DNA of 64,000 bases. Source: Gemmatimonadota bacterium (GTDB taxonomy: Bacteria; Gemmatimonadota; Gemmatimonadetes; Gemmatimonadales; GWC2-71-9). The position numbers and the translations under genes are program-made. The DNA is taken from positions 1 through 64,000 of the forward strand of contig JAZDCY010000068.1 in NCBI GenBank assembly GCA_036679645.1, read 5' to 3'. The notes below the pieces were generated by a model. It searched no databases, was not told the DNA's origin, and saw only the letters and a list, made by a program, of their open reading frames with translations. This document shows, piece after piece, positions 1 to 64,000 of the stretch (positions within the stretch are counted from its first letter, which is position 1; each line of letters opens with the position of its first letter).

Positions 1-112
1 CAAACTGCGATCATGAAAGAGCTGAAGCTGGAACGCGCAGAGGAGAGGAGCAGGCGGGCAGCATGAGGTTGTCGGGGCCGTAAGAAGTTTCAACTAAGAT
101 TGGGCTTGACTC
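1..112 (+). mobile_element. Probable right end of an IS256-family insertion sequence (transposase C-terminal tail 1-66 plus terminal inverted repeat ~85-112)
   Basis: Frame 1 reads QTAIMKELKLERAEERSRRAA*, followed by AAGTTTCAACTAAGATTGGGCTTGACTC. Both resemble IS256-group transposase tails and right ends. The ORF immediately downstream lacks a plausible native start. Confidence 0.6.
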
Positions 113-897
113 GCAGCTTCTCCTTGATCCCCATACCATGCGACGGTAACTGCACTGCAAGCGGCGTTTGGGCTGCCTCGGCGACCGACGTGTGGGTGGT
201 TACCGGCAATCCGGGCAACGTAGGAAAGATACTGCACTGGGACGGCACCAATTTCACAGTCGAGCATGAAGGAGGTGTTTTCACCGACATCTGGGGATTC
301 GGCGGCACCAACCCGCACACCATGTACGCTGTTGGCGATCGAATCGTACAACGCGGCCACGACGGGACTTGGCAGGAGGTGGTAAGCCCGGACGACGTGC
401 CGGCTGTTTGCCACGATGATTTCGACCTCCTCGGAGTTGTCGGCCGCAACCCCAACGATGTCTGGGTCGTGGGGTTCTCACCTTGCATCCTGCATTACGA
501 CGGGAAGAGCTGGACCGAGATTGCGCGGCCCGACAATGCCACTCGGTTGGGGGGCGTGTGGGCGCTCGACGCGAAACGTATCCTCGTTGCCGGCCAGGGT
601 GGGGCTGACCAAGAGCAGGGGTTGATCTCGCTCTGGAGCAGCGTAGACGGAGGAGCGTCCTGGACACAGTTCAGCGACCCCGTGTTCACCGGGATTGCCG
701 GAGGATTTTTCGATCTCGCCGCCACGACCGGGGGCCAGCGCATTTACGCTCCGCGCATCTCCGGCTGGTTGCTGATCGGTACGCCGGGCGGTGGCGCGAA
801 CACCAATGCGATGGCTCTCTGGACAAGTCGCGTCTCAGTAGCATCTGGTTCGCCGAGGCCCGGTGGCTCAGGCGAGGTTATTCTCCCCGAGCAGTGA
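113..897 (+). pseudogene. C-terminal part of a beta-propeller-like repeat protein, probably interrupted by the IS
   Basis: Repeated 'GVWA.SATDVWVV / DIWGFG / GRNPNDVWVVG / ILH(W/Y)DG..W' units. The called TTG start (100) lies inside the putative IS inverted repeat. Confidence 0.6.
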
Positions 898-944
898 CCG
901 CGGAGAGGCAGACCCGTCGTTGCCACCGTCTTGCCGCAACCCGC

Positions 945-978
945 GAGCCCCGAGCGTCCCAGCGGCGTTCGTGGCTTT
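945..978 (+). terminator. Hairpin/terminator, related to the hairpin at 2786-2816
   Basis: GAGCCCCGAGCGTC...GGCGTTCGTGGCTTT follows the stop at 897, and a near-identical copy sits at 2786-2816. Confidence 0.45.
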
Positions 979-998
979 CAGGTTCGTGGTGTGGCCCC

Positions 999-1085
999 GA
1001 GACGTTCACGCAGCCCGATCCCGAGTACGTGTGGATGCGCGAGGAGGCCCAGCAGGCGCTCGAAACGTTGGCGCGGGGACGATGA
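999..1085 (+). pseudogene. Orphan C-terminal tail (ETFTQPDPEYVWMREEAQQALETLARGR*), resembling the ends of TPR-containing kinases
   Basis: Short coding-like segment with no start. A paralogous degenerate copy lies at ~1650-1739. Confidence 0.4.
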
Positions 1086-1095
1086 TGAGCGACCT

Positions 1096-1315
1096 GTGAA
1101 AAAGCTAGCTGTCCTGGCTTGCACAGCAGTCCTGATCGGTGCGGGCACGACCGCCGCGTTTGGGCAGCGGATCATCCAAGAGTGTGAACTCAACACCGGG
1201 CATTACCTGCTGCGGAGCGCGGTCACGTACCTCCGGGCGGCGGAGAGCACGCGGTTTCCAGATGAGCGCGGGCGGCACCTTCGTGACGCACGCCGCGTGT
1301 TGTTCGATGCACTTA
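1096..1315 (+). pseudogene. N-terminal fragment of a secreted (probably TPR-type) protein
   Basis: GTG start and signal peptide MKKLAVLACTAVLIGAGTTAAFG, followed by a helical segment. Plausible sequence ends at ~1315. Confidence 0.5.
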
Positions 1316-1615
1316 GGGCTCGTTGGGTCCACCGGCTGTCCAGGTGGGGACGAGGTACGGACACATCCCATCCTCCGTTCGACTGCGCTCCCGCCGGTGC
1401 CGAGACCGAGATCGGTGAGTGGCAGGACGTTCACGGTTCACTCTTGTGTCGACGCTCGGGGACGAGTGACCAGCGTGCGGGTCGACCCAGAAATCGCGGA
1501 CTTGTCCTATCTCAGAAGATTCCTCATTATCATGTACGAGACGATCTTTTTGCCCGCCACGGCGAACGACGGGACTCCAGTTCCCGGCGAGGCGCTATTC
1601 AGATTCCATCTGTAG
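1316..1615 (+). pseudogene. TonB C-terminal-domain-like fragment
   Basis: TFTVHSCVDARGRVTSVRVDPE...FLPATANDGTPVPGEALFRFHL* matches the TonB_C pattern (VD..G.V..V; F.PA...G.PV). No start. Confidence 0.55.
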
Positions 1616-1649
1616 TCTTGGGGAATCGCTGGTTGCGCCGTGATTCAAG

Positions 1650-1739
1650 CACGACCCTCACGCTGCCCGATCCCGAGTGCGCGCACATGGTGACCGAGGC
1701 GCAGAGCAGGCGCTAGAAGCGTTGGCGAGAGGACGGTAG
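1650..1739 (+). pseudogene. Second, frameshifted copy of the PDPE...QALEALARGR* tail
   Basis: CCCGATCCCGAGT...AGCAGGCGCTAGAAGCGTTGGCGAGAGGACGGTAG aligns with 1014-1085. Confidence 0.45.
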
Positions 1740-2019
1740 GTAACGTCACGGTCGCGATGATGCGCTGGGAGGGCATGTGCCGGAGTGCGGATTCCAGAAG
1801 CTCAAACGTACGCGTTATGCCTCCTCAGTGACCGGACACCTTAGATGTGATGTGGTGGGCCATTGCGCGAGAGATGTTGGCGCCGATCCAAACCGAGGCA
1901 CATCTTATCGAAAGGCAAAACGTCTCCGGGATCGACTCGGGGACACGCCCACGGCGGGCGCCGCTCGGCCAGGTCCATCCCTCCCGCCGCGTTGACCTCG
2001 GACCGCGAGAGAGGCCACC

Positions 2020-2685
2020 ATGCCGATCCAGGACATCATTCGCGACTCGTTCGCCAGTTTCATGACCGGGCTCGGTGAATTCCTGCCCAACATCCTCGCC
2101 GCGCTCGTCATCCTCCTTGTGGGCTGGATCGCCGCCAAAGTGCTCAAGGCCGCCGTAGTCCGAACGCTGAAACTCATCAAATTTCACGTCCTCGCCGAAA
2201 AAGCGGGGATCGACGAGTTCCTGGTCAAGGGAGGCGTCACGCATTCGGCGGTGGATCTGCTGGCCGTCCTGGTGTACTGGCTCGTGATGCTCATCGTGCT
2301 GCTCATGGGGGTGAACGCGCTGCGGCTTGAGATGGCGTCCCAGATGCTCAACCAGATCCTCCTGTATGTCCCGAACGTCATCGTCGCCGTCATCGTGCTC
2401 GTGGTCGGCCTCTACGCGGCCAACTTCGTTGCCGGATTGGTGAGAACGGCGGCGGCCAACGCGGGCATCGAGGAGGCCCAGCTTCTCGCGGCGGTGGCAC
2501 GCTACGCGTTAATCGTCTTCGCGTTCGCGATCGCCCTGAGTCAGCTACGGATCGGTGAAGGCATCGTGGCCAACGGCTTCCTTATTGTGTTCGGCGCCGC
2601 GTGCCTCGCCGCCGCGCTGGCCGTCGGGCTAGGCGGTCGGGAAACCGTCAGCCGATACTTGAACCGGCGCTTCGGCAGCAGCTAG
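2020..2685 (+). CDS. Mechanosensitive-channel TM_helix repeat membrane protein (CmpX-like)
   Basis: Two 'PN(I/V)(L/I)(A/V)A(L/V)..L.VG..AA' TM-helix repeats, C-terminal ALAVGLGGRE, and a GAGAGG SD. Confidence 0.85.
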   Translation: MPIQDIIRDSFASFMTGLGEFLPNILAALVILLVGWIAAKVLKAAVVRTLKLIKFHVLAEKAGIDEFLVKGGVTHSAVDLLAVLVYWLVMLIVLLMGVNALRLEMASQMLNQILLYVPNVIVAVIVLVVGLYAANFVAGLVRTAAANAGIEEAQLLAAVARYALIVFAFAIALSQLRIGEGIVANGFLIVFGAACLAAALAVGLGGRETVSRYLNRRFGSS

Positions 2686-2785
2686 GCACCCCTCGATTCG
2701 AGAGAGGTTCAGACACTCACAGACCTCGCCGGGGCGGTTGCCGGTAGTGGGCGGTAGCTAGCTGTCTTTGAGCGCGATGCAGGAC

Positions 2786-2816
2786 AGCCCCGAGCGTCCG
2801 AGCGGCGTTCGGGGCT
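2786..2816 (+). terminator. Hairpin, second copy of the 945-978 element
   Basis: AGCCCCGAGCGTC-CGAGC-GGCGTTCGGGGCT inverted repeat. Confidence 0.45.
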
Positions 2817-3134
2817 CGGTTCTCGGCATTGAACGGCCACCCTCCTCCCGAACCCCGTCTGTGGCCATAGCAACAGGAGCTACCGCGAGCGGAAACAAGG
2901 CTCGACAAGACACCTTGACCGGTTCAGTCAAGGAGAAACGCGCCTGCTCAGCGCGTTTCGTGATCCTTAGGTGTTCCCGTCAAGTAGAGACGCGCTTGTC
3001 CGGCGCGCCGCAACGCGGATGATAATTATTACGCGTTGGGTGGACCAGTCGTAACTCAAACGTACAAATCGGGAAAAACGATGGCGTTACGGCGTCACGC
3101 CGACGCGCGCTTTTCACGATCTGTCACACTGAAT

Positions 3135-3230
3135 GACGATCAGTCGGGCACACCGAAGGCACACTAACCTGATCGCGTGAGCTTGGTAGCCAAGAGGGGA
3201 GATCGGTGAGTACCGACCTCCCCTCTTTCT
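3135..3230 (+). ncRNA. Candidate small RNA (three hairpins, ending in an intrinsic terminator)
   Basis: Extended -10 TGtCACACT (3122-3130). Stem CGATCAG/CTGATCG (3137-3143/3169-3175) encloses GGCACAC twice. Hairpin CTTGG-TAG-CCAAG. Terminator AAGAGGGGAG..TCGGT-GAGT-ACCGA..CTCCCCTCTTTCT. No credible ORF. Confidence 0.45.
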
Positions 3231-3259
3231 ATCGCCGTCTGACAGGTGACAGGTCGTCG

Positions 3260-5878
3260 CTAGTTCCCCACCTTCGTCTTCAGCTCCTCGAGGAAGTTCT
3301 GGACGAGGACCAGGCGCGGCTCCTCCTCGGCGTCGTCCGTCTCCACCGTCCGAATCATGAGGAAGCGCCGGCCGTCCGGCGCGATGTCGTAGGGCGGATG
3401 GAGGCCGCCCATACTGTAACGCTCGTCGACGAACAGCTCACGCGACGCCACGACCGAAAACGTCGGTGATGTCGTCACCTCCACGGCCACCATGGCGTCG
3501 CCCGCAGTGTAGAAAAGCTCGCGGCCGGTCGGTGACCACCGTGGGGTTTCTCCACCCGTCGTGGATACGGACCACTTTCCGTCGTCGCTGTTCGGAAACG
3601 GCACGACGTACACCTCCATCCTGCCCGTCTCGTCCGACGCATACGCCAGCCAGCGTCCGTCCGGTGACAGGGCAGGACTCAATTCGTAGGCCCTCGTAGC
3701 CACGACCTCCCGGGGCGCCGAATCCACACCGGGTCGGATCGCCAGGATGTCTCCATGGCCGGCCATATTGAGGTTCGTGCGGTAAACCAACCACGTGCCG
3801 TCCCGGGACCACGCCGGCGCCACGGCCCCACGTGGATCGGACAGGGTTTGCACCGCCTGACCACTGCCGTCCGCGCGGCGGGTCACCAGTGACGAGTCGC
3901 CGGCCCCCGTGATCGAATCGCCTTCCGGCGTCCAGGTCGGGTGGCCGATCCGCTCATCGTCGAACGTGAGCCGGATCGGGGGTGTCCCGTCCAGTCTCTT
4001 GACCCACACTTCGCCGTCGTGGGTAACCGCGAGTGCCCTGCCGTCCGGTGACAGAGCCGGGCGACCGAACCCTCCCACCCAGTCCGGATCGATGGGGTCG
4101 GCCTCACCGTTCCGGTTCACCCACACCAACTCGCGGTCCGGCGAAGCTGCACCGGTTTGGTACAGCAGCGTCCCGTTGCCTGAGAGGGCGAAAAGCGTGT
4201 GTGACGACCCCCGCACCTCCACGTTCGCGATCAGCGACACAGGGGGACCTGGCTCGAGGCTCTGCAAGTCGAAGGGGGCCGCTAGCAGGGTGCCGTCCGC
4301 CGTGGTGTAGACGATGTGGCCGGACGCGGCGTAGCGGGCCATCGTCCCGTCGAGGACTTCGCGCGGAACACCTCCGTCCGGTCCGACCACCGCGATCCTG
4401 CTCTGCGTGGCGTAACTGCGGCGCACCGTGAGCAGCAGCCCCATCCCGTCCGGAAGCGGAGCCGGCATGACCTGCACGCCGTCGACCTCGGTGGTCCACG
4501 CTTCCGGCTCCTGTCCCCCCACCCTCACCCGATAGATGATCTGATCGCGCGCGAAGTAGAGCGTGCCATCGTCGGCCCACGCCGGGTCTTCACCGTCGGC
4601 GATCGTGAGTGTCGGCCCCCCGGCGAGCGGTACCGTGAGGATGGTACCGGCTCGCGTGAAGGCGAGCCGATCCCCATCGGGCGACACCGCCGCGCTCGTT
4701 GCCCCTTCCGTCCCCGGCACCGGCGTCGGGTCCAGCTCTTCGAGAGACCGCACCCACAGCTGCGTGCCGCTGTCCGCTGCCTCACCCACGTACACGATGC
4801 GCATGCCGTCGGGAGACAGCGCAACGGCAGTACCGGATGGATCCAAGACCCTGCCCGCCCTCGGTGTCACGTCGAGGCGCGTCACTACCGGCGGGGGTGA
4901 TGGACGCAACCAACTCCACGCGGCAAGGGCGAGCGCGAGGACGGTGACGGCGGCGAGCGTCAGAGTGACGGCGGACCTACGGACCGACGGATCGGCGGCC
5001 GCGACGGGTCGGGGGGCCGACGGGCCGGCGGACCGTGTGGTGAACGACGGGTTCGCAAGCGCCTCGGCGAAGGCCCTCGCGGAGTCGAATCGATCGGCTG
5101 GGAGCTTCTCCAGCGCCGTGGCCACCGCTGCCGAGATGTTGGGTGGGACGTTCTTGCGGCGCGCGGTGACCGGCTGGGCGTCCTCGGCAATGATCTTCAT
5201 GATGATCTGCTGCGCCGAGTTCCCCATGTGCGGTGGCTCGCCCGCGAGCATCTCGTAGAGCACGCTGCCCAGCGAGTACACGTCGGAGCGGGCCGTGATG
5301 TCCTTGTCCGCCGTGGCCTGTTCGGGCGACATGTAATGCGGCGTGCCGAGAGATAGGCCCGTCTCGGTCATGCGGCCGCCCGCCGCAGCGCTCACCGCCA
5401 ACGCAATCCCGAAATCGGCCACCATCGGCCGGCCATCATGCAGCAGAATGTTCTCGGGCTTGATGTCCCGATGGATCACATTGTGCCGATGCGCGTAGTC
5501 GAGCGCGTCAGCGATGGCGGTGGCCACGCTCACCGATTCGTCAATGCCGAGTTGGGTCTCGCGGTCCAGTTTCTCCCGCAGCGTTTCTCCGTCGATGAAC
5601 GGCATCACGTAGTAGAGGAAGCCGTCCGCTTCCCCAGAATCGAACAGCGGCAAGATGTGCGGATGCTGCAGATTCGCCGTGGTCGTGATCTCTTGCACGA
5701 AGCGTTCGGCCCCGAGCACGGCCGCGAGTTCGGGTCGCAGCACTTTGACCGCGACCTTGCGTTTGTGCTTGAGGTCCTCGGCGAGGTAGACGGTCGCCAT
5801 TCCACCTTCGCCGAGATGCCGCTCGATCTGATAGCGGTCCGCAAGGGCGGTCGAAAGCCGAGCAGTGATGTCACTCAT
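3260..5878 (-). CDS. Hanks-type Ser/Thr protein kinase with TM helix and TolB/PD40 beta-propeller
   Basis: GEGGMATVY, VAVK, HRDIKPEN, DFG and GTPHYMSPEQ motifs, then a TM segment and repeated (L/W)SPDG units. Confidence 0.95.
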   Translation of the reverse strand: MSDITARLSTALADRYQIERHLGEGGMATVYLAEDLKHKRKVAVKVLRPELAAVLGAERFVQEITTTANLQHPHILPLFDSGEADGFLYYVMPFIDGETLREKLDRETQLGIDESVSVATAIADALDYAHRHNVIHRDIKPENILLHDGRPMVADFGIALAVSAAAGGRMTETGLSLGTPHYMSPEQATADKDITARSDVYSLGSVLYEMLAGEPPHMGNSAQQIIMKIIAEDAQPVTARRKNVPPNISAAVATALEKLPADRFDSARAFAEALANPSFTTRSAGPSAPRPVAAADPSVRRSAVTLTLAAVTVLALALAAWSWLRPSPPPVVTRLDVTPRAGRVLDPSGTAVALSPDGMRIVYVGEAADSGTQLWVRSLEELDPTPVPGTEGATSAAVSPDGDRLAFTRAGTILTVPLAGGPTLTIADGEDPAWADDGTLYFARDQIIYRVRVGGQEPEAWTTEVDGVQVMPAPLPDGMGLLLTVRRSYATQSRIAVVGPDGGVPREVLDGTMARYAASGHIVYTTADGTLLAAPFDLQSLEPGPPVSLIANVEVRGSSHTLFALSGNGTLLYQTGAASPDRELVWVNRNGEADPIDPDWVGGFGRPALSPDGRALAVTHDGEVWVKRLDGTPPIRLTFDDERIGHPTWTPEGDSITGAGDSSLVTRRADGSGQAVQTLSDPRGAVAPAWSRDGTWLVYRTNLNMAGHGDILAIRPGVDSAPREVVATRAYELSPALSPDGRWLAYASDETGRMEVYVVPFPNSDDGKWSVSTTGGETPRWSPTGRELFYTAGDAMVAVEVTTSPTFSVVASRELFVDERYSMGGLHPPYDIAPDGRRFLMIRTVETDDAEEEPRLVLVQNFLEELKTKVGN

Positions 5879-6082
5879 CGTGCGCAAAGATACGGCGCCA
5901 ACGGCCCGGCGGCTACGCGAGCGGCGGCAGACGCACGGCGGTCACGAACGTTTGACGCGACCCGTTACCGCAGGGCCGAGATGTTGTGAGCCCTGCTATC
6001 GCCCGCTGTGCTGGGGGACCGGTATCTTCGGCTCGCGCCGGTGAGGGAGACGGCACGCCGGTTGGTGGGTCGCGTGATGCTC

Positions 6083-6187
6083 GCGGCCGCGGACCTGATC
6101 CAGCAGGTCGGGCGGGAGCGCCGTGGAGACGCCCTTGGACTCGGGGCGAGCGGCGTCGGGACGGATGAGCGTGATGGGGTCGCGCAT
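6083..6187 (-). pseudogene. N-terminal fragment of a membrane Ser/Thr kinase-type protein (…LPPDLLDQVRGR)
   Basis: MRDPITLIRP...STALPPDLLDQVRGR resembles the leader of a membrane-kinase family, then degenerates. Confidence 0.35.
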
Positions 6188-6237
6188 GAACCCGCGATAT
6201 CTATCCGCAGAGGCCGGGGGGCAAAAGAGGCAGCCGG

Positions 6238-6266
6238 TTGCGTGGCGACCCCGATGTACCTACACT
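6238..6266 (+). promoter_or_regulatory. sigma70-type promoter of rhlE, giving a ~140-nt structured 5'UTR
   Basis: TTGCGT-N17-TACACT. Confidence 0.6.
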
Positions 6267-6411
6267 TCGCGGCGTTGGGGGCTGGGCTTCCGACCCAGTA
6301 CCGCCCCCGCGCACACGGCGGCTCCGCAGCAAATCCACTCTATATACGTGCGCAGAACCAGTACGGCCGACCGGCAGAACGTCGGGGCCGTGCAATGACG
6401 ATAGGACCATT

Positions 6412-7722
6412 TTGCCCTTCAGTAACTTGCACCTCCACCCGAGTCTCGTTCGCGGGATCCGGGATCTCGGATTCGTCCGTCCCACACCCATTCAGACCGA
6501 GGCCGTGCCACCCGCGCTCGCGGGTCGGGACCTGATTGCCTGTGCCATGACCGGCAGCGGCAAGACGGCGGCCTTCCTGTGGCCGATCATGCACCAGCTG
6601 CTCGCCAACCCGCGGCGGGCGACGCGGGCCCTGGTCGTCACCCCCACGCGGGAGTTGGCGGCGCAGATCCTGGACGACCTGCGGGAACTCGGGAAGCACA
6701 CACCAATCACTGCGGCTGCGGTTTTTGGCGGCGTCGCGATGGGGCCGCAGGAGACCGCGTTCCGCCGGAAGGTGGACGTGCTCATCGCGACCCCGGGCCG
6801 GCTGCTCGACCACCTCCGGTCGGACTATGCATCGCTCGACGCCGTCGAGTTCTTTGTGCTCGACGAGGCCGACCGGATGCTCGACATGGGGTTTCTGCCC
6901 GACGTGAAGCGGATCATCGGGCAGCTGCCCAAGCGGCGCCAGACGCTCCTCTTCAGCGCGACGATGCCGGAACCGATCGTGAAGCTGACGCGGGAGATGC
7001 TGCAGTCGCCCGTGCGCATCCAGCTCCAGCGCAAGGCCGCTCCGGCAACGGGGATCACGCAGGCCGTGTATCCGGTGCGCGCGCAGCTCAAACGGGACCT
7101 GCTCGTGACGCTGCTCAAGCGCGGCGACCTGAACGAAGCGCTGGTCTTCACGCGCACGAAGCACCGTGCCGATCGGCTGACCAAAGCGCTCATCAGCGCC
7201 GGTATCGTGGCGGAACGAATCCACGGCAACCGGTCGCAGCCGCAGCGGACCGCGGCGCTCGCAGGCTTCAAGCGGGGAAAGTTCCGGGTTCTCGTAGCCA
7301 CCAACATCGCCGCGCGCGGCATCGACGTGGAAGCGTTGGGACACGTGGTGAACTTCGACGTCCCAAACGTGCCGGAGGACTACATCCACCGCGTGGGCCG
7401 TACAGCCCGGGCCGAAGCCACCGGAGAGGCGTTCACCCTCGTTGCACCGGAGGAAGAGGCAGATCTACGAGCGATTGAACGGGCAGTGGGACAGCGGCTG
7501 CCCCGGGTGATCGTGCCCGGCTTCGACTACAAAGCCAAGAACGATTCGACGCTCGAGGTCCCGATCGGCGAGCGGGTCGCCGCCATCCGCGCCCGCAAGA
7601 AGGAAGACCGGGAACGGGCCAAGATCAACGCGGATCGGCGCGCGGCCGCCGCCCAGCGCGCGGCGGCGCAGCCCGAGCGCAAGCGGTCGAAGCGATCACG
7701 CCGAACGCGGCGGTCCGCCTGA
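6412..7722 (+). CDS. rhlE: DEAD-box RNA helicase, RhlE-like
   Basis: Q motif PTPIQ, AMTGSGKT, PTRELA, DEAD, SAT, HRVGRTARA and a basic C-tail. TTG start after an AGGA SD. Confidence 0.93.
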   Translation: MPFSNLHLHPSLVRGIRDLGFVRPTPIQTEAVPPALAGRDLIACAMTGSGKTAAFLWPIMHQLLANPRRATRALVVTPTRELAAQILDDLRELGKHTPITAAAVFGGVAMGPQETAFRRKVDVLIATPGRLLDHLRSDYASLDAVEFFVLDEADRMLDMGFLPDVKRIIGQLPKRRQTLLFSATMPEPIVKLTREMLQSPVRIQLQRKAAPATGITQAVYPVRAQLKRDLLVTLLKRGDLNEALVFTRTKHRADRLTKALISAGIVAERIHGNRSQPQRTAALAGFKRGKFRVLVATNIAARGIDVEALGHVVNFDVPNVPEDYIHRVGRTARAEATGEAFTLVAPEEEADLRAIERAVGQRLPRVIVPGFDYKAKNDSTLEVPIGERVAAIRARKKEDRERAKINADRRAAAAQRAAAQPERKRSKRSRRTRRSA

Positions 7723-7797
7723 GAGCTTGTACCGCGGCTTGTAGGCTAGGTCGCCCCGACTCGATACTCTTCGCGTCGCACAGCGCCCGCTACGTGA

Positions 7798-7869
7798 CTA
7801 ACCGATAAGGCAGACGACAAGGTCACCCTCGATCTCAGCTGTCACACGCTTCGGAACGACCTTCGACAT
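7798..7869 (-). pseudogene. N-terminal remnant of a DUF4188 (af470-like monooxygenase) protein
   Basis: MSKVVPKRVTAEIEGDLVVCLIG* matches the family start '...TA.IEGDFVVFLIGMR' and stops after 23 codons. Confidence 0.65.
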
Positions 7870-8021
7870 GGATTCCGTCCTGATGTCAGGGCGATAGACA
7901 GGCCACCTAACGGTTCTGCGCTTCAACTGCGGGCGAACATGCACGTCCTGCACAGCGACCGTCAAACTGGCTCCCGGTAGGCGCACGCACCATCTTAGAG
8001 GTGCTGCCAACCGGAGCCCAC

Positions 8022-10640
8022 ATGCAGGATGTGCTGGACCGTCTCAAAGCTGCCTTAGCAGAGCGCTACCGCGTCGAGCGCGAGATCGGTGCGGGCGGTA
8101 TGGCGACCGTCTACTTGGCAGAAGACCTCAAGCACCATCGGCAGGTCGCGATCAAGGTACTGCGGCCCGAGCTGGCCGCCGTCATGGGCGCCGAGCGATT
8201 CCTTCGCGAGATCGAGATCGCCGCTCGCCTTCAGCATCCGCATATTCTGCCGCTCTATGACTCCGGCGACGCGGATGGGTTGTTGTACTACGTAATGCCC
8301 TTCGTCGAGGGCGAGTCGCTGCGACAGCGGTTGGATCGCGAGAAGCAGCTCCCTATTGATGACGCTCTGCAGATTGCGAGAGAAGTTGGCGATGCGCTGA
8401 GCTTCGCCCATTCGCACGCCGTCATCCATCGAGACATCAAGCCTGATAACATCATGCTGGCCGCGGGGCATGCGGTGGTGAGCGACTTCGGAATCGCCCG
8501 AGCCGTGACGGCGGCTGGTGGGGATCGACTCACCGAGACGGGCACCTCGATTGGCACGCCCGTCTACATGTCGCCAGAGCAGGCGGCTGGCTCGCAGGAT
8601 CTCGATGGGCGCAGTGACCTCTACAGTCTTGGGTGCGTGCTGCATGAGATGCTAGCTGGCGAGCCACCGTTTACCGGCGTAACCGTCGAGGCGGTCATTC
8701 AGCAACACCTGACTGCAGAGCCGCCGACGATCACGTCAATCCGACCCGCCGTGCCGGGGGACATCGTCAATGTGTTGGCGCGAGCGTTGGCGAAGACGCC
8801 TGCCGATCGGTTTAGCCCGGTTGGGCAATTCGTAGAGGCAATCGGACGCTCGGCTCAGTCTCCCGCCCCCGCCCGGACCGACACCCTTCCGACCCCCACG
8901 CGCCGCGTGGGGCGTTGGGCCGCGCTGGCTGGAGCGCTGGGGGCCGTCGCGATCACCGTCCTGCTACTGACCGCGCCGTGGCAGACCGGGGGAGAGGCGA
9001 CGGCCGACAAGTCGATCGCCGTGCTCCCGCTCGAGAACCTGAGCGGCGACCAGGAGAACGCGTTCTTTGCCGCGGGCGTCCACGAAGACATCCTCACGTA
9101 TCTCGCCAAGGTTCGAGACCTTCGCGTCATCTCCCGCTCGTCGGTGATGCAGTACGCCGACCGCCGAGTCAATGTGCGCGACGTGGCGCGCGAGTTGGGC
9201 GTGGCGTATGTGATGGAAGGGAGTGTCCGTCGGGCGGGGAACCAGGTACGGGTTACGGCGCAGCTGATCGACGCCCGCACCGACGAGCACCTTTGGGCCA
9301 ACAACTTTGACGGGCAGCTGGCCGACGTGTTCGCGATTCAGACCGCGATCGCGCAGGAGATCGTCCGCGCCCTCCGCGCCCGGCTGTCTCCCGAAGAGCA
9401 ACAGCGTCTGGCGGAGCGACCCACGGAGAGCATCGTAGCGTACGATCTCTTTCTCCGGGCGCGGGAGTTGGGACACCGGGCGGGGATATCGCTGAACAAC
9501 CAACTGGAGACCGAACGGCTGCTGGAGCAGGCGGTCGCGGTGGATCCCGGGTTCGCGTTGGCCTACGCCGAGCTGGGGGAGGCACGAGCGGCCACGTACT
9601 GGTTCTCGGCAGACCGCACGCCGGAACGGTTGGCCGCGGCCAAGGAGGCCATCGACCGCGCGTTTCAGCTGCAGCCGAATCTCCCCGAGGCGCACTTCGC
9701 GCTCGCGAGCTACTACTACCGCGGGTTCTATGACTATCCCCGCGCGTTTGAGCAGCTCGAGATCGCGCGCCAAGGATTCCCAGGGAGCACCAACATTCTT
9801 CACCTCATGGGCCTCACGCTGAGACGCCTGGGTCGGTGGAACGAGTCGGTGGACGCGTTCGAGGAGGCGACGCAGCTCGATCCCGCTAACCTTGGCAGCA
9901 AGGGGGAGTGGTTCTGGACGAGCATCTTGGCCCGCGATTGGGACCGCGCCCGCATCATCTCGGACCGGCTCGCCGACAAGTACCCGCGCAACGGAACCTT
10001 CGCGGCCTATCGCGCGATGATGCTGACCTGGGGATACGGCGATACCGCCGCGGCGCGTCTGGAGCTGGCTCAGGCGGACGAGTCGGATGAGTTCTACTAC
10101 GCATACGGGCGAATGGAGACCGCGCTCTTTGGTCGCCGGCCGGCCGAAGCTGTGAGCGCCATTCGCACGCACGCGCGTCATTTCGATCTGGTGGCGCCCG
10201 GTGCGGCGGACGTGTACGCGGCGCAGGCGTTGCTCGCGGGGTCCGATACCGCGGAAGCGCGCAGCGCGCTCGACAGAGCGCTGCGACGCCTGGAGGCTGA
10301 GCGGGCCAAGCCCTATGCATCAACGTATATGTGGCCTCACGTGATGGCGGGGGTAGCGTACGCGCTCGCCGGCAACCGGCCGCGAGCGCGGGAGGCCTGT
10401 GCCCGCGCACACCAGGTTCTCCCCGAATCGAAGGACAAAGTGCACGGCGTCGACAGGTCGACGTTCTGCGCACTCGTACTGGGACTCATCGGCGACACCG
10501 ATAGCGCGCTGTCGGAGATCGAGCGCCTGCTGCGGACGCCGAATGGTTTTACAACATGGCAGCTCGCCCTCGATCCGAGTTGGGACTTCCTGCGGAGCGA
10601 TCCGCGTTTCCAAGCGCTCCTCGTGCAACGCGAGAACTGA
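8022..10640 (+). CDS. Ser/Thr kinase with TM, TolB-N-like (SIAVLP) domain and TPR repeats
   Basis: Kinase motifs HRDIKPDN/DFG/MSPEQ, then SIAVLPLENLS, TPR units (DPGFALAYA) and terminal LRSDPRF. Confidence 0.95.
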   Translation: MQDVLDRLKAALAERYRVEREIGAGGMATVYLAEDLKHHRQVAIKVLRPELAAVMGAERFLREIEIAARLQHPHILPLYDSGDADGLLYYVMPFVEGESLRQRLDREKQLPIDDALQIAREVGDALSFAHSHAVIHRDIKPDNIMLAAGHAVVSDFGIARAVTAAGGDRLTETGTSIGTPVYMSPEQAAGSQDLDGRSDLYSLGCVLHEMLAGEPPFTGVTVEAVIQQHLTAEPPTITSIRPAVPGDIVNVLARALAKTPADRFSPVGQFVEAIGRSAQSPAPARTDTLPTPTRRVGRWAALAGALGAVAITVLLLTAPWQTGGEATADKSIAVLPLENLSGDQENAFFAAGVHEDILTYLAKVRDLRVISRSSVMQYADRRVNVRDVARELGVAYVMEGSVRRAGNQVRVTAQLIDARTDEHLWANNFDGQLADVFAIQTAIAQEIVRALRARLSPEEQQRLAERPTESIVAYDLFLRARELGHRAGISLNNQLETERLLEQAVAVDPGFALAYAELGEARAATYWFSADRTPERLAAAKEAIDRAFQLQPNLPEAHFALASYYYRGFYDYPRAFEQLEIARQGFPGSTNILHLMGLTLRRLGRWNESVDAFEEATQLDPANLGSKGEWFWTSILARDWDRARIISDRLADKYPRNGTFAAYRAMMLTWGYGDTAAARLELAQADESDEFYYAYGRMETALFGRRPAEAVSAIRTHARHFDLVAPGAADVYAAQALLAGSDTAEARSALDRALRRLEAERAKPYASTYMWPHVMAGVAYALAGNRPRAREACARAHQVLPESKDKVHGVDRSTFCALVLGLIGDTDSALSEIERLLRTPNGFTTWQLALDPSWDFLRSDPRFQALLVQREN

Positions 10641-10710
10641 CGCGCGCCCGTCGGCACGGCGCTAGGCGTTTCCGAAAAGTATTCTGCGCCTTTGAGCACG
10701 ACCGTACAGC

Positions 10711-10830
10711 ACTGAGGCGGCGCTGCGGTACTACTCGCGGTTCGGTACGATATACCGGACCGACCTGAACGGCCGCGTCGCGGTCTGGGGCAACTCCGAT
10801 GGCTCCTTCACGGTGGAAACGGAACGCTGA
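10711..10830 (+). pseudogene. C-terminal remnant of a ComEC/Rec2-type MBL-fold hydrolase
   Basis: TEAALRYYSRFGTIYRTDLNGRVAVWGNSDGSFTVETER* contains the 'YRTD.NG' motif. Its TGA overlaps the ATG of the DUF3006 gene, the usual neighbour of this family. Confidence 0.65.
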
Positions 10831-11123
10831 TGAACGACACAGACCCCGACCGGAGCATCTTCTACGCCGTAGATCGAATTGAAAGTACGGTTGCCGTACT
10901 CCAGGATGACGAGGGCCAGGAGACCGTCGTCCCCGCGAATCGCCTGCCGCGTGAACTAAAGGAGGGAGACATCCTTGCGGTTCCGGTTGACGGCGGCGGA
11001 ACTGTTGACTGGGGACTGGCACAGATCGATGTCGCGGAGACGGAGCGGCGGCGGCGTGCGGCCGCCGAGGTGCTAGAGCGGCTTCTGGGACGTGATGGGC
11101 CGGTTGATGCGGGAGGGGATTAG
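10830..11123 (+). CDS. DUF3006 family protein
   Basis: YAVDRIE..VAVL...LP..LKEGDIL...ID..ETERRR pattern. Confidence 0.85.
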   Translation: MNDTDPDRSIFYAVDRIESTVAVLQDDEGQETVVPANRLPRELKEGDILAVPVDGGGTVDWGLAQIDVAETERRRRAAAEVLERLLGRDGPVDAGGD

Positions 11124-11142
11124 CCTAGTTGGCCGAGCGCTT

Positions 11143-11688
11143 TCAGAGTTGCTCGAACAGTTCCGAGACCGCAATCGCGCCCGACACGCCGACACTGAGT
11201 TCCCACTGCAATTCCCCATCCACGATCTGCGGACGTTCGTCACCTTGCCGCCAGCGCTCGATGAGCCTCGCATCGATATCGACGATCCAGTACTCCTCGA
11301 CACCAGCCTCGAGATAGAGCCGACGTTTCGCGCCCCGATCGCGCGCGGCGGTGGCGGGAGAAAGGATCTCGGCTACAAGGCGTGGGGCAGGCGTATCCGC
11401 CCACCGGTCTTGCGCAGGCCCGGCGGGTTTTGCAACGACGAAGAGATCGGGTTGCACGAGTGTGCTGTGGCTCAACCGTATGTCCGCCGGGCTGAACAAG
11501 ACCTCTACGGGCGCGTCGGTGCTGACCTCCCTGCGCAACTGGCCAAAGAGATTCGCCAGAACGCGCTGGTGCGCCCGGGCCGGCGCTGGGGTCACGAAAT
11601 GCGCTCCGTCCAACAACTCGTGCCGCATGCCGTCGTCCGGAATGGCGAGCAATTCCTCGATCGTCGAGACAGACCGTTGCGCGGGCAT
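11143..11688 (-). CDS. Uma2 family (PD-(D/E)XK) endonuclease
   Basis: ELLDG, P...HQ, VQPDLFV, LVAEILSPAT...DR..K..LY...GV.EYWIVD. Confidence 0.92.
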   Translation of the reverse strand: MPAQRSVSTIEELLAIPDDGMRHELLDGAHFVTPAPARAHQRVLANLFGQLRREVSTDAPVEVLFSPADIRLSHSTLVQPDLFVVAKPAGPAQDRWADTPAPRLVAEILSPATAARDRGAKRRLYLEAGVEEYWIVDIDARLIERWRQGDERPQIVDGELQWELSVGVSGAIAVSELFEQL

Positions 11689-11815
11689 ACCCATAAACTG
11701 AGCCTCCTCGGCCGGGTGGGGCAATGCATGGCTCACGATGGGCCTTGCGGACGAGGCGTGCGTAGGCCGAATCGTGCGGACGATGGGCAGAGCGATGCGC
11801 CTCCGAAAGACGTCG

Positions 11816-12121
11816 CTAGCGCGTGAGATAGATGACGAGCCCAGCTAGGGGTGCGAGGGTTCCAACCCAGAAGCCGAACATCCAGCGGAGGAGGGAGGAC
11901 TTCGTTTCCGCGAGATCCCGCTGAGACTCCAACCGAAGTTCCGTTATCCGCTGCCCCAGTCCGCCCCGCAGCTCCCCAATTTGTTGCAGCAACTCGGCTC
12001 GGAGCTCCCCTAGCCGCCGCTCCAGCTTGTCATCGAAACGCTGGAAGTTGCGCTCGTTCAGCTCATACAGATCTGCCTTGTAAGTCGAATCCACGGCGTT
12101 GAACCACTCCACCAGTTCGTT
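11816..12121 (-). pseudogene. DUF1640/CCDC90-like coiled-coil membrane protein lacking its 5'UTR and first ~20 codons
   Basis: NELVEWFNAVDSTYKADL..LNE.NFQRF...LLRWMFGFW. The paralog at 15568-15914 retains the N-terminus, whereas here the promoter abuts the NELV codons. Confidence 0.7.
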
Positions 12122-12123
12122 GA

Positions 12124-12184
12124 TACAACATATGCTCGGCTGGCCGAGTACCGAAAGAGCGCCTCGAGGGGCTTGATGCTGCGC
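12124..12184 (-). repeat. Promoter repeat copy 1 (paired with 15942-16001): TTCGGT-N17-TATGTT with a palindromic spacer
   Basis: TACAACATATGCTCGGCTGGCCGAGTACCGAAAGAGCGCC versus TACAACATACGCTCGGCGGGCCGAGTACCGAAAGAGCGCC. Confidence 0.8.
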
Positions 12185-12204
12185 GTTATTTTGTGCGGTG
12201 AGCG

Positions 12205-14880
12205 CTAGCGTGCCCCCTGTGCCGCCATGCGTCGCGCGATCTCCGTGGACCAGTTGAGCACCACCACGGCGTCACCCGTTTCGTCCTGGCCTGCCGACCG
12301 GAGCACCACGAACGTCTGGCCGTCACGGGACACGTCATACTCCGGTGACGAGCGGTTGTAGGCATACGGCTCGAAATCAAAAAGCGCGGTGCGCTCGACG
12401 CCGACGGTCGTCCCGAACGTGAGCACCGCCGACATCAGCGTCCGCGTCGCATGGTCGAGGTAGATGACCTCGCGGTTGGAGGCCCAAAGCGGCGTGCTGC
12501 CCGCACCCGGTGAGATGAGCCACCGTCCGCCGGGTTCGAGGAAGGGGCGGACAAAGACCTGCCACTGACCGGACTCGTCCGACCCGTACGCAATCCACTT
12601 GCCGTCCGGCGACACGGCGCCGGTCTCCTCTTCCGCCGGCGTCGCCACCACGGGGCGCAAGGTACGCTCCGCACCGGTCGCAGCAGCGTAGATGTTCTCG
12701 TCCGTCGCGCTCGTATCGGCATCACTCCCATCCGTGACGATCCACGCGCCGTCCCGCGTCCAGAACGTCGTGCCGACAGCAACCCCGTGCTCGACTTCGA
12801 GGACACGCTCGACGGGCCCGGAGCCGTCGGCGGGTGTCCAGAAGAGATCGCTACCCCACTGCCCGATGCCCCTGAACGCGATGCGACTGCCGTCGGGCGA
12901 CCAGGTCGGCCGGTCGGTGGACCCCTCGAAGGTGAGTTGGGAGAGCGTCTGCGACGCGATGGTGTAGACCGCGATGCGGGAGCCTCCATCGGTCGCGATC
13001 GTGAGCGCCAGCCGCTCGCCGTCGGGCGAAAACCGCGGATGGTTATACTGCCTGGGACGATCGACGAGCGGGCGCTCGCGGCCCGCCCGGTCCACCAGAA
13101 GCACCCGGCGACCCCCTCCTCCCGACCCAGCCAGAAAGACCATGGCACCAGACCGAGACACGGCGAGTCGGGCACTGAATGCTCGGCCGCTGCCGACGCC
13201 GTCGAGCAGCGGTACCGGCTGGCCCGTGATCTCTCGCGTCGCAGGATCGAACGGGACGGCGTAGATGGCCCCTTCTTCGGTGCCGTACACGAGATACCCC
13301 GGCTCCACGTACCACCCCCGCCCGGCGCCCGGCACCAGGACCGTGGACGAACTCGTTGCGATGTCCCACACCGCCAGGTCGTGTTGGGCGCAGGACGTGG
13401 TACAGCGCAGGTAGAGCACGGCCTTCCCACCCGGCAGCACCACGGGCCAGAAACTCGCGGCGCTGTCGCCCCCCGTCAGCACCTCCGGTGTCCCGCCCGC
13501 GCCGCTCACCCGCGCGAGGTTCAAGCCGGCCGCGGCATACACGATGGCGCCATCGTCGCCCCACGACGCGCTGGCGAGGTTGTTCTGCACGTCGTCCGCC
13601 AAGGTGATCGCCGGACCACCGGTGACCGGCACCTTCTTGAGTTTCTCGTCTTCCGACGTGTGGAAGCCGACCCAGAGCCCGTCCGGCGAGAAGAAGGGTG
13701 CTATGGCGTCTGCGGTACCTTCGAGCGGCACGCCGGCGACCTGGTCTAGCGCGCGCACGTATAGTTGATCCCGGACGGCCCCCGAATCGCGGCCGACGTA
13801 GACGATGCGCTGGTTGTCGGGCGAGATGGCGAACGGTGCGTCCTCGACCGTACTGACCACGAGACGGTGCCCGGACGGCATCGTGAGCGCGAACCGGACG
13901 ACGTCGGGTGGCGGTGTCTCGTCACCCGCCACGAGCATGCCCACAAGCGCACCGAGCACGAGGATGCCCACGGCGGCCGCGGCGTAGACCCACGGCCGCC
14001 GGCGGGCGGACTGGACGGCGGCGGGCTGCGCGGCTCCGGCGGTGGTGAACGTGGGATCGGCGAGGGCTGCGGCGAACTGCGCCGCCGACACGAACCGATC
14101 TGCCGGAAGTTTTTCCAGCGCCTTGGCCGTGGTCGCCGCCACGTGTGGCGGAACCGACTTTCTGATTTCGGTGACCGGACGTGCCGTGTCGGTCACGATC
14201 TTCATGATGACTTGCTGCGCCGAGGAGCCGACGTGCGGCGGGCTGCCGGTCAGCATCTCGTACAGCACGCTGCCGAGTGAGTAGACGTCCGACCGTGCCG
14301 TCAGGTCTTTTTCCGCCGTCGCCTGTTCGGGCGACATGTAATGCGGGGTCCCGAGACTCAACCCCGTTTCCGTCATGCGCCCACCGGCCGCTGCGCTCAC
14401 CGCCAACGCAATGCCGAAGTCGGCGACGATCGGCCGCCCGTCCTGCATCAGTATGTTCTCGGGCTTGATGTCGCGGTGGATGATGTTCTGCCGATGGGCG
14501 TAGTCGAGGGCATCGGCCGTGTCGCGCGCGATCGCCACCGCCTCGTCGACGTCGAGCTGGGTCTCGCGGTTCAGCTTGTCGCGCAGCGTCTCGCCGTCGA
14601 TGAACGGCATGACGTAATAAAGGAAGGAATCGGCCTCGCCCGAATCGAACAGCGGCAGGATATGCGGGTGCTGGAGATTGGCGGTGGTCTTGATCTCCTG
14701 CACGAACCGTTCGGCGCCGAGCACGGCGGCCAGCTCCGGCCGCAGCACTTTGAGGGCGACCTTGCGGTCGTGCTTCAGGTCTGACGCGAGATAGACGGTG
14801 GCCATACCGCCTTCACCGAGGTGGCGCTCGATGCGATAACGGTCGGCCAGCGCGCTCGAGAGCCGGGTGGTGTCGGACAT
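12205..14880 (-). CDS. Ser/Thr kinase with TM and TolB/PD40 beta-propeller (paralog of 3260-5878)
   Basis: Kinase domain is nearly identical to that of 3260-5878. C-terminal SPDG repeats. Confidence 0.95.
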   Translation of the reverse strand: MSDTTRLSSALADRYRIERHLGEGGMATVYLASDLKHDRKVALKVLRPELAAVLGAERFVQEIKTTANLQHPHILPLFDSGEADSFLYYVMPFIDGETLRDKLNRETQLDVDEAVAIARDTADALDYAHRQNIIHRDIKPENILMQDGRPIVADFGIALAVSAAAGGRMTETGLSLGTPHYMSPEQATAEKDLTARSDVYSLGSVLYEMLTGSPPHVGSSAQQVIMKIVTDTARPVTEIRKSVPPHVAATTAKALEKLPADRFVSAAQFAAALADPTFTTAGAAQPAAVQSARRRPWVYAAAAVGILVLGALVGMLVAGDETPPPDVVRFALTMPSGHRLVVSTVEDAPFAISPDNQRIVYVGRDSGAVRDQLYVRALDQVAGVPLEGTADAIAPFFSPDGLWVGFHTSEDEKLKKVPVTGGPAITLADDVQNNLASASWGDDGAIVYAAAGLNLARVSGAGGTPEVLTGGDSAASFWPVVLPGGKAVLYLRCTTSCAQHDLAVWDIATSSSTVLVPGAGRGWYVEPGYLVYGTEEGAIYAVPFDPATREITGQPVPLLDGVGSGRAFSARLAVSRSGAMVFLAGSGGGGRRVLLVDRAGRERPLVDRPRQYNHPRFSPDGERLALTIATDGGSRIAVYTIASQTLSQLTFEGSTDRPTWSPDGSRIAFRGIGQWGSDLFWTPADGSGPVERVLEVEHGVAVGTTFWTRDGAWIVTDGSDADTSATDENIYAAATGAERTLRPVVATPAEEETGAVSPDGKWIAYGSDESGQWQVFVRPFLEPGGRWLISPGAGSTPLWASNREVIYLDHATRTLMSAVLTFGTTVGVERTALFDFEPYAYNRSSPEYDVSRDGQTFVVLRSAGQDETGDAVVVLNWSTEIARRMAAQGAR

Positions 14881-14923
14881 TGTCGGGGAAGATAGGTCCG
14901 GCGGAGCTAGAGGGCGAGTGTCC

Positions 14924-15253
14924 TCACCCCCTACCCTTCAACCGCACCACTACCGATCCCCCGCTCCGTTCCGTCGTCCACTCGTCGATGTGATGAGCGC
15001 ACGCACCGTTCAAGAGATCGCGCACCATCGGTGGGAGGACGGCCCCCGCGGCCGAACGCTTGCCCTTGCCGGTGATGATGCGCACCACTGCGCCGGGGCG
15101 TTGCCTCCCCCAGCGATCGAGAAACCACTCCACCTTCTGCCGCGCGGCATAGGCGGTCTCTCCGTGAAGATCGAGTTCGGCCACGGCCATGGCACCGTGC
15201 AGCGTGTTGATGGGTTCGGACGGCTCCGGCTCAGTGAACCGCCGCCTACCCAT
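14924..15253 (-). CDS. Smr/MutS2 domain protein
   Basis: ELDLHG...A......FL; VRIITGKG..S...VL...V..LL; GGSVVVRL. Confidence 0.9.
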   Translation of the reverse strand: MGRRRFTEPEPSEPINTLHGAMAVAELDLHGETAYAARQKVEWFLDRWGRQRPGAVVRIITGKGKRSAAGAVLPPMVRDLLNGACAHHIDEWTTERSGGSVVVRLKGRG

Positions 15254-15284
15254 GTTGTGGCCTCGTCCGACAACGACTCCATAG

Positions 15285-15341
15285 CCCCGACGTGACGTGC
15301 GCCTTGAGCCACCCGTTCGCGGCCCAGGTTTCGAGACTCAT
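15285..15341 (-). pseudogene. N-terminal remnant of the HEPN-type partner of an MNT nucleotidyltransferase
   Basis: MSLETWAANGWLKAHVTS. ATGA overlap with the upstream MNT stop. Confidence 0.5.
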
Positions 15342-15565
15342 GGTACGTCGGGCATCTCGCCGATCACAGGAACTCGCGGCCTCTCGAAAACGCGCGTTAG
15401 TAAATGATCGCGTTTCCGCACTCGTCGCCGAAATTCCGCGCGCGGCCACACAACGGGGTTGATCTCGCGTCCAAGAACGTCCCGCGCCTTCGCCAAACGC
15501 TTCACCGCGTCACGCAAGCCAATCTCACCGACCAGCAGCAGATCAACGTCGACGCGGTCGGCGCT
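15338..15565 (-). pseudogene. C-terminal fragment of an MNT/nucleotidyltransferase antitoxin
   Basis: DVDLLLVGEI...LGREINPVVW...EF....R..DHLL.RV....VIG. The N-terminal part is missing. Confidence 0.7.
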
Positions 15566-15567
15566 CG

Positions 15568-15914
15568 CTAAAGCTTCGTGAGGACAAACGTGAACCCCAG
15601 AATGGTCAGGGTGGATCCGGACCAGAGGATGACCATCCACTTGATGAGGTCGGCTTTGGTGTCTGCTAGATCTTTCTGAAATGACCGGCTCAACTCTGCC
15701 CGGAGCTCACCGAGCTTCGCCTCGAATCGTTGGAAATTCGACTCGTTCAACTCACGCAGATCTGCCTTGTAGGTTGCATCCACGGCGTTAAACCAGTCCA
15801 CGAGTTCGTTCACCTGCGGCGCTGAAGCGCCTCGGTGCGCTAGCGCGTGGCGATCTCGTCACCGAACTTCTCGTAGAACCTGCGGGACAGCTTGGCGGTG
15901 ACGGGCACGGGCAA
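15568..15914 (-). pseudogene. DUF1640-like protein interrupted by a ~38-bp hairpin insert (15811-15848) carrying a TAG
   Basis: AGGAG SD, then (L)PVPVTAKLSRRFYEKFGDEIA|TR*...|NELVDWFNAVDATYKADLRELNE...LIKWM. Confidence 0.75.
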
Positions 15915-15941
15915 CGACTCCTGAGTTGGTCCGCACCATAC

Positions 15942-16001
15942 TACAACATACGCTCGGCGGGCCGAGTACCGAAAGAGCGCCTTGGGGGGTTGGATCTGCG
16001 C
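15942..16001 (-). repeat. Promoter repeat copy 2 (paired with 12124-12184)
   Basis: -35 TTCGGT (15973-15968), 17-nt spacer containing CTCGGC/GCCGAG, -10 TATGTT (15950-15945). Confidence 0.8.
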
Positions 16002-16169
16002 CGCGGTGTGTGGCGGTTTTTCACGGCTAGAGCCGCGACTAGCGCTGGCATGTCAGTACGTCGAGACGTGGTTCTGTGTCGAGCGGGATTCGTGAAGCGC
16101 GCCGCCTTCTTGGCGCGTCTATCCCCATACGAACCTCATCAGACATGCCTATGAACATACCGACTTGTC

Positions 16170-18035
16170 TCAGCCAAGCTCCGCCACGGCCCGAAGTGCC
16201 TCTTCTATGGCTGCGTGAGTATAGGCAGACGCAGCCGCATCGGAATTTGCGATGGTGATGTTTCCGATGGCCTGCCGCGCGATCTCATGCGGCGCCCTCC
16301 CCGGCTCCCATTCGGGGTCCCACAGATCGAGATAATCGTAGGCGTATCCGTGCGGCCAGCGGTTGACGGTGATGGCCAGGATATCCTCGGCCACATCAAA
16401 ACCAGCAATACCAAGCATGCGGTCGAGCACCGTACGGACTTCGCGCTCGAAGTCCTCGAAGGTCAGGCCCAGCATGATTCCCCTGGCCGCCCGAAGTTGA
16501 TCGTGGATGGGAACGTTACGGCGCGGGGGAGCGATCGTACCCCAGAACATGAGCGGCACCGGACCCGTGTCACCGTTGCGGGGGCGGTACCCCGCCGTGT
16601 GTACCCCGTCGATCAACCAGACCTTGGCATGCATGCGCCCAGGGCAGTACACACCCGAGATGCCAAGTCGGTCGAGCGCTGCTCGGCTTCGCACCAGGAC
16701 ATTGGTCAACAGCATGGGACACTTGACCTGGTATCGTTGCGCTTCTTGCTGTGCCTCGGGCACTTCCGGACACAAGTGAGGAATGATCGCATGATAGCAG
16801 GCCAACACGGAGTGACGGGCGCGTACACGGACGACCGATCCGCCCCGTACGTACGTCACCGCGACCTCACCGTTGGTATTGACGACATGGACCGCCGTGG
16901 ATTCGAGACGCAGGCGAACAGCAGACCCGGGGCGATCGAGTTGTGCATAGTGGAACCGCGCGGCGGCGACGTTCTGCGAGTTGGCCGTCGGGGCGACCGC
17001 GGGAATGAGCGAGCGCACCAGCAGCCGAGCAATGGACGCGTTGCCGTCCGGGAACATGGCCACGGTTTCGGATTCCTCCGAGCCCGCCACGGAATCGGCG
17101 GCGTCTCCCAGAAGATGCGATCCGGGTAACCATGACTGCATGGCCTCGGCAGCCGAAAGGCTGTGGGTCTGCACGCCCCAGTAGCCGTCCATTGCCTTGA
17201 TGAACAACTCGACGACGTCACTGGGCAGGCCGGCATATCGGGACAGGAACTCCGTGTAACTCGTCCCATGCAATACGCCGTCAATTCCCGACTCGTCCAT
17301 CCCCTCCAGCACGTTCGCGTCGGTGGTATAGAATCGTTTCAGCGCGGCGCGTCCCGATTCGCTGATGGGAAACTGATCGATGCTGTCTAGCGCATCCAGG
17401 TTCCTGCCGTACATGGAGAATTCGGGCACCAGGACGTCGCGTCCGTACGTCTCGGCGTCGAACCAGATGGCCGGCTTGTCGGCGCCGTATTGGAACTCCA
17501 GCTCTCTGTTCAGCTGATGGACGTCGATACCCAGCTCTTCCAGAAACTCGAGGACGGTGTCACTGAACGAGAGGTACTCGAGATTCATCGTCCCGCCCCA
17601 CGACAGTCGCATGACACCGTCGTGATGAAACTCGTTGCGCTTGGCGTGGCCACCAAAGTCATCGTGATTGTCGAGGATGAGGATGCGTGAGTCCGACCCA
17701 AACCTCTTGCGATACTGATACGCCGCCGTCAGGCCGCTGATACCGGCCCCGACGACCACGAGGTCGTAGTGCTCGTCGAGGTCAACGGGATTGTCGAATC
17801 GGACACCTTCGCGAGCGAGGGCGTGCGCGGTTTCGAACGAACCCGGATGTGAGCCCCGCATTCCAGTCCTGGTGGGCGGGTAGTCTGCGCCCGGGGGTAT
17901 CACGGTGTTGCCCGCGGTCTCGCTCCGACACCCGGTGGTCGCCATGAGGCCCAACGCGGCGAGGCTGGTGTCATGGATGAAATCGCGACGGCTGATCTGT
18001 CGCTGCATGCCGAGTTCGCGATCCGATTTTCTCAA
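16170..18035 (-). CDS. Tat-exported FAD oxidoreductase, spermidine dehydrogenase (SpdH)-like
   Basis: Tat motif SRRDFI, GMRGSHPGSFE, VVVGAGISG, LDNHDDFGGHAKRNEF, FPDGNAS, ITVNRWPHGYAY. GAGGAG SD before the TTG. Confidence 0.85.
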   Translation of the reverse strand: MRKSDRELGMQRQISRRDFIHDTSLAALGLMATTGCRSETAGNTVIPPGADYPPTRTGMRGSHPGSFETAHALAREGVRFDNPVDLDEHYDLVVVGAGISGLTAAYQYRKRFGSDSRILILDNHDDFGGHAKRNEFHHDGVMRLSWGGTMNLEYLSFSDTVLEFLEELGIDVHQLNRELEFQYGADKPAIWFDAETYGRDVLVPEFSMYGRNLDALDSIDQFPISESGRAALKRFYTTDANVLEGMDESGIDGVLHGTSYTEFLSRYAGLPSDVVELFIKAMDGYWGVQTHSLSAAEAMQSWLPGSHLLGDAADSVAGSEESETVAMFPDGNASIARLLVRSLIPAVAPTANSQNVAAARFHYAQLDRPGSAVRLRLESTAVHVVNTNGEVAVTYVRGGSVVRVRARHSVLACYHAIIPHLCPEVPEAQQEAQRYQVKCPMLLTNVLVRSRAALDRLGISGVYCPGRMHAKVWLIDGVHTAGYRPRNGDTGPVPLMFWGTIAPPRRNVPIHDQLRAARGIMLGLTFEDFEREVRTVLDRMLGIAGFDVAEDILAITVNRWPHGYAYDYLDLWDPEWEPGRAPHEIARQAIGNITIANSDAAASAYTHAAIEEALRAVAELG

Positions 18036-18084
18036 CTCGACTCCTCGTCAGGTACTCAGCTCTTCAAGCGATCGACGCCGGCAT

Positions 18085-18305
18085 CGTGCCCCGACGAGGC
18101 GCAGCGGGCCACGCCGCCCGGCGTCACCCGCCTCACGACTTTACGAGGCTGCTGCGCTCGTGAAGATGCAGCCCGCAAGCGAAGCGCGCGAGCCGGCGGA
18201 AACCGTTTTCCCGACTGCTTCGGAGGCCGAGTCGTTCCTCGTCACTTCATTCATCATGGAGGTTCCGCAGCGGGCCCGCAGGGCGAAGCAAGGGGAGCGG
18301 GCCTA
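18085..18305. repeat. Cluster of GC hairpins with GCGAAGC-type mini-loops (REP-like)
   Basis: GCAAGCGAAGCGCGC, CCGACT..GCTTCGG..AGTCG, GCCCGC...GCGAAGC...GCGGGC. Confidence 0.35.
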
Positions 18306-18554
18306 GACACGCAGACGCATAAACGCGCGAGGCGCTAAATCGTTTAATCACATCAGGTTACGTGATTGTGTTACGGCAACGACATTGACCGCCGTCAACC
18401 ACAACCAGCATCGCCACCAAGTTTTTTGGCCACTAGCTCGGCTAGAGCTATAATCGCATTTGCCAGAATAACTTATGTGAGTTACATATAGGGTACTTTT
18501 GAGCGTATAGTGCGGCCCACACACCCTTTTTGTAACCACGATAGGACCCCGCCC

Positions 18555-18788
18555 ATGGAGATCCAAAACGTCAGAGCGCTGGGACAAACGATCCGCCGAC
18601 GGCGGGAATCTGTGGGCCTCACCGCAGCCGAGACGGCCGAGCTCGCGAGAGTCAGCCGACGGTTGCTGCTCGAGTTGGAGCTGGGCAAAAGGGCGAACGT
18701 CGGCTTCTCCAAGGTCCTCAGTATTCTCACCCTGCTGGGGCTCCGGGTTGACGTCGCGCCCCGTGGACTACCGGGCAGCCGTTCATAG
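18555..18788 (+). CDS. hipB: HipB-like XRE HTH antitoxin
   Basis: LGQTIRRRRESVGLT....AELARVSRRLLLELELGK; directly upstream of HipA. Confidence 0.85.
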   Translation: MEIQNVRALGQTIRRRRESVGLTAAETAELARVSRRLLLELELGKRANVGFSKVLSILTLLGLRVDVAPRGLPGSRS

Positions 18789-18797
18789 ACCAGACGA

Positions 18798-20048
18798 ATG
18801 TTTGACGTTTACCTACACGAGAAGTGCGTCGGACTCCTCCAGGCACGTGGTCGTGGACTCAGGTTCACCTACACCCCTCGAGCCTTGGAACTCGATACTC
18901 ATCCGCCGCTCTCGCTGTCCCTGCCAAAACGCGCCAGACCATATGCCGACAGTGAGGCCGGCCCGTTTTTCAGGAACCTCCTTCCTGAGCAGGCCTACAG
19001 AAGACTTGTGGCGACGGCGGCCCGAACCGCTCCGGAGAACAGTCTGCTTCTGCTGGGTGCGATTGGGGGTGAGTGTCCCGGCGCGGTTTCAATCTGGCCC
19101 AAAGACATCCAGCCTCCGACGACGCGTGAATATGAAGCGCTCACTGATGCCAGGTTGAAAGATCTGTTCTCACGACAATCGCGTGCCCCTCTCGCTACTG
19201 CCGTCACACGTGGTCGACTCTCCCTGCCAGGCGTCCAGGAGAAGATTGCGTTACTGAGAAGAGACGACACATGGCATCTGCCGCTGAAGGGTGCTGTTAC
19301 CAGCCACATTCTGAAGCAGGCTACGGAGGCTTTCCGTTTCCTCCTGGAGAACGAGTTGTTCTGCATGTCGCTCGCGTCCCGCACCGGATTGGATGTTCCC
19401 GACATTAGCTTGGCGACCCCGGATGTCAGAGTGTTTTGTACCGAGCGCTTCGATCGTGTGCGACCGACGGTCGAAGCGGACCCACCCATCGAGAAGCTTC
19501 ACCAAGAGGATTTCTGTCAGATCCTGAGGGTCGATCCCCAAAACAAATACGAACGAGATGGTGGACCAGGAATTCGCACCTGCTCGGAGGTTATCCGGCG
19601 GTATTCCAGCCTGCCCGCAGAGGATCTCATCCGTCTGGCGCGGTGGATTGGTTTCAACTACGTGATTGGCAACGAGGACGCACACGCCAAGAACCTTGCG
19701 CTCCTGTACACTCCGGAGGGGCTACGACTTTCACCACACTACGATCTGGTTAGCACAGAAGTCTATCCGGAACTCGAGCGAAGTCAGTCGATGAAGATCG
19801 GCGGCGCGTGGGATATTCGTAATGTGCAAAGGAACGATTGGGTCAGGTTTGCGAAGAACGTCGGTCTACCCGAGAACAGGGTGCGTGTGCTGCTCCTGGA
19901 AGTTGCTGATCTCACAAAGAGGGCACTGCCGGATGTCACCGCCATGTGCGAGGCGCGCTTTGGTGACTCTCCGATCTACACGCAGATTGCAGATGTCGTC
20001 TCTTTGCGCTCGGACCGGCTACATAGAGAGCTTGCCGCGCAAACATAG
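18798..20048 (+). CDS. hipA: HipA family kinase toxin
   Basis: HipA N-terminal domain (LSLSLP, FF.NLLPE), RLSLPGVQEK, ERFDR, LHQEDFCQ, GNEDAHAKN, YDLVS. Confidence 0.93.
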   Translation: MFDVYLHEKCVGLLQARGRGLRFTYTPRALELDTHPPLSLSLPKRARPYADSEAGPFFRNLLPEQAYRRLVATAARTAPENSLLLLGAIGGECPGAVSIWPKDIQPPTTREYEALTDARLKDLFSRQSRAPLATAVTRGRLSLPGVQEKIALLRRDDTWHLPLKGAVTSHILKQATEAFRFLLENELFCMSLASRTGLDVPDISLATPDVRVFCTERFDRVRPTVEADPPIEKLHQEDFCQILRVDPQNKYERDGGPGIRTCSEVIRRYSSLPAEDLIRLARWIGFNYVIGNEDAHAKNLALLYTPEGLRLSPHYDLVSTEVYPELERSQSMKIGGAWDIRNVQRNDWVRFAKNVGLPENRVRVLLLEVADLTKRALPDVTAMCEARFGDSPIYTQIADVVSLRSDRLHRELAAQT

Positions 20049-20309
20049 GCGTCGGATCCTTCACCACTCGTGCAACGTCGCCCCTAAGGAGAGTGCGTGT
20101 CGCCCTGGTACCTTGGGCGCACGAGCGACGGATTCTTCGTGAAACTCAGTTACCTGTGGCGGGCGTAAGGGCTAAGCTGGCGAGCGGGTGTAAGTGGCGC
20201 AGTTACACCAGCTTACGGATTCATGTCAAGGTGAGGAGTTTTGCTGGTGCAATAGAATATGCCCCTGTTGTTTGGGGGTGATAATTATTGTATCCCATGG
20301 TCGTGTGTG

Positions 20310-20356
20310 GTATAATAGAGTATATCTTATACGCATTAAGATAAACTCTATTATGC
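20310..20356. promoter_or_regulatory. Near-perfect 20-bp inverted repeat over the second hipBA promoter (probable autorepression operator)
   Basis: GTATAATAGAGTATATCTTA-tacgcat-TAAGATAAACTCTATTATGC, 18/20 matches, in an AT-rich patch. Confidence 0.7.
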
Positions 20357-20363
20357 TGGACAT

Positions 20364-20711
20364 GTGATCATGCCACATCGCAACATCAACAAACTCGCCG
20401 CCCCTGCAGCCGTCACCTCCGCCATCCAGCAACTCGGCGCCAACATCACCACCGCCCGCGTGCGACGGGGACTCCGGCAGGAAGATCTGGCCAGAAAGGC
20501 CGGCATTAGCAAAGTCACCATGAATCGCATCGAGGCTGGCGCCCTCGGTACCGGCATCGGTGCGTACACCGCCGTACTCTGGGCCATGGGACTTCACGAT
20601 GCCGTGACGCGGTTGGCCCATCCCGACGACGACGTGGAGGGAACCACCCTGGAGGCTGCCAGACAGCCTGCGCGCGTCGGGATTTCGCGCGAACTGAGCG
20701 ATGACTTCTAA
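20364..20711 (+). CDS. XRE HTH antitoxin of the second Hip-type module
   Basis: LGANITTARVRRGLRQEDLARKAGISKVTMNRIEAG; overlaps the toxin start. Confidence 0.85.
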   Translation: MIMPHRNINKLAAPAAVTSAIQQLGANITTARVRRGLRQEDLARKAGISKVTMNRIEAGALGTGIGAYTAVLWAMGLHDAVTRLAHPDDDVEGTTLEAARQPARVGISRELSDDF

Positions 20712-21960
20712 GGAATGCTTCGTCTACCTCCAGCTCCCGCAGTCGCTCCGTGTCGTGCCCTGCGCTCGGTTCGTTCGGGAGCAAACGCGCGACGGCGCCT
20801 TCATCGGCCGACTGATCTACGGGCGTTCGTTTCTCGGCCGTGAGGATGCCGTCGCCCTCGACCCGTTTCAGCTTCCGCTGAGTCCTCGGGAGTACCGTAC
20901 CGCCAAGCTGAGCGGGATGTTCGGCGTGCTGCGGGACGCCGCGCCCGACGCGTGGGGTCGGAGGGTCATCGAGCACCGGCTGGGTCACCAGGATCTGGAT
21001 GAGTTCGACTACCTAAGGGCGGCGGGTGACGACCGTGCGGGCGCGCTGTCGTTCGGCTCCACGGCGGTGCCACGTCGCCGCCGAACCATCTATCGGTCCG
21101 TCATGCAGCTTGCGGAACTCCAAAGGGCCGCCGCCGCCGTAGAGGAGGACCGACAGGGTGATCCGCTGGCTCAGCACGTTGCCGAGTTGCTTGCCCCGGG
21201 TAGCTCGATGGGTGGAGCGCGGCCTAAGGCCGTAGTCGAGGATGATGCCGGGTTGTGGATTGCCAAGTTCCCAACGAGGGGCGATCGCTGGAACAACGCG
21301 CCCGTCGAAGCGGCGATGCTCGAGTTGGCCTCACGGTGCGGGATTCGCGTCCCGGAAACGAGAATCGAGCGCATCGCCGGCGAGTCCGTCCTGCTCGTCC
21401 GGAGGTTCGATCGGGCGCGCGCAGACGGTGGATACCACCGGCACCGGATGGTTAGCGCCCTCACGGTGCTGGACGCGGAAGAGAGCACAGTGGACCGGCG
21501 AAACTGGTCCTACGTCCTCCTCGCCGATGAGCTGCAACGTTGGTCGACCGACCCGACCCGGGACAAGCACGAGCTGTTCCGGCGGGTCGTGCTCAACGGG
21601 TTGATCTCGAATACCGACGACCATCCACGTAACCACGCGCTCATCGCTCCGGGTAAGGAATGGATGCTCGCACCCGCGTACGATCTCACGCCGAACCCGA
21701 TGCACGCCATCGAACGGCGCGACTTGGCACTTGCGTGCGGCCGCTTCGGTCGAGTAGCCAGGCGGGACAACATCTTGTCCCAGGCACCACGCTTCGGTCT
21801 GTCACCTGAAGATGCGAACGCCGTGATCGATGAGATGCAACAGATCGTCAACACTGATTGGAGAGAGACCGTTCGCGCCGCAGGTGGAAGCGACGCGGAT
21901 GTGGGCGCCGTCGAGAGAGCGTTTGCGTACGAAGGGTTCGAGTATTCGACGGGAGGGTAG
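20701..21960 (+). CDS. HipA-like kinase toxin (second, divergent subfamily)
   Basis: DAAPDAWGR, DRAGAL, GSSMGGARPK, RRFDR, NTDDHPRNH, LAPAYDL. Confidence 0.92.
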   Translation: MTSKECFVYLQLPQSLRVVPCARFVREQTRDGAFIGRLIYGRSFLGREDAVALDPFQLPLSPREYRTAKLSGMFGVLRDAAPDAWGRRVIEHRLGHQDLDEFDYLRAAGDDRAGALSFGSTAVPRRRRTIYRSVMQLAELQRAAAAVEEDRQGDPLAQHVAELLAPGSSMGGARPKAVVEDDAGLWIAKFPTRGDRWNNAPVEAAMLELASRCGIRVPETRIERIAGESVLLVRRFDRARADGGYHRHRMVSALTVLDAEESTVDRRNWSYVLLADELQRWSTDPTRDKHELFRRVVLNGLISNTDDHPRNHALIAPGKEWMLAPAYDLTPNPMHAIERRDLALACGRFGRVARRDNILSQAPRFGLSPEDANAVIDEMQQIVNTDWRETVRAAGGSDADVGAVERAFAYEGFEYSTGG

Positions 21961-21965
21961 CACGT

Positions 21966-22763
21966 TCACAGGTCCCGCTTCTGGAACCGCCAGAACGCGA
22001 TTGCGGTCGTCCCCGCGAATACCGCCAACAGTACCATCACGTTCACGACGCGCGTCTCGCCTCTGATTGCCAGCTCGACCGGCTTGAAGTAGTGGAATGG
22101 GCTCGCCCACTGAGCCCACCGGAGCGCGTTCCACGTGCCGCCGAGGACCTCCAGGAGGTAGAGCGCCAACACCAGACCCACCGATCCGGCGGCTGCCTGG
22201 CCCCGGCGACCGGCCCCCGCGGAGAGCATCAGCGTCATGCCACCGAGGGCCAGCAGCAAAGCGGAGAATGCGACCGCACTCATGACGTAGCGCGTCCACC
22301 GTAGCTCGCCCGCTCCCTGTACCATCGCGAGCCCGACGACGCTTCCCGTCATGAGCGCCGCGGGCAAGAGCACCGCCGCCAAGACCAGTAGGACCAGCAC
22401 GCCGGCGAGGTAATGCATGCGGGGAAGCGGGCGGGCGATCACCAATTCGAGAATGCCCGACTCGCGCTCGCCGGCGGGTATCGTACCGGCAACGACTACG
22501 AACGCGACCGACGCGACGAGCACGGCCGGATGCTGGAACCCAAACGCGACGGCCGCGGGGAATGAGACAAACGCTATCTGGGAGCTGACAAGATTGCGCA
22601 TCGTCTCGGGCAACATCTGGATGATGTCCTGCAACCCGGGGCCGCGGTCGAGCGATGCCACGACTTGGATCAGCATGATCTCGATGCTGGCGAGCCCAAG
22701 CATCAGAACAAGCAGAAGGCGGCGATGGTGCCGAACGTTGCGCGCGACCAACACGGCGATCAT
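21966..22763 (-). CDS. ABC-2 type transporter permease
   Basis: Six hydrophobic segments, GERESGILELVIARPLPR, SPFHY, F.KRDL terminus. Confidence 0.88.
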   Translation of the reverse strand: MIAVLVARNVRHHRRLLLVLMLGLASIEIMLIQVVASLDRGPGLQDIIQMLPETMRNLVSSQIAFVSFPAAVAFGFQHPAVLVASVAFVVVAGTIPAGERESGILELVIARPLPRMHYLAGVLVLLVLAAVLLPAALMTGSVVGLAMVQGAGELRWTRYVMSAVAFSALLLALGGMTLMLSAGAGRRGQAAAGSVGLVLALYLLEVLGGTWNALRWAQWASPFHYFKPVELAIRGETRVVNVMVLLAVFAGTTAIAFWRFQKRDL

Positions 22764-23680
22764 CTGTCGTTCCCTTTGTAGTAACGGACGAACGCGTCCT
22801 CGAGGCTCGGCTCGTGAAACGTGAGGGCCCTCACCGAGTGACGGGCCAGCACCCGCAGCAACGGATCCAGCTCGCCGGTGATGCTGAGCTCGGCCTCGGC
22901 TCCCTCCGCCCGCAGCACCCGGACACCGGGCACGTTCAACTCATCCACCGGTGCGGTGCCATTGAACCGCACCGTCATTGTCCGCACCGCCGCGCGGCGC
23001 ATCTCGTCGATCCGCTCGACGGCCACCAGCCGTCCCTCGCGCAGGATCGCCACGCGCGTGCAGGTCCGGTCGACCTCGGTCAACACATGGGAGGAGTGAA
23101 ACACTGTGCGGCCGGCGCGGCTCGTCTCTGACAGCAGCTCGAAGACCGATTCCCGCACCAGCGGATCGAGCCCCGTGGTCGGCTCGTCGAGAATGAGCAG
23201 ATCGGGATCATGCTGGAACGCCGATACCAACCCGATCCGCTGTTTCGTGCCGCGCGAATCGTCCCGGATGGGCCGGGCGAGATCGGCGGGCGTCAGATAC
23301 AACCGCTCGCACAGTTCGGCCCGTCGCTGTGGCGCCGCGGGGCGCGCGGTATCGGGACGGAGTGCGTCCAGAAATCGGAGCATCTCGTGCCCCGTCAGCC
23401 GCTCGTCGAGCGACAACTCGCCCGGGAGATAGCCTATTGACGTACGCACCGACGGATCGCGCGGCGAACGACCCAATACGAGGGCCTCGCCGCGGGTGGG
23501 ACGGATCAGGTCCAGCAACAAGCGGATGGTCGTGGTCTTCCCCGCCCCGTTGGGCCCGAGAAAGCCAAAGACTTCGCCTCGTTCCACGATGAGGTCGAGC
23601 GCCTCCACCCCGACCGTGTCGCCATAGTGCTTGGTGAGATCGCGGGCCTCAATCACCGTTTGGGTCATCTCGGTCCCCAT
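22760..23680 (-). CDS. ABC transporter ATP-binding protein
   Basis: GPNGAGKTT, LLILDEPTTGLDP, SSH. Confidence 0.95.
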   Translation of the reverse strand: MGTEMTQTVIEARDLTKHYGDTVGVEALDLIVERGEVFGFLGPNGAGKTTTIRLLLDLIRPTRGEALVLGRSPRDPSVRTSIGYLPGELSLDERLTGHEMLRFLDALRPDTARPAAPQRRAELCERLYLTPADLARPIRDDSRGTKQRIGLVSAFQHDPDLLILDEPTTGLDPLVRESVFELLSETSRAGRTVFHSSHVLTEVDRTCTRVAILREGRLVAVERIDEMRRAAVRTMTVRFNGTAPVDELNVPGVRVLRAEGAEAELSITGELDPLLRVLARHSVRALTFHEPSLEDAFVRYYKGNDR

Positions 23681-23771
23681 CCACCAATATTACCCGGCTG
23701 GTGGACGGGTGCGCCAACACCCTGTCGCGATATCGATAGCACGAGGTGCAATCTGCCGGTAGCTTCTGCGC

Positions 23772-24699
23772 ATGGCTTCCGAGTGGCGTGAATGTCCGCA
23801 GTGCGGGACCCGGATCGATCCCGGGGACACGAGCTGTCGTGTGTGTGGTGCCGCGCCGCCCACGGCGGTCACAGTTGTCAGCGACTCATCGATAGAGCCC
23901 GCGAGCGCTGCGGACCTGGAGCAGCTCACCGTCGAGTTGCGCGAGGCGATCACTCCCGGCATCCAGCTGATCCGCTATCTCGCCTCCGGCGGTATGGGCG
24001 CGGTGTTCCTCGGGCGGGATCCCCAACTTCGACGCCTGGTGGTGATCAAGGTGTTGGGGCCGGCGCTCGCGAACGACGACGTGGCCCACGCGCGCTTTCT
24101 CCGCGAGGCGCAGGCGGCGGCGAGCCTCGCCCATCCGCATGTGGTGTCGGTCTATCAGGTTGGCGAACTGCCCCAGTCAGGTGTCCCGTACTTCGTGATG
24201 CAGTACATCGATGGCGTCACGCTACAGGCCCAGATGCAATCGACGGGCGCCTTTGGCGAATCGGAGGCAAAGCGCGTCGTTGGCGAGATCGCTTCGGCGC
24301 TTGCGGCCGCGCACGAACGAGGCCTGATCCATCGCGACATCAAGCCGGCGAATGTGATGCTCGATCGCGAGAGCGGTCGTGCGATCGTGTTGGACTTCGG
24401 AATCGCGGCGGCGGTCGAGCAGGACCGTGCAGGCGAGGACCTCACGCTCACCGCAATCGGGACGATCGTCGGGACGCCCGTGTACATGAGTCCCGAACAG
24501 GCCGTAGGCGGAGCAGTGACACCACAGAGCGACATCTACAGCCTCGGCGTGCTCGCCTTCGAGATGGTGAGTGGGAATCCGCCATTCACCGGCGACACGC
24601 CAATGGAGCTGATTGCGGCCCATGTCAAGGATCCGGCACCACCTATCCGCAAGTTGCGATCCGATCTCGATGCGCAGTTCGCGGACCTCGTCGATCGTT
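23772..24699 (+). pseudogene. Zinc-ribbon Ser/Thr kinase truncated near the end of the kinase domain
   Basis: CPQCG..C..CG, HRDIKPAN, DFG, MSPEQ. Homology stops at '...FADLVDR' before the subdomain XI 'KDP..R', and coding continues in another frame. Confidence 0.75.
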
Positions 24700-25644
24700 C
24701 ACGCGTTGTTGGTGTTGTCGCTGGACCTGCGCCGCGCGGGCACCGACGCGTGGGCCGTAGATACCGTTGGTCTGGACGCCCTTATCGACCGTTATCGCCC
24801 ACCCGATAAAGCGCCGCGGGACATCGCATTCTCGACGCTGATCGGCACGCTTTCCGATTCGCTCCGTGGAGCGTTCGCGCGTGATACCCTCGAACCCATC
24901 GTAGCGCTGTGGCGCCGGCAGGCGGTTGGTGGTGCTCCCCCCACCCTATGGATGTTCAACGAGGACCTGTATGGGTTGCAGGAGATGGTCCGATTTCCCA
25001 CGCGCGGTCCGCCCAAACGTCTCTTGGCGTTGGCGCGCGATTTCGGGCAACGAAACCAACGCGTCGCGGTCCTGGCAGAGGTGAGTGGTCGCCGCCGGGA
25101 GTCGGAACGCCGCGCGCGCGAGATCATCGCCATCGGCCACGATCTTGTCCGTCAGCCGGTACTCCGGATGGCGGAAACCGGATCGGATCTCGTGCGCGAC
25201 GGAGCGGAGGCATTGCAGTGGATCGGCGGAGTGCGCGATGACGCCGCGTTGCGGGACGAAGGCGCCCTCTTACTCGCGACGTTCGACTCGGCATCCGTGA
25301 ATCGCTGGTCCGGGTTCTGGAAACCAAGCGGCAGGGGCTGGACCACGTGGCACAACGGCGGTTCCTTGCTCATGCTGGACCCCGTTTCACCACCGGGACT
25401 CGACGTCGTCGCCGATACCGCGCTCGCCCCGTTCGTACGGTGGGAATTGGTGCGCAGCGTATACACGTCTTATTGCCTCAGCATTCGTGAAATGTGTTTT
25501 GGAGTCGATCCACGACGCCTCGATCTCCTCACGCGTGTCGCGACCGTGACACGGGACTTACCGCACATCGACGCGTACATCGCCCGGCTGGAAGAGGCGA
25601 TGCTAGGTGAGCATCCGTCCTTCACCGAGTGCGCCGATTTTTGA
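24700..25644 (+). pseudogene. Start-less C-terminal region, probably the remainder of the kinase after an internal deletion
   Basis: Long open frame with coding-like composition begins at the point where the kinase frame breaks down. Confidence 0.5.
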
Positions 25645-25708
25645 ACCCGGTGTTGCGTTCGTGTGAAACGGGTTTGGGATGGCTCGCTCGAGTCGGCGCC
25701 TCAGCTCA

Positions 25709-26050
25709 CTAGAACGGCGCCGCGTCATCCTCGCTGTCAGAACCCTCCGGCTCCTCCGGCGTTGGAGGCTTGTCGTCCCCCTTGGCGCGCTCGATCTTCC
25801 AGGCCTTCACATCCGTATACCAGCGGCCGTTGTACTCGCGGCTCTGAATATCGATGTGCGCCGTGATCGTTTCGCCCGATTGAACGGCAAACTTGTCGAT
25901 GCTGTCACCCCATTGAATGATGCAGACGTCCTTGGGGTAATCGCCCGGAGTCCTGAGGATGAACGCCTGTTTCCTCCAAGTCCCGTTCCGTCCGGTTCCG
26001 GTTTCTTCTTCGAGGACGCTGGTGACCTCGCCAGTGATTGTCAGGCTCAT
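25709..26050 (-). CDS. DUF3127 (OB-fold, SSB-like) protein
   Basis: G.WRKQ.FIL...GDYPK..C...WGD.ID; IDIQSREYNGRWYTDVKAWKI; acidic C-tail ending PF. Confidence 0.92.
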   Translation of the reverse strand: MSLTITGEVTSVLEEETGTGRNGTWRKQAFILRTPGDYPKDVCIIQWGDSIDKFAVQSGETITAHIDIQSREYNGRWYTDVKAWKIERAKGDDKPPTPEEPEGSDSEDDAAPF

Positions 26051-26139
26051 GGTATTCTTGCGGTGGAGGGAATCCTTCGCTTCAGCCAACGCGGCCAATA
26101 TGCGCCCCACGCCACGCGACCGTCAAACGCGCTCAAGCG

Positions 26140-27501
26140 CTAATTGTTCGCCAAATCTCGCACGACCTCCGCGACCCCAGCGACTACCCGCGCCATCTTC
26201 TCGTAGTTGAGGCGGTCCGGGGTATCGGTGGATTGGTGGTAGTGCGGATTGCGGAACGGCGCCGTATCTGTAATCATGATCGCCTTGAATCCGTGAATCC
26301 AGAACGGGGCGTGGTCAGACCACCATACGCCTGGAATCTGCTCGGGCGCGGCAACACCCTGCGAGGGGAACCGTGTCGTCCGGCGGAACGTGGCAATGCT
26401 GCGCCGCACGAGGGCCCGTGACGGGAGGTTGCCGACGAATCCAATGAAGTTGCCAACGTCAGGGTAGAACAAATTGAACGGTGGAGGATAGCCCTGACTG
26501 CCCTCCCCCTCCTGATAGAAGCCCACCGTCTCGAGAGAGATCATCGCAACGATATTGTCGTCCTGCTCCGCCGCGCGTGCGGCGTATTGCCAACTCCCCA
26601 TCCACTTGGTGCTGAAGAATGGAGGCTCTTCGTTCACGAACGCAACGAACCTGACCGTACGACCGAGCTGCTCGTCCCGCAGGAGCCGCGCCAACTCGAG
26701 CACGGCTGCCGTACCGCTCGCATTGTCATCTGCTCCCGGAGTGCCCTCGACACTGTCATAGTGCCCACCGACTACCACGATCTCGTCCGGGCGATCACGC
26801 CCGCGAATGGCCCCCTCGATATTTTCGAACGTGCGGCCGCCGTACTCATACGGTTGTCGTGACACTTCGTAGCCCAACGACATGAACGAGCTGTCGACGT
26901 AGTCGGCCGCCACCCTCAAACGGTCCAGCGTGCCATCATTTCGCTCCCCTATCTCGCTCGCCAACGTCCACACCGTTGCTTCCAGCCGAGCCATGCTCAC
27001 TTCCTCGGCTTGCGTGAGCGGGGGAAGTGTGTCGGTGAAAGAGGCGCCAGGCATGGCTATCATGTATACGACCAATGCAGCGAACACGGCGGTGGGCCCG
27101 AGCGTCAACACCAGTATGCGTGCCACGATGCGTTGCCACAGGAGCAGCACGGCGTGGATGATGATCCAGCACGGAATCGCGAACTCGAGAATATTTATGA
27201 ACGCACTGGTCTGGACTGGCTGGCCGGCAATGCTGACCTGAGGAAACACCAAGTGCATGAGAAAGCTGACGACGGCAAATGCGGTCCAGACACCGAGCGG
27301 GTTCCGTACTTCTCGATGCCTGGTGCGCATTGCCTTGCCAAACACCGCATATGCCGTGGCCGCATACAGGACGATGTACACGAGTGTCCACAACGTTAGA
27401 CCGGGGGCACGCAGGGTCACGCCCCACCAGCGAAAGAACGGGACGAGCGAGAATCCCCAGAGGAAGGTGAGCACGGCCGGCTGCAGTACTTTGCGGTCCA
27501 T
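26140..27501 (-). CDS. M28 family peptidase with an N-terminal multi-TM domain
   Basis: GGHYDS, PGADDNASG, NEEPP, SLETVG, SDHAPFW, YHQSTD; about five hydrophobic helices at the N-terminus. Confidence 0.9.
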   Translation of the reverse strand: MDRKVLQPAVLTFLWGFSLVPFFRWWGVTLRAPGLTLWTLVYIVLYAATAYAVFGKAMRTRHREVRNPLGVWTAFAVVSFLMHLVFPQVSIAGQPVQTSAFINILEFAIPCWIIIHAVLLLWQRIVARILVLTLGPTAVFAALVVYMIAMPGASFTDTLPPLTQAEEVSMARLEATVWTLASEIGERNDGTLDRLRVAADYVDSSFMSLGYEVSRQPYEYGGRTFENIEGAIRGRDRPDEIVVVGGHYDSVEGTPGADDNASGTAAVLELARLLRDEQLGRTVRFVAFVNEEPPFFSTKWMGSWQYAARAAEQDDNIVAMISLETVGFYQEGEGSQGYPPPFNLFYPDVGNFIGFVGNLPSRALVRRSIATFRRTTRFPSQGVAAPEQIPGVWWSDHAPFWIHGFKAIMITDTAPFRNPHYHQSTDTPDRLNYEKMARVVAGVAEVVRDLANN

Positions 27502-27649
27502 TGGCCTCTTCAATGGCGACCCGAGCCAGAATACGACTCTCGGGAGCATTTGTCCGTACGAACGGCAATGTCCATCACCACACTTCGCCGTCGGCGTCAA
27601 GCAGACACACGTGTTCTTCCCCCATCACCACCTGCTGGATCGGTTCGTC

Positions 27650-27762
27650 GAGCCGCGAGCTCAAGCCCGCCGCGCAATCTGGGAACTCATCGACGGCATC
27701 CGCGATCGTGGCAAGACCGTCTTTTTGACGACCCACCTGATGGAGGAGGCCGAGCGCCTGTG
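27650..27762 (+). pseudogene. Internal fragment of an ABC ATPase
   Basis: QARRAIWELIDGIRDRGKTVFLTTHLMEEAERLC (H-loop region) with no Walker A motif. Confidence 0.75.
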
Positions 27763-27778
27763 CGAATCGACGGCCGCT

Positions 27779-30502
27779 TCAGTTCTGCCGCTGATAAGTC
27801 GCGTCCAACTCCACCCGCATCGTCCCGGAGCCCATCGTCGCCGGGAGGCGAGTCGAGCTCGTCACAATGTGATGCGGTGCCGAATGCATGACATGAAGCG
27901 TACTCGTCCCCGCGGCGTCACCATCCAGCGGCCTCACCTCGACTACGAACGTTAGATGTGCCCCACTCCCGGTTTCGACCGTCTCCGTGCCGATGACGCT
28001 CAGTTGCATGGGCCGAGTCCGCTGCATCTCCGCGTCGAACGTGCGGAGGGTGGTCTCGTATCCGTCCCGGAGCGGAAGACCCGCAACGACGATGTCGAGT
28101 CCCGCGCCATCCGCGTAGACGGGAGCCGCGAGTGAAGCCTGTACGGACGTCATCTGGCCCATGGCGCCTACTTCACCCGCGACCTCCGAGTCGCTGTACC
28201 GTAGCTGGATCGTGGCCATGCCGCTCACCGCGCGGCGCAGCGGTCGCAGCGAGCCCCGGTCGATCTCGAGCGTATCGACCATGGCCCCCATGGGTGATTC
28301 CAAGACATCGATGACGCGCCACACCGGCTGACCATCGAGGGACGCCGCCTCGATCGTCCGGGTGACCGCCAGCCCGATCTCCTGGGCCCCGACCTCTATC
28401 GTGACGTCGTACTCCAGCGTACGCGGCTCGATGACCCCGCCGTCGGACGCCGGTAACGGCGCGGCAGCGGCCGCAGCGGCGACGCCGGCTTCGGGCAGCT
28501 CGAGCGTGTTGACGTCGACCGTGAGTTCGGCCAGCGTACGCGCAATGTCCTCCGGCATCTCCTCTTGAAACCGGCCGCCCAAGTGAGGCGCGAAGAAGCG
28601 CTCCATGGCAGCAGACACCGCGAGCCGATTCTCCCGTCCCGCAAACCCGTGGCCCTCGTCCTCAGCCAGCATGTATTCGACCGGCCGTCCCATGTCGCGC
28701 AGGGCTACCACAATTTGCTCGGACTCGAACTGGTTCACACGCGGATCGTTGGCTCCCTGGATGACGAGCAGCGGAGCACGGATCTGGTCGGCAGAGAACA
28801 GCGGTGATTGCTCTCTGAGCCGCGCGGCGTCCTCCGGATCGTTCTGATCGCCCAGCCGCTTGTCGAACAGCTTCTTGATCGGTGCCCAGTAGGGCGGGAT
28901 CGAGTTGAGCAGCGTGATGAGATTCGACGGCCCGACGTACGAGACGCCGGCGGCGTAGACATCAGGGGTGAACGCTAGGCCCGCAAGCGTGGCATACCCG
29001 CCGTACGAACCGCCAAAGATGCCGACTCGTGCGGAATCGGCAATTCCTTCCTCGATGAGATACCGCACACCGTCGGTGATGTCGTGCTGCATCGCGCCGG
29101 TGCCCCATTCCTCGTTTCCGGCGTTCAGGAAACGCTTCCCGTATCCGGTCGAACCGCGGAAGTTCGGCTGCAACACCGCGTAGCCACGATTGGCGAGGTA
29201 CTGAACGTAGGGATCGTAGCCCCACCTGTCGCGAGCCCAGGGACCGCCGTGCGGGAGCATTACCACCGGCAGGTTCCGTGGCTCGACCCCGTTTGGCAGG
29301 GTCAGGTACGCGGGGATCTCCAGTCCATCGCGCGCCGTGTAGCGAATCGGCTGCATGGGCGCGAGGTGTTCGCTCGGCAGCTCGGGACGGGAGCGATACA
29401 ATAGCTCCACGTCGCCGGTTTCCCTGTCGTAGAGGTAAGTCGATCCGGGGTCCACGTCGCGGGCGACGCGTACCAACACCAGGCGTTCGTCGGCGGTGGC
29501 GGAGCCGAGGGAGATCTCGCCCTCCGGCAGTTTCTCCCGGAGCAGCTCCAGGTCCCGAGCCGCTGCGTCGGTCTTGGGGTAAATGCGAACGCGATCGCCG
29601 ACGTAGATGGTCGCCTGTAGCTCATTCGTCACGTCGGAAAAGGCGGCGGCGCCAAAGTCCACTTCCTGTTCCGGATCGGATTCCACGAACGTCTCTTCTC
29701 CCGTCTCGGGATCGAACAGGATCAGCCGGCTCAGGTCTACGTCCGCTCCCTTATCGGTCGTCATGTAGACCTGGCGGCCGTTCTGGTGGAAGCGGATTGG
29801 GCCGCAGCTCTCTTCGTTGCTGCAGCCATAGACCTCCGTCAACGTGTCACCGTCTACGCGCAATACCTCCGTTCCGCCGTCCGAACCAATCCGTACCGCC
29901 ATGCGGATGGTGCCGTCGTTGTCCGTCACCCACCCCGCGACGTTCTCGTTGTTGCGGATGATCAATTCGCGCTCGCCCGTGTTGATGTCGATGCGATACA
30001 CGTCGTGCAGTTGCGGGTCGCGATCGTTCAGACCGACGATGATCTGTTCGGGGGTCGCTCTCGGTACTGCATAGATGAAGGCCCGAATGTCGTCGTACGG
30101 CGTGAGGTCGCGAGCGGGGGGCACTCCCGTGGCCGGAGCCGCAGAAGCGACGGGATCCACCGCGTAAACACGGTAGTTCTCGTTGCCACCAAGGTCCTGA
30201 ATGAACAGCACGTAGCGGGAGTCGTGCGTCCAGAAGTATCCGGTGACCGGGCGTGTCGAGTCGGCGGTGAGTGGGTGCGCGTCGTCAAAGGTCGCATCGA
30301 CCCGCTTCACCCAGATGTTCCTGACCCCGCGGTACGGTTTGATGAACGTAATGAACTGCCCGTTCGGTGAGATCTGCCCGCCGGAGACGGCCGGATCGCC
30401 AAAGAACAACTCGCGGTCCAGGAGCGGGGCCTCTTGGGCCAGTGCTGGGCCGGCGACAACAAGGAATCCGGCTACGACGAGCACACGAGCGCTGCGAATC
30501 AT
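27779..30502 (-). CDS. Secreted S9 family (prolyl oligopeptidase/acylaminoacyl) peptidase with a C-terminal extension
   Basis: Signal peptide, PHGGPW, NFRGSTGYG, GGSYGG, QGANDPRV, DEGHG. Confidence 0.95.
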   Translation of the reverse strand: MIRSARVLVVAGFLVVAGPALAQEAPLLDRELFFGDPAVSGGQISPNGQFITFIKPYRGVRNIWVKRVDATFDDAHPLTADSTRPVTGYFWTHDSRYVLFIQDLGGNENYRVYAVDPVASAAPATGVPPARDLTPYDDIRAFIYAVPRATPEQIIVGLNDRDPQLHDVYRIDINTGERELIIRNNENVAGWVTDNDGTIRMAVRIGSDGGTEVLRVDGDTLTEVYGCSNEESCGPIRFHQNGRQVYMTTDKGADVDLSRLILFDPETGEETFVESDPEQEVDFGAAAFSDVTNELQATIYVGDRVRIYPKTDAAARDLELLREKLPEGEISLGSATADERLVLVRVARDVDPGSTYLYDRETGDVELLYRSRPELPSEHLAPMQPIRYTARDGLEIPAYLTLPNGVEPRNLPVVMLPHGGPWARDRWGYDPYVQYLANRGYAVLQPNFRGSTGYGKRFLNAGNEEWGTGAMQHDITDGVRYLIEEGIADSARVGIFGGSYGGYATLAGLAFTPDVYAAGVSYVGPSNLITLLNSIPPYWAPIKKLFDKRLGDQNDPEDAARLREQSPLFSADQIRAPLLVIQGANDPRVNQFESEQIVVALRDMGRPVEYMLAEDEGHGFAGRENRLAVSAAMERFFAPHLGGRFQEEMPEDIARTLAELTVDVNTLELPEAGVAAAAAAAPLPASDGGVIEPRTLEYDVTIEVGAQEIGLAVTRTIEAASLDGQPVWRVIDVLESPMGAMVDTLEIDRGSLRPLRRAVSGMATIQLRYSDSEVAGEVGAMGQMTSVQASLAAPVYADGAGLDIVVAGLPLRDGYETTLRTFDAEMQRTRPMQLSVIGTETVETGSGAHLTFVVEVRPLDGDAAGTSTLHVMHSAPHHIVTSSTRLPATMGSGTMRVELDATYQRQN

Positions 30503-30611
30503 GGTGGCCTCGGGTATGGGAGGTACTATTGAAAGAAACTGTGCACGACAGTCCAACGCTAGGAGGCGGGCGGGCGCGGGTCGAGGACTGTTTCCGCCGG
30601 GACGCCGGCCG

Positions 30612-32477
30612 CTACCACGCTATGCCGTAGTCCTCGCCGTACTGGCTGGCTCCACCCCACATACTGCCGTGCTCGGTATCGAAGTAGATCGCCGTGATGG
30701 GACCCGACGTCAGCGCGCGGATCGTGAGGTCGTACCCCATGTCTCGCAGCTCCCTGCGTACCCACGGCGGCACCGACTCGTGGAGCAGCAGCCGACCGGG
30801 CGTCGATTCGTGTTGCCCGAACGACCCACGCAGCTGAAAGCTGTTGATGTTAGCCGCTTCCACCGCTTGCTGGACGTTCATACCGAACTCGACGACGTTT
30901 AGGAAGAACTGCAGCAGATTCTGATCCTGTGAGTCCCCTCCCTGCACCGCAAACGACAGGTAAGGTCTGCCGTCCTTGAGCGCGAGACTGGGGGTTAGGG
31001 TCGCACGCGGTCGCTTGCCGGGCGCCACGACGTTGTACGGATTCTCCGCGGGATCGAGCACGAAGCTCTGCGCGCGCTGGCTCATCCCGACCCCGGTCCG
31101 TCCGGCGATCACCGCGGGAATCCAACCGCCGCTCGGCGTGATCGACACGACCCACCCTTCTTCATCGGCCGCCTGGATCGACGTCGTGCCCAGATAGAAA
31201 TCGGCTTCTCGTTGCCGTAGCGCTTCCTGACTCGACGCCTCGGGCGCCGAGACGGGCGCGGACCGCCAGTCGCGCAGGTAGTGTAGGTACGGATTCTCGC
31301 CGCCCTGGAACGGATACGGATCGCCGGGCCTGACGTTGGGATCGTTGCGCGCCCAGTCGATCTCCGCTGCGCGGCTTCGGGCGTATTCCTTAGAGAGGAG
31401 ACCCTCGATGGGCTCTTCCGGCGGCGTGTAAGGATCGCCGTAGTAGAAGTCGCGATCCGCGAAGGCCAGGTTCATGGTCTGGTACAGCGCGTGAATGTAC
31501 CGGGAGCTGTTGTATCCCATTTCCTGCAGGTCGAAGTGCTCGAGAATGTTCAGCGCCTGAAGCATCACGGGACCCTGCACCCACGTCGTGAGCTTGTAGA
31601 CCTCGATCCCCTTGTAGGTGGTCATCACCGGTTCTTCGAGGTAGACCTGCCAGTTGTCGAGGTCCTCCATGGTGATTTGACCGCCCTGCTCTTGCGAGCC
31701 GCGCACGAATTCCTCGGCGATGTCTCCCCGGTAAAACCGATCGTACGCCGCGTGGATCGCTTCCTTGCGGCTCCTGCCCGCGGCCAGCGCTTCTTGCTCC
31801 GCCTCGACCAACATGCGAAGCGTTCGAGCAAGATCGGCCTGCCGGAAGATCTCGCCGGCGTCCGGCGCCTCGCGATCTTCACCCTGATGGACAAGAAAGA
31901 CGTCGCGCGAGTACGGCCACCGGCTGATCCGCTCCCGCGCGCGCTCGATGGAGTTGGCCGTCTGGGCCTCGATTGCGTACCCGTCCGCCATCTGAATAGC
32001 CGGCGCCAGCACCTCCCCGAGGCTCAGCGTGCCGAACTCTGCCAGCATGACCATCAGTCCGCCGGGGGTCCCCGGTGTCACGGCCGCTTGCGCGCCGTAC
32101 TGCGGTGGGTACCCAAGATTCTGCTCCCGAAAGAACGCCGGTGTCGCCCCGGTCGGCGCCACGCCCAGCGCGTTCACGCCAATGACCTTGCCTGTATTCG
32201 GGTTGTAGATCAGCGCCTGGGTCTCACCACCCCAGCTCAGGACATCCCACATCGTGGCGGTGGCACCCAGCATCGCAACCGCGGCATCGACCGCGTTTCC
32301 ACCCTGCGCGAACATCATCGCGCCCGCCGTGGCGGCGAGCGGTTTACCCGTGATCGCGACCCAGTGGCGACCGTGGAGCACCGGCTTGACCGTGCGCTGC
32401 GCGACAGCCTCGGAGGGCGTACTGAGCGAGAGGACGGTCAGCACCGTCCCGCAAAGAGGCAACGTTCGAGTTCGCAT
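30612..32477 (-). CDS. ggt: Gamma-glutamyltransferase family protein
   Basis: GGNAVDAA, DRFYRGDIA, LAFADRD, GTTS nucleophile, PGKRPRATL, QGGD.Q.Q. Confidence 0.9.
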   Translation of the reverse strand: MRTRTLPLCGTVLTVLSLSTPSEAVAQRTVKPVLHGRHWVAITGKPLAATAGAMMFAQGGNAVDAAVAMLGATATMWDVLSWGGETQALIYNPNTGKVIGVNALGVAPTGATPAFFREQNLGYPPQYGAQAAVTPGTPGGLMVMLAEFGTLSLGEVLAPAIQMADGYAIEAQTANSIERARERISRWPYSRDVFLVHQGEDREAPDAGEIFRQADLARTLRMLVEAEQEALAAGRSRKEAIHAAYDRFYRGDIAEEFVRGSQEQGGQITMEDLDNWQVYLEEPVMTTYKGIEVYKLTTWVQGPVMLQALNILEHFDLQEMGYNSSRYIHALYQTMNLAFADRDFYYGDPYTPPEEPIEGLLSKEYARSRAAEIDWARNDPNVRPGDPYPFQGGENPYLHYLRDWRSAPVSAPEASSQEALRQREADFYLGTTSIQAADEEGWVVSITPSGGWIPAVIAGRTGVGMSQRAQSFVLDPAENPYNVVAPGKRPRATLTPSLALKDGRPYLSFAVQGGDSQDQNLLQFFLNVVEFGMNVQQAVEAANINSFQLRGSFGQHESTPGRLLLHESVPPWVRRELRDMGYDLTIRALTSGPITAIYFDTEHGSMWGGASQYGEDYGIAW

Positions 32478-32649
32478 GATTCCTCCAGAGGGGAGACTGT
32501 GCCAGCCGGAACAAGATACCTCGACAGGGCCCCTCCGTGTTTCGTCGTGCCTCGGTAGTCTGACGCTCCTTGCGGCCAGAGGGGCGCCGACTAGACTCCA
32601 CTCTGCGAGTGAACATCACGTAGCCATTTCCGAATGAGAGGCAGCGCGT

Positions 32650-33657
32650 ATGAAGTCACAAGGCTCTCCCCTGGACGGCCTCAACCGGTTGCGGCCGCCG
32701 AACATGCCGCCGCCGCGAGCCATCGCTCTGGGATTGATGGTTCTGCTGGCCGTCATGCTGGTCTGGAGTTCGGTGTTCATGGTGCAGACCGAAGAGGCCG
32801 GTGTCGTACTGACATTTGGCAGGTACACGCGCCTGGCCGACCCGGGGCTCCGTGTCAAGTTGCCATGGCCGTTTCAGACCGTGATGAACGTGCCCGTTCA
32901 GCGCCAGCTCAAGGCGGAATTCGGGTTCCGCACGGCCAGCGCGGGCGTGCGCTCCGAGTATTCCCGGCGCAGCTTCGACGACGAATCGCAGATGCTCACG
33001 GGAGATCTCAACGTCGCGGTAGTCGAATGGACGACGCAGTTCCGAATCAACGATCCTTACAAGTACCTGTTCAAGGTCAGGAACCTCTTCGACCCGAGTG
33101 GGGAAGCCCGCCTGGACACGTTTCGGGCCATGAACGAGGCGGTGATGCGGGCGGTGATCGGTGACCGGAGCGTCAACGAGGTTCTCACCGTCGGCCGGCA
33201 GGAGATCGCGTCGGAGGTGGAGCGACGCCTGCAGATACTCTGTGACCAGTACGAGACCGGCATCAAGATAGAGCAGATCGTGCTTCAGGACGTCAACCCG
33301 CCCGATCAGGTCCGGCCGGCATTCAACGAGGTCAACCAGGCCCAGCAGGAGAAGGAGCGGATGATCAACGAGGCAAGGGCCGCTTACAACACGGTTATTC
33401 CGCGGGCCGGCGGCGAGGCGCAGCAGACGATCCAGCAGGCCGAGGGGTACGCGGTCGATCGTGTGAACCGCGCGCGGGGTGACGCCGAACTGTTCAGGGT
33501 GCTGCTGGCGGCCTATCGCAGAGCACCGGAGGTGACGCGCAGGCGCATCTATCTCGAGACGATGGAGGCTGTGTACCCGAACGTGCAGCAGAAGATCATA
33601 CTGGACGCGGCTCTTCAGAGCATCCTGCCGTTGCTGCCACTAACCGGCGGGAGGTGA
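32650..33657 (+). CDS. hflK: FtsH protease modulator HflK
   Basis: SPFH domain, MLTGDLN, VNPP..V..AFNEV..A.QE, APEVTRRRIYLETM. Confidence 0.93.
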   Translation: MKSQGSPLDGLNRLRPPNMPPPRAIALGLMVLLAVMLVWSSVFMVQTEEAGVVLTFGRYTRLADPGLRVKLPWPFQTVMNVPVQRQLKAEFGFRTASAGVRSEYSRRSFDDESQMLTGDLNVAVVEWTTQFRINDPYKYLFKVRNLFDPSGEARLDTFRAMNEAVMRAVIGDRSVNEVLTVGRQEIASEVERRLQILCDQYETGIKIEQIVLQDVNPPDQVRPAFNEVNQAQQEKERMINEARAAYNTVIPRAGGEAQQTIQQAEGYAVDRVNRARGDAELFRVLLAAYRRAPEVTRRRIYLETMEAVYPNVQQKIILDAALQSILPLLPLTGGR

Positions 33658-33661
33658 AGCC

Positions 33662-34603
33662 ATGAAGACGAATGCCCGTATCATTGTTTTCGGTAGCCTG
33701 GCGCTGGGGGGCGTGACGATCGCCGGCGGAGGCTTGTTCATCGTCGACGAGACGCAGCAAGTGGTGATTACCCAGTTCGGCGATCCGAAAGGCGATCCGA
33801 TCACCACCCCGGGACTGAAGTTCAAGATCCCCTTCATTAGGCACGCCAACTATTTTGACCGTCGCTTCCTGGAATGGGACGGCGACCCGAATGAGGTGCC
33901 GACCCGGGACAAGCGGTTCATCCATGTCGACACCTATGCCCGTTGGCGGATCACCGATCCACTGCTGTACTTCCAGCGACTGCGCAGCGAGCAGGGGGCA
34001 CAGTCCCGGCTCGACGACATCCTCGATGGCGAAACCCGCAACGTGATCGCCAGTCATGACCTGATCGAGGTGGTGCGCAGCACCAACCGCGAGTTCGTCG
34101 TCTCCGAAGAGATCGGCGGCGGAGCCACGGGCGTGAGTGCGGATTCGATCGAGTTCGGCAGAGGACAGCTCGCCGAGGAGGTGCTGCAGGCCGCGCGGAC
34201 CCGCACGGAGGATCTGGGAATCGAGATCCTCGACTTCCGCTTCAAGCGGCTCAACTACGTCGAGCAGGTCCGACAGGAGGTCTATGCTCGGATGATCTCC
34301 GAGCGTCAGCGGATCGCCGAGCAGTTTCGCTCTGAGGGCGCCGGCGAATCGGCCCGGATCAACGGCGGGCGGGAGCGGGAGCTCAAGGAGATCACGTCGG
34401 AGGCCTATCGCCGCTCGCAGGAGATCAAGGGGCGGGCCGACGCGGCGGCGGCGGACATCTACGCGGCGGCCTACAACCGCGATGCGGAGTTCTACCGTTT
34501 CCTCAAGACCATGGAGGTCCTGAGGTCGACGCTCGACTCGACCACGGTGCTGGTGCTGAGCACCGACAGCGACCTGCTGCGTTATCTCGGCCGGGCCAGA
34601 TAA
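33662..34603 (+). CDS. hflC: FtsH protease modulator HflC
   Basis: QFGDP...PGLKFKIPF, RWRITDP, RMISERQRIA..FRSEG, EFYRF. Confidence 0.93.
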   Translation: MKTNARIIVFGSLALGGVTIAGGGLFIVDETQQVVITQFGDPKGDPITTPGLKFKIPFIRHANYFDRRFLEWDGDPNEVPTRDKRFIHVDTYARWRITDPLLYFQRLRSEQGAQSRLDDILDGETRNVIASHDLIEVVRSTNREFVVSEEIGGGATGVSADSIEFGRGQLAEEVLQAARTRTEDLGIEILDFRFKRLNYVEQVRQEVYARMISERQRIAEQFRSEGAGESARINGGRERELKEITSEAYRRSQEIKGRADAAAADIYAAAYNRDAEFYRFLKTMEVLRSTLDSTTVLVLSTDSDLLRYLGRAR

Positions 34604-34621
34604 AGGCAGGCGAACCGGGCG

Positions 34622-34665
34622 CAAAGGGGTGGCAGCGAGCCGATCGGTCCGTTGCTACCCCTTTG
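34622..34665. terminator. Long hairpin after hflC
   Basis: CAAAGGGGTGGCAGCG...CGTTGCTACCCCTTTG. Confidence 0.6.
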
Positions 34666-34728
34666 GCCGAAGGAGTCCTGCAAACTCACCGAGGAGCGCG
34701 GCCGGGAGCTTCGGAGTCGGAGACCAAC

Positions 34729-36060
34729 ATGAACGATCACAAGCTCAGGGTCTATCACTCGATACTGGGACTCCTGTCGGGTGAGGACAACCCAACGCCA
34801 ATAGTGCGGTTGAACCGGGTGATTCCGTTCAAGCACACCCAGGTGTACGCCAAGCTCGAATGGTACAACCCGTTCGGCGCGGTCAAGGATCGCATCGCGG
34901 CCAATCTCGTCGAGGACGCCGAAAGGCGCGGGCTCCTAAGCTCTGATCAAAAACTCGTGGAGCCAACATCGGGCAACACCGGAATGGCGCTCGCGATGAT
35001 CGCCAACGCTAAAGGGTATTCGTTGCGCACGCCGCTTTCGGTGATGATCCCTCTGGAGAAACGCACCGTCCTGCGCTTCTTCGGGTCCGACGTCATTGAG
35101 TTACAGGACACCCTCTGCCCGGCCCCAGGCGCACCGGAGGGCGCGATCGCGCTGGCCATGGAGACCGCCGAGCAGCCCGACTTCCATATGCTCAACCAAT
35201 ATGAAAACGAGGCCAATCCTGAGGCCCACTACAAGACAACCGGACCAGAAATATGGAAGCAGACTGCAGGCAAGGTCACGCACTTCGTCGCCGGTCTGGG
35301 GACATGCGGGACCATCACCGGTACAGGACGTTTCCTCAAGGAGAAGGACGAGACGATTCAGGTGCTGGGCGTACACCCAGAGGAAGGCCACGACATCCCC
35401 GGAGTTCGCAGCATCCGTCAACTGCAGCAGACCAAGCTGTATCGCCCGGAGCTATACGACCGCACCGTGGAGGTGACGAATCAGGAAGCATTCGACCTGT
35501 GCCTGCGCATCAATCGCGAGGAGAGCATCACCGCAGGCCCCAGCTCGGGTATGGCGCTGGCCGGCGCTTTCAAAATGGTTCCTGACGAGCCGAACAACAT
35601 CGTGGTAGTCGTTTTTCCGGACAGTGCCTTCAAGTATGCCTCCTCTTTCGCCAAGCACTTACCCCAGGTTCGCTCTCAGAACCCCGAGATGAGCCTCGAA
35701 GAGAGACTGATGAAAGGCATGGTCAAGCAGGCTCGTAACGAGCACCTGACCATCGAGCCTGAGGATGCTGTTGAAGCCATGGAGAACGAAGAGCCTCTTG
35801 TCATCGACGTGCGCAGTTTCGATTCATACCGGAAGGCGCGGGTGCCCGGTGCCATGAGCGTACCGATCGGGGACATTGAAGATCATGTGCAGCATTTTCC
35901 AGCCGACCACGGCGCCCCGATTATCACGGTCTGCGACCGCGGTAATCTTTCGCTCTTGGGAGTGCTCTATCTCGTCTCACTCGGCTACAAGAACGCGAAG
36001 AGCCTCAACGGGGGCACGTTGGGATGGATCGACAAGGGTTACCCTGTCGAGTCCGGTTGA
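34729..36060 (+). CDS. PLP-dependent cysteine synthase-family protein fused to a C-terminal rhodanese domain
   Basis: KLEWYNPFGAVKDR (PLP Lys), EPTSGNTG, GLGTCGT, GPSSG; C-terminal IDVR...Y...VPGA, VCDRGNLS, LNGG..GW. Confidence 0.9.
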   Translation: MNDHKLRVYHSILGLLSGEDNPTPIVRLNRVIPFKHTQVYAKLEWYNPFGAVKDRIAANLVEDAERRGLLSSDQKLVEPTSGNTGMALAMIANAKGYSLRTPLSVMIPLEKRTVLRFFGSDVIELQDTLCPAPGAPEGAIALAMETAEQPDFHMLNQYENEANPEAHYKTTGPEIWKQTAGKVTHFVAGLGTCGTITGTGRFLKEKDETIQVLGVHPEEGHDIPGVRSIRQLQQTKLYRPELYDRTVEVTNQEAFDLCLRINREESITAGPSSGMALAGAFKMVPDEPNNIVVVVFPDSAFKYASSFAKHLPQVRSQNPEMSLEERLMKGMVKQARNEHLTIEPEDAVEAMENEEPLVIDVRSFDSYRKARVPGAMSVPIGDIEDHVQHFPADHGAPIITVCDRGNLSLLGVLYLVSLGYKNAKSLNGGTLGWIDKGYPVESG

Positions 36061-36097
36061 TGGGCGCTCGTCCCGTGATCTGAGGGGGGAAATACTG

Positions 36098-36132
36098 GAT
36101 GGGCCGCCCGATACAGGATCGGGCGGCCCATC
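36098..36132. terminator. Hairpin between convergent genes
   Basis: GATGGGCCGCCCGAT-ACAGG-ATCGGGCGGCCCATC perfect 15-bp stem. Confidence 0.75.
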
Positions 36133-36153
36133 AGTTCAGGTCACTCGAGTCGG

Positions 36154-36366
36154 CTACGCGCCGATAGCGACCACGTTCTCCGCCGCCGGGCCTTTCTGAC
36201 CCTGGACCTTGTCAAACTCAACCTGCTCGCCTTCGCGGAGTGACTTGAAGCCTTCTCCCTGAATGGCGGTGTGGTGGACGAAGCAGTCCGGGCTACCATC
36301 CTCGGGCGTGACAAAGCCAAAGCCCTTGCCGTCGTTGAACCACTTCACCGTTCCTTTGGTACGCAT
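36154..36366 (-). CDS. cspA: Cold-shock protein
   Basis: [14 protein letters not shown] (RNP1), CFVHHTAI (RNP2), [19 protein letters not shown]. Confidence 0.95.
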
Positions 36367-36486
36367 TACGTACTCCCTTATGTTCTGTGGCCGGGGGTGC
36401 GGGTAATGCCGTACCAACCGACTACACGTCCGCGGAATATCGCCCCCGCGTTGGGCTGCCGCGCAACCGTGCGCGACGTGAACCTC

Positions 36487-36616
36487 AAAAAAAACAGGGG
36501 ATCCGATTACGTTCGGGTCCCCCGTCGACGTTCGAATATGGTCAGCCCCCAGCACCGGGGACCTTTTCATCAATCTCAACCACAAGAACCATAACCAGCC
36601 CCGGACGCTCAGTCAA
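36487..36616 (-). promoter_or_regulatory. Promoter plus a leader with terminator and a competing antiterminator upstream of cspA
   Basis: TTGACT-N17-TATGGT (36616-36588). Terminator GGGGACCCG..CGGATCCCCTG-T8 (36522-36487). Upstream GGTCCCCG (36563-36556) is complementary to the terminator 5' arm. Confidence 0.6.
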
Positions 36617-36631
36617 CCGTGGTCTTGACAA

Positions 36632-38089
36632 TCAGCGACTTCGCCCTCCCCCCTGCGTTCCATTACCTGCTTGCCGGTATCGCAGCGACTCTTGGCTCTG
36701 GAGGACCCCAGCACGCATGACCTGGACGAGGCTACGGAAAGCCCTGACGTCCTCGAGCGGGTTCTCTCTCAGCACGATGAGGTCGGCGATCTTCCCCGCC
36801 TCCAACGTTCCGAAGTCTCCCAATCGGCCCATCGCATCCGCGCCATTGTGCGTCGCAGCAAAGATGACGTAGCTGGGAGAGAGTCCCGCTGTCTGCATGG
36901 CCTCCAGCTCATTGTAGATCGACGGTCCGTGCAGCGTCATCGGGTTGCCGGCATCGGTGGCCGCCGCCACCGTGAGGCCTGCACCGTGGACGCGACGCAG
37001 GTTTTCGGACATGACCCACAGCCGCTCGCCGCTCCGCTCCATGCTCTGATACACGACCTCTGGCGATCGCATTCGCGCAGGGAGATATGATTGCAGCGCT
37101 TCGGTCGCCTCGATCTTTTCAACCGTATTGGAATCCACGCATCCGTTTGGATCGTCGATGCTCAGCGGCTCGTTCAAGATTACCGACGACACCGCGCGAC
37201 TCCAGTTTCCGCCCACCACGAGCGTCGGCGCGTAAAAGGCATCGTTGGCGGCCATGAGCCTCAAGAACTCGTCGTCTACCAGCGTGTCCTGCACGCTGTG
37301 TACCAGGAGCTTCGCCCCCGCTCGTAACGCCACCTTCGCCTCGCGCAGACTCGTGGCGTGGACGATCAGGTCGAGGCCCGCCGCGCGTGCCGCCGCGCCG
37401 ATCTCCATCACGCGAGCGTCGAGCTGTTCGCGCTGCGCCGGTTGCGGTGCCAGGTACCACACCTTCGCCGCCGTAGATCCCATCGCGACCAGTGCGACGA
37501 CGCTGCTCTGTACCTCCGCGGAGGTCGACATGGGAAGGAACGTGTAGATCTCGTCGTCGAGGTTGAGAGACGGCACGGACGCATGCGTGATCAACGGGCC
37601 GGCGGCCCGCACGTGCGGAGCGCTGGGATCGTGCTCGGCTCGTGCCGGTAACGCCGTGGTCCACGGATGTCCACCGACATCGTACACGGCCGTGATGCCG
37701 GAGCACAGGTACGACCGGAACCAACGTTGCGGGTTGGCGCGAGCGGCCCTAGCGGTCTCTTCGTATGGGTACAGATTTGGCGCGGAGATTCCGTCGGGGC
37801 GTCCGTCGTGCCACCCCGTTTGGCTGAAGTGCACGTGAGCGTCGACGAGCCCCGGTGTGACGAACCGACCCGATACGTCGATGCGTTCCGCGCCGGCTGG
37901 GACGGGACATGCCTCGACACTGCCGACGCATGTCAAACGATCCCCGTCGATCAGGACGACGGCCCGTTCGATAGGCGGACCGCCGGTTCCGTCGATGACC
38001 GTTCCGCCAATCAGAGCCTTGGTCTGGGCACCGGCCTCGGCGCCGATCGTAAGACAAGCGAGCGCCAGCGCAACGTTCGACCGTGTCAT
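36632..38089 (-). CDS. Secreted amidohydrolase family protein
   Basis: Signal peptide, PGLVDAHVH, VHA, HS, ATDAG, GTLEAGKIADL. Confidence 0.92.
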   Translation of the reverse strand: MTRSNVALALACLTIGAEAGAQTKALIGGTVIDGTGGPPIERAVVLIDGDRLTCVGSVEACPVPAGAERIDVSGRFVTPGLVDAHVHFSQTGWHDGRPDGISAPNLYPYEETARAARANPQRWFRSYLCSGITAVYDVGGHPWTTALPARAEHDPSAPHVRAAGPLITHASVPSLNLDDEIYTFLPMSTSAEVQSSVVALVAMGSTAAKVWYLAPQPAQREQLDARVMEIGAAARAAGLDLIVHATSLREAKVALRAGAKLLVHSVQDTLVDDEFLRLMAANDAFYAPTLVVGGNWSRAVSSVILNEPLSIDDPNGCVDSNTVEKIEATEALQSYLPARMRSPEVVYQSMERSGERLWVMSENLRRVHGAGLTVAAATDAGNPMTLHGPSIYNELEAMQTAGLSPSYVIFAATHNGADAMGRLGDFGTLEAGKIADLIVLRENPLEDVRAFRSLVQVMRAGVLQSQESLRYRQAGNGTQGGGRSR

Positions 38090-38261
38090 GAATGTCCTCT
38101 TCCTCGATTGACTGCTCCGTACCATGTCACTCGGCCCATAGGTCGGTACACCATGTCTATTTACCGATCCGCACTCGTCCGTGCGCGCGGCTGCGGGCGA
38201 ATATGTACCTCCCGCCGAGTAACCGTCAAACCGGGCACCGCCAGACGCCTACCACAGCCGC

Positions 38262-38408
38262 CGCTCGGCTCTGCCGATAAATCGGCCGCCTGCGAACACC
38301 CGCTTCAGCGGGAGAGCCGAACGCGCCCGCGAGCGTGCGAGCGGCGCGTGGCCGAGCATCGCGAGTCGCAGACGAGCGATGACTCGGCAACCGCGGGTTT
38401 ACCCGCGA
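38262..38408. repeat. Dense multi-hairpin intergenic element
   Basis: TCGGCTCT/AGAGCCGA encloses GCCGAT-AA-ATCGGC and CCCGCT-TC-AGCGGG. It is followed by ACGCGCC..GGCGCGT, GCCGAG-CATCGC..GCGATG-ACTCGGC and CGCGGGT-TT-ACCCGCG. Confidence 0.5.
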
Positions 38409-38454
38409 ATCCTCCCGGCTGGCGCTCGACGGTTCTGGCCCTATCGTCTGGCAG

Positions 38455-38655
38455 ATGGAGAAAACCTCCCGCCCCATCGGACTCCGTCAACGCATCGCGG
38501 GTGTCGCGTTGCTGCTTCTCGTGCCATCCTCGCTCGCAGCACAAGTACCCATCACCTATCTGCCGGCACCGGACACCGCGACGTTTCGGTCGCACACCAT
38601 GCAATGCGGACTCCGCGTGACCCTGCGTCGCATGCGAGTGAGACAGGACCCATAG
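38455..38655 (+). pseudogene. Probable N-terminal remnant of a secreted protein
   Basis: Signal-peptide-like RQRIAGVALLLLVPSSLAAQ followed by a short degenerate tail. Confidence 0.35.
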
Positions 38656-38708
38656 CCGCCGCTGCCGACTTGTCAAGTCAAACCATTCCTGCGACCTTAG
38701 GCGCCACT

Positions 38709-39305
38709 ATGAAAACAACTCTCAAGACCTCCGGCATCGTAATCCTAGTTTCCGCGTTCGGCCTCGGATGTGCCGCGGAATCCGATCCACCCCCCAATGT
38801 TGCTGACGAGCCCGCCGATGTGACGCCAGTTGCCGAACCGGCCGCGGCCGCGTCAGTCGCGGAACCCGAACCGGTCGCGGCACTCGAACCGGCCGAGCCA
38901 TGTCCGCTGTTCGACACCACCACACTCGACCGGCTGGCCGTGGACGCCGGCGCCCCTGCCTCGGGAAGCGTCGCGAACGAGTATACCAACGAAACCGACT
39001 ACACGACGTTCAGTGGCACACACGCGGACCACTTCACGCGTTTCAGGACGTATGTGAGTCCCGGGACCTTCTTCGTCGACGTTATCGAAGGCGGCGAACG
39101 GTCGGACGGTTCCAAGTACAATGTCGTCTCTGTATCCTGCGCGTCCAACGGGCTCGAATTGACCCCGTGCCCCTCCCTCGCCGAGCTGCAGGACCACCCG
39201 CGCAGCAAAGGAACCATGCTCACGATCGCGTCGATCTTTCCGATCACGAGCGGCGAAGCGGCAGCCTGCCGGAGCGAAATCGAAGGGTCACGGCTCTTTC
39301 AGTAG
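38709..39305 (+). CDS. Hypothetical lipoprotein
   Basis: MKTTLK + hydrophobic core + LGC lipobox, Pro/Ala/Glu linker, four further Cys. Confidence 0.7.
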   Translation: MKTTLKTSGIVILVSAFGLGCAAESDPPPNVADEPADVTPVAEPAAAASVAEPEPVAALEPAEPCPLFDTTTLDRLAVDAGAPASGSVANEYTNETDYTTFSGTHADHFTRFRTYVSPGTFFVDVIEGGERSDGSKYNVVSVSCASNGLELTPCPSLAELQDHPRSKGTMLTIASIFPITSGEAAACRSEIEGSRLFQ

Positions 39306-39351
39306 GACGTATCGCACCGACGCAGCACGTTGACGTTTGGGCGATGGATTC

Positions 39352-39470
39352 ATGAACCCCGTCACGCACGTTCTTGCTAGCTGGGCGATTGGCCAACGCA
39401 GGTTCAGCGGAACGTCGCGACCTTGGCATCGTGCTGGCCGCTGGCACTGTCCCTGGACGTCGACTCCCGG
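39352..39470 (+). pseudogene. Frameshifted N-terminal remnant of a YdjM-type metal-dependent hydrolase
   Basis: MNPVTHVLASW / ANAGSAERRDLGIVLAAGTVP / DVD spread over three frames (H and PD.D motifs). Confidence 0.55.
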
Positions 39471-39629
39471 GACCGCTATCGGCAAGCTGAGCCTGCCACG
39501 CTTGCCTTGCTCGCGAGAGACCCCCACCCGTCAACGGCGAGACACTACAGGACGTACCGCTCGGCGATGATCGGCGGCATGAAGCCGTCGTTGCCATACG
39601 CGCGGATCTTCCTTCTACGTCACGCTCCC

Positions 39630-42266
39630 CTACCTTCCGCCCGCAACGACATCGATCGCTAGATTCGCCGCCTCCACAAGCGCATTGAACACCAACTTGA
39701 ACGTGCCGTGCGTCTGCGCGCGGTGTTGTGCGCGGAACCCTATCAACACAACCGTTCCCTCACCGTGACGGACCGCGACCATCGCCGCCTTGTTGGCAAT
39801 GTGATTCTCTCCTAACAGCCATCCACTCTGCAGGATGTCGCGATCGATGAAGCTCGCGATGCGTCTGACGTCTTGGTTCCGGGGGCCCGGGTTGACCGCA
39901 TAGACCTGATTGCCTCGTAGAAACATTGCCAGCGCGCTGCCTGGCATGCCGTAGCCCAGCGGGTGTGTGTTGTCGACCGTGATCTTGAGCGTCGATCCCG
40001 GTGACCAGAACTCGCGCGACGGCACGCCCGCCACGACGTTTCTCACCGGCAACTCGAACTTCTCGATAGCGAGCTGACTGGCCGACGCAAACGTCACCAA
40101 TGTGCCTCCGTGCTCGACGAATGCCTCGAGCGCGTCCACTCCCTCCTGCCCGAAACCGCTGCGATACTCCGGGGGATACGCATCGCGTCCACCGCCGCCG
40201 AAGCGCCCACCACCGCCTTCCGGCGGCTCCTCTCCAGTCATGCGCGACACGTTGTCGTCCGGCAGAATGATGACGTCATACTTGTCGTGGAGGTCGTCAT
40301 CCTGAATATCGTCGTCGAGCATCGACGTGTACTCGAAACCGAAATGCTCCAACAGCCACCGCGTCCATCCCTCGTCCGCGTTGCCGCCAAGGTATCGGTG
40401 ATACATCCCGATGCGCGGACGCGCGACGGCGTGACTGATCGCCGCAGCGTTTACATCGAGCGCGGCAAAGTCGACGCCTGTGGCGTCACCGATCCGGGCG
40501 ACTGCCTCTGGGGCTGCAGACCCGTCGATAACCCAATCGCCCGGCCGCAGGTTACCGGACGCCCGATCCACGCGCCGAACATCGGCATCTTCCGACCACA
40601 ACATGTTGACTGCCAGGAAGCTGGCGTTGAGTCGCCCGTCGAGCACGTAACCGTTCGAGCCGGGCGTCACCATGCCCGCGGGATCGAGGCTGTCCGTGAC
40701 GAGTGCCAGGTTCCCCGGCACCATTGAGCCAACCGGATCGACGCGCACACCCATATACTCGGCGATGTTGTCGGTGGACATGTCGTAAGGCCGAATGGGA
40801 TTACCGTCCCGGTCACGCGTGTACGTGTTATCCGGGTAGAAGGTGCGGCCAAGCAGCCACCGTATGACACCACGCTTCGGCTGCGCCATTGGGACGACGT
40901 ACGATCCCGCCCCGTACACGCGCCCCTCGTGCGTGAACGCGCTCGCCGACCGGCGCACCTCGATCCCCTGCCCCAGCAGCTTGTTGACCATCGTGCCAGC
41001 GGTAAGCGGATCGTGCTGCTCGGCTGGGACGATGAACGCCACGGTCTCGCCGTTGGCTCCGCGTTCGGTCTGTCGACTGGCTTTGAGGTACGCGGTGCGA
41101 AGAACCGTTTCACGGTTGCGAGCGGCTATATCCAATGCGGCAAAAGTCGCGATCTTCTGGTTGATGACCATGTCGCGTACCGTCCACCAGCCGCCCGGCC
41201 ACGGATTGGGAAACGTGGTTTGCGCTTCGTACTCGGGTAGCTGTCGCGAGCCACGCAGCTGGTCCGGATGTATGTAGATCGGCGTCGCGAGTCGCGCGCT
41301 CGCCGACTCCGTAAGCATGCCTGCGATGTTGTGGAACGGCGTGATCCAATGAAACCCGAAGTGGCCCCACCCGGAATAGACCGCTGAATTCACCACGCCT
41401 CGGCGGCCGGCCTCCTCCGCTTTGTACGCGATGTGCGCCCCGTACCACGACATCTCGCGCCAGACGAGCGGATCGGCGTCGGGACGGATCGGTTCCGCGT
41501 AGGGAGGAACGTAGATGCGGGCGCCGTACGCGCCCATCTGGTGATGGTCGATATAGGCCTGCGGCACCCATTCGCGAAACAGGATCTCGGCGCCGTAGTA
41601 CGACTCGACGGTGTTTTGCATGAACGCATCACGATTATTGTCGTGGCCGATGTAGTGATGGTACAGCTCCGGTGGTCCGACACCTTCGTAATCCGTGCCG
41701 AGCCATCGGTCGTACCAATCGGTCACGATGATGTTGCCGTCAGGATTGAACGCAGGGATAAGGATGGAGATCGTGTTGTCGAGGATCGTGAGCATCTCCT
41801 CGTCCGCGCGCGTCACCATCTCGTAGGCTATCTCCGCGGCGGTTTGCGTTGACGCCACCTCGGTGGAGTGTAGCCCGTACGACTGCACGAAAACGACTTT
41901 CCCATTCGCAATGGCGTTCTCGATGACCGCTTCGGAATGACCGCGAGGATCGGTCAACACCGCGTTCATCTGCTTGAATTCATCGAGCCGTGCCATGTTG
42001 GCCGACGACGAGACGTAGAGCGCCAGAAACGGATTGCCGAGCGTGCTCGGACCCATGTTCACGACCTGCATACGCTCGCTGCGTTCGCCCAACAGGTTGT
42101 AGTACTCGACCAACCGGTCCCACCTAGCCAGCCTGCGGTCCGCGCCCATCTGATAGCCGAAGAACTCTTCCGGGCTTGGGATTTGTTGTGCCACTGCCGT
42201 GGTCGGAAACGCCAATGCGGCGACCATGGTCAGCATGACAATGCGAGAAGGGCGGTGCGTTTTCAT
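39630..42266 (-). CDS. Secreted M14 zinc carboxypeptidase family protein with a C-terminal class I glutamine amidotransferase-like domain
   Basis: LHSTE, NPDG, DNNRD, DHHQMG; C-terminal DEGWTRWLLE, YDVIILP, GFRAQHRAQ. Confidence 0.9.
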   Translation of the reverse strand: MKTHRPSRIVMLTMVAALAFPTTAVAQQIPSPEEFFGYQMGADRRLARWDRLVEYYNLLGERSERMQVVNMGPSTLGNPFLALYVSSSANMARLDEFKQMNAVLTDPRGHSEAVIENAIANGKVVFVQSYGLHSTEVASTQTAAEIAYEMVTRADEEMLTILDNTISILIPAFNPDGNIIVTDWYDRWLGTDYEGVGPPELYHHYIGHDNNRDAFMQNTVESYYGAEILFREWVPQAYIDHHQMGAYGARIYVPPYAEPIRPDADPLVWREMSWYGAHIAYKAEEAGRRGVVNSAVYSGWGHFGFHWITPFHNIAGMLTESASARLATPIYIHPDQLRGSRQLPEYEAQTTFPNPWPGGWWTVRDMVINQKIATFAALDIAARNRETVLRTAYLKASRQTERGANGETVAFIVPAEQHDPLTAGTMVNKLLGQGIEVRRSASAFTHEGRVYGAGSYVVPMAQPKRGVIRWLLGRTFYPDNTYTRDRDGNPIRPYDMSTDNIAEYMGVRVDPVGSMVPGNLALVTDSLDPAGMVTPGSNGYVLDGRLNASFLAVNMLWSEDADVRRVDRASGNLRPGDWVIDGSAAPEAVARIGDATGVDFAALDVNAAAISHAVARPRIGMYHRYLGGNADEGWTRWLLEHFGFEYTSMLDDDIQDDDLHDKYDVIILPDDNVSRMTGEEPPEGGGGRFGGGGRDAYPPEYRSGFGQEGVDALEAFVEHGGTLVTFASASQLAIEKFELPVRNVVAGVPSREFWSPGSTLKITVDNTHPLGYGMPGSALAMFLRGNQVYAVNPGPRNQDVRRIASFIDRDILQSGWLLGENHIANKAAMVAVRHGEGTVVLIGFRAQHRAQTHGTFKLVFNALVEAANLAIDVVAGGR

Positions 42267-42389
42267 GGGATGATCCTGAGCAGAACGTGCGTGACCAAAA
42301 AGACGTCAGGAGAGCGACGATATCCCGCGAGAGCCACACCTGTCAACAGGGCACAGACACCTCAATCGTGGGCAGAATACCGGCTTCAC

Positions 42390-42943
42390 GATTGCTTCAC
42401 GACCTACTCACTCTTGGGGAAGTGGTGGACGCTTTCATTGATAGCTATCTCGAATCACACGCGATGGCCGTCGGCGGCCTCGCCGGCCGCGTCTGCCCAA
42501 TGGCCGGTGCACCGGAAGAACAGACGAGCGTGCGAGCGCGCTACGATGCCGAGATCGCCCAGGCGGCCGAGTTCATGCAGGCCGAGGATATGGCGGCAGA
42601 GGAGAGGCTGCGGCGGCGCCGGATTCGTGCGGCGGTCGTGTTCATCGAGAGCTACCGCGAGCTACCACTGCTCGCCTGGCCGCGCGAGATCCTGGACGGC
42701 GTCGTGGCAGTCGAGCAGGCCTACGTCATCTTCCGCCAGCGGCACGCGCGCATGGCCGAGCGCATCATTGGACGCCGCGTGGGCACCGGTGGCTCCACCG
42801 GCGTGGACTACCTGGACGAGGGCGCGCTCCGGTACCGCGTCTTCCACGACCTGTGGGTCGCACGCACGCTGCTGGTACGCCGTGATCGCCTGCCGGATCC
42901 TATCAGCTCGGAGTTCTACGGCTTCCAGTTCGAAACAGGGTAA
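42390..42943 (+). pseudogene. C-terminal fragment of a tryptophan 2,3-dioxygenase family protein
   Basis: FRQRHARMAERIIGRRVGTGGSTGVDYL (heme-ligand His and GTGGS loop). No credible start or N-terminal half. Confidence 0.7.
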
Positions 42944-43064
42944 GTCGCCCGACCCTCTGACGGTGCATTCGCGCGCTGGCCGTTGGGTGCGCCGGCGATG
43001 TTGCCGGCGCCCACGTGTCTCGCTCCAACACATTGCAATAACACGACTTAGGCTCACACAAGCT

Positions 43065-43106
43065 ATTCATGTGTCTAATTCATGAATAACTAACTACATT
43101 CATGAT
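43065..43106 (+). promoter_or_regulatory. Probable RHH operator/promoter of vapBC
   Basis: ATTCATG occurs at 43065, 43078 (palindrome ATTCATGAAT) and 43098. -10 TACATT lies 6 nt before the ATG. Confidence 0.55.
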
Positions 43107-43385
43107 ATGAAGAAGCGCGTCTCCGAGCCCGTTCCGGTTCAGGTGTATCTCGCTCCAACCGAGCGCGAACGATTGGAGCGCCTGGCCGAGCAGCTCGATA
43201 CCACCAAGTCCGAGGCGCTCCGGCGGGGTATCCTGGCGCTCGAGCGCGAGCTGACCGATCCGGCCGCCCACCCTGCCCTGCGCCTCATTGGACTGGTAGG
43301 AAAGACTCGGCCTTCCGACAAAGCCTACGATGTGGCCCGCGAGCACGACCGCGCGCTCGCGGATGACGAAGAACGCAGCTGGTAA
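43107..43385 (+). CDS. vapB: Ribbon-helix-helix (CopG-type) antitoxin
   Basis: VQVYL...ERERLERLAEQLDTTKSEALRRGI; DVAREHD..LA. Confidence 0.8.
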   Translation: MKKRVSEPVPVQVYLAPTERERLERLAEQLDTTKSEALRRGILALERELTDPAAHPALRLIGLVGKTRPSDKAYDVAREHDRALADDEERSW

Positions 43386-43386
43386 C

Positions 43387-43806
43387 GTGAGCGCTGAGGT
43401 CTTCGTCGACACGAGCGCCTGGTATCCGATCGCTATCGCGTCGCATCCGGATCACGAACGCGTGGTGGGAGCGCTCCGCGACGCGGTTCAGTCGGGTATG
43501 CGCCTGGTGACCACGAACCTGGTCGTCGCCGAGTGCCACGCACTCCTAATGCGGCGGGTGCATCGGAAAGCGGCGTTGACCTTTGTGCGCACCGTGCGCG
43601 AGCCGCCTAATCTCGTCGTCGTGACTACTGTGGCGTTAGAAGCTGCAGCTGTACGTGACTGGCTCGAGCGTTTTGCCGATCAGGACTACTCGTTCACCGA
43701 CGCCGTGAGCTTCGCGGCAATGGCGGAGCGTGAGATGACGGACGCACTCGCGCTCGACCACCACTTTTCGGCGGCGGGGTTTCGGCTGTTGCCGGGAGGG
43801 GCGTAG
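43387..43806 (+). CDS. vapC: PIN-domain toxin
   Basis: FVDTSAW, TTNLVVAE, YSFTDAVSF, ALDHHF..AGF. Confidence 0.9.
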   Translation: MSAEVFVDTSAWYPIAIASHPDHERVVGALRDAVQSGMRLVTTNLVVAECHALLMRRVHRKAALTFVRTVREPPNLVVVTTVALEAAAVRDWLERFADQDYSFTDAVSFAAMAEREMTDALALDHHFSAAGFRLLPGGA

Positions 43807-43813
43807 AGCGGTC

Positions 43814-44092
43814 GGCCCCACCGACAGCGACGCGTATTGCTGGGGCCCGAACGAGTTCGGCCAAGTGGGCGACGGTACCACCGTGGATCGCGCGGCGCCC
43901 ACCCTGGTGACGGGCGGCCACAAGTTCATCGACATAGCTACGGGTGGCCGGCAAACGTGCGGGGTCACCGTGGACCGGGAGATGTATTGCTGGGGCTTGA
44001 ACTCGGCCGGACAACTCGGCGCGGGGTTATTGCCGACCATTGGTGATACAGATCCGCATCCGACGCCACTCAAGGTGCTGAACCCATCCTGA
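43814..44092 (+). pseudogene. C-terminal fragment of an RCC1-repeat protein
   Basis: AYCWGPNEFGQVGDG...TCGVT...YCWGLNSAGQLG; no start. Confidence 0.75.
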
Positions 44093-44114
44093 TCCCGGGT
44101 GCAGCCGGGGGAAC

Positions 44115-44142
44115 GTTGGGGCGGCGCACGCGTCGCCCCAAC
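44115..44142. repeat. REP-like palindrome
   Basis: GTTGGGGCGGCGC-AC-GCGTCGCCCCAAC resembles GTAGGGGCG...CGCCCCTAC REPs. Confidence 0.55.
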
Positions 44143-44226
44143 TCAGGACGTTGACGCCCGCTCATCCCAACCCCCCACTCGCGTCCGCTTCACGAAAAAG
44201 GTCCGCTCGGGACTGGCGCGCTGCCG

Positions 44227-44580
44227 CTAACGACTGTTCTTCGATCCGGATTCCACTACCTCCCGCTCCAAACGCTCAGCCACCCACTTGTTGAGGCTCT
44301 TTCCTTCACGTGCTGCCGCTATGGTGACCTCCCGATGCAATGCCGGATCGATGCGCAGCACGAACTTGCCGGACAACGGTTTGTTCGGATCTTCCCCACG
44401 CTCAGCACAAAACGCGACATAATCGTCGACCGAGTCCTTGAGCGCCTTGCGGAGTTCCCTGACAGTGCGTCCTTGGAACGTGATGACATCCCGCGTATTC
44501 AGCACCTGCCCGTGGAGGAGACCCGCTTCTTCATCGAGCGTCACCTGTCCGATGTATCCCTTGTACATGATCGTGTTCAT
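44227..44580 (-). CDS. hicB: HicB antitoxin
   Basis: YKGYIG....DEE..LLHG.V....DVITFQG; SVDDY..FC...G..P.KP.SGKFVLRIDP.LH; SLN.WV. Confidence 0.93.
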   Translation of the reverse strand: MNTIMYKGYIGQVTLDEEAGLLHGQVLNTRDVITFQGRTVRELRKALKDSVDDYVAFCAERGEDPNKPLSGKFVLRIDPALHREVTIAAAREGKSLNKWVAERLEREVVESGSKNSR

Positions 44581-44846
44581 GGAGCTACTCCCGCGCGCGT
44601 CAGGAATTCCCTCATGGAGCGCACTGACCCCTTGTCCATTTCCTTGCGAGGATGCGGGCGATGAAACACCGCTCGCACACCACCCAAATACACCCGCACC
44701 CGTGACCCTCCTCCCTCGGTCACCTCGGCGTTCAGCGCCTTGAGCAGTGCCTCAACCCGCTTCCATTCGACATCCGACCGGACTGGGACCTCGCATATCG
44801 CCGCAAGCGTGCGCCTATGGCGGGCCCCGAGCGACTTCTGTGACAC
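44577..44846 (-). CDS. hicA: HicA mRNA interferase toxin
   Basis: W..VEALL.AL.A...EG.GSRVRV.L....VFHRPHP; ATGA overlap with hicB. Confidence 0.92.
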   Translation of the reverse strand: MSQKSLGARHRRTLAAICEVPVRSDVEWKRVEALLKALNAEVTEGGGSRVRVYLGGVRAVFHRPHPRKEMDKGSVRSMREFLTRAGVAP

Positions 44847-44851
44847 AAATC

Positions 44852-44880
44852 ATGATATCATATGATGATATCACTGTCAA
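44852..44880 (-). promoter_or_regulatory. Consensus sigma70 promoter of hicAB overlapped by two TGATATCA palindromes
   Basis: TTGACA-N17-TATCAT. TGATATCA at 44853-44860 and 44866-44873. GTG start 5 nt after the -10. Confidence 0.8.
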
Positions 44881-44983
44881 TTAGGACGGGGCAAGTTGCT
44901 GGCGGTCACAAGTTCGCCGACGCCGAGACAGGTGGCGCCCACTCGTGATGGCTTCGAGATCGCGGGCCTTCTCGCGCGCGGGG

Positions 44984-46495
44984 TCATTGCGACGACCCTG
45001 TGTCCCTCGTAGCAGAGATCCCCATCTTCTTGATCCGCGAGTTGAGCGTCGTTGGCTTGACGCCGAGTAACGCCGCAGCTCCATCGGGCCCGTACACGCG
45101 CCAATTCGTGTGCTCCAACGCCCGAAGGACGTTGTCACGTTCCTGGCGGCGCATCTCTACCTCCGGGATCACCGCGACCTCTGCATCACCGGACTCGGCG
45201 TTGCTCGCGCCGGCGTTCATGGCCCGACGCGTACCGGCGTGTGGTAGATCGAACACGAGACGCGGCCCGCGCATCGTGATGAGGGCGCGCTCGACAACAT
45301 TCTGCAGTTCCCGCACATTCCCCGGCCACTCGTACGCCTGCAGACGCCGGACGTCGTGGGTCGTGAGTGCGGGGACCGTGCGATTGAGTCTGCGGGAGAC
45401 CTGCTCAATGTGGCGAGACGCGAGGAGCGGAATGTCGTCCTTGCGGTGACGCAGCGGTGCAACTTCAACAGGAAACACGTTGAGTCGGTAGTAGAGATCC
45501 TGGCGAAAACGGCCCGCCTCGACCTCCTGTTTGAGGTTGCGATTGGTGGCCGTGATGAGTCTGACGTCGACGGTCCTGGTCCTTTCCTCCCCCACCCGTT
45601 CGAACTCTCCCTCCTGAATCACGCGGAGGAGCTTGCTCTGCATCTCGAGCGGGATCTCTCCCACCTCGTCGAGAAACAATGTGCCCTGGTCAGCGAGTTG
45701 GAAGCGACCAACCCGATCCCGCACCGCGCCCGTGAAAGCGCCGCGCACGTGGCCAAAGAATTCGCTCTCGAACAGCTCCCGCGGAATCGACGCGCAGTTG
45801 ACCTTAATCAACGGCTTGTCCTTCCTCGGACTCAGCGCGTGCACCGCTCGCGCCACCAGCTCCTTTCCGGTCCCCGTCTCGCCCGTGATCACCACGTTGG
45901 CCTGGGTCGGCGCGACCGTCGCGATGGCCGCGAGCACACTCTGCATTGCCGCCGATCGGCCGACGATCTCCTCGAAGTTGTGTTGTGTCTTGATTTCTTC
46001 CTGAAGGTAGAGGTTCTCGGCGTGTAGCTGCTCCTTCAGCGCCTCTACCTCGGCCAGCGCCAGGCGGAGTTCTTCTTCGACGCGCTTGAGGTCGGTGATT
46101 TCCTGGCCGTATCCCAGGACATGCGTGACGTTGCCGTCGGCGTCGAGAACGGGACTGAACGTGCGCACGTAGTTCCGCGCCCGTCCCCGCCCCCGCTTGT
46201 CGGGCCACACCTCTTCGAAGGTGACCGTTTCTTTCTCCGCCACGCACTGCTCGATGACCGACTGCCGCCTGTCCGCGATGGCCATCGGGTACTTTCGTTC
46301 GCGACAGAAGTCGTGATGTGTCTTGCCCAACACCCACCGTCGCACCGCCGGATCGCGGATCCCCGACGGTGTGGTGAACAGGAACCGACCGGCCGGGTCG
46401 AATACGCCAATCTCCGCCGGGATATTATTGAATAGACGCCGGTACTGCTCGAGCTCGGTGAGTAGGTCCGAGGTCGGTTCGTCTCCAGGCGACAT
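44984..46495 (-). CDS. PAS-domain sigma54-dependent enhancer-binding activator (FhlA/NifA-like)
   Basis: PAS, coiled coil, GETGTGKE, ESEFFGH..GAFTGA, LFLDEVGE, FRQDLYYRLNVFP, WPGNVREL, C-terminal HTH. Confidence 0.95.
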   Translation of the reverse strand: MSPGDEPTSDLLTELEQYRRLFNNIPAEIGVFDPAGRFLFTTPSGIRDPAVRRWVLGKTHHDFCRERKYPMAIADRRQSVIEQCVAEKETVTFEEVWPDKRGRGRARNYVRTFSPVLDADGNVTHVLGYGQEITDLKRVEEELRLALAEVEALKEQLHAENLYLQEEIKTQHNFEEIVGRSAAMQSVLAAIATVAPTQANVVITGETGTGKELVARAVHALSPRKDKPLIKVNCASIPRELFESEFFGHVRGAFTGAVRDRVGRFQLADQGTLFLDEVGEIPLEMQSKLLRVIQEGEFERVGEERTRTVDVRLITATNRNLKQEVEAGRFRQDLYYRLNVFPVEVAPLRHRKDDIPLLASRHIEQVSRRLNRTVPALTTHDVRRLQAYEWPGNVRELQNVVERALITMRGPRLVFDLPHAGTRRAMNAGASNAESGDAEVAVIPEVEMRRQERDNVLRALEHTNWRVYGPDGAAALLGVKPTTLNSRIKKMGISATRDTGSSQ

Positions 46496-46540
46496 GAGTC
46501 AGATCCTCCAGTTCGCCGAATTACCTTCCACAACAATAGA

Positions 46541-46591
46541 ACGATAATTCGTCATTTGTTCAATGATATTTCGTTGACAACGAAATATCGT
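46541..46591. promoter_or_regulatory. Three palindromic upstream activator sites (ACGAWAWWTCGT)
   Basis: ACGATAATTCGT 46541-46552, ATGATATTTCGT 46563-46574, ACGAAATATCGT 46580-46591. Confidence 0.7.
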
Positions 46592-46648
46592 TGTAGAATC
46601 TCATCTTATAACACGTTGTGATATAGCTAGTTACGTCACTCGGACGGT

Positions 46649-46663
46649 TGGTATGCCGGTTGC
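46649..46663 (+). promoter_or_regulatory. sigma54 -24/-12 promoter
   Basis: TGGTATGCCGGTTGC (GG-N10-GC), divergent from the activator gene. Confidence 0.8.
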
Positions 46664-46724
46664 CTTTACTGGGGCAGCCGACCTAGGAACGGCTCGCAAC
46701 TGTCACCTACTCAGGAGAGGAACG

Positions 46725-47828
46725 ATGCCGAGAACAGAGACCCCTCAACTTCCGCGGACGGCGCAGTCTGGCGAGGCGCTCGTGGCGACGACAATGAAGG
46801 CCGCGGTCATCCGGGCCTTCGGAGACACCGACGTCTTGCAGTACGACGACGTGCCGACCCCACAACCTGGACCTGGGCACGTGTTGATCAAGGTGCTTGC
46901 GGCCGGGGTGAACCGTCTCGACCACTACATCCGTGCGGGATCAATCGCTCCCGAGCTGCCGTTTCCCTTCATACTGGGCGCGGACGCCGCGGGCGAGGTT
47001 GCCGCTATCGGTGATGGCGTCACCGGCTTCCGGATTGGGGAGCGCGTGGTTCCCGCGCCGGGATGGGCGACCGACGATGCGGAGGCCGACATCCGGCCCA
47101 CCGCCACCGCACCGAGTTTCGCGCTGCCCGGACTACACATCACGGGCACCTATGCTCAGTACATCGAGGTACCGGCCCGGGCCACCGTGAAGGATGACAC
47201 GGGTCTCGACCACGAGCTGGTGGCGACGTTGCCCGTGGTGCTGGCCACCGCGGTCCGGGCGGTCAAGAACGTTGGCGAGGTCAAGGCTGGTGACAAAGTG
47301 CTCGTCCAAGCTGGCGCGTCGGGCTCTGGCAGCATGCTGATCCAGGTAGCCAAGGCACTGGGGGCCGACGTGGCCACCACGATCCGCAACGAAGACAAGC
47401 GTGAGTTTGCGGAGCGCGCCGGTGCCGACCTCGTGATCAACATGAAGACCGAGGACTTCGTCGAGCGCGTCAAGGAATGGACGAACGGCCGGGGCGCCGA
47501 CGTCGTAATCGACAACCTGGGCGGCGACGTCTTGCCCAAGAGCATTGACGCAGCCAAACCATTGGGTGTTGTCGTGGCGTTCGGCTTCGCAGCGGGCACG
47601 GAGATCACATTCAACGTGCAGAGCCTGTTCTTCCCCCAGAAAACGCTGCGGGGAACCATGGCCAGCGACATCGAGGACCTCGAGTGGGGTCTCGAGCAGA
47701 TCAAAGCGGGTCGGATCACACCACTGCTCGACCGCGCGTTGCCGCTGAGCCAAGCGGCGGAGGCGCACCGCTTGATCGCGAACAACGAGATCAGCGGCAA
47801 CATCGTGTTGTTGCCGTGGGTTGAGTAG
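46725..47828 (+). CDS. MDR-family NAD(P)H:quinone oxidoreductase / zinc-binding dehydrogenase-like protein
   Basis: MKAAVI..FG, GVNRLD, LGADAAGEV, AGASGSG, GRGADVVID; AGGAGAGG SD. Confidence 0.9.
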   Translation: MPRTETPQLPRTAQSGEALVATTMKAAVIRAFGDTDVLQYDDVPTPQPGPGHVLIKVLAAGVNRLDHYIRAGSIAPELPFPFILGADAAGEVAAIGDGVTGFRIGERVVPAPGWATDDAEADIRPTATAPSFALPGLHITGTYAQYIEVPARATVKDDTGLDHELVATLPVVLATAVRAVKNVGEVKAGDKVLVQAGASGSGSMLIQVAKALGADVATTIRNEDKREFAERAGADLVINMKTEDFVERVKEWTNGRGADVVIDNLGGDVLPKSIDAAKPLGVVVAFGFAAGTEITFNVQSLFFPQKTLRGTMASDIEDLEWGLEQIKAGRITPLLDRALPLSQAAEAHRLIANNEISGNIVLLPWVE

Positions 47829-47904
47829 GAGTATCGCCGCGCCGGGTGGCAGGGCTCATCGCGCCCTGCCGCCGTCGCGCTTCGCAATAACAAGGAGAAC
47901 CACA

Positions 47905-48477
47905 ATGACAGACTTCACGATACACACGATAGACTCGGCCCCCGAGGCCTCAAAGGACCTCCTGGGAGCCGCACAGGCCAAGTACGGTTTTGTCCCGAAC
48001 CTGTTGGGTGAGATGGCCGATGCACCGTCCATGCTCAAAGCCTACATGACCGTGGGCGACGCGCTCGAGTCCAGCTCCCTTACGCCCCAGGAACAACAAG
48101 TCCTGATACTCACGGTGAGTTACCTGAACGAATGCGCCTACTGCATGACCGCCCATTCGGCCGCCGCCAAGATGGTGGGGCTTCCGGAGGGCGAGATCTC
48201 GGCGCTCCGGAAAGGCCAACCGTTGAGCACTGCCAAGCTCGAAGCGCTGCGCACGTTCGCGACGATCCTCGTCGAGAAGCGCGGTTGGGCATCGGAGGAG
48301 GATGTCGCGGCTTTCTTGGCCGCCGGTTACACGCAAGCCCACATCTTGGAGGTCATCGTGGGCGTCGCGTTCAAGACGTTGAGCAACTTCACCAACCACC
48401 TTGCCAACACCCCGATCGACAAGCAGTTCGCGCGCTTCGCGTGGGAGCCGGCAGAGTCGGCTCAAGACACGGTATAG
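47905..48477 (+). CDS. Carboxymuconolactone decarboxylase/AhpD-like protein
   Basis: GFVPNL, NECAYCMTAH, KTLSNFTNH; AAGGAG SD. Confidence 0.9.
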   Translation: MTDFTIHTIDSAPEASKDLLGAAQAKYGFVPNLLGEMADAPSMLKAYMTVGDALESSSLTPQEQQVLILTVSYLNECAYCMTAHSAAAKMVGLPEGEISALRKGQPLSTAKLEALRTFATILVEKRGWASEEDVAAFLAAGYTQAHILEVIVGVAFKTLSNFTNHLANTPIDKQFARFAWEPAESAQDTV

Positions 48478-48499
48478 AGGCACTTCATAGGTGAATAGG

Positions 48500-48817
48500 A
48501 TGTCGATGTCCCAGGGCAACTCTGCCCATGCAATTGACGAGCGGCTGAAAGCCCTGGGCATCGAGTTGCCCTGTCCACCTTCGCCCGCGGGGAGCTACGA
48601 GTCGGTGGTGATTCGGAACGGGATGGGGTACGTGTCCGGACAGCTGCCAATTCGGAACGGGGTGCTGGCTTATGCGGGCCGCGTCGGCGACGAGCTGAGC
48701 GTCGAGGAGGCCATGCGGGCTGCTGAACTTGCCGGACTGAACGCGCTGGCGCAGATAGGACGCAGCACCGACGGATGGCAGTCGTTTGCCGGGCTCCTGA
48801 GAATGGAAGGCTACATC
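48500..48817 (+). pseudogene. RidA/YjgF-family protein, C-terminally truncated
   Basis: RLKALGIELP.P.SPAGSY, YVSGQLP, GRVG..LS.EEA..AA...LNALAQ. Homology ends at 'MEGYI', after which the frame runs antisense into the next gene. Confidence 0.7.
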
Positions 48818-48855
48818 TGGACGCTAAAGCACCCTAGCAGTGATCAAGCCTACCG

Positions 48856-49164
48856 TCAGTCTCCAAACACGGATTTCGCGGTCACAGTTACTAGCTTCGC
48901 TGCCTTGTCTCTAATCTCTGAGGCCTTCTTGAACTCCGGGTCGTTCTCAAATGCTTCTCTTGCATCTGCGTTCGCAAACCAGGTAACGACAATCTCATCG
49001 GGTTTGCCCATTCCTTCACCCTCGATTGCCTCTATCATCAGCCAACGCTCTATATGAACACCATGTCGAGCGAGGATGGGTTTGGCTTGCTCTTGGTATT
49101 CTGCGAACATGTCCGCATCACGGATCCACAGTAGCCGTACGACATACAGTCGGTCTTCAGACAT
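48856..49164 (-). CDS. DUF1330 (dimeric alpha-beta barrel) protein
   Basis: D...F.EY.....PIL.RHG; EG.....PD..VV..F.......F..DPE. Confidence 0.75.
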   Translation of the reverse strand: MSEDRLYVVRLLWIRDADMFAEYQEQAKPILARHGVHIERWLMIEAIEGEGMGKPDEIVVTWFANADAREAFENDPEFKKASEIRDKAAKLVTVTAKSVFGD

Positions 49165-49211
49165 CGGACTCTCCTTGCTACCACCAGTGGATTGGCAAGC
49201 ATTCGCCGCGG

Positions 49212-51524
49212 TCAGGCGCGAAAGGCAATTGGCGCGCCGAGGGACTCCTCCGGGACCGCGAAGGCATCCACCAACGGAATGGCATGCGTGCGGGTCTCAG
49301 CACAGATCTGGTTGACGAGGTCGCGTATTGCCTTCGCCTTGTTCGGTGCAAAGTAACCGCTCTCGAGAAACCACCCCCGATCCGCCTCCAGGCGCGATAG
49401 CGCGAACAGGTCGGACAGCGTCCGCAACACGCCAACCAGCATGCCGTCTTGGGTCTGGCGCACGCGCTCAACGAAGCGCTCCGCGATCACCCGTTCCACA
49501 CTGGCGCGGGCAAGGGTCACGAGATGGTCCTGACATTCGTTCAACGCCGCAAATGAATCCATCCCCTCGTCGATGCGCCGTTTCAGCCGTTGTGCCGCCG
49601 TGCTCATCAACCGCTCCTCGCGGTAGCGGAACGCCGCCAGCTGGAAGTCCGGATCGCGGAGATGGTCTTCGTCCGTCAACCGCGTAACAACGGGGTTGAG
49701 CTCGGTCACCGCCGTGGCGGCGCGCTGGCCGAGATAACGGACTACCGAATACAGCCGCATTTCGGCGAATTCCTGCTTGAATTCGGTGAGCAGACCCTTT
49801 GCGACGAGTTGCATGAGGACGGTGTTGTCGCCCTCGAACGTCGTGAACACATCGGTATCGGCTTTGAGCGCAGCGAAGCGGTTGACCGCGAGATACCCCG
49901 CGCCACCACACGCCTCACGACATTCCTGCAGCGTCGTGACCGTTTCCCACGTACTGAACGCCTTCATACCGGCCGCGCGCGTCTCGATCTCGCGTTGGTC
50001 GTCGTCGGTACGGTTCGCGTACCGGTCGGCGATGTCGTCGAGGGCGAAATGAACGGCGTATGCCGTGGCGAGACGTGGCATGAGACGCCGTTGATGAGTT
50101 CGGTAATCGAGCAGCACTTGCTCGACTTTGCCGGATGGACCGAACTGACGCCGCGCAGCCCCGTACCGAATGGCGATGGTGAGTCCTACTTTCGCGGCGC
50201 TGAGCGCGGCCCCCGCCACGCTGATGCGTCCACCGACCAACGTACCCAACATCGTGAAGAAACGCGGTGAGGCGCCTGCGATCGCACTTGTGTACTCACC
50301 GTCCGCCCCGACCTGCCCGAACCGGTCGAGCAGGTTCTCGCGCGGGATGCGCACGTCCTCGAACCAGATCCGTCCGTTGTCGACGCCGTTGAGGCCGAGT
50401 TTCTCGCCACAGTCCTCGATCCCGATACCATCGCAGACGGTTCCGTCATCGTCACGGATGGGGACGAGAAACGCGTGCACGCCGTAGTTCTCATCGCTGA
50501 TCACGAGCTGCGCGAACACGATGGCGAGCCGTCCGTGTTGCGCCGCGTTGCCGATATAGTCCTTGCGCGCCGATTGGTTCGGCGTGTTGATGACGAACTC
50601 GTCCGTCGCCCGATCGAACTGTGCTGTTGTTTCGATGTCGCGCACGTTTGAGCCGTGCCCGGTCTCGGTCATGGCGAAGCAGCCCGGCAGGTCGAGCGTG
50701 CCGGCATCCCGCAGATACCGGTCGTGATGCCGCCGCGTTCCGAGCTGGTGCAGTCCTCCGCCGAAGAGTCCAAACTGCACGCCGTACTTCACCACCAGAG
50801 AGAGGTCGAAGTATGCGAGGGTCTCGAACGTAGCCATGAACCCCCGGAGGTCGTTGCGACCACCGTACTCCTTCGGGTAGGAGAGAGAGCCCAGCCCACG
50901 CACGGCCACGAAGCGGGCCCACGACAACACTCGCTCGCGATATGTGGGGGTCTCGAGTCCGTACGTGTGCCGAAACGTCGGCTCCCGCAGAAGTCGCCGC
51001 ACCTCTCCCCGGGCTTCCGCCTGCTTGCCGTCGAGCACTCGCGTCATGGCCGCCACGTCGAACCGGGGCGCTGCCTCTTCTAGCGGCGGCTCCGGTGCTG
51101 CCGCCGCTACCAGCTCCTGTACCGCCTCGGGGCCGATCACGCCCAGGGAGTCCTCGATCTCCGCGAGTGCCTGCGCGGCCTCCGCGCTTGGCTCTCCTGC
51201 GTCCGCTCTCGCCAGCTCCGCGCCGAGCTGGGCCAGCGAACGTGCCCCGGCAGCGGGCAACCCGGCTCCAAATCGCCGGATCACACTGCGGATAGCGCAC
51301 AGCTGCTGCGCGGTCGGTCGTGCCGCCGGATCGAGCAGCGCACAGAGCGTGTCGCGCGAGCGGTCGTCTAGCCACGACTGTTGACGCACCTTCTGTGAGA
51401 TGGTCTCGAGTTCCCGGTCGCTGAGCACGCCGTCAGCCCACGCGACGTAGAGCATCGGTAGCAGCCGCACGGCTGCCGGATCCAACCGCTCAACGTCAGA
51501 GATGGAGACACCGGCGCTAGGCAT
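49212..51524 (-). CDS. Acyl-CoA oxidase/dehydrogenase with an N-terminal TerB-like helical domain
   Basis: GCFAMTETGHGSNV, K.GLNGVDNG, CREACGGAGY, TFEGDNTVL; N-terminal LYVAWADGVLSDRE. Confidence 0.9.
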   Translation of the reverse strand: MPSAGVSISDVERLDPAAVRLLPMLYVAWADGVLSDRELETISQKVRQQSWLDDRSRDTLCALLDPAARPTAQQLCAIRSVIRRFGAGLPAAGARSLAQLGAELARADAGEPSAEAAQALAEIEDSLGVIGPEAVQELVAAAAPEPPLEEAAPRFDVAAMTRVLDGKQAEARGEVRRLLREPTFRHTYGLETPTYRERVLSWARFVAVRGLGSLSYPKEYGGRNDLRGFMATFETLAYFDLSLVVKYGVQFGLFGGGLHQLGTRRHHDRYLRDAGTLDLPGCFAMTETGHGSNVRDIETTAQFDRATDEFVINTPNQSARKDYIGNAAQHGRLAIVFAQLVISDENYGVHAFLVPIRDDDGTVCDGIGIEDCGEKLGLNGVDNGRIWFEDVRIPRENLLDRFGQVGADGEYTSAIAGASPRFFTMLGTLVGGRISVAGAALSAAKVGLTIAIRYGAARRQFGPSGKVEQVLLDYRTHQRRLMPRLATAYAVHFALDDIADRYANRTDDDQREIETRAAGMKAFSTWETVTTLQECREACGGAGYLAVNRFAALKADTDVFTTFEGDNTVLMQLVAKGLLTEFKQEFAEMRLYSVVRYLGQRAATAVTELNPVVTRLTDEDHLRDPDFQLAAFRYREERLMSTAAQRLKRRIDEGMDSFAALNECQDHLVTLARASVERVIAERFVERVRQTQDGMLVGVLRTLSDLFALSRLEADRGWFLESGYFAPNKAKAIRDLVNQICAETRTHAIPLVDAFAVPEESLGAPIAFRA

Positions 51525-51530
51525 CGATCT

Positions 51531-51977
51531 TCACGAGCGGGAGGTCATGGGCTCGAACGTGACGGCATCGACCATATGCACGCCGTTGGCAAGCGTCTTG
51601 TGAACCGGACACCGCTGCGCTACCTGGGTCAGCCGGGCGCGTTGAGGCTCATCGAACGATCCACGGATCGTCACGTGTGACTGGATACGATCGATCCAAC
51701 CATCGGCGCGCTCGTCGCAGCCAACGCAGTCGTCAGCATGCACCCGGTCGAACTCCAGTCTCACGCCCACCTCGGCAAGGGCGATTCCCTTGTGGTCTGC
51801 ATAGAGTCTGAGGGTGATGGCGATACAGGCCGCGAGGCCCCCGAGCAAGATCTCGTACGGCGTCGGCCCTACATCGGTCCCGCCCGCGGCGAGAGGCTCG
51901 TCGCCACGCCATGAGAACGTACGAGCCTGAATGTCTACCGCTGTGCCTTCGCGAAGTACTGCTGACACGAACGCCAT
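51531..51977 (-). CDS. OsmC family protein
   Basis: DEP..AGG.D.GPTPYE.LL..LAAC; RCPVHKTL; GGAGG SD. Confidence 0.92.
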   Translation of the reverse strand: MAFVSAVLREGTAVDIQARTFSWRGDEPLAAGGTDVGPTPYEILLGGLAACIAITLRLYADHKGIALAEVGVRLEFDRVHADDCVGCDERADGWIDRIQSHVTIRGSFDEPQRARLTQVAQRCPVHKTLANGVHMVDAVTFEPMTSRS

Positions 51978-52059
51978 CTCGCCTCCGATGTAATGTCTAG
52001 CCCCACGGTGCTGTGCCGCCGATCTCCACGCCACCGATGCGCTCTAGCCGCCCAGCGCA

Positions 52060-52215
52060 TCAGACGTTCCGCTCGAGGATCATAGCCGAGGCCTGGGCGC
52101 CCGAGTGAACACTGAGTTGAAGCGGTGAGTGCTTCCGGAACGTGGTGCCCGCCTTGGCAAACGGCGTTCGCGCGCCGCCAACCACTGCGACTCTCGTAGA
52201 TGTGCCTGGCGTCAT
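52060..52215 (-). pseudogene. Thiolase (FadI-like) reduced to 51 codons by an in-frame internal deletion
   Basis: MTPGTSTRVAVVGGARTPFAKAGTTF... is joined to the thiolase C-terminal GAQASAMILERNV*. Not in the ORF track. Confidence 0.75.
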
Positions 52216-52249
52216 GACGACTCGCTCCTTGGAAACGCGCGTGTCTGGG

Positions 52250-53992
52250 TCATATCGCGATCACCACGGCGCTCGTTGGCTTAGTGCAGCAGATCAACAC
52301 CGAGCCCTCATCGGGTGGGTCGAGTGGCTCGAGCACGTACTCGACCTCACCCTTTTCGATCTCACAGATACACGTTTGGCAGATCCCCGACCGACAACTG
52401 TAATCGGGACTCAGGCCAACCGCCTCGGCCAGATCCAGGATACTGTCGAGAGAAGGATTCCAGTGAGCACGTACCCCAGATTTCGAAAACGTCACCTCGA
52501 CCTCGTTGCAGCACTCCCCGGCCTCTGCCACCCGCTTCGGCGTAGCAACTAGTGCCCGCTCCTTCAACGCCGACGCCGGGCCGAAGAACTCGTAGTGAAT
52601 GCGGTGTTCGGCGATGCCCCACGCCAGCAATCCCGTGAACAACGACTGCAGGAAGTCGGTCGGGCCGCAGAGATAGAAATCACAGTCTGGGCTCGGGAGA
52701 AGGCGCTGCAACAGCTCCACATCTACACGTCCCTCGTCATCGAAGTCACGGCCGAGAACATCTTCCGTGCCCGGCCGACTGTATCGGATGTGTGCATGCA
52801 CGTTGTCGTGCTCTGCGGCGATCTGCCGGACCAACGCACCCATCGCATGCGCCTGCCCGTCTCGTGCGCCATGGACAAACCACGTCGGTCGGTTCGCACT
52901 CACCGAGGCGATGGCCTCGAGCATGCTCACCAACGGTGTTAAGCCTACGCCTGCACTGACAAGCACGATGGGCCTAGTACCAATCGGATCGAGATAGAAC
53001 TTCCCACGCGGCGCCTTCGCGAGCAGCTTGGATCCCACGTCGACGTGATCGTGGAAGTAGTTGGAGGCTACTCCAGGGTATGCGTCGGGCTGGCCGGCCG
53101 GCGCCGTCTCCCGCTTGATGGTGAGGCGATAGTGGTCCATGTCCGGGCGATTGGACAGAGAGTAGGTTCGGACAACGGGCGTGTACTGGCCGGGGATGTG
53201 CAGTTGCAGCGGCAGGAATTGACCTGGCAAGAAACGATCGAGGGGTTCGCCATCTTCCGCCCTCAGGTAGAATGACGTGATCGCCTCGCTCTCGGAAACC
53301 TTGCGAGTGACCACCAACGTCCGGTATTGCTCCTTCGCCTTCGTCGCGAGTTGCGCTTTGGCCAAGCGTTTCTCGAACGACTGCCTCCATCCCGGTGACA
53401 TTGCCTCGATACCCAACGCGGTTCGCGCACCGTCGAGATCGTCCTTCTCAAAATAGAGCAGGCTGCTCATTCGACGGACCGTCATGCCAACCGGATCCAG
53501 GCTGACTCGCTCGATCTCATCGCCGCCGCCGACTTCGCCCTCCTCCAGCACGCGAAAATAGAATCCAGGTCGACCACTTTCGAGGATCTGTGCGTAGAAT
53601 CCCTCAACACCCACCTTGATCGCGAGCTTGTAGCACGGGACGCGCGGCTGGGTAACCTGAAATAGTGCCGTGCCAATGCGGAAGACATCTCCCACATTGA
53701 TCTCGTCCTCCAGCATCCCTGCGACGGTGAAATTCTCGCCGAAATGTCCGTATTGGAGTCCCGTTTGGCCCAGCTCACGTTCCCAAAAACGGTAGTTCTC
53801 GACCGTGTAAACCAACACGGCTCTGAACGGGCCGCCGTGACCGACCAGATCCGCCTGCCCATCACCTTTAATATTGAGGGTACCAACGCCCACGCGCCCG
53901 TCGACAGGTTCCTTGAATATCCCGGTTCTGACGGTGCGTCCCTTTACGTCGATCTCCTTCGGGAGTGAAACATTCACTGACAGAAGCTTCAT
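52250..53992 (-). CDS. MOSC (YiiM-type) / FAD-NAD ferredoxin reductase / 2Fe-2S fusion
   Basis: TGIFK.PV, HGG..RAV, FGENF, QPRVPCYK; RTYSLS, AGVGLTP, YLCGP; CRSGICQTC...ICC. Confidence 0.93.
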   Translation of the reverse strand: MKLLSVNVSLPKEIDVKGRTVRTGIFKEPVDGRVGVGTLNIKGDGQADLVGHGGPFRAVLVYTVENYRFWERELGQTGLQYGHFGENFTVAGMLEDEINVGDVFRIGTALFQVTQPRVPCYKLAIKVGVEGFYAQILESGRPGFYFRVLEEGEVGGGDEIERVSLDPVGMTVRRMSSLLYFEKDDLDGARTALGIEAMSPGWRQSFEKRLAKAQLATKAKEQYRTLVVTRKVSESEAITSFYLRAEDGEPLDRFLPGQFLPLQLHIPGQYTPVVRTYSLSNRPDMDHYRLTIKRETAPAGQPDAYPGVASNYFHDHVDVGSKLLAKAPRGKFYLDPIGTRPIVLVSAGVGLTPLVSMLEAIASVSANRPTWFVHGARDGQAHAMGALVRQIAAEHDNVHAHIRYSRPGTEDVLGRDFDDEGRVDVELLQRLLPSPDCDFYLCGPTDFLQSLFTGLLAWGIAEHRIHYEFFGPASALKERALVATPKRVAEAGECCNEVEVTFSKSGVRAHWNPSLDSILDLAEAVGLSPDYSCRSGICQTCICEIEKGEVEYVLEPLDPPDEGSVLICCTKPTSAVVIAI

Positions 53993-54029
53993 CGCTGTAC
54001 CCCTGACGTTGAACGCTGCCGGCACGACA

Positions 54030-54615
54030 CTCGTCGTGTACGTGGACGAAACCGGGCATCCCGCCGCGGTGCGAACAATCCGTTCCCCGTTCGGCGTGAG
54101 TCGTTGCGACAAAGAACGTATCGGCGGACTCAACCCAACCGCGCTCGCAATCGTCTAGCTGCTTCCTACGCACAATCTCGCCACGGTCACCACGTTTCTT
54201 CTGGGCGAACGTCCGTGCCTGAATGTATTTGGGGCAGTTGGCATAGACCTCCGCAGTCGAAACACTGAGCACGTCGGCGGCGACGCTTTCAATTCGCCCG
54301 TTCAGACGAAGTCGGCGGCGCGAGCCGGGCTCGATGCCGATCATGCTGACGGGCCATCCCACCTTGCGAAGGGTGTCTGCGAGTGGATCACCCGCCAGGA
54401 TGCCGCCAGCAATGACGACCGTCTGGTCACCATTAGACCGCACGAAGCCGGGCTCACCAACGAGATGGGTAGCCCACATCTCACCACGTTTCATCCGCGG
54501 CACCCAGTACGACGAACGGAAGCTGCTGGAGAAACTCCTGTGCCGTTCGCCTTCCACCTGACCGTTCCTGAAGCGCTATCTCACCTTGATGGTACGGCCG
54601 GTCGCCCTGGTTCAC
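54030..54615 (-). pseudogene. Pyridoxamine 5'-phosphate oxidase-like FMN-binding protein, frameshifted and truncated
   Basis: YHQGEIALQER, +1 frameshift at GATGAAACGT (~54490), RRRLRLNG, NCPKYIQ, ADTFFVAT, SHRGG.PGFV, then an abrupt end. Confidence 0.8.
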
Positions 54616-54640
54616 ATGGCCACCCACCCCTTCCTTCAAC

Positions 54641-55297
54641 TCATCCTGCTCCACCCAGGACCTCCACCGCCTCCTCGGTGGTGAGCACGTCGTTGGCAAT
54701 GAAAGCGTAGTTGGTCAGCGCGGCAGCGTAACCGTCGCCGAGTTCCGGCGTGATGGCTGCGGCGGTCGCGTCTTTCACGACCGCTACCTCGAAGCCCTGC
54801 TCCATGAGCTCCCGCATGTGGCTCTCGGTACAGAGGTTGGCCGACATGCCGCAGAGGACCGCCTTGTCGACCCCGCGCTTGCGCAGCTGCAGCACCAGGT
54901 CGTTGGTCTCCGGACCGTACACCTTGTGCGGGCTCGTGACGATGGTCTTGCCGTCGTTGATGTAGGGCTTGTAGCGCTCCAGCCAGTCGGCGCCGGAACC
55001 TTCGAAACCATCCAGGTCTAGCGGGCCCGGACGGTCGAACATGCCCATTTGGTGCATCGCCTTCTCGAGCGTGCCCGCGAACTTCCAACCGTGATCCGTC
55101 GGGTAGTAGTAGTGGGGCGAGATGAAGACAGGGATGTCGTTGGCCTTGGCCGCCTTGAAGAGGGATTCGATGTTCTCGACCGTGTTGTTCTCGGTGACAT
55201 TCTGGCCGACCATACCCCAGGTGGCGCCGTCAGGGCTCAGGAAGTCATTCTGGGGATCGGTCACCACCAGGGCTGTCGGGGTCGCGGAATCGCTCAC
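54641..55297 (-). CDS. Isochorismatase-family cysteine hydrolase
   Basis: ALVVTDPQNDF, SPHKVYGP, ANLCTESH, DATAA; GGAGGAG SD before the GTG. Confidence 0.9.
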   Translation of the reverse strand: MSDSATPTALVVTDPQNDFLSPDGATWGMVGQNVTENNTVENIESLFKAAKANDIPVFISPHYYYPTDHGWKFAGTLEKAMHQMGMFDRPGPLDLDGFEGSGADWLERYKPYINDGKTIVTSPHKVYGPETNDLVLQLRKRGVDKAVLCGMSANLCTESHMRELMEQGFEVAVVKDATAAAITPELGDGYAAALTNYAFIANDVLTTEEAVEVLGGAG

Positions 55298-55432
55298 GCT
55301 CTCCTCCGCTTCTCGAGTCGGGTCGGTTCCGGTGTCCGTCCCACTGGGAGGGTGAGGCGGAGCACGTACTTGGAAATCCGACTTAGCCGCTCGTATATCT
55401 GCTGTCAAGTACCAGGTGGCAGTACACTTGTG

Positions 55433-56401
55433 TCATGTTAACACCACCAACTTGCCCATAGCCTGGTTGCTCTCCATGTACTCGTGGGCTTGCACAATTT
55501 CCTCTAGTTTGAACGTCCGATCTATCCGTAGCGCTAGTTCTCCGTTCTCAACAGCGTTGATAAAGTCCTGTAGCGCTTCTCTGGTGAGGTTCTCCGATTC
55601 ACCCATGTAAACGGTTAGTCTCCCAAGTGAAGGTATATCGCCCATGGGAGTGAATTCTCTCATCGTCCACTCACCTCCCAGAATACCCGTGACACACACC
55701 ATTCCCCTTGGCTTGATACACTCGAGGGAATCTTTGAGAGTTCTAGTACCAATCAGTTCCAAAACCTTGTCAACTCCTTGCGGATAGATGGCCCTCACTT
55801 GATCTCGCACACTTCCGCTGTCAACGACGACATGCGCAGCCCCATTCTGCTTCAAGAAAGATTCCTTGGCTGGATTGCGCGTCGTAGACACTACGGTGAG
55901 TCCAAGATGTTTGGCGAGCTGGCAGGAAGTAATACCGATGGATGAAGTCCCTCCCCTAATCAGCAATGTCTCTCCTTCTTGGACTTCTAATGCTTGATGC
56001 AAGGAGCCGGACACGGTCTGACACATTTCAGGAATTGCGCCGAGTATCTTCCAGTCCAACGTGCTTTCAAACGGAAAGACTATCTGATTCGGCACCAAAC
56101 TGTATTCGGCATACCCACCATCGAAATCTCTTCCCATTCCACCCATCAAGGCAGCCACCTTTCGTCCCTTCGATAACTTGCGAGAGGGATCGTTCTCAAC
56201 CTCACCGATACATTCGATGCCTTGTATCCTCGGGAATCGCACTCCGGGGGAATCACCCTGACGAGTGAACAACTCTGACCGGTTGAGGCCAAACGCCCTG
56301 ACCCTGATCAAGATCCAACCATCCTTGACCTCGGGGACGGGAACATCTTTGACTCTTATGACCGAAGCAGGTCCCGCCTTCTCGGTGACCGCTGCTTTCA
56401 T
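55433..56401 (-). CDS. Zinc-binding alcohol dehydrogenase-family (quinone oxidoreductase-like) protein
   Basis: FGLNRSE, GIECIG, DGGYAEY, RGGTSSIG, AHEYME.N.A.GK; visibly more AT-rich codons than its neighbours. Confidence 0.9.
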   Translation of the reverse strand: MKAAVTEKAGPASVIRVKDVPVPEVKDGWILIRVRAFGLNRSELFTRQGDSPGVRFPRIQGIECIGEVENDPSRKLSKGRKVAALMGGMGRDFDGGYAEYSLVPNQIVFPFESTLDWKILGAIPEMCQTVSGSLHQALEVQEGETLLIRGGTSSIGITSCQLAKHLGLTVVSTTRNPAKESFLKQNGAAHVVVDSGSVRDQVRAIYPQGVDKVLELIGTRTLKDSLECIKPRGMVCVTGILGGEWTMREFTPMGDIPSLGRLTVYMGESENLTREALQDFINAVENGELALRIDRTFKLEEIVQAHEYMESNQAMGKLVVLT

Positions 56402-56444
56402 AGGCGTCCTCCCTGGGGTTGTGCAACAGCTGCTGTAGGCGGAC

Positions 56445-56969
56445 TTAGGCAGGCGTCTGCTTTTCCGAATACACCCAATCGGGACGGCGGGACATGAGGA
56501 CCCGCAGATCCATGCGGATCTCCTCGGCCGTGGGACGGCCGACGAACCACCAGCCGTTGTAGACCTTATAGATCGTTCGATCCCGATCCAGCATGAACGT
56601 GTAGGGGATGTACACCTCCCCGTGCGCCTTATCAGTCGTGTCCGTCATCTGCAGCTCGTGGAGCAGGCGGCGGTCGGGATCCATGAGGAACGGCCAGTCA
56701 GCGGCGAGGGCGGTGCACGTCTCTGTGGTGTTCATACGGTCATCGACCGAGACTGTGATCATCTTGCAGTAGTTGACCCTGAACTCGGGCTGAAGTTGCT
56801 GCACATAGATCGTCAACTGACGACGATCTTTTGGTCAGTAGTATCCGCGGCTGAAGATCAGGACGGTGGGGAATCCCCGTATCAGCTTGGACAGCTGCTG
56901 CATATCGCCGTCCTGATCGGGCAGCTCGAAGTCGGGAAACTGGTTGCCGACCTCGAGATCGGGATGCAT
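56445..56969 (-). CDS. Redoxin (AhpC/TSA-like) with an in-frame UGA at codon 45: probable selenoprotein
   Basis: MHPDLEVGNQFPDFELPDQDG...LIFSRGYY-UGA-PKDRRQL...YKVYNGWWFVGRPT. Cys-containing relatives read RG..CPKD. A hairpin follows the UGA. Confidence 0.8.
56807..56837 (-). promoter_or_regulatory. UGA codon and candidate bacterial SECIS element
   Basis: UGA CCAAA AGAUCGUC-GUCAGUU-GACGAUCU: an 8-bp perfect stem whose loop starts with GU, 13 nt after the UGA. Confidence 0.55.
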
Positions 56970-57092
56970 GGGGTAGTCCACGGGCGTCTCCCTGAGAGAG
57001 CAATCCTTCGCCGGAGTCAGTCGGCGATCCGTTCACGTCGCCGTCATGATTGCGAAGCTATATCAGCGTCGGGAGGGGGGCCAGCGGGACGA

Positions 57093-57208
57093 GTGAGCCG
57101 CTGGCGTCGCGCGGCGCTAGATTCTCTCGTGCCCCAAAAGATCTGTCCCCGTACTTGCCAAGCAGTGGCTTCGATGGAGATTTCGTAACGGTACATCTTG
57201 ACTCTAGC
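57093..57208 (+). repeat. ~115-bp direct repeat, copy 1 (paired with 59600-59713)
   Basis: GTGAGCCGCTGGCGTCGC...ACTTGCCAAGCAGTGGCTT.GATGGAGATTTCGTAACGG.ACATCTTGACTCTAGC is present in both copies. Confidence 0.9.
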
Positions 57209-57313
57209 GAGGCCTCGAGGCTCTGAGCACGTTCGCGCGACACCCGGTTGACCGGTGACCCGGTCCAATGCAGGATTGCCGGTGTACAATGAGCCTATGC
57301 ACCGGAAGGACCG

Positions 57314-59551
57314 ATGATAGAAGCCTTCGACCGCCTCAAGACCGCGCTCTCCAACCGGTATGCGATTGACCGGGAGATCGGCGAGGGGGGGATGGCCATC
57401 GTCTATCTCGCAGAAGACCTCAGGCACGGCCGCCAGGTAGCCTTGAAGATCCTCCGCCCGACACTTGCGGCCACCCTCGGAACCGACCGTTTCGTGCGCG
57501 AGATCGGGATCGCCGCGCGCCTCACGCATCCTCATATCCTGCCCGTCCATGACTCCGGGGTGGCTGATGGCGTCTTCTACTACGTCATGCCTTACATCGA
57601 AGGTGAGTCGCTGCAAGAGCGACTCGAGCGGGAGACCCAGCTTCCGCTGGACGACGCGCTGCGGATCGTGCGTGACGTGGCCGATGCCCTGACCTACGCG
57701 CACGACCAACAGGTTCTTCACCGCGACGTCAAGCCGGCGAACATTCTCCTGTCCGGTGGGCACGCCGTGGTCACCGACTTTGGGATCGCTCGAGCGATCG
57801 AGTATGCGGACCACAAGGTCATCACCGAGGCGGGGGCGGTGATCGGAACGCCGGCGTACATGAGCCCCGAGCAGGCGAGTGGCGAGGAGGAACTCGATCG
57901 CCGCAGCGATATCTACTCGCTCGGCTGTGTGTTCTATGAGATGTTGGCCGGCAAGCCGCCGTTCGAGGGTCCCACCCCACTCTCGACCCTGCTCCAGTCG
58001 ATCGGCGACCCAGTACCGCCGCTGCGGCACCTTCGGCCCACGATCCCCGGCCATGTAGACGCGACCTGTGCAAGGGCGCTGGCGAAGCTCCCCGCCGACC
58101 GGTTTGCGACAGCAGCCGCGTTCGTCGAGGCACTCGGAACGCCCGGCGCCGTGGCGCCGGTCTCCGAGCCGACGTCCATCGCTGTCCTGCCCTTCGTCAA
58201 CATGAGTGCGGATCCCGAGGCCGAGTACCTCTGCGACGGCATTACCGAGGAGATCATCATCGCGCTCTCACAGCTCGACGACTTCCGCGTGGCAGCGCGG
58301 ACCTCCTCGTTCTCGTTCAAAGGCAAATCGCCAAGTCTCGCCGAGTTGCGCGAGAAGCTGAACGTGAAGACCGTGCTCTCGGGGAGTGTCCGCAAGGCCG
58401 GAAATCGGTTACGCGTGGTAGCCCAGCTCGTGGGCGTTGACGACGGCTACCACCTGTGGTCGGAGCGGTACGATCGTGAAATGCAGGACGTCTTCGCGAT
58501 CCAGGACGATATTGCGGGGGCCATCGTCGCGACCTCCAAAGGCCACGTGGCAGCCGAGAAGTACGCAGGGTCGGTACGGCGCTACACCGCTAATGTCGAG
58601 GCGTACGAACTCTACCTGAAGGGACGCTACGTCGAGAAGACGAGACGTCGTTCAGGATTCACGAAAGGGATCGAGTACTTCGATCGAGCCATCGAGAGGG
58701 ATCCGGAATACGCCCTCGCATATGCCGGTCTTGCCGACACGTACAGCCTGCTGGCATGGTACCGCTTTCTTCCACCGCGCGAGGCGTTCGGCAAAGCGCG
58801 GTCCGCTGCTCAGCGGGCGCTGGAAATCGACGACACACTTCCGGAGGCTCACACCTCGGTGGGCGTCGTGCAGTTCTACCATGATTGGGACTGGCGAGGT
58901 GCCGAACGCGCGTATCGCAGGGCCCTCGAGCTCAATCCGAACGATGCCACCGCCCTGCACAGCTACGCCGAGTGCCTCGCGGCGCAAGGATGCCTGGAGG
59001 AAAGCCGGGCGCTGATCCAGCGTGCGCATCAACTCGAGCCGCTCTCGCTGACGGTCAACGCAGGTCTCGGCTGGATACACTTCTTCAGCCGCAATTTCGA
59101 TCTCGCCATCGAGCATCTCGAAAAGACGATCGACATGGACCCGGAGTACGTGTTTCTGAACTGGTTCCTGGGACAGGCGTACTTGATGGCGGGACACGAG
59201 GAGCGCTCGATCGCTTCGTTTCGAGAAGGGTTTGAGCGCTCGGCGGAACACCCGGGAATGGCCGCGTACCTCGCCTACGCGTACGCGCGGTCGGGAAGGC
59301 CCGAAGAAGCGAAGCGGATCTTCCGCGATCTGACACAACAGGCAAAACGAACCTACGTGCCGGCAGACTACTTCTGTGTGGTTTGCATGGGTCTGGGTCA
59401 CACCGACGAAGCTTTCGACTGGCTGATCAAGGCGACCGAAGAGCGGGCGCTGCACATGGCCTTTCTGGGTGTCGATCCGCTGTTCGATAGCCTGCGCTCA
59501 GACCAACGATTCACTAGGGTCCTTGAAACGATTGGATTGAAAACGGGGTAG
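57314..59551 (+). CDS. Cytoplasmic Ser/Thr kinase with TolB-N-like domain and TPR repeats
   Basis: HRDVKPAN, DFG, MSPEQ; SIAVLPFVNMS; TPRs; DSLRSDQRF; no clear TM. Confidence 0.95.
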   Translation: MIEAFDRLKTALSNRYAIDREIGEGGMAIVYLAEDLRHGRQVALKILRPTLAATLGTDRFVREIGIAARLTHPHILPVHDSGVADGVFYYVMPYIEGESLQERLERETQLPLDDALRIVRDVADALTYAHDQQVLHRDVKPANILLSGGHAVVTDFGIARAIEYADHKVITEAGAVIGTPAYMSPEQASGEEELDRRSDIYSLGCVFYEMLAGKPPFEGPTPLSTLLQSIGDPVPPLRHLRPTIPGHVDATCARALAKLPADRFATAAAFVEALGTPGAVAPVSEPTSIAVLPFVNMSADPEAEYLCDGITEEIIIALSQLDDFRVAARTSSFSFKGKSPSLAELREKLNVKTVLSGSVRKAGNRLRVVAQLVGVDDGYHLWSERYDREMQDVFAIQDDIAGAIVATSKGHVAAEKYAGSVRRYTANVEAYELYLKGRYVEKTRRRSGFTKGIEYFDRAIERDPEYALAYAGLADTYSLLAWYRFLPPREAFGKARSAAQRALEIDDTLPEAHTSVGVVQFYHDWDWRGAERAYRRALELNPNDATALHSYAECLAAQGCLEESRALIQRAHQLEPLSLTVNAGLGWIHFFSRNFDLAIEHLEKTIDMDPEYVFLNWFLGQAYLMAGHEERSIASFREGFERSAEHPGMAAYLAYAYARSGRPEEAKRIFRDLTQQAKRTYVPADYFCVVCMGLGHTDEAFDWLIKATEERALHMAFLGVDPLFDSLRSDQRFTRVLETIGLKTG

Positions 59552-59599
59552 CGGATCCCGAGAATGGGGACTCTGGTCCGACGAAACCAACCGGGGCAC

Positions 59600-59713
59600 G
59601 TGAGCCGCTGGCGTCGCCCGGCGCTGCGATTCTCTCGTGCCCCACATCCTGCCCAGCACTTGCCAAGCAGTGGCTTGGATGGAGATTTCGTAACGGCACA
59701 TCTTGACTCTAGC
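59600..59713 (+). repeat. ~115-bp direct repeat, copy 2; probably the dodecin promoter region
   Basis: Ends CATCTT-GACTCTAGC immediately before the AGGAGG SD of dodecin. Confidence 0.9.
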
Positions 59714-59724
59714 AGGAGGGCAGA

Positions 59725-59940
59725 ATGGGAGAGAGCGTCTACAAAGTCATCGAACTGGTCGGAACCAGCTCCGAATCGTGGGAGAAGGCGGCTGCGGCGG
59801 CCGTGGAGAGGGCCGGAAAGAGCCTGCGCGATCTGCGAGTGGCCGAAGTCACGAAACTCGACGTCCAGCTCGAGGACGGCAAGGTCCAGCACTACCGCGC
59901 CAAGGTAAAGGTGTCTTTCAAGTTCGAGGGCAGCGAGTGA
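59725..59940 (+). CDS. Dodecin family protein
   Basis: SVYKVIELVGTS..SWE.AA..AV.RA.KSLRDLR.AEV...D; YRAKVKVSFK. Confidence 0.93.
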   Translation: MGESVYKVIELVGTSSESWEKAAAAAVERAGKSLRDLRVAEVTKLDVQLEDGKVQHYRAKVKVSFKFEGSE

Positions 59941-59947
59941 AGTTGGC

Positions 59948-60775
59948 CTACCGCCCGAAGTTCCCGTCGTAGAGCGCCGCCAGCTTCTTCATCGTATCAC
60001 TGTAGTTTCCGGACGCGTCGGCCACCTTCAGAGCTGCGAGCATCTCCATCGGTACGATGGTGCGACTGAAGGTGTCCGACAGCGGCTGGCTCCCGCGTTG
60101 TCGAGCGCTCAATCGTTGCACGTGGGCTGAAAGGTCAGGATTCGCCGCGGCCTTGACCGCCAATGTCACGACACGATCCAGCGGAAGCCCCGCCTCTACG
60201 CCCAAAGCCAGCGCACGACACAACCTCCCCAACACGAATTTCCGCCTCCGCCCGTAACGTCGCGCGACACCCAGCAGTACTGTACCGCCGAACGCAAAGG
60301 CGAGCACGAGTTCCGTGATGACGGTGAGGACGTAGAGTGTAGCGTTACCGAAGAAGAGAATGGGAAACGGTGCAATGAAGCTAGCGGCCACCGCGTTCAT
60401 CATTGGATACGCCAGCATCCGCTTGATGGCCATGACCGTCCGATGCTCGGCCGTGAAGTAGTCGCCCAGCAGCTTGAAGGTCTCCTCGAGCTGGCCCGCC
60501 TCGTCCCCAAGCTCGATCAGTGCCGCTTCGAACGGCGCGAAGAGTGTGGGACGCGCTCGTACCAGCGATTGGAGGGATTCGCGCCGTCGCGTGCCTTGGA
60601 GGAGGAACTCTCGCAGCGACTGCACCGTTCGTGAGCGTCGGAAATCCCCTGCGGCTTCGAGCGCCGCGGGGTGCGACAACCCGGCGCTGTACCCGGCATA
60701 CCACATCCGGTACAACTCGGCCTTGTAGCGCGCCACATCGAACTCGTTCCACGCACGCGTTAGTGAGAGAGGCAT
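59948..60775 (-). CDS. Type II secretion F / PilC-family protein (compact)
   Basis: Two GspF repeats (AGL....AL; LIELGDEAGQLEE....L..Y; AGLPL; VADASGN....MKKLA..Y). Confidence 0.85.
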   Translation of the reverse strand: MPLSLTRAWNEFDVARYKAELYRMWYAGYSAGLSHPAALEAAGDFRRSRTVQSLREFLLQGTRRRESLQSLVRARPTLFAPFEAALIELGDEAGQLEETFKLLGDYFTAEHRTVMAIKRMLAYPMMNAVAASFIAPFPILFFGNATLYVLTVITELVLAFAFGGTVLLGVARRYGRRRKFVLGRLCRALALGVEAGLPLDRVVTLAVKAAANPDLSAHVQRLSARQRGSQPLSDTFSRTIVPMEMLAALKVADASGNYSDTMKKLAALYDGNFGR

Positions 60776-60795
60776 TCGGAGTCAGATAAGAACAT

Positions 60796-60833
60796 CCCCT
60801 CTCCACGAAGTGGAGAGGGGGCAGGGGGTGAGG
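60796..60833. repeat. REP-like hairpin element (CCCCTCTCC...GGAGAGGGG...GGGGTGAGG)
   Basis: CCCCTCTCCAC-GAA-GTGGAGAGGGG followed by GCAGGGGGTGAGG. Confidence 0.6.
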
Positions 60834-63215
60834 TTACGGCACCAACGTCCGTTGCCGCTTCTTCAGAATGAAGAGCCCTTCCCTGCTGCTCGTAACCACA
60901 ATCACTCCGCTCTCGAAAAAGGGATAGTTGCTCCACGACCCACCGCCCGCACCCTCGAACGGTACCGTGTCGAAGAACGCCACCTCGACAGGGTTGACCG
61001 GATCGCCAATGTCCAACACCCGCAGACCGTCCACGTAGTTGGACTGATACATGTAGCGGCCACGAATGTAGAGGTTGTGATCGGTCGACTCACCAACACC
61101 GAAGTGCTCCTTGACGAGGATCGGATCGTCGAGATCGGCCACATCCCACACGAGCGTGCGCGTGTGATCGACCAGCCCGCGGGGCTCGTCGCCTTCATCG
61201 TTCATATAGAAGTAGCGCTGATCCTCGGTGAGCCAGCCCTGGTGGGAATACGCGACGTTGGGATAGTCCGCGGTAGAAATACCGACGGGGCTGTCCTTGT
61301 CCGTTACGTCCGCGATGCTGAGCGCCGTCTCGTTTGAGCCGAAACAGATCTCCCGACCGCTATACTGCGAGTCCGGCCCATGGTAGACCACGCACTGCCC
61401 GTCGTGCGTATAACCCGTACCCCGGCGCCCCGTGCCCTCGTGCGCGAAACATCCGGCGAACGTGGGGTTCTGCGGATCGCGGATATCGATCATGTGGTAG
61501 CCGCCACCGCACGTTTCACCGCCGCCACTGCTCCCGACCGAATAGGCGAAACCGGTCTCTTCGTTGATCACGATGTTATGCGCCGACGCGATGCCATCGT
61601 AGTGCACCGTCTCTTCGAACTCCACCGGCGCCCCGCGCACGTCGCGCAGTTGCCTTAAATCGAAGACCTGCATCCCGTGTGGACCTGCGCCGTCGGAGAC
61701 GATGAATACGTGATCCTTGTAGACCTTCATGTCCCGCCAGACACTCATGCGGGCGCCATCCGTCATGGCCAGGTTGCCGACGTAGACGGGGTTACCGGCA
61801 TCGGTCACGTCGACGAAGGCCGTCCCGTCGACGCGACCCACGATGGCATACTCCCGTCCGTTCTCGGGATCTGTCCAGCCCCAGACATCGTTCATGCGCA
61901 CGCCGCGTCCACCACCGATATCGGACACGGGGAGAAAGGATACTATGTCTACCTCGCTGCAATTCCAGGCTGCCGCCGAACCATCATCACAGTCGACTTG
62001 TCCCTCGGTGATGGCGTCGAATCCGGTCACCTCGCTCCACACCGTGCTCACCCGACGCCAGTGCCCGTCAGTACGCTCGTAGATTGCCGTCGTGCCTTCG
62101 CCGAAGTCATCACCGGGAACGCCTACCACCGCGAGATCTCCACGAACCGCAAGTGCGCCACCGAAGCCATCGCGTCGGCTGGGATCTTCGCCTCGGAGAG
62201 GATGTGACATCGTGAGTTGACCGGCGTCGTCACGCCCGAACACATAGATCTGTCCGGTGAAGTTCGACGCGCTCGGCGCACCAACCCAGATGGCGTTGCC
62301 GTCTAGCGCCAGCGCGCTGCCAAACTCGTATCGTTGCTGACCATCGAACGGCAGCAGTCGTCCCGCGAAGCTCCAGTCTCCGTCATCCAGCTCGTAGCGG
62401 TAGACCGCACCGGTACGGTTCGCGGCGTTGGGGGCGCCCACTAACAGCTCGCCGTCACTGAGGAGCAACGTGCTCCCGTATTGGTTGCCCCGATCATCCC
62501 CGGGGGCCGCGAGCTTCGTGACTTCCTCCCACGTTCCAGATGCAGCGTCCCGCTGAAAGACGTACACGACGCCATTGAGGCTGTCTCGAGCGGGTGCACC
62601 AGTTGCCATCCAATCACCGCGCACCGAAACGGATATTCCGAACAGACGGCCGGCCGTGGCATCGCTCGCCTCGAGTTTGCCCACCTGAGTCCAGGTGTCA
62701 CCGCGTAGCTGGAACACGTAAACAGCTCCGGCGAGCTCGTTCGCCCCGGCCGCGCTAACGAGCGCGAGATCACCGCGCAGAGCAACCGCCCGACCAAGGG
62801 CGTCGCCGGCCAGACGGTCGTCGGCTATGAGGCGCGCGGTCTGGCGCCATCCATCATCCGTTCGCTCGAAGATGTATGCGGCGCCTCGCGAGCTGTCGGT
62901 CCTGGTCGCTCCCACGAGCAGCCGGCCGCCCTCGATGGCAAGTGCACGACCGAAGCGGTTGTCTCGCTCAGGGTCCGACGGGACGAGCTGTGCGGACTCG
63001 ATCCACGTCCCGTCCGCACCGCGTCCGAACACATAGAGCATGCCCGATTTGTGCGGGTTGTTGGGCTCGGCCACGATGACCTCGTGCTCGCCAATCACCA
63101 CTGTCCCACCAAAGGCGACCTTGGCAAGCCCACCGGCGGACTCGGGGAGCGAGGTCTGCGCCAGCGCCGGCGCGGCGAACAACATCATTGCGGTGGTCGA
63201 TAGAAACGCCTTCAT
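60834..63215 (-). CDS. Secreted choice-of-anchor B family protein with FG-GAP-like repeats
   Basis: Signal peptide; FG..(V/L)A...VGAP repeats; NDVWGWTDP..GREYA, WRDMK, HGMQVFDL, AHNIVINE, YSHQGWLTED, WSNYPFF.SG. Confidence 0.9.
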   Translation of the reverse strand: MKAFLSTTAMMLFAAPALAQTSLPESAGGLAKVAFGGTVVIGEHEVIVAEPNNPHKSGMLYVFGRGADGTWIESAQLVPSDPERDNRFGRALAIEGGRLLVGATRTDSSRGAAYIFERTDDGWRQTARLIADDRLAGDALGRAVALRGDLALVSAAGANELAGAVYVFQLRGDTWTQVGKLEASDATAGRLFGISVSVRGDWMATGAPARDSLNGVVYVFQRDAASGTWEEVTKLAAPGDDRGNQYGSTLLLSDGELLVGAPNAANRTGAVYRYELDDGDWSFAGRLLPFDGQQRYEFGSALALDGNAIWVGAPSASNFTGQIYVFGRDDAGQLTMSHPLRGEDPSRRDGFGGALAVRGDLAVVGVPGDDFGEGTTAIYERTDGHWRRVSTVWSEVTGFDAITEGQVDCDDGSAAAWNCSEVDIVSFLPVSDIGGGRGVRMNDVWGWTDPENGREYAIVGRVDGTAFVDVTDAGNPVYVGNLAMTDGARMSVWRDMKVYKDHVFIVSDGAGPHGMQVFDLRQLRDVRGAPVEFEETVHYDGIASAHNIVINEETGFAYSVGSSGGGETCGGGYHMIDIRDPQNPTFAGCFAHEGTGRRGTGYTHDGQCVVYHGPDSQYSGREICFGSNETALSIADVTDKDSPVGISTADYPNVAYSHQGWLTEDQRYFYMNDEGDEPRGLVDHTRTLVWDVADLDDPILVKEHFGVGESTDHNLYIRGRYMYQSNYVDGLRVLDIGDPVNPVEVAFFDTVPFEGAGGGSWSNYPFFESGVIVVTSSREGLFILKKRQRTLVP

Positions 63216-63321
63216 GTCACGGCCTCGGACGGATAGGGAATTCTTGCGAATGGGAAAGATACACGCATGGCCCGCGTCGTCGACTCTCCCGCTCGTTCGC
63301 CCACGGAGAGCTAGCCGGCCA

Positions 63322-64000
63322 CTAGGCTCCCCGCCGTACCGCTCGTGCACAGAGCGGCATCAGGTAGAGGACGCTCGCCACCCGTCCAATCAGAAACGCC
63401 GCCATCGCGCTTGTCACACCGGCCCAACCGAACGAAGCGCTCAATACGGTGAACGCCAACGCGACCACACCCACCTCGATCGCCGTTGCCAAGGTGATCG
63501 GTCTGGTGCGATGCGCCGTTACCAGAATGGCCTGCTGCAGCGACTTGAGCACAGAGAGGCCGGGGATTGGAATCAGGAGGATGGTCGGAAGCAGCGCGAA
63601 CCGGGTTAGCTCCGCACTCAATCCGGAGATCGACTGGAACCACACGATGGCCAATGGCGTGAGCGCCACGATGCCGAGCCCCGCTGACGCGCCGAGTCCC
63701 AGCATGAACGCGAACCGGCCGACCTCGCGCGCGTGCTCGAAGCGTTTCCCCATCAGCGCAATCGCGGCCTCCTGATACGAAAGGCCGAGCGCCCGGAAGA
63801 TGAACGACAGCGCGTGCACGACGGGGAACACGGCCAGCGACTCCACCGGCGACGGCGCGCGACCCATGAAGAAAGTGAGCATCGGCTGGAGCGTGAGCCC
63901 GATGAACGAGGTCAGCGCGAGCGGATAGTAGAACCGGAGTATACGACCATAGGTGGGAACACGTGGGTCAGCCGCCGGTCGGTCGAGGACGCGTGCGATC
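63322..64000 (-). CDS. MATE-like/ANKH-type membrane transporter, 5'-partial
   Basis: RFYYPLALTS, LAVFPVVH.L.F, multiple TM helices; the frame is open to the window edge. Confidence 0.65.
   Translation of the reverse strand, partial: IARVLDRPAADPRVPTYGRILRFYYPLALTSFIGLTLQPMLTFFMGRAPSPVESLAVFPVVHALSFIFRALGLSYQEAAIALMGKRFEHAREVGRFAFMLGLGASAGLGIVALTPLAIVWFQSISGLSAELTRFALLPTILLIPIPGLSVLKSLQQAILVTAHRTRPITLATAIEVGVVALAFTVLSASFGWAGVTSAMAAFLIGRVASVLYLMPLCARAVRRGA

What the first reader, a model, noticed from the sequence alone, without database searches (positions are those of the whole stretch)
56445..56969. Hidden selenoprotein: redoxin with UGA at the catalytic Cys and a SECIS-like hairpin
Seen: one continuous 174-codon frame runs from ATG 56969 to the stop at 56445, broken only by TGA at 56837-56835 in RGYY*PKD, with intact coding sequence on both sides. 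An 8-bp stem (AGATCGTC/GACGATCT) with a GU-starting loop lies just downstream. Knowledge: this AhpC/TSA-like subfamily normally has RG..CPK(D/E), and bacterial SECIS elements sit immediately 3' of the UGA. Inference: selenocysteine is encoded. The ORF track reports only the 123-aa C-terminal half. The stem is slightly closer to the UGA than in typical SECIS models.
Basis: partly seen in the sequence, partly recalled or inferred. Interest (0 to 1): 0.82.

Follow-up and report, generated by a model that had tools for sequence, protein, structure and literature searches.

The report
Hidden selenocysteine redoxin with UxxD motif
A stop codon in the middle of a small bacterial redox gene is almost certainly read as the rare amino acid selenocysteine, likely through a short conserved RNA hairpin; this recoding is well known, but this variant, with aspartate where a second cysteine usually sits, is missing from the catalogues I could check.

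Summary
The finding holds. The frame is broken only by one TGA, and the genome has selA, selB, selD and tRNA-Sec. Of 128 related loci covering that codon, 61 have TGA and 67 TGC/TGT, none anything else. All 21 TGA-bearing genomes tested hold selA, selB or tRNA-Sec.

Three corrections. (1) The start is likely GTG 56981 (178 aa). The loop is in 45 of 45 TGA against 10 of 46 Cys forms, with compensatory changes. (3) Sec aligns with the first Cys of thioredoxin-type CxxC and Asp with the second, so this is not a canonical peroxiredoxin.

It is a UxxD variant of the known Prx-like (AhpC/TSA) selenoproteins. UxxD is not in a 2026 list of 119 families, and no NCBIfam model reaches its cut-off. BSepDB's family table was not visible. 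Selenium incorporation and substrate are untested. The scan found this kind of gene twice before on other DNA.

The parts
56445..56981 (-).
56988..56993 (-). Shine-Dalgarno-like AGGGAG, 6 nt before GTG 56981
   Evidence: Read from the sequence; function inferred
56835..56837 (-). In-frame TGA, inferred selenocysteine codon (U45 in RGYY-U-PKD)
   Evidence: 61 TGA, 52 TGC, 15 TGT among the 128 of 134 loci that cover the column
56810..56823 (-). Conserved SECIS-like hairpin UCGUC-AGUU-GACGA; the loop (56818-56815) starts 16 nt after the UGA
   Evidence: AGTT loop in 45 of 45 TGA against 10 of 46 Cys forms; 5-bp stem in 44 of 45 against 7 of 46; 99.4% of cells paired, 3 of 5 pairs with changes on both sides.
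56807..56829 (-).
   Evidence: (all 8 pairs in 1 of 45 TGA forms)
56826..56828 (-). Asp48 codon, at the place of the second Cys of CxxC and of the peroxidatic Cys of peroxiredoxins
   Evidence: alignments with ResA and archaeal BCP; D in 41 of 47 TGA rows, C in 5, G in 1

Best explanation
The gene has one in-frame UGA that is almost certainly decoded as selenocysteine, likely through SelB binding a conserved AGUU-loop hairpin 16 nt downstream, giving a predicted thioredoxin-fold redoxin that likely works with a single selenol. Shown here: the open frame, the Sec machinery genes, TGA/Cys alternation, and a hairpin conserved with compensatory changes in TGA forms and mostly decayed in Cys forms. 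Inferred from established Sec biology: SelB-GTP-Sec-tRNA binds the loop while the ribosome sits on the UGA. In this allele the free RNA is predicted to fold in a slipped register; once the first 9-11 nt after the UGA are held single-stranded, as a ribosome would hold them, the conserved register is predicted to win (P 0.92-0.99). Inferred for the protein: Sec45 at the start of helix 46-58 is the nucleophile, attacking a peroxide or a disulfide. With Asp48 in place of a resolving Cys, the oxidised selenium would be recycled by an outside thiol. About 0.96 for Sec decoding in the family, about 0.9 for this allele being decoded, about 0.6 for the one-selenol, externally recycled chemistry. The substrate is unknown.
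For: Machinery in the own genome (92.7% complete): selA 480.9 bits (cut-off 267.9), selB 359.2 (242.25), selD 366.1 (125, itself with one TGA), tRNA-Sec 76.1 (47). Three more AhpC/TSA genes there carry one TGA in UxxC or TxxU motifs. Column 45: Cys in 117 of 120 database proteins; 61 TGA and 67 TGY in 128 loci. The frame stays open for 124 or more codons after the TGA in 53 of 61; 7 others end at locus ends and 1 (L142) is frameshifted. Differences from 29 close TGA relatives are mostly synonymous on both sides of the TGA: 450 against 177 codons before, 1093 against 428 after. Arg49 uses one codon in all TGA forms against 0.38 in Cys forms, while 45 other degenerate sites average 0.54 against 0.48. 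Five UxxC relatives at about 56% identity keep the same loop and spacing with other stem letters. Cys form L038, nested in a starred clade of 31 TGA rows, has lost the hairpin. Of 21 TGA genomes, 20 have selA or selB over cut-off and the last has tRNA-Sec and selD; of 28 Cys genomes, 19 do. Model pLDDT 93.1; best match BcpB, Z 20.2, rmsd 2.5 over 154 residues. U45 aligns with the first Cys of ResA CxxC.
Against: There is no protein or RNA evidence. In free RNA of this allele the conserved register has a predicted probability near 0, and alone it is only -5.4 to -6.8 kcal/mol, short of the published -7.5 limit. This allele has Cys at 85, where 120 of 120 database homologues and 46 of 47 TGA rows have Arg, so it may be impaired. 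Most Cys-form genomes also have Sec machinery, so that contrast is modest (p 0.03, related and incomplete genomes). 10 of 46 Cys forms keep the AGTT loop. Related sequences inflate all the counts. There is no conserved gene neighbourhood to suggest a substrate.
Confidence: 0.9

Rival explanations
1. The TGA is a nonsense change or a sequencing error and the gene is a pseudogene.
For: The gene was not found in 36 of 36 same-family genomes searched. The allele has a private R85C change. One relative, L142, is frameshifted inside the hairpin.
Against: 61 loci from many phyla have TGA at this column and none has TAA or TAG. Changes are mostly synonymous on both sides. The hairpin codons are locked only in TGA forms. 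Contigs of run X1 at depth about 76 and 90 match the window over the codon without differences (X1 may be the source sample, so this is not independent).
Confidence: 0.02
2. The family is a true selenoprotein family, but this allele is poorly decoded or is decaying: the Thr-to-Ile change at 54 extends a competing hairpin, and Arg85 is lost.
For: The alternative register has P 0.999 in free RNA and is complete in only 1 of 45 TGA forms. R85C is private to this genome.
Against: Holding 9-11 nt after the UGA unpaired switches the fold to the conserved register. About half of all TGA forms are predicted to favour the slipped register in free RNA (19 of 45), so it is normal for the family. Against its closest relative L076 the gene differs at 21 synonymous and 10 non-synonymous codons, with no frameshift.
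Confidence: 0.07
3. UGA is read as Trp or another ordinary residue (an alternative genetic code).
For: 2 of 120 database proteins show Trp at this column, likely TGA forms called under another code (inference).
Against: No TGG occurs at this column in 128 loci. The genome has tRNA-Sec with a UCA anticodon and a selD whose TGA sits in the known UxxK motif. A code change would not explain the hairpin.
Confidence: 0.01
4. The protein is a canonical peroxiredoxin with Sec as the peroxidatic residue.
For: The best structural matches are BCP/PrxQ and AhpE peroxiredoxins, and many homologues are automatically named 'peroxiredoxin'.
Against: U45 aligns with the Thr/Ser of the TxxC motif and D48 with the peroxidatic Cys. 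There is no PxxxTxxU, and Pro122 lies about where peroxiredoxins have the catalytic Arg. It could still reduce peroxides by glutathione-peroxidase-like chemistry.
Confidence: 0.05

Closest known systems
Prx-like thiol:disulfide oxidoreductase selenoproteins (PF00578; UxxC, UxxU), 'Prx-like 1' of the GOS survey (PMC13188914 Table 1; PMC2398784 Table 2)
   Same: Same Pfam domain, Sec at the first position of the CxxC-type motif after RGxx, and an in-frame SECIS. Five UxxC loci at about 56% identity (YRGVW-U-PKC) share the very same hairpin geometry and fall inside the family tree.
   Different: Asp replaces the second Cys. The family has its own invariant C-terminal motif (YNGWWxxGRP). UPKD and UPKE occur 0 times in the GOS sequence supplements.
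Peroxiredoxin-like AhpC/TSA selenoprotein (cd02970, UxxS) and redoxin family selenoprotein (PF08534, UxxC) (PMC13188914 Table 1)
   Same: Same fold class; the UxxS form also lacks a second Cys in the motif.
   Different: The motif is UxxD. I could not compare with the representative sequences, so a close relation is not excluded.
Sec-containing peroxiredoxins (PxxxTxxU) and BCP/PrxQ, AhpE
   Same: Same fold: BcpB Z 20.2, rmsd 2.5 over 154 residues; AhpE Z 19.6, rmsd 2.1 over 152.
   Different: Sec is three residues before the peroxidatic position, and the TxxU motif is absent.
Bacterial SECIS consensus model (PMC13188914 Fig. 2 legend)
   Same: 4-nt loop, G at loop position 2 followed by U, 5-bp upper stem, 16-nt spacing.
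   Different: The conserved stem alone is weaker than -7.5 kcal/mol; the region meets that limit only in the slipped register.

Membership tests
Bacterial selenoprotein gene | In-frame UGA aligned to conserved Cys in homologues | tested here: met
   Cys in 117 of 120 proteins; 61 TGA and 67 TGY of 128 loci
Bacterial selenoprotein gene | selA, selB, selC and selD in the genome | tested here: met
   all over cut-off
Bacterial selenoprotein gene | SECIS geometry: loop 3-9 nt, stem 4-16 bp, G in first two loop positions, 16-37 nt from UGA | tested here: met
   AGUU loop, 5 bp, 16 nt; covariation; model
Bacterial selenoprotein gene | SECIS free energy at or below -7.5 kcal/mol | tested here: inconclusive
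   Region -12.2 in the slipped register; conserved register alone -5.4 to -6.8; TGA forms average -9.8, Cys forms -5.8
Bacterial selenoprotein gene | Selenium incorporated into the protein | not testable with these tools
   Needs 75Se labelling or mass spectrometry
AhpC/TSA (PF00578) thioredoxin-fold domain | Profile match over the curated cut-off and thioredoxin-like fold | tested here: met
   64 bits against cut-off 26; model and fold matches
Prx-like UxxC selenoproteins | Sec at the first position of a CxxC-type motif | tested here: met
   Aligns with the first Cys of ResA
Prx-like UxxC selenoproteins | Second Cys (or Sec) three residues after Sec | tested here: not met
   Asp48; D in 41 of 47 TGA rows and 54 of 55 Cys rows
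Canonical peroxiredoxin | PxxxTxxC/U motif with the reactive residue at the last position | tested here: not met
   SRGYY-U-PKD; Asp at the peroxidatic position
Canonical peroxiredoxin | Catalytic Arg before the strand that follows the third helix | tested here: inconclusive
NCBIfam selenoprotein families (SelL_rel_redox NF040769, WAxxUGC_long NF041054, deiodinase_rel NF038285) | Score over the curated cut-off | tested here: not met
   35.1 against 120, 18.8 against 300, 17.3 against 250 bits for this protein; 121 members gave only weak matches, best E 2.1e-09

The most novel reading that the evidence does not exclude
An uncatalogued, horizontally spread selenoprotein subfamily in which a lone selenocysteine and an aspartate (UxxD) sit with a family-specific set of invariant residues (H116, P122-Y123, N138-G-W-W, R145-P146). 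It would act on a dedicated small-molecule substrate rather than as a general antioxidant. The family has switched between Sec and Cys at least four times, and between UxxD and UxxC at least once, with the SECIS gained or lost in step.
Probability: 0.25. Interest if true: 0.6.

Novelty: new variant of a known kind. Interest (0 to 1): 0.38.

Why it matters
It corrects an annotation: about half of the DNA copies found here (61 of 128) carry the TGA and are cut in two by standard gene calling, so protein databases show almost only Cys forms. It adds a motif, UxxD, to the selenoprotein list. It gives natural Sec/Cys pairs at 80-90% identity, plus UxxC sisters, for testing what Sec and a resolving Cys each contribute. 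It also gives a minimal SECIS at the 16-nt lower limit with clear covariation. It changes no principle: UGA recoding in thioredoxin-fold proteins is well known.

Tried and rejected
Rejected as the conserved element, kept as the predicted fold of free RNA.

A genome-wide hairpin scan as a way to list selenoproteins: too many chance hits (810 of 22,043), used only as a chance control.

Neighbourhood: no conserved partner. A homologue of the downstream oxidoreductase lies in 6 of 134 loci, only L023 closely (87%, same arrangement).

Sequencing runs: no RNA holder listed. Four runs were laid as contigs; they say nothing on expression.

The tree is the quick one, since the careful search did not finish. 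It needs 10 label changes, of which starred branches force 4; direction was not tested.

Cys85 as a resolving Cys: it lies in helix 78-88, where some PrxQ enzymes have one (recalled, from no call), but it is private to this genome, so it is not a family mechanism. Cys68 is commoner (102 of 120) but not invariant; distances could not be measured.

A full-text search for UxxD, UPKD, CPKD, UxxE and RGxxU gave unrelated papers in the 20 of 329 listed. Searches listed nothing describing this family. Two papers on new selenoprotein families (PMC12013261, PMC9879109) were not held; a preprint of the second was seen as a listing only.

Full report
Observation. The frame 56969-56445 on the minus strand has 174 codons, one in-frame TGA at 56837-56835 and a TAA stop. 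The ORF list shows only the 123-aa C-terminal half. The read-through protein matches PF00578 over residues 7-135 (64 bits, cut-off 26), so the domain spans the TGA. The start is likely GTG 56981.

Machinery. The genome (92.7% complete) has selA, selB, selD and tRNA-Sec, each over its cut-off. selD has its own TGA in GAG-U-ACK, the listed UxxK motif. Of 13 PF00578 matches in the genome, 4 contain one TGA. The other three read RGKW-U-PYC, NNTPG-U and ARTRG-U, the known UxxC and TxxU types.

The column. In the best 120 of 397 database homologues the column is Cys 117 times, Trp twice and Ser once. That set is biased, because TGA forms are cut by gene callers. DNA searches gave 54 genome loci and the best 80 of 87 metagenome loci; one of the six seeds favoured Cys forms. 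128 of the 134 cover the codon: 61 TGA, 52 TGC, 15 TGT, nothing else. After the TGA the frame is open for 124 or more codons in 53 of 61. Seven shorter ones match loci that end inside the gene; the eighth is, by elimination, L142, which has a frameshift. Against 29 close TGA relatives, synonymous codon differences outnumber non-synonymous ones about 2.5 to 1 on both sides of the TGA.

Genomes of the relatives. I searched 50 of the 54 genome loci, leaving out L069, L071, L074 and L075; they lie in 49 genomes. Of 21 genomes with a TGA form, 18 have selA and 18 selB over cut-off, and 20 have one or the other. The last, G005, has tRNA-Sec and selD (which covered 5 of the 21). Of 28 genomes with a Cys form, 19 have one or the other and 9 neither (Fisher p 0.03; the genomes are related and incomplete). 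TGA forms are labelled Gemmatimonadota, Marinimicrobia, Acidobacteriota, Chloroflexota, Nitrospirota, Alphaproteobacteria and others. Among 60 relatives of this genome, 0 of 36 in the same family and 1 of 24 in the same order had a match, at 38% identity. That patchiness suggests horizontal spread (inference).

The hairpin. From 129 rows I kept 105 distinct ones. I then dropped 5 UxxC forms, L142 and 8 rows under 54% identity, leaving 45 TGA (window included) and 46 Cys rows. The AGTT loop is in 45 of 45 against 10 of 46, and the 5-bp stem in 44 of 45 against 7 of 46. In 43 TGA and 48 Cys rows, Arg49 uses one codon in all TGA rows against 0.38 in Cys rows, and Arg50 0.88 against 0.38; 45 other degenerate sites average 0.54 (maximum 0.82) against 0.48. 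So the lock is local and not only kinship. On 33 of the 62 TGA rows, which I picked for variety, the shifted register has 99.4% of cells paired and two-sided changes in 3 of 5 pairs (17 cells, 0 of 500 shuffles as high). The five UxxC relatives form the same loop at the same distance from different stem letters. The loop starts 16 nt after the UGA with G second and U third, meeting the published geometry (PMC13188914, section 5 read). Against this: the conserved stem alone is -5.4 to -6.8 kcal/mol, short of the model's -7.5, and its probability in free RNA of this allele is near 0. With 9, 10 or 11 nt after the UGA held unpaired it rises to 0.92, 0.99 and 0.94. The same review says the lower helix unwinds on the ribosome (passage); that the ribosome causes this switch is my inference.

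History. A quick tree of 103 rows needs 10 changes between TGA and Cys, at least 4 forced by starred branches (shuffled mean 34). The window lies in a starred clade of 31 TGA rows and 1 Cys row, L038, whose codons no longer form the hairpin. The UxxC forms are a starred clade inside the family. The tree is unrooted and unfinished, so direction is not shown.

The protein. The model from 121 sequences has pLDDT 93.1, with residue 45 just before helix 46-58. The best matches are BCP/PrxQ, AhpE and 1-Cys peroxiredoxins, with ResA-type proteins close behind. In profile alignments residue 45 pairs with the first Cys of ResA's CxxC and with the Thr/Ser of peroxiredoxin TxxC, and Asp48 pairs with the second or peroxidatic Cys. 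It therefore works like a thioredoxin-type nucleophile without an in-motif partner, and is not a canonical peroxiredoxin. The Asp/Glu form is general: of the 150 best distant representatives, 111 show the motif pattern, 51 as CPKD and 40 as CPKE. The likely mechanism is a selenol attacking a peroxide or disulfide and being recycled by an outside thiol. This rests on knowledge of one-Cys thioredoxin-fold enzymes and is untested. This allele's R85C change, at a position that is Arg in 120 of 120 homologues, may impair it. No conserved neighbour points to a substrate.

What is known. PMC13188914 (sections 5 and 7, parts 1-2 of 3, with all of Table 1) lists 119 families, among them Prx (TxxU), Prx-like (UxxC, UxxU), AhpC/TSA (UxxS) and redoxin (UxxC), and none with UxxD. 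It counts a different Sec motif as a distinct subfamily. PMC2398784 (passages and supplement searches) has no UPKD, UPKE or YYUP; UPK occurs 19 times, and the 2 passages shown were other proteins. PMC1976440 and PMC5330540 were seen as passages; the second reports an AhpC selenoprotein in Blastococcus whose alignment I could not see. PMC12013277 had no hit for my terms. For PMC13326102 I saw passages; its supplement was cut before the family table. No NCBIfam model reaches its cut-off for this protein. BSepDB works by homology, so it may already hold such genes under a Prx-like label. Two earlier notes of this scan describe look-alike genes in other genomes; they are not independent evidence.

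Verdict. This is a real, well-supported selenoprotein gene of a known kind with an apparently unlisted motif. Interest 0.38.

Noticed in passing
G000:C32:6006-6446 (-), C99:16806-17177 (+), C62:31615-32016 (+): Three more AhpC/TSA-domain genes in this genome have one in-frame TGA, in UxxC (RGKW-U-PYC) or TxxU motifs; likely further unannotated selenoproteins.
   Followed up: partly
L009 (G000:C5:100469-101401): selD has an in-frame TGA in GAG-U-ACK, so it is likely a selenoprotein itself; selD of G003, G005 and G044 also has one TGA.
   Followed up: partly
window 57085-57208 and 59592-59713: A direct repeat of about 124 bp, 87% identical, flanks the Ser/Thr kinase-TPR gene at 57314-59551; it may mark an insertion boundary next to the redoxin.
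   Followed up: no
window 55433-56401: A quinone oxidoreductase-like gene starts 43 nt after the redoxin stop and has low third-position GC (0.56 against 0.74-0.85 in five neighbours). The same pair occurs in L023, an alphaproteobacterial record, at 87% identity, suggesting a transferred two-gene block.
   Followed up: partly
L065, L066, L067, L070, L140, L141: A Chloroflexota-rich sister group at about 56% identity has YRGVW-U-PKC (UxxC) with the same AGUU-loop hairpin.
   Followed up: partly
L157 (G094:C2:863499-863960): A 38% identical relative keeps Cys in CPKE but has a TGA at another column with no hairpin of this type; probably a broken gene.
   Followed up: partly
window 56715-56717: Codon 85 is TGC (Cys) where nearly all relatives have Arg, private to this genome; contigs of related organisms in runs X1 and X3 show the Arg-type letter.
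   Followed up: partly
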